From the NCBI GenBank assembly GCA_036700905.1, contig JAUBPT010000012.1: 8,346 nucleotides of DNA; one strand, given 5' to 3'. Numbering within the stretch: the first letter of the stretch is position 1; every line of letters begins with the position of its first letter. The stretch is from Microcoleus sp. S13_C3. GTDB lineage: Bacteria > Cyanobacteriota > Cyanobacteriia > Cyanobacteriales > Microcoleaceae. Below the pieces are notes generated by a model. It saw nothing but the letters and a program-made list of their open reading frames with translations, was not told the origin of the DNA and searched no databases. Of this stretch, positions 1-8,346 are shown piece by piece. Both the position numbers and the translations under genes were made by a program.

Positions 1-145
1 TTTTGGATAAAATTAAGTTTAACAAGTCGCCCAAATCTTGGGCGCTCGACAGAGCCGCGCCAATATCTAAAAGCTTTTCTATCAGATGGGTTTTTTCTGC
101 CGCTGCAGACTCGTTCTTGAACTCTGGCTTTTCAAATACGATCAT
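1..145 (-). CDS. N-terminal 48 aa of a GAF-domain-like signalling protein; the gene continues past the left window edge
   Basis: This ORF is not in the supplied track because it runs off the window. Reading the reverse complement from ATG at 145..143 gives MIVFEKPEFKNESAAAEKTHLIEKLLDIGAALSSAQDLGDLLNLILSK, with no stop down to position 1. The LLDIGAALSS-QDL--LL-LILSK stretch resembles the first helix of GAF domains in bacterial signalling proteins. That resemblance is from memory, not a search. There is no obvious SD. Confidence 0.45.
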   Translation of the reverse strand, partial: MIVFEKPEFKNESAAAEKTHLIEKLLDIGAALSSAQDLGDLLNLILSK

Positions 146-286
146 GGTCGGATGATGGGGAATAGCCTTTTATACATTGAACGTTTGGCCTCTCGACTTT
201 TTAGCACCCGATTCTCACCCCCAGTCGATTTTTTATTGGCCAGCTTTCCGCGAGCGGGGCCTGTTGTTGCCCCAACGGACACTCTT

Positions 287-568
287 TTAATCTAGCGTAG
301 AAATCTCTTGGGCTAGCGCAAAGTCTTTCTCAGTTAAGCCTCCGGCATCGTGAGTTGTCAAGTTAAGTGTAACTTTATTATAGGAAATTTCTATATCGGG
401 GTGATGTGCTGCGGCTTCTGAGGGGGCGACCAACTTATTTACAAAGGCGATCGCTTCTATAAAATCTTTAAATACACGGGTAGAGCGCAGTTGTTTGCCT
501 TCAACCGTCCAGCCTGACAATTGACTGGCGCGCTCTTGAATTTCAGTATTGTTAAGTAGGTCAGCCAT
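287..568 (-). CDS. phhB: Pterin-4-alpha-carbinolamine dehydratase (PCD/DCoH family, 93 aa)
   Basis: The size (93 aa) and the full canonical PCD signature [DE]-x3-H-H-P-x5-[YW]-x9-H-x8-D are present as E-AAA-HHP-DIEIS-Y-NKVTLNLTT-H-DAGGLTEK-D. The N-terminal LSGW-V motif typical of the family is also there. Confidence 0.9.
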   Translation of the reverse strand: MADLLNNTEIQERASQLSGWTVEGKQLRSTRVFKDFIEAIAFVNKLVAPSEAAAHHPDIEISYNKVTLNLTTHDAGGLTEKDFALAQEISTLD

Positions 569-639
569 AATTTATTTTACTTTGGGATTAGCAATGGCAG
601 ATTAATAGCCCACCTGCGGAAAATCCTACCAAAAACTAT

Positions 640-710
640 CCGCTCTCACCAATAGCGTTTAGTCTCAAGTTTTAATACTCAAGATTTAACACTATTTGAG
701 GTGAGAGCGG
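640..710 (-). terminator. Long hairpin followed by a U5 tract on the minus strand; possible intrinsic terminator or attenuator upstream of the PCD gene
   Basis: CCGCTCTCACC (640-650) pairs perfectly with GGTGAGAGCGG (700-710). The stem is extended by AATAG/CTATT after a 3-nt bulge. On the minus strand the stem is followed by ATAGTTTTTGG (639-629). The U-run starts 4 nt after the stem, so this is not a textbook terminator. Confidence 0.35.
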
Positions 711-716
711 TCTAGC

Positions 717-859
717 GGGTCTTCAGATTAGAACCTGACTGCCGGGAGAATCCCTAGCTCAGCCTGGTTCCCCGTGGAAGTCGTTTCCCGTTGGAGACGA
801 CGGCTGACTGCTAGTGAGCGGCCCCGGCGCACAGCCGGTAGTTTCCAATCTGATGACCC
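717..859 (-). promoter_or_regulatory. Candidate structured RNA element (143 nt, multi-helix, closed by a 12-bp helix); family not recognised and strand tentative
   Basis: The closing helix is GGGTC-t-TCAGATT (717-729) with AATCTGA-t-GACCC (847-859), 5+7 bp around one mismatch. Internal hairpins are 780-801 (GTCGT-t-TCC/GGA-g-ACGAC, loop CGTT), 824-838 (CCGGC/GCCGG) and 744-754 (GGGA/TCCC). The GC-rich content contrasts with the AT-rich flanks. The element sits between an SD-led micro-ORF and the 640-710 hairpin, upstream of the PCD gene on the minus strand. Confidence 0.3.
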
Positions 860-1293
860 ATGCGTTTACTACTTTCTATCATGGGCATCACCTCCAGGTT
901 TAGCTAAATGGCTTAATATTGGAACGCACATCACCTAAATACAAGATTTAAGGTGATGATTTGTGCGCTAGCCATTGCCAGCGTTACCGAAAGAACTTGC
1001 GTTCTGAGTATCATTCCAGTAGTCACAATTATCAGAATAACACAAGGAATTAGAAGTGGGGGGATGCAAATTGAGATTTTTGCAATATCGGGGGAAATTA
1101 CTGCTGCAGCAAGGTCTTTTATCGATCTCTACAGCAAGCGGGCGATCGTAGTTTGAGCCATTTGCCCATATGTTCTTCAGTATCCGGGCTGTGCGGTTAT
1201 CAGGTGCATGGCCACTCTGGGGGCTGGGAAAGGCCGATCGATTTCTTGCCAGATAGGGGATGAGAATTAAATAAAATCCACTTTTCATGACTG

Positions 1294-1350
1294 TTGTGGG
1301 ATGGGCGTCCGGCCCGCCCAGAAAGGACGGGCCGGACGCCCATCCCACAA
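1294..1350. repeat. Perfect 23-bp GC-rich inverted repeat (hairpin) with an 11-nt loop
   Basis: TTGTGGGATGGGCGTCCGGCCCG (1294-1316) is the exact reverse complement of CGGGCCGGACGCCCATCCCACAA (1328-1350), with loop CCCAGAAAGGA. There is no adjacent T-tract on either strand. Confidence 0.85.
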
Positions 1351-1431
1351 GAAAAAAGGGAAATTATTTAATTGAGGATCCTAGGAAACTTCACCAGATA
1401 TAGAGACACAAGTTGTTTTAGCTACAGGCAG

Positions 1432-1462
1432 AGTTGGTTTTTGTACAAAATCAACTTTTTTT
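1432..1462 (+). terminator. Rho-independent terminator-like hairpin plus T6 on the plus strand, with no annotated upstream gene
   Basis: AGTTGGTTTT (1432-1441) pairs with AAAATCAACT (1447-1456), 10 bp including one G-U, with loop TGTAC. It is followed immediately by TTTTTT (1457-1462). The stem is AT-rich, so confidence is only moderate. Confidence 0.45.
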
Positions 1463-1492
1463 AGGGCGCTAATTCGATCAAATCCGGGAAAC

Positions 1493-1524
1493 AAAAAGCT
1501 CCCGCCACAAGACAGGAGCTTTTT
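1493..1524 (-). terminator. psbD intrinsic terminator (symmetric and potentially bidirectional)
   Basis: AAAAAGCTCC (1493-1502) pairs with GGAGCTTTTT (1515-1524) around a 12-nt loop. On the minus strand the stem runs into TTTTTGTTTCC. It lies 75 nt downstream of the psbD stop. A second 8-bp hairpin, AAGGGTAA/TTACCCTT, sits at 1532-1565. Confidence 0.7.
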
Positions 1525-1599
1525 AAGCATTAAGGGTAAAGCCTAAACAGCTTTATCTTACCCTTTTAAAATGTTGGAAATTTTGATATTTCGCGCTGA

Positions 1600-2658
1600 T
1601 TACAGAGCGTTACCGCGAGGCAGAACTTCTTCAGGGAAGATGAAGTTTTCGTGGGGTTGATCCGTAGGAGCCATCCAAGCACGAATGCCTTCGTTAAGCA
1701 GAATGTTCTTAGTGTAGAACGTTTCAAACTCAGGATCTTCAGCAGCGCGCAATTCTTGGGATACAAAGTCATAGGCGCGCAAGTTTAATGCTAAACCGAC
1801 GATGCCAATGGAGCTCATCCACAAGCCTGTGACAGGTACGAACAGCATGAAGAAGTGCAACCAGCGCTTGTTGGAGAAGGCAATTCCGAAGATTTGCGAC
1901 CAAAAGCGGTTAGCTGTAACCATCGAGTAGGTTTCTTCTGACTGAGTTGGGTTGAAGGCGCGGAAGGTGTTTGAGCCTTCGCCGTCTTCAAACAAGGTGT
2001 TTTCTACGGTTGCACCGTGGATAGCGCACAACAGCGCGCCGCCCAAGATGCCTGCAACGCCCATCATGTGGAAGGGGTTGAGCGTCCAGTTGTGGAAGCC
2101 TTGCAGGAATAGCAAAAAGCGGAAAATTGCTGCGACGCCGAAACTGGGGGCGAAGAACCAGCCTGATTGACCCAAGGGGTAAAGCAGGAACACCGAAACA
2201 AACACGGCGATGGGGCCGGTGAATGCTAGGGCGTTGTAGGGACGGATGCCGACTAAACGGGCGATTTCAATCTGACGCAGGCAAAAGCCGATCAGCGCAA
2301 AAGCGCCGTGGAGGGCAACGAATGTCCACAGCCCACCGAGTTGGAACCAGCGGGTGAAGTCCCACTGTGCTTCGGGGCCCCACAGGAACAGCAGGGAGTG
2401 TCCGAGGCTGTTGGCTGGGGTTGATACGGCTACGGTGAGGAAGTTGGCTCCTTCGAGGTAGGAGCTTGCCAAACCGTGGGTGTACCAGGATGTGACGAAG
2501 GTGGTGCCTGTTAACCAGCCACCGATGGCTAGGTAGGCGCAGGGGAATAGCAGGATGCCAGACCAGCCTACGAAGACGAAGCGATCGCGTTTGAGCCAGT
2601 CGTCGAGGACATCAAATATGCCTCTTTCGGTCTGGGCGCGTCCGACTGCGATTGTCAT
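1600..2658 (-). CDS. psbD: Photosystem II reaction-centre protein D2 (PsbD), 352 aa, full length
   Basis: The D2 sequence is unmistakable from [38 protein letters not shown] to the canonical C-terminus [16 protein letters not shown] lies 10-13 nt upstream of the ATG. No psbC overlaps or follows the 3' end. Confidence 0.98.
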
Positions 2659-2790
2659 TTACGCAAATCTCCAAATGGATATAATTACAACGGACGTTGT
2701 TCTAGTCACAACTTCCCACCTCATAGCTCTGCTGTAGCATAAAATGAGTGGATTGTGAATATAATTTACGTTTCTTTACCGCTGATGATG

Positions 2791-2819
2791 ATTATAAAGG
2801 GAAATCTTTACAATAGCAA
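2791..2819 (-). promoter_or_regulatory. Putative sigma70-type promoter of psbD
   Basis: On the minus strand, TTGCTA (2819-2814), a 17-nt spacer and TATAAT (2796-2791). This predicts a 5' UTR of about 125 nt, which is plausible for psbD. There is no experimental support. Confidence 0.45.
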
Positions 2820-2879
2820 GAGCGAATTTTAAGTTTTGAGTAAGTTGGTCGTTCTGACGGGCAAGGCAATAGATAAACT

Positions 2880-3195
2880 GGGTTTCGGAGCGATCGGGCA
2901 ATTGCTCAAAGCCGGAAAATGATTGAGCAACCGGGTTTCTCTCTCAATCAAGTATGAGAGAATCCGGGTTTCGGAGCGATCGGGCGATCGCTCAAAGCCG
3001 GAAAATGATTGAGCAACCGGGTTTCTCTCTCAATCAAGTATGAGAGAATCCGGGTTTCGGAGCGATCGGGCGATCGCTCAAAGCCGGAAAATGATTGAGC
3101 AACCGGGTTTCTCTCTCCATCAAGTATGAGAGAAGCCGGGTTTCGGAGCGATCGGGCAATTGCTGAGCATGAAAATGATTGAGAAACCGCTGGTT
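2880..3195. repeat. Tandem array of an 86-bp unit, three full copies plus one diverged partial copy
   Basis: Copies start at 2880, 2966, 3052 and 3138, an exact 86-bp phase. Copies 1-3 differ at only 2-4 positions. Copy 4 decays after about 27 nt. Each unit holds two hairpins, TTGCTCAA-n13-TTGAGCAA and TCTCTCA-n8-TGAGAGA, two CCGGGTTTC motifs, and a HIP1 GCGATCGC site in copies 2-3. Confidence 0.92.
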
Positions 3196-3588
3196 AAAAA
3201 CTAGAGATTGCTAGCGATCGACATTTTGAGTGAATTTAGCACCCAGAGGCTAAACGACAAGCCCCCTATTCCCTCAACCTAGTGGGGAATTACTTTTTTC
3301 AATCAAAATCCGCCTCAATGATTCAACAAAAATGTTGTCTTGGCTGTCATATTCGGTAAAGAACTGCTTACGATTGGGCGTTTTACGATTTGGCGTTTGC
3401 GGTGGCTTTACCTGTAATCATTTTAGGTTAAATCCTATAGATTTAACTAGGTTTGTAACAAACTGTTACGAACCCGCAAGACTTAGGAACTGTCACAAGC
3501 GCTTTAGGGTGGTCTAGCCCCACAGCATTACCCACCAACTAAACGATAAACATCGGAACATCTGGACGTTTTAGTTGCCAACTTAAAT

Positions 3589-3714
3589 AAGCTGTGGAGC
3601 ATTTAAACCAGTAACGAGGCTAGTAGGGTGCGTCATTCGCGAACCCTTACGCTGAAACGGAAAACCTTAGATGCTGACGCACCTTACGCAAGTCCTTTAA
3701 ATGCCGAACAGCTT
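3589..3714. repeat. Nested inverted-repeat element immediately 3' of the STAND NTPase gene
   Basis: The outer arms are AAGCTGTGGAGCATTTAAA (3589-3607) and TTTAAATGCCGAACAGCTT (3696-3714), 7+9 bp around a 3x3 internal loop. The inner arms are GTAGGGTGCGTCA (3623-3635) and TGACGCACCTTAC (3675-3687), 13 bp with one G-U. The element starts 12 nt beyond the stop codon at 3726. No U-tract follows on the minus strand. Confidence 0.7.
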
Positions 3715-3725
3715 AATTGGACAGC

Positions 3726-5744
3726 TTACTCGACAGCACCTAAAGCTTTTAGCAAGGATTTTTGCCCTTGAGTTAAACCTGTAACGCCCTTGATATTCAT
3801 GCCTTCATAAATTCTTGAAGGGGAGAGATTTTTTCCATACTTATCCATTTCAACAGTTGAAAATTCAATGGTTTGTTCGCGGCCATCTCTAACTAAATTA
3901 TGACTATTTTCTATGGGTGTACTAAAAACTGATTTGGCCAAATTAGATCCAGAAAAGTTTACTTGGTACAGATTAATACCCCTCATATCTGCTTGCCAAA
4001 TAGTGATATCAGAAAAATCAGCGCCCGTTAAATCTAGTTGAAGTTGACATAATAAATTGAAGATATTACCAGCCCCATATCCGGGTGCTACACCCTGCTC
4101 TGCTAATTTAATTAAAATGTAATTGAGTTTTTCCGCTAAGTTTTCGGTGGTGTTGTACGTAACTAGGAGTCGGGAAATTAAAGGCGTAACAATGGCGCTA
4201 ATTTGATTTTTTCTGACCGACTCTTCGGCTGTAGCTTTAATCAGAGCATAGTTTTGAAGAAAAGGAAACAAGGAACAAGAGGATGTAGAACTATTGCACT
4301 CTTCTATAGTAATTTCTTGGTAGAGTTGCTCAATTATTTTTTCTGTGACATAATCTCTGATTAATGGCTGCTGAGTGAAGCCAAAAATACTTTTTTCCGG
4401 GACTTGAATTGCGGCTTTTTCAATTAGAGAGCGCCACTGGAGAGATTCTAAGCTTTCTAATAATTCTGCCTGGAAAACTGGCGGGACGATATCATTTAGA
4501 AGTTCTGTAGGCAAAACTGGTTCTCGGTTAATGGCTAACCAGTAAATAATTTGTTTCTCTATCGGAGATAAGCGATTAAATTGTTCATCTAACCAAAGGC
4601 GAATGCCATTAAAAATAGTTTCTTCTTGTTCAAAGAAATCTCGAATATTTCCCGAAAATAAATCTTGTATGGAACTCGCTGCTATTTTTAAAGCTATAGG
4701 ATTACCTTGGTAGCATTTTATTAGTTCCGCTTCTTCAGCAGGGGTTCCTATTAAAGACTTAAGTTTGAGGATTTCCTTGGCTGCGACTGGTGCTAAACCT
4801 TGCAGTTGCAAGCATCGGACGGGTAAAGTTTCTCCGGTTAAAGATGCAATTTCTCTCGCTTTTTCTCTGCTGACAATTAGCACGCAACTTTGGTGATTGG
4901 TTTCAGCAATTTGTCTCAGAAGTTGGCTGTAGTTAGAGAATCCCTCGCGGTAAGTGCCTGCATAGCTACCACTCTGGAAAAGGAAGTCTAAATCATCAAG
5001 GATAATCAGACACCGATGCTGCTGTAAATACTTGATGATAAGAGAGATGCGTTCGCCTACAGCCTGGGGTAAATCGGTAGTTTGATCCTGTGATAAAAAT
5101 TGGATAATTTTAGCTAATTCTTCGGGTAAAGGTGAACTATATTGCAGGCTTTTCCAGATGACAAATTCAAATTCACCTTGAATTTCTTCTGCTAACTTTA
5201 CCGATAAAGCAGTTTTGCCAATCCCGCCCATACCGATCAGGGTAATTAAGCGGCAACGATCTTGTAAAATCCAATGTTTAAGGGTAGCTAATTCTTGAGT
5301 ACGGCCGTAGAAAATAGAAACGTCGATCGCCTCTGATAAATTGTGGTGGGTTTTTGTTACTAAGGAAGGATTTGGGAAGGCGATCGCTTGTTCCTCTGGA
5401 TAACGTTTTAAGCCCAAAGCTTCCCAAAGGTGACAATTAGCCCAACAATCGGGCAAATTTGGTGATGTGGTTTTCGGTGTTTTATCTGGAGACGGGCGTG
5501 TACATGATTCAAGGATTGAGTGAATATTGCGTTTTGTGACTTGAGTTCCCAATGCCAGAGAAATTGTTCGCCATAATTGGGAACCGATATCTTTTAAGTA
5601 GTCGGCATCGTATCCTGATGTATCCGCCATGTTTTGATAAGACTGTCCTTGCCAAGATTGGCGGAATACTAGGTCTTGAACGTCGTTTAAGTGGCCTGGT
5701 TTGAGTAGGGTGTCTAAAATTGCTAAGGCTTCTTCGAGAGTCAT
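3726..5744 (-). CDS. STAND NTPase of the NB-ARC (AP-ATPase) type, with an N-terminal HTH-like domain and a C-terminal pentapeptide-repeat stub
   Basis: Walker A is GMGGIGKT (nt 5211-5234), preceded by FYGRTQEL. Walker B is LIILDDLD (about 4986-5009). VLIVSREK provides the sensor-I-like Arg, and GNPIALKIAA is the GxP motif. A winged-helix-like IYWLAINREPV follows. The pentapeptide-like run is DLTGADFSDITIWQADMRGINLYQVNFSGSNLAKSVF. The maximal ORF starts at GTG 5795 (689 aa). I prefer ATG 5744 (MTLEEALAILD, 672 aa) because, as I recall, related cyanobacterial proteins begin this way. Confidence 0.9.
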   Translation of the reverse strand: MTLEEALAILDTLLKPGHLNDVQDLVFRQSWQGQSYQNMADTSGYDADYLKDIGSQLWRTISLALGTQVTKRNIHSILESCTRPSPDKTPKTTSPNLPDCWANCHLWEALGLKRYPEEQAIAFPNPSLVTKTHHNLSEAIDVSIFYGRTQELATLKHWILQDRCRLITLIGMGGIGKTALSVKLAEEIQGEFEFVIWKSLQYSSPLPEELAKIIQFLSQDQTTDLPQAVGERISLIIKYLQQHRCLIILDDLDFLFQSGSYAGTYREGFSNYSQLLRQIAETNHQSCVLIVSREKAREIASLTGETLPVRCLQLQGLAPVAAKEILKLKSLIGTPAEEAELIKCYQGNPIALKIAASSIQDLFSGNIRDFFEQEETIFNGIRLWLDEQFNRLSPIEKQIIYWLAINREPVLPTELLNDIVPPVFQAELLESLESLQWRSLIEKAAIQVPEKSIFGFTQQPLIRDYVTEKIIEQLYQEITIEECNSSTSSCSLFPFLQNYALIKATAEESVRKNQISAIVTPLISRLLVTYNTTENLAEKLNYILIKLAEQGVAPGYGAGNIFNLLCQLQLDLTGADFSDITIWQADMRGINLYQVNFSGSNLAKSVFSTPIENSHNLVRDGREQTIEFSTVEMDKYGKNLSPSRIYEGMNIKGVTGLTQGQKSLLKALGAVE

Positions 5745-6058
5745 TAGCTGTGACTGTAAAACAGTGACTAAGTAATTACTCTTATAGACTATCACTTTTT
5801 CTGACTCTTGTTACTTTTTTTTACTTTAGTTATTAAATCTTCATATAAAATTCTGGCCTTTTCTGACTTTTTCCCACTGTGAGGGCTGAGGTGAGAAGGT
5901 TATTGTGTAACTACGAACTAAAGGACTCGTGAGCATAAGGTAAGTATGAAAAAAATCTGTAAATTGCCAACGATGTAACACCTTCTCTTATCACGAAAAC
6001 TTTGGAAATTAGTATCTAGTCACTAAATTAGCAACCTATCATTCAGAGAGGAACTGAA

Positions 6059-7234
6059 ATGTTCACCCATAAACCTCCAAAATCTCCATACAATATTCTT
6101 TCTTTTGACGGTGGCGTAATTCGTGGTCTTTTAACGGCGGTTTTGCTAGAAAAGCTAGAAGAAGAGCTACAGGAAAAGAATCCCGAAAAGGAATTAAAAG
6201 ATTACTTTGATATCATTGCCGGAACTTCTTCTGGCAGTCTCATTGCTTGCGGAATTGCTAGGGGATTTTCAGCCAAAAGGATTAAGAGTTTTTTTCAGGA
6301 ATATGGGCTCAAAATTTTCCCACCCTTAAAAGAAACTTTGACCAGCTTAATCTGGCGGTTAGTCAATACAGAGATGGATTTCAGTGAATTTGACACTTTT
6401 AATATCCTTTCTCAAAACCGTGAAGATGCCAAGAAATTTATGACTCAACCCGTCTATGACGGAAAAGGTTTGGAAGATGTACTCCAGCATATATTTGGCT
6501 ACCAGGAATTTGGTGAGTTGCCACAATTAGTGCTTGTGCCAAGCTACGATGTCTATAATCACGATGCTGTAATCTTCAAAAACAACAAAGAAGAGTTTAA
6601 AACGATGCCTGTGTGGGAAATTTGTAGGGCATCCGCCGCCGCACCTGTTGCTTTTCCTGCTCACGTCACGCACAATCAGGGATTCCTTAAATCTATTAAG
6701 TTGAAGGAAAATAAAGCTGAAGAAGCAGGGGAAGAACCAATCATAAAAGTAGGTAGAGAAGGTATCCCTTTGATTGATGGTGGTGTTGTTGCCAATAACC
6801 CTGTACTTTGTGCGATCGCAGAGGGTCGCAAACAATATAACACATTTCCTTCTGTAGTCGCTTCTTTTGGTTCGGGTTGGACTTTGAATCGGATTACAGT
6901 TCGAGAAGCTCAAGGTTGGGGTAGCTTGAATTGGGGAAGCGTGCTAAGGAATATCCCTTTGATGGATGTATTTTCTGATGGTTCAAGCGATGCTACGGAT
7001 TATATTGCTAAACAATTGCTGCTTGAGGGAGAGAGTGAATATTTCCGCTTTCAGCCTCTTCTGAAAAAGAATGTTAGTGCTTTTAGTGCCGCTCCCGATA
7101 ATCTCGATTTATTGGTTGAGATAGCAGAAGAATTTCTTAAAACTAAGGAATGCAAGGATGATATGAGCAAGCTTGTTAAATCCCTGACATCGCATCATTC
7201 CTTGTTGGATTCTGTGGTGGAGGCAATCACCTAA
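6059..7234 (+). CDS. Patatin-like phospholipase (391 aa), predicted cytoplasmic
   Basis: The oxyanion-hole motif is DGGVIRG (aa 17-23). The nucleophile elbow is G-T-S-S-G with Ser57 (nt 6227-6229). The ASAAAPVAFP block is present, as is the catalytic Asp in IDGGVVANNP (Asp240, nt 6776-6778). The SD AGAGAGGAA ends about 7 nt before the ATG. There is no N-terminal signal peptide. Confidence 0.92.
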   Translation: MFTHKPPKSPYNILSFDGGVIRGLLTAVLLEKLEEELQEKNPEKELKDYFDIIAGTSSGSLIACGIARGFSAKRIKSFFQEYGLKIFPPLKETLTSLIWRLVNTEMDFSEFDTFNILSQNREDAKKFMTQPVYDGKGLEDVLQHIFGYQEFGELPQLVLVPSYDVYNHDAVIFKNNKEEFKTMPVWEICRASAAAPVAFPAHVTHNQGFLKSIKLKENKAEEAGEEPIIKVGREGIPLIDGGVVANNPVLCAIAEGRKQYNTFPSVVASFGSGWTLNRITVREAQGWGSLNWGSVLRNIPLMDVFSDGSSDATDYIAKQLLLEGESEYFRFQPLLKKNVSAFSAAPDNLDLLVEIAEEFLKTKECKDDMSKLVKSLTSHHSLLDSVVEAIT

Positions 7235-7287
7235 TTTGAGTCAATCGTAAGATTGCTATTGAGTCAAGCTTAGGGATCAAAAGATAG

Positions 7288-7349
7288 AAACTGGGTTTTT
7301 TACGAAAATACTTCGTTGAAGGCCACAAATTCAGTAAAAAACCCGGTTT
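7288..7349 (+). terminator. Large-loop hairpin downstream of the patatin gene; a weak terminator candidate or a copy of a dispersed repeat
   Basis: AAACTGGGTTTTTTA (7288-7302) pairs with TAAAAAACCCGGTTT (7335-7349), 15 bp with one G-U and a 32-nt loop. It is followed by ATTTAG. It starts 54 nt after the patatin stop. The AU-rich stem and large loop make terminator function uncertain. Confidence 0.3.
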
Positions 7350-7430
7350 ATTTAGTCGATATTGATGTTGAGTTACAGAAATTCCAACATCATTCATTTC
7401 AACAAATTTTAATTCTTGAGGTAAACTACC

Positions 7431-8346
7431 ATGGCTACTTCTGATATAAAATCTGGTCAATTGGATAACAATGACATTATTTTTCCAGTTCCCCCTGAGC
7501 TTAGTGGCTTCACGCGGGCTGATGAATATGACTTGAATACAGATGCGATCGGGGAAGCACTCAAGCTTGCTCTTACAACTACAGATCCAAACAGCAAATA
7601 TGATCCGTTTCTGCAAGTTATAGATGTCAATACGGGTCGGGTGGTTGCTGATTCAGACGATGGATCTTCAGAGAGTCTAAACTCATTGATTGAAGCCGGT
7701 CAGCCTGCAGGAAATATTGATTTAGTTGACGATCCGGCAATTCCTAATTCTTTGACAATTGACGGCAGCGCCAAGTACAAAGTCCGCGTCACCAGCGTGA
7801 ATTCATTTACCAGCTCGTCGTCTACTTATCCCTACAGTTTGCGGGCCAGCGTTCCTAATGGTAATGTTAGTTTAGTTGCGAGAGGTAGCAACTTCAGCAG
7901 CAGCCCTCTAACGGGCAACTCTATTACCTTCGCTGGTAAATTGGAGAGCGCCAAAGACTTTACTTTTCCGGTCAAGGCTCCCAGTATTGGCAACACACTT
8001 GCGGATGAATTTCAAGTAAAAATATCCTCGGTGGGCGAACCGATCAAAATTTCCCTCAGCAGCACGACAAATGGCTTTGACCCTTATGTGGAAGTTGTCA
8101 ACGCTAATACTGGGGAAGTTGTTGACTTCAATGATGACGGTGGCGGTGGTAAGAATGCGCTGCTTTCTGTCCCGTACCAAGCAAATACTGAATACAGAAT
8201 CCGTGTCAGCAGTAAAACTGCATTAGCTTCCTCTGCTGATTACAGCTTACAGGTCAGCACTTCTTCTGGCAATACTGTCACTTTGACCCCCCGCAGTGGT
8301 GACACCGGATCATCGTCGAACAGTGGCGGTAACGGAACATCGACAG
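7431..8346 (+). CDS. Protein with two tandem pre-peptidase C-terminal (PPC)-like domains; 305 aa are seen and it continues past the right window edge
   Basis: This ORF is not in the supplied track because it is open-ended. ATG 7431 is the first start after an in-frame TAA at 7422, and GAGG lies 10 nt upstream. The frame stays open to 8346. Two homologous modules of about 120 aa are visible. The first runs DPFLQVIDVNTGRVVADSDDG...KYKVRVTS...YPYSLRAS. The second runs DPYVEVVNANTGEVVDFNDDGGGG...EYRIRVSS...DYSLQVS. This is the D-P-[YF]-h-x-h-h-[DN]-x-x-G-x-h-h-x-x-[ND]-D-D ... Y-x-h-x-V-x-S pattern of PPC/collagenase-type beta-sandwich domains. A Ser/Gly-rich linker follows. Confidence 0.8.
   Translation, partial: MATSDIKSGQLDNNDIIFPVPPELSGFTRADEYDLNTDAIGEALKLALTTTDPNSKYDPFLQVIDVNTGRVVADSDDGSSESLNSLIEAGQPAGNIDLVDDPAIPNSLTIDGSAKYKVRVTSVNSFTSSSSTYPYSLRASVPNGNVSLVARGSNFSSSPLTGNSITFAGKLESAKDFTFPVKAPSIGNTLADEFQVKISSVGEPIKISLSSTTNGFDPYVEVVNANTGEVVDFNDDGGGGKNALLSVPYQANTEYRIRVSSKTALASSADYSLQVSTSSGNTVTLTPRSGDTGSSSNSGGNGTST

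Follow-up and report, generated by a model that had tools for sequence, protein, structure and literature searches.

Genes and features of the locus

The window, i.e. the whole stretch of 8,346 nucleotides that was analysed, is part of a Microcoleus sp. chromosome and carries a gene encoding an NB-ARC STAND NTPase back to back with a gene encoding a patatin-like acyl hydrolase. The deduced features are as follows.

3726..5744, minus strand: HTH-NB-ARC STAND NTPase gene, 672 aa, ATG start (open reading frame, Pfam, AlphaFold2, Foldseek)
3726..5795, minus strand: longer NB-ARC open reading frame, alternative GTG start at 5795, 689 aa
3855..4367, minus strand: helical spacer (residues 460-567), then pentapeptide beta-solenoid stub (residues ~575-630)
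4374..5348, minus strand: NBD-HD-WHD STAND core, residues 133-457 (Walker A at 5211-5234, Walker B at 4986-5009)
5361..5495, minus strand: disordered linker, residues 84-128, pLDDT below 50 in both models
5499..5744, minus strand: N-terminal HTH with a fold of the LuxR/GerE or sigma-70 region 4 type, residues 1-82
5745..6058, no strand: control region between the divergent NB-ARC and patatin genes, 314 bp
5778..5880, no strand: constrained non-coding block of 103 nt with T-rich repeats, which travels with the NB-ARC gene
5791-5806, 5855-5868 and 5865-5874: T-rich repeat units ATCACTTTTTCTGACT, GGCCTTTTCTGACT and GACTTTTTCC of the block, respectively
6059..7234, plus strand: stand-alone patatin-like acyl hydrolase gene, 391 aa (open reading frame, Pfam Patatin)
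6107-6127, 6221-6235 and 6776-6784, plus strand: patatin motifs DGGVIRG, GTSSG (Ser57) and DGG (Asp240), respectively
7431..8346, plus strand: 5' part of the next gene, a PPC-like repeat-rich exoprotein, which leaves the window at its end

Both genes named by the first-pass annotation were verified as open reading frames, with all of the quoted motifs present. The NB-ARC gene probably starts at the ATG at position 5744 and not at the upstream GTG: the ATG is used by most public gene calls, and the GTG sits within the non-coding motif that is conserved; in the Planktothrix orthologue, it is out of frame. With the probable start, the control region, previously given as 263-314 bp, has an extent of 314 bp. 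The two genes had also been described as AT-richer than the psbD side, and this is reflected by GC3 values of 0.34 (NB-ARC gene) and 0.37 (patatin gene) versus 0.66 (psbD); the former two are the lowest in the 21-kb locus, which has a GC content of 0.458. Rfam and tRNA scans detected no RNA genes in the window. The PPC-like exoprotein gene downstream of the patatin gene does not specify a CD-NTase; it encodes 335 aa in the full contig and is followed by RTX/HemolysinCabind genes.

The NB-ARC protein is composed of the HTH, the disordered linker, an Apaf-1/ZAR1-like NBD-HD-WHD core and the short pentapeptide stub. The product of the longer reading frame matched Pfam NB-ARC with 47.9 bits (cut-off 23.5) and additionally NACHT and Pentapeptide, and the NB-ARC domain is complete, as had been claimed, with GMGGIGKT at residues 188-195 (K194), LIILDDLD at residues 263-270 and GNPIAL at residue 364 in the 689-aa numbering. 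The AlphaFold2 model has a mean pLDDT of 84, and the best Foldseek matches of the NBD-HD-WHD fold are ZAR1, Apaf-1, CED-4 and NRC with E-values of 1e-10 to 1e-12. The HTH comprises five helices with a pLDDT of about 90 and carries the precomputed annotation PF26355 (HTH_VMAP-M9) of Pfam. Nearly all of its top 50 Foldseek matches in the PDB are LuxR/GerE DNA-binding domains (DosR-DNA, ComA, GerE, VqmA) or sigma region 4, with probabilities of up to 0.99, yet for this small domain all E-values are weak (0.07 or higher). At the level of the fold, the models point to an HTH of the DNA-binding type fused to the STAND core. Past the helical spacer, only the stub (about 55 residues) and a tail (about 40 residues) make up the C-terminus; Pfam and the structure model revealed no WD40 or TPR sensor after the stub, and the large C-terminal repeat or sensor region of NLR-type immune receptors (Avs, bNACHT) is absent.

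The genomes of filamentous cyanobacteria contain dozens of HTH-NACHT/NB-ARC paralogues that are usually taken for immune or cell-death NLRs, and we know of no member with an established function. The NB-ARC protein belongs to the alr2800-like family of cyanobacterial HTH_VMAP-M9-NACHT/NB-ARC-WD40 paralogues and shares 42-53% identity with hundreds of them across the HTH and the NTPase; the HTH is almost identical among these paralogues, and the linker shows 0-24% identity. Most of the paralogues run on into WD40 repeats, whereas the protein described here lacks the WD40 propeller. Its orthogroup is small, has a conserved upstream block of its own and is accompanied by patatin or lectin genes. 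Some family members have a different N-terminal sequence in place of the usual HTH; judged by inspection alone, it appears to be a second HTH type. The VMAP-M middle modules were described by Kaur et al. 2020 (PMC7159879), and up to 23 NACHT paralogues are encoded in each cyanobacterial genome (10.1101/2022.07.19.500537).

The 391-aa patatin-like protein matched Pfam Patatin with 84.5 bits (cut-off 27.7), and its GTSSG and DGG motifs are located at residues 55-59 and 240-242, respectively. The dyad is intact as claimed, and Ser57 and Asp240 are invariant in 33 homologues. The oxyanion motif reads DGGVIRG compared with the consensus DGGGxRG. The respective G20V exchange is fixed throughout the Microcoleus clade, and the Planktothrix orthologues still contain DGGG. 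The best sequence match in the PDB is the plant patatin Pat17, which aligns over almost the full length; CapV-type proteins come next, with mostly N-terminal matches. Searches of plasmid and phage collections were not informative and yielded three cyanobacterial plasmids and one match to the Wolbachia phage WO.

Control region, conservation and decay of the pair

The 103-nt block in the control region diverges with a K of 0.115-0.127 compared with a dS of 0.32-0.52 in the flanking genes, i.e. three to four times slower than synonymous sites. It is retained in the Planktothrix clade as well as in L092, where the patatin gene is missing, and it stays beside the NB-ARC gene opposite VOMI (L092), DM9 (L096, L107), a 190-aa open reading frame (L095) or a ricin lectin (L098). 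Since the start codons of these cargo genes are located only 39-110 nt beyond the block, their promoters probably overlap with it. Upstream of a paralogue subfamily with 44-47% identity, related tandem copies of GACYTTTTYC occupy the same strand at an equal distance. A promoter and terminator scan of the 314-bp intergenic region resulted in a single site that was not above chance. A metagenome scan with the two-copy motif retrieved 10 stretches, but it added few new contexts because seven of them were unrelated sequences and three were true orthologous regions.

The adjacency that had attracted attention in this genome proved to be conserved, including its divergent orientation, in several Microcoleus species, USR001, a ZHEN15 metagenome, Planktothrix tepida and P. 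mougeotii, with outer flanks that vary between a psbD side and a recR/gltB side. The pair is therefore not a single-genome accident, and it persists despite the reshuffling of these flanks and the saturation of synonymous sites. In Planktothrix, one or two genes lie between the NB-ARC and patatin genes, with a DM9 lectin-like gene ahead of the patatin gene; the latter is in second or third place and has an upstream region of 120-140 nt to itself. The pairs all fall into a single orthologous clade, and the retention of the adjacency is only modest evidence of coupling because every instance traces back to one ancestral juxtaposition.

Either partner has repeatedly been lost, truncated, frameshifted or disrupted by IS elements with the other partner under purifying selection. 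Capilliphycus possesses the patatin without the NB-ARC gene, and an NB-ARC orthologue with 69% identity has no patatin. Where the NB-ARC gene is truncated or absent, the patatin remains under purifying selection (omega 0.24-0.33); the NB-ARC gene is intact in loci with an IS-disrupted patatin or none. A truncated NB-ARC allele that comprises the HTH and half of the NBD is likewise under purifying selection (Nd 12, Sd 15, p = 1.5e-4). Evolution is fairly fast in both genes (omega 0.25-0.5), the patatin alleles are unusually diverse, and the alleles of the two genes recombine independently (dS 0.46 versus 0.04, and 0.35 versus 0.08), with recombination breakpoints between the genes. The patatin is a putative autonomous Ser-Asp lipase whose maintenance would depend neither on the NB-ARC protein nor on a cyclic-nucleotide signal. 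A paralogous Microcoleus patatin (44% identical) has no STAND neighbours, and among 72 more distant homologues with heterogeneous neighbours, no more than two lie near a P-loop/STAND-type NTPase, namely an adjoining KAP-TPR NTPase and a SARP-kinase-NB-ARC protein at a distance of 2.8 kb.

In L098, the locus has gained a second, non-homologous lipase of the Lipase_3 type by insertion; its value as an example of a recurrent lipase effector is weakened by a 44-bp duplication and a frameshift in the NB-ARC copy of L098. An insertion in the patatin gene of L096 was considered as an intron and rejected, since there was no Rfam match and the inserted DNA contains a 370-aa open reading frame that, read by eye, seems to be an IS630-type transposase.

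Comparison with known systems and possible readings of the locus

The locus looks more like a regulator beside swappable cargo than like a split immune receptor. The reading that we favour tentatively, and with somewhat less than even confidence, is that the NB-ARC protein might be a STAND transcription switch with an HTH output that acts on the control region between the two genes, by analogy to XssQ or AfsR. The protein would be an NTP-dependent transcription factor with the N-terminal LuxR/sigma-r4-type HTH as its output. The switch would oligomerise on nucleotide exchange, and the oligomer would bind to the block of T-rich repeats, which lies upstream of its own start codon at a distance of about 45-130 nt, and control from there both its own promoter and the divergent one. 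The gene opposite the block is interchangeable cargo, i.e. the patatin here, DM9 plus patatin in Planktothrix, and VOMI or a ricin-B lectin elsewhere. The domain anatomy, the HTH fold class, the conservation of both the pair and the non-coding block, the swapping of cargo and the separate decay of the partners were observed, whereas we infer DNA binding by the NB-ARC protein, the promoter under control, the regulatory direction and the input signal.

XssQ (Slr5058) of Synechocystis PCC 6803 is a STAND transcription activator with an N-terminal HTH and a NACHT domain that binds tandem sites in EMSA, activates the xss genes and is encoded divergently to its target xssP (PMC8205485). It resembles the NB-ARC protein in its cyanobacterial origin, in the order of N-terminal HTH and STAND NTPase, in the lack of a large repeat sensor, in its divergent orientation to a neighbouring gene, which in the case of XssQ is activated, and, by prediction for the NB-ARC protein, in the binding of single or tandem short repeats. 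However, no HTH homology between the two proteins was detectable, only a remote P-loop similarity, so that XssQ is an analogue and not a relative. Moreover, XssQ combines NACHT with NCH2, whereas the protein described here consists of HTH_VMAP-M9, NB-ARC and pentapeptide modules, and XssQ acts below a two-component system, whereas no such partner is encoded near the NB-ARC gene. AfsR (SARP-NB-ARC-TPR) and MalT/GutR also join a nucleotide-switch STAND core to a DNA-binding domain, as is predicted here, and MalT uses the LuxR/GerE-type HTH fold. The HTH of MalT is C-terminal and AfsR contains a SARP winged helix, in contrast to the N-terminal HTH of the NB-ARC protein, which also lacks the large TPR/SUPR sensors of both regulators; the NCBIfam AfsR model matched the P-loop only, with 15 bits at a cut-off of 1430.

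Several observations argue against a regulator. Folds similar to sigma region 4 can also mediate protein contacts, and an HTH that is near-identical in hundreds of paralogues is more readily explained by a common partner or site than by gene-specific operators. The phased T-rich repeats could simply represent curved DNA, a UP-like promoter element or a binding site for a different regulator. In the Planktothrix clade, other genes precede the patatin, which possesses a separate upstream region, and the alleles recombine independently. An adjacency that is simply inherited is almost as probable as the transcription switch. Here, one juxtaposition in the ancestor of Microcoleus and Planktothrix, within an exoprotein-rich variable accessory region, would still be unseparated in many descendants, with the NB-ARC protein as one of many cyanobacterial paralogues and the patatin as an independent lipid hydrolase. 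The single orthologous clade, the breakpoints between the genes, the independent truncation, frameshift or IS disruption of either partner with the other under selection, the orthologues of each gene that occur without the other (Capilliphycus, 69% identical NB-ARC) and the near absence of STAND neighbours beside the patatin paralogue and the 72 distant homologues are all consistent with a lack of coupling. Given the up to 23 NACHT paralogues per genome, a rough estimate of chance adjacency somewhere in the genome amounts to a few percent. On the other hand, the pair outlasts the flank reshuffling at saturated synonymous sites, both genes share the lowest GC3 of the locus, and the Lipase_3 gene of L098 was inserted at this locus.

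Fungal NLRs often contain patatin effector domains, and the first-pass annotation had proposed the pair as a candidate NLR-type module for defence or cell death that is split into two genes. In such a module, an NB-ARC oligomer would directly activate the patatin to degrade membranes in abortive infection or allorecognition. We regard this as unlikely. Conservation of the pair in one clade, the fairly fast evolution, the diverse patatin alleles, the frequent loss that is typical of defence genes, the L098 lipase cassette and a full-length match of the patatin to the CBASS-effector phospholipase models of PADLOC (1e-55) are in its favour. Against a protein-level effector, the HTH occupies the N-terminal slot that is usual for NLR effectors or adaptors, the C-terminal sensor is nearly absent, the L098 NB-ARC copy is frameshifted, each partner is maintained where the other has decayed, and the genes are divergent and separated by other genes in Planktothrix. 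No adaptor, amyloid-like or other homotypic motif common to the two proteins was found, Smith-Waterman scores being not above those of shuffled controls. The NB-ARC protein had no significant match to the known defence STAND models of PADLOC (best E = 0.002), and no defence island emerged, the flanks yielding no PADLOC matches beyond generic ABC-ATPase similarity. Other points of comparison are patatin-containing fungal NLRs and the pairs of an NLR and an adjacent effector that are coupled by amyloid motifs, i.e. HET-S/NWD2 and the bacterial BASS/Bell pairs (10.1101/2020.01.06.895854). The present locus resembles them in that an NB-ARC/NACHT gene adjoins a lipase gene in a multicellular microbe, but its genes are divergent and not tandem, its two proteins have no common short motif, and its NLR starts with an HTH. 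It is highly improbable that the patatin is an orphan CapV-type CBASS effector with its CD-NTase elsewhere and the NB-ARC protein irrelevant. It shares the subfamily neighbourhood and the GxSxG/DGG dyad with the cGAMP-activated CapV, which is also among its PDB matches, and the PADLOC match applies here as well. However, the NCBIfam CBASS_lipase score of 147.9 bits is below the curated equivalog cut-off of 200, no CD-NTase is encoded within 10 kb on either side, a SMODS/DncV gene adjoins only 2 of the 72 overwhelmingly stand-alone relatives, and the best full-length match is the plant protein; membership in CBASS was rejected on these grounds.

If the pair reflects only inherited synteny, the locus is ordinary and advises caution against reading a STAND gene next to a lipase gene as a defence system. 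If the favoured transcription switch with an operator-like repeat and swappable cargo is true, it would provide an EMSA-testable handle on the whole paralogue family and reveal one way for NLR-type switches to be coupled to their outputs via transcription and not via fused effectors. A further extension to a cassette system of a transcriptional NLR in filamentous cyanobacteria is improbable: it would combine a constant HTH-NB-ARC switch with the repeat block as operator and recombination-prone docking site, at which cargo is swapped in and switched on upon triggering. The cargo would then be antagonistic, i.e. patatin or class-3 lipases, DM9 proteins, and VOMI or ricin lectins, and the L098 cassette with duplicated repeat units at its flanks would capture one exchange of this kind.

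Locus organization and architecture of the gene products

The following features were assigned in the window, which represents a chromosomal segment of Microcoleus sp. and matches contig JAUBPQ010000008 of GCA_036700825.1 (locus L001, whose positions equal window positions plus 3942):

287-568, minus strand: pterin-4a-carbinolamine dehydratase gene
1600-2658, minus strand: psbD
3726-5744, or to 5795 with a GTG start, minus strand: NB-ARC gene
314 bp between the NB-ARC and patatin genes: intergenic region
6059-7234, plus strand: patatin gene
7431 to beyond the window end: repeat-rich PPC-like exoprotein gene

Scans of the window detected neither tRNA genes nor Rfam families. Of the two candidate starts of the NB-ARC gene, the ATG at 5744, which gives 672 aa, is more likely; the GTG at 5795 is embedded in a non-coding motif that is conserved, and in the Planktothrix orthologue it is not in frame. 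With the ATG start, the control region of 263-314 bp given in the first-pass annotation would measure 314 bp. With GC3 values of 0.34 and 0.37, the NB-ARC and patatin genes are the two lowest in the 21-kb locus, and their higher AT content relative to the psbD side (0.66 for psbD) was borne out. Two stretches of about 1 kb flanking psbD (569-1599 and 2659-3725) contain no convincing ORF and no Rfam match, and one public annotation places a 66-aa gene at 856-1056. Downstream of the patatin gene, a run of repeat-rich secreted-type genes (7431-8346 and positions 11373-19149 of L001) comprises a PPC-like protein with tandem NLNTGTSTA repeats at its end, several HemolysinCabind/RTX proteins, and DUF4347 and Big domains; its gene content varies among Microcoleus strains.

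The NB-ARC protein is one of a very large group of related cyanobacterial proteins (>1,900 matches at E < 1e-10; source names alr2800-like or 'Hat/HatR') that combine HTH_VMAP-M9, NACHT/NB-ARC and usually WD40 domains. The Walker A (GMGGIGKT), Walker B (LIILDDLD) and GNPIAL motifs quoted earlier are all present, as are GTSSG (Ser57) and DGG (Asp240) of the patatin. An AlphaFold2 model computed with a 44-sequence alignment was confident (mean pLDDT 84) and predicted the following segments:

Residues 1-82: five-helix N-terminal domain
Residues 84-128: disordered linker
Residues 133-457: NBD-HD-WHD core
Residues 460-567: helical spacer
Residues ~575-630: short beta-solenoid, followed by a small tail

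In structure comparisons the core resembled ZAR1, Apaf-1, CED-4 and NRC resistosome subunits (E = 1e-10 to 1e-12), a match that identifies the modelled core as a genuine AP-ATPase/NB-ARC module. When the N-terminal domain was modelled by itself (pLDDT ~90), it retrieved almost only sigma-70 region 4 and LuxR/GerE-type DNA-binding domains, the latter including the DosR-DNA complex, ComA, GerE, VqmA, LiaR and EvgA, with probabilities up to 0.99 and weak E-values (>=0.07), as expected for a 65-residue domain. This LuxR/sigma-r4-like HTH is the only output-type domain in the STAND switch; the WD40 C-terminal sensor of most paralogues is missing, and PADLOC yielded no significant match to the NB-ARC protein.

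Conservation and independent decay of the gene pair

Conservation of the adjacency and divergent orientation in cyanobacteria had been singled out for checking; the arrangement does recur, but within one orthologous clade.

Arrangement of the pair in homologous loci (L numbers denote fetched loci)
Microcoleus spp. (L001-L004, L084-L089): NB-ARC intact; nothing between; patatin intact
USR001 (L094): NB-ARC intact, 571 aa; nothing between; patatin intact
ZHEN15 metagenome (L091): NB-ARC intact; nothing between; patatin intact
Planktothrix mougeotii (L107, L108): NB-ARC intact; DM9 gene between; patatin intact
P. tepida (L095): NB-ARC intact; 190-aa and 175-aa ORFs between; patatin intact

The psbD ... 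UPF0367/ABC synteny is common to all Microcoleus-type loci, whereas the outer flanks in the Planktothrix group differ (recR, gltB and S8 peptidase; CHASE2 cyclase and CHAT-TPR). Either gene decays independently of the other. The NB-ARC gene is frameshifted in Planktothrix PCC 11201, and five assemblies have a truncated version of 311-332 aa (L006 8293-9291; L090 6299-7234; L113 5251-6201; L100 3994-4938; and L114). The truncated allele consists of the HTH, the linker and the first half of the NBD. Its substitutions (Nd 12, Sd 15; binomial p = 1.5e-4) indicate purifying selection, which suggests that the HTH part may function by itself. The Capilliphycus patatin has no adjoining NB-ARC gene, its upstream ORFs being ISL3-type transposase fragments by eye, and a 69%-identical NB-ARC gene without patatin has a VOMI protein as its divergent neighbour. 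At L096 (4722-7011), from a second genome carrying the P. tepida NB-ARC protein, a ~1.19-kb insert splits the patatin precisely at the catalytic GTS codon and encodes a 370-aa ORF, an IS630-type transposase by eye; the adjoining NB-ARC gene is 100% identical to the copy of P. tepida, whose genome has an intact patatin.

The synonymous divergence of the two genes is also discordant, with dS values of 0.038 for NB-ARC and 0.457 for patatin between L001 and L084, 0.077 and 0.346 between L006 and L113, and the reversed order between L001 and L094 (0.32 and 0.13). This mismatch between genome pairs implies that NB-ARC and patatin alleles recombine independently, with putative intergenic breakpoints, and the lipase may be subject to balancing or diversifying selection. 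Across lineages in which the NB-ARC gene is truncated or missing, patatin omega is 0.24-0.33, equal to or below the values of intact pairs. The Ser57/Asp240 dyad described in the first-pass annotation was recovered, but the oxyanion motif reported as intact departs from the consensus DGGGxRG: it reads DGGVIRG (6107-6127), and valine takes the place of the third glycine in all orthologues of the Microcoleus clade, whereas Planktothrix orthologues carry DGGG and Capilliphycus DGSG.

The patatin family is widespread among cyanobacteria. All ORFs of the best 80 patatin loci of 558 relatives (one genome per species) were searched with a STAND profile derived from 120 homologues. Among these 80 loci the profile detected this NTPase only beside the closest patatin orthologues (L004, L005, L006), in addition to an unrelated SARP-kinase-NB-ARC-TPR gene 2.8 kb from the patatin of an Anaerolineae MAG. 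A bulk Pfam scan classified the genes directly flanking 72 more distant homologues on the upstream and downstream sides; these genes were heterogeneous and mostly of housekeeping families, with SMODS/DncV, indicative of true CBASS, beside two and a KAP-NTPase-TPR gene beside one. A Microcoleus paralogue of 44% identity lies between the ADH and ArgJ genes. Taken together, the patatin family is therefore stand-alone. The KAP case concerns an Ignavibacteriaceae MAG (L068 820-3867), in which the gene following the patatin on the same strand, 13 bp downstream, encodes a P-loop NTPase of the KAP family with fused TPR repeats; the two genes possibly form a separate NTPase-patatin operon that has no relation to the cyanobacterial pair.

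A constrained non-coding block and its possible bearing on the function of the pair

On the NB-ARC side of the intergenic region, positions 5778-5880 form a block that diverges three to four times more slowly than flanking synonymous sites (K 0.115-0.127 versus a flanking-gene dS of 0.32-0.52; 0.24 versus 0.73 in L092) and that is alignable to the Planktothrix clade even though dS is saturated there. The T-rich unit ATCAC[CT]TTTTCT[GT]ACT occurs twice, with the copies 62-63 bp apart; the candidate binding units are GACYTTTTYC / CACYTTTTCTKACT, and the Microcoleus block additionally holds GGCCTTTTCT-GACTTTTTCC. The two-copy pattern was present in 11 of the 96 fetched loci, each time directly upstream of this NB-ARC orthogroup. 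The block accompanies the NB-ARC gene irrespective of whether patatin, DM9, the 190-aa ORF, VOMI or a ricin-B lectin is encoded opposite, and the start codons of these opposite genes lie just 39-110 nt past it. The metagenome contig JFJP01014692.1 (L098 690-3960) carries an inserted 2.9-kb cassette with genes for a 590-aa class-3 lipase and for a second protein of 167 aa, membrane-spanning by eye. The first unit, ATCACTTTTTCTKACTATTTT, is duplicated and flanks this cassette on both sides; downstream of it lies an NB-ARC gene (80% identical) whose frame is shifted by a 44-bp tandem duplication, with the ricin-B lectin gene in the patatin position.

A transcriptional link between the NB-ARC switch and the divergent gene is tentatively favoured, because the HTH output, the constrained block and the swappable divergent genes fit the way in which STAND transcription factors operate. 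The switch would act transcriptionally via the strongly constrained repeat block alongside, and the interchangeable genes transcribed divergently from this block would be its cargo. Conserved divergent gene pairs are typically regulator-target pairs, and Korbel and colleagues reportedly described them as such in 2004. HTH-STAND regulators have precedents, the closest being XssQ of Synechocystis, which likewise joins an N-terminal HTH to a STAND (NACHT) domain but is an analogue of the NB-ARC protein and not a homologue. XssQ binds single or tandem repeats by EMSA, activates the xss genes and has its own gene in divergent orientation to the target xssP (PMC8205485). The protein families and their architecture are already known (Pfam HTH_VMAP-M9; Kaur et al. 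2020, PMC7159879); new, if true, would be a transcriptional output for an abundant cyanobacterial family, a candidate operator and a swappable lipase/lectin cargo.

Plain inherited adjacency is nearly as likely, since every instance of the pair goes back to a single juxtaposition and either gene can be dispensed with individually. The first-pass annotation had read the pair as a split NLR-type defence or cell-death module; such action of the NB-ARC protein on the patatin at the protein level is unlikely, as none of its four predictions was observed, namely an N-terminus that acts as an adaptor or recruits an effector, a sensor domain, co-dependence of the partners and a recurrent STAND-patatin association, the last being counted as an ideal only. 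That the patatin is an orphan CapV appears very improbable. The PADLOC model of CBASS phospholipase effectors matched it over its full length (1e-55) and Pfam Patatin scored 84.5 bits; NCBIfam CBASS_lipase reached 147.9 bits, under the curated cut-off of 200, the best PDB sequence match over nearly the whole length was the plant patatin Pat17, with CapV matching mainly at the N-terminus, and no CD-NTase was found within 10 kb on either side.

A related tandem repeat in a second paralogue subfamily

Two to three tandem copies of CGAC[CT]TTTT[CT]C were detected upstream of a second HTH-NB-ARC-WD40 subfamily (44-47% identical), on Nostoc plasmids and in one metagenome, on the same strand and at the same distance (-90 to -120) as in the block:

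L116 2389-2409: tandem CGACYTTTTYC
L117 ~2390-2411: tandem CGACYTTTTYC
L127 2389-2409: tandem CGACYTTTTYC
L109 ~6890-6910: tandem CGACYTTTTYC

The exact 10-mer has a background of 0.034 per kb per strand, and single matches are therefore unremarkable; tandem matches at the same position appear not to be, in a post hoc comparison of two independent groups. The repeat may represent a family-wide cis element with a family-wide tie to secreted proteins. The tandem repeat was not found at other paralogues, namely L124 (Acaryochloris, Ig-like neighbour) and L122 (subtilase neighbour). At L116 and L117, the second-subfamily gene forms a divergent pair with the gene of a giant Ca-binding or Ig-like exoprotein.
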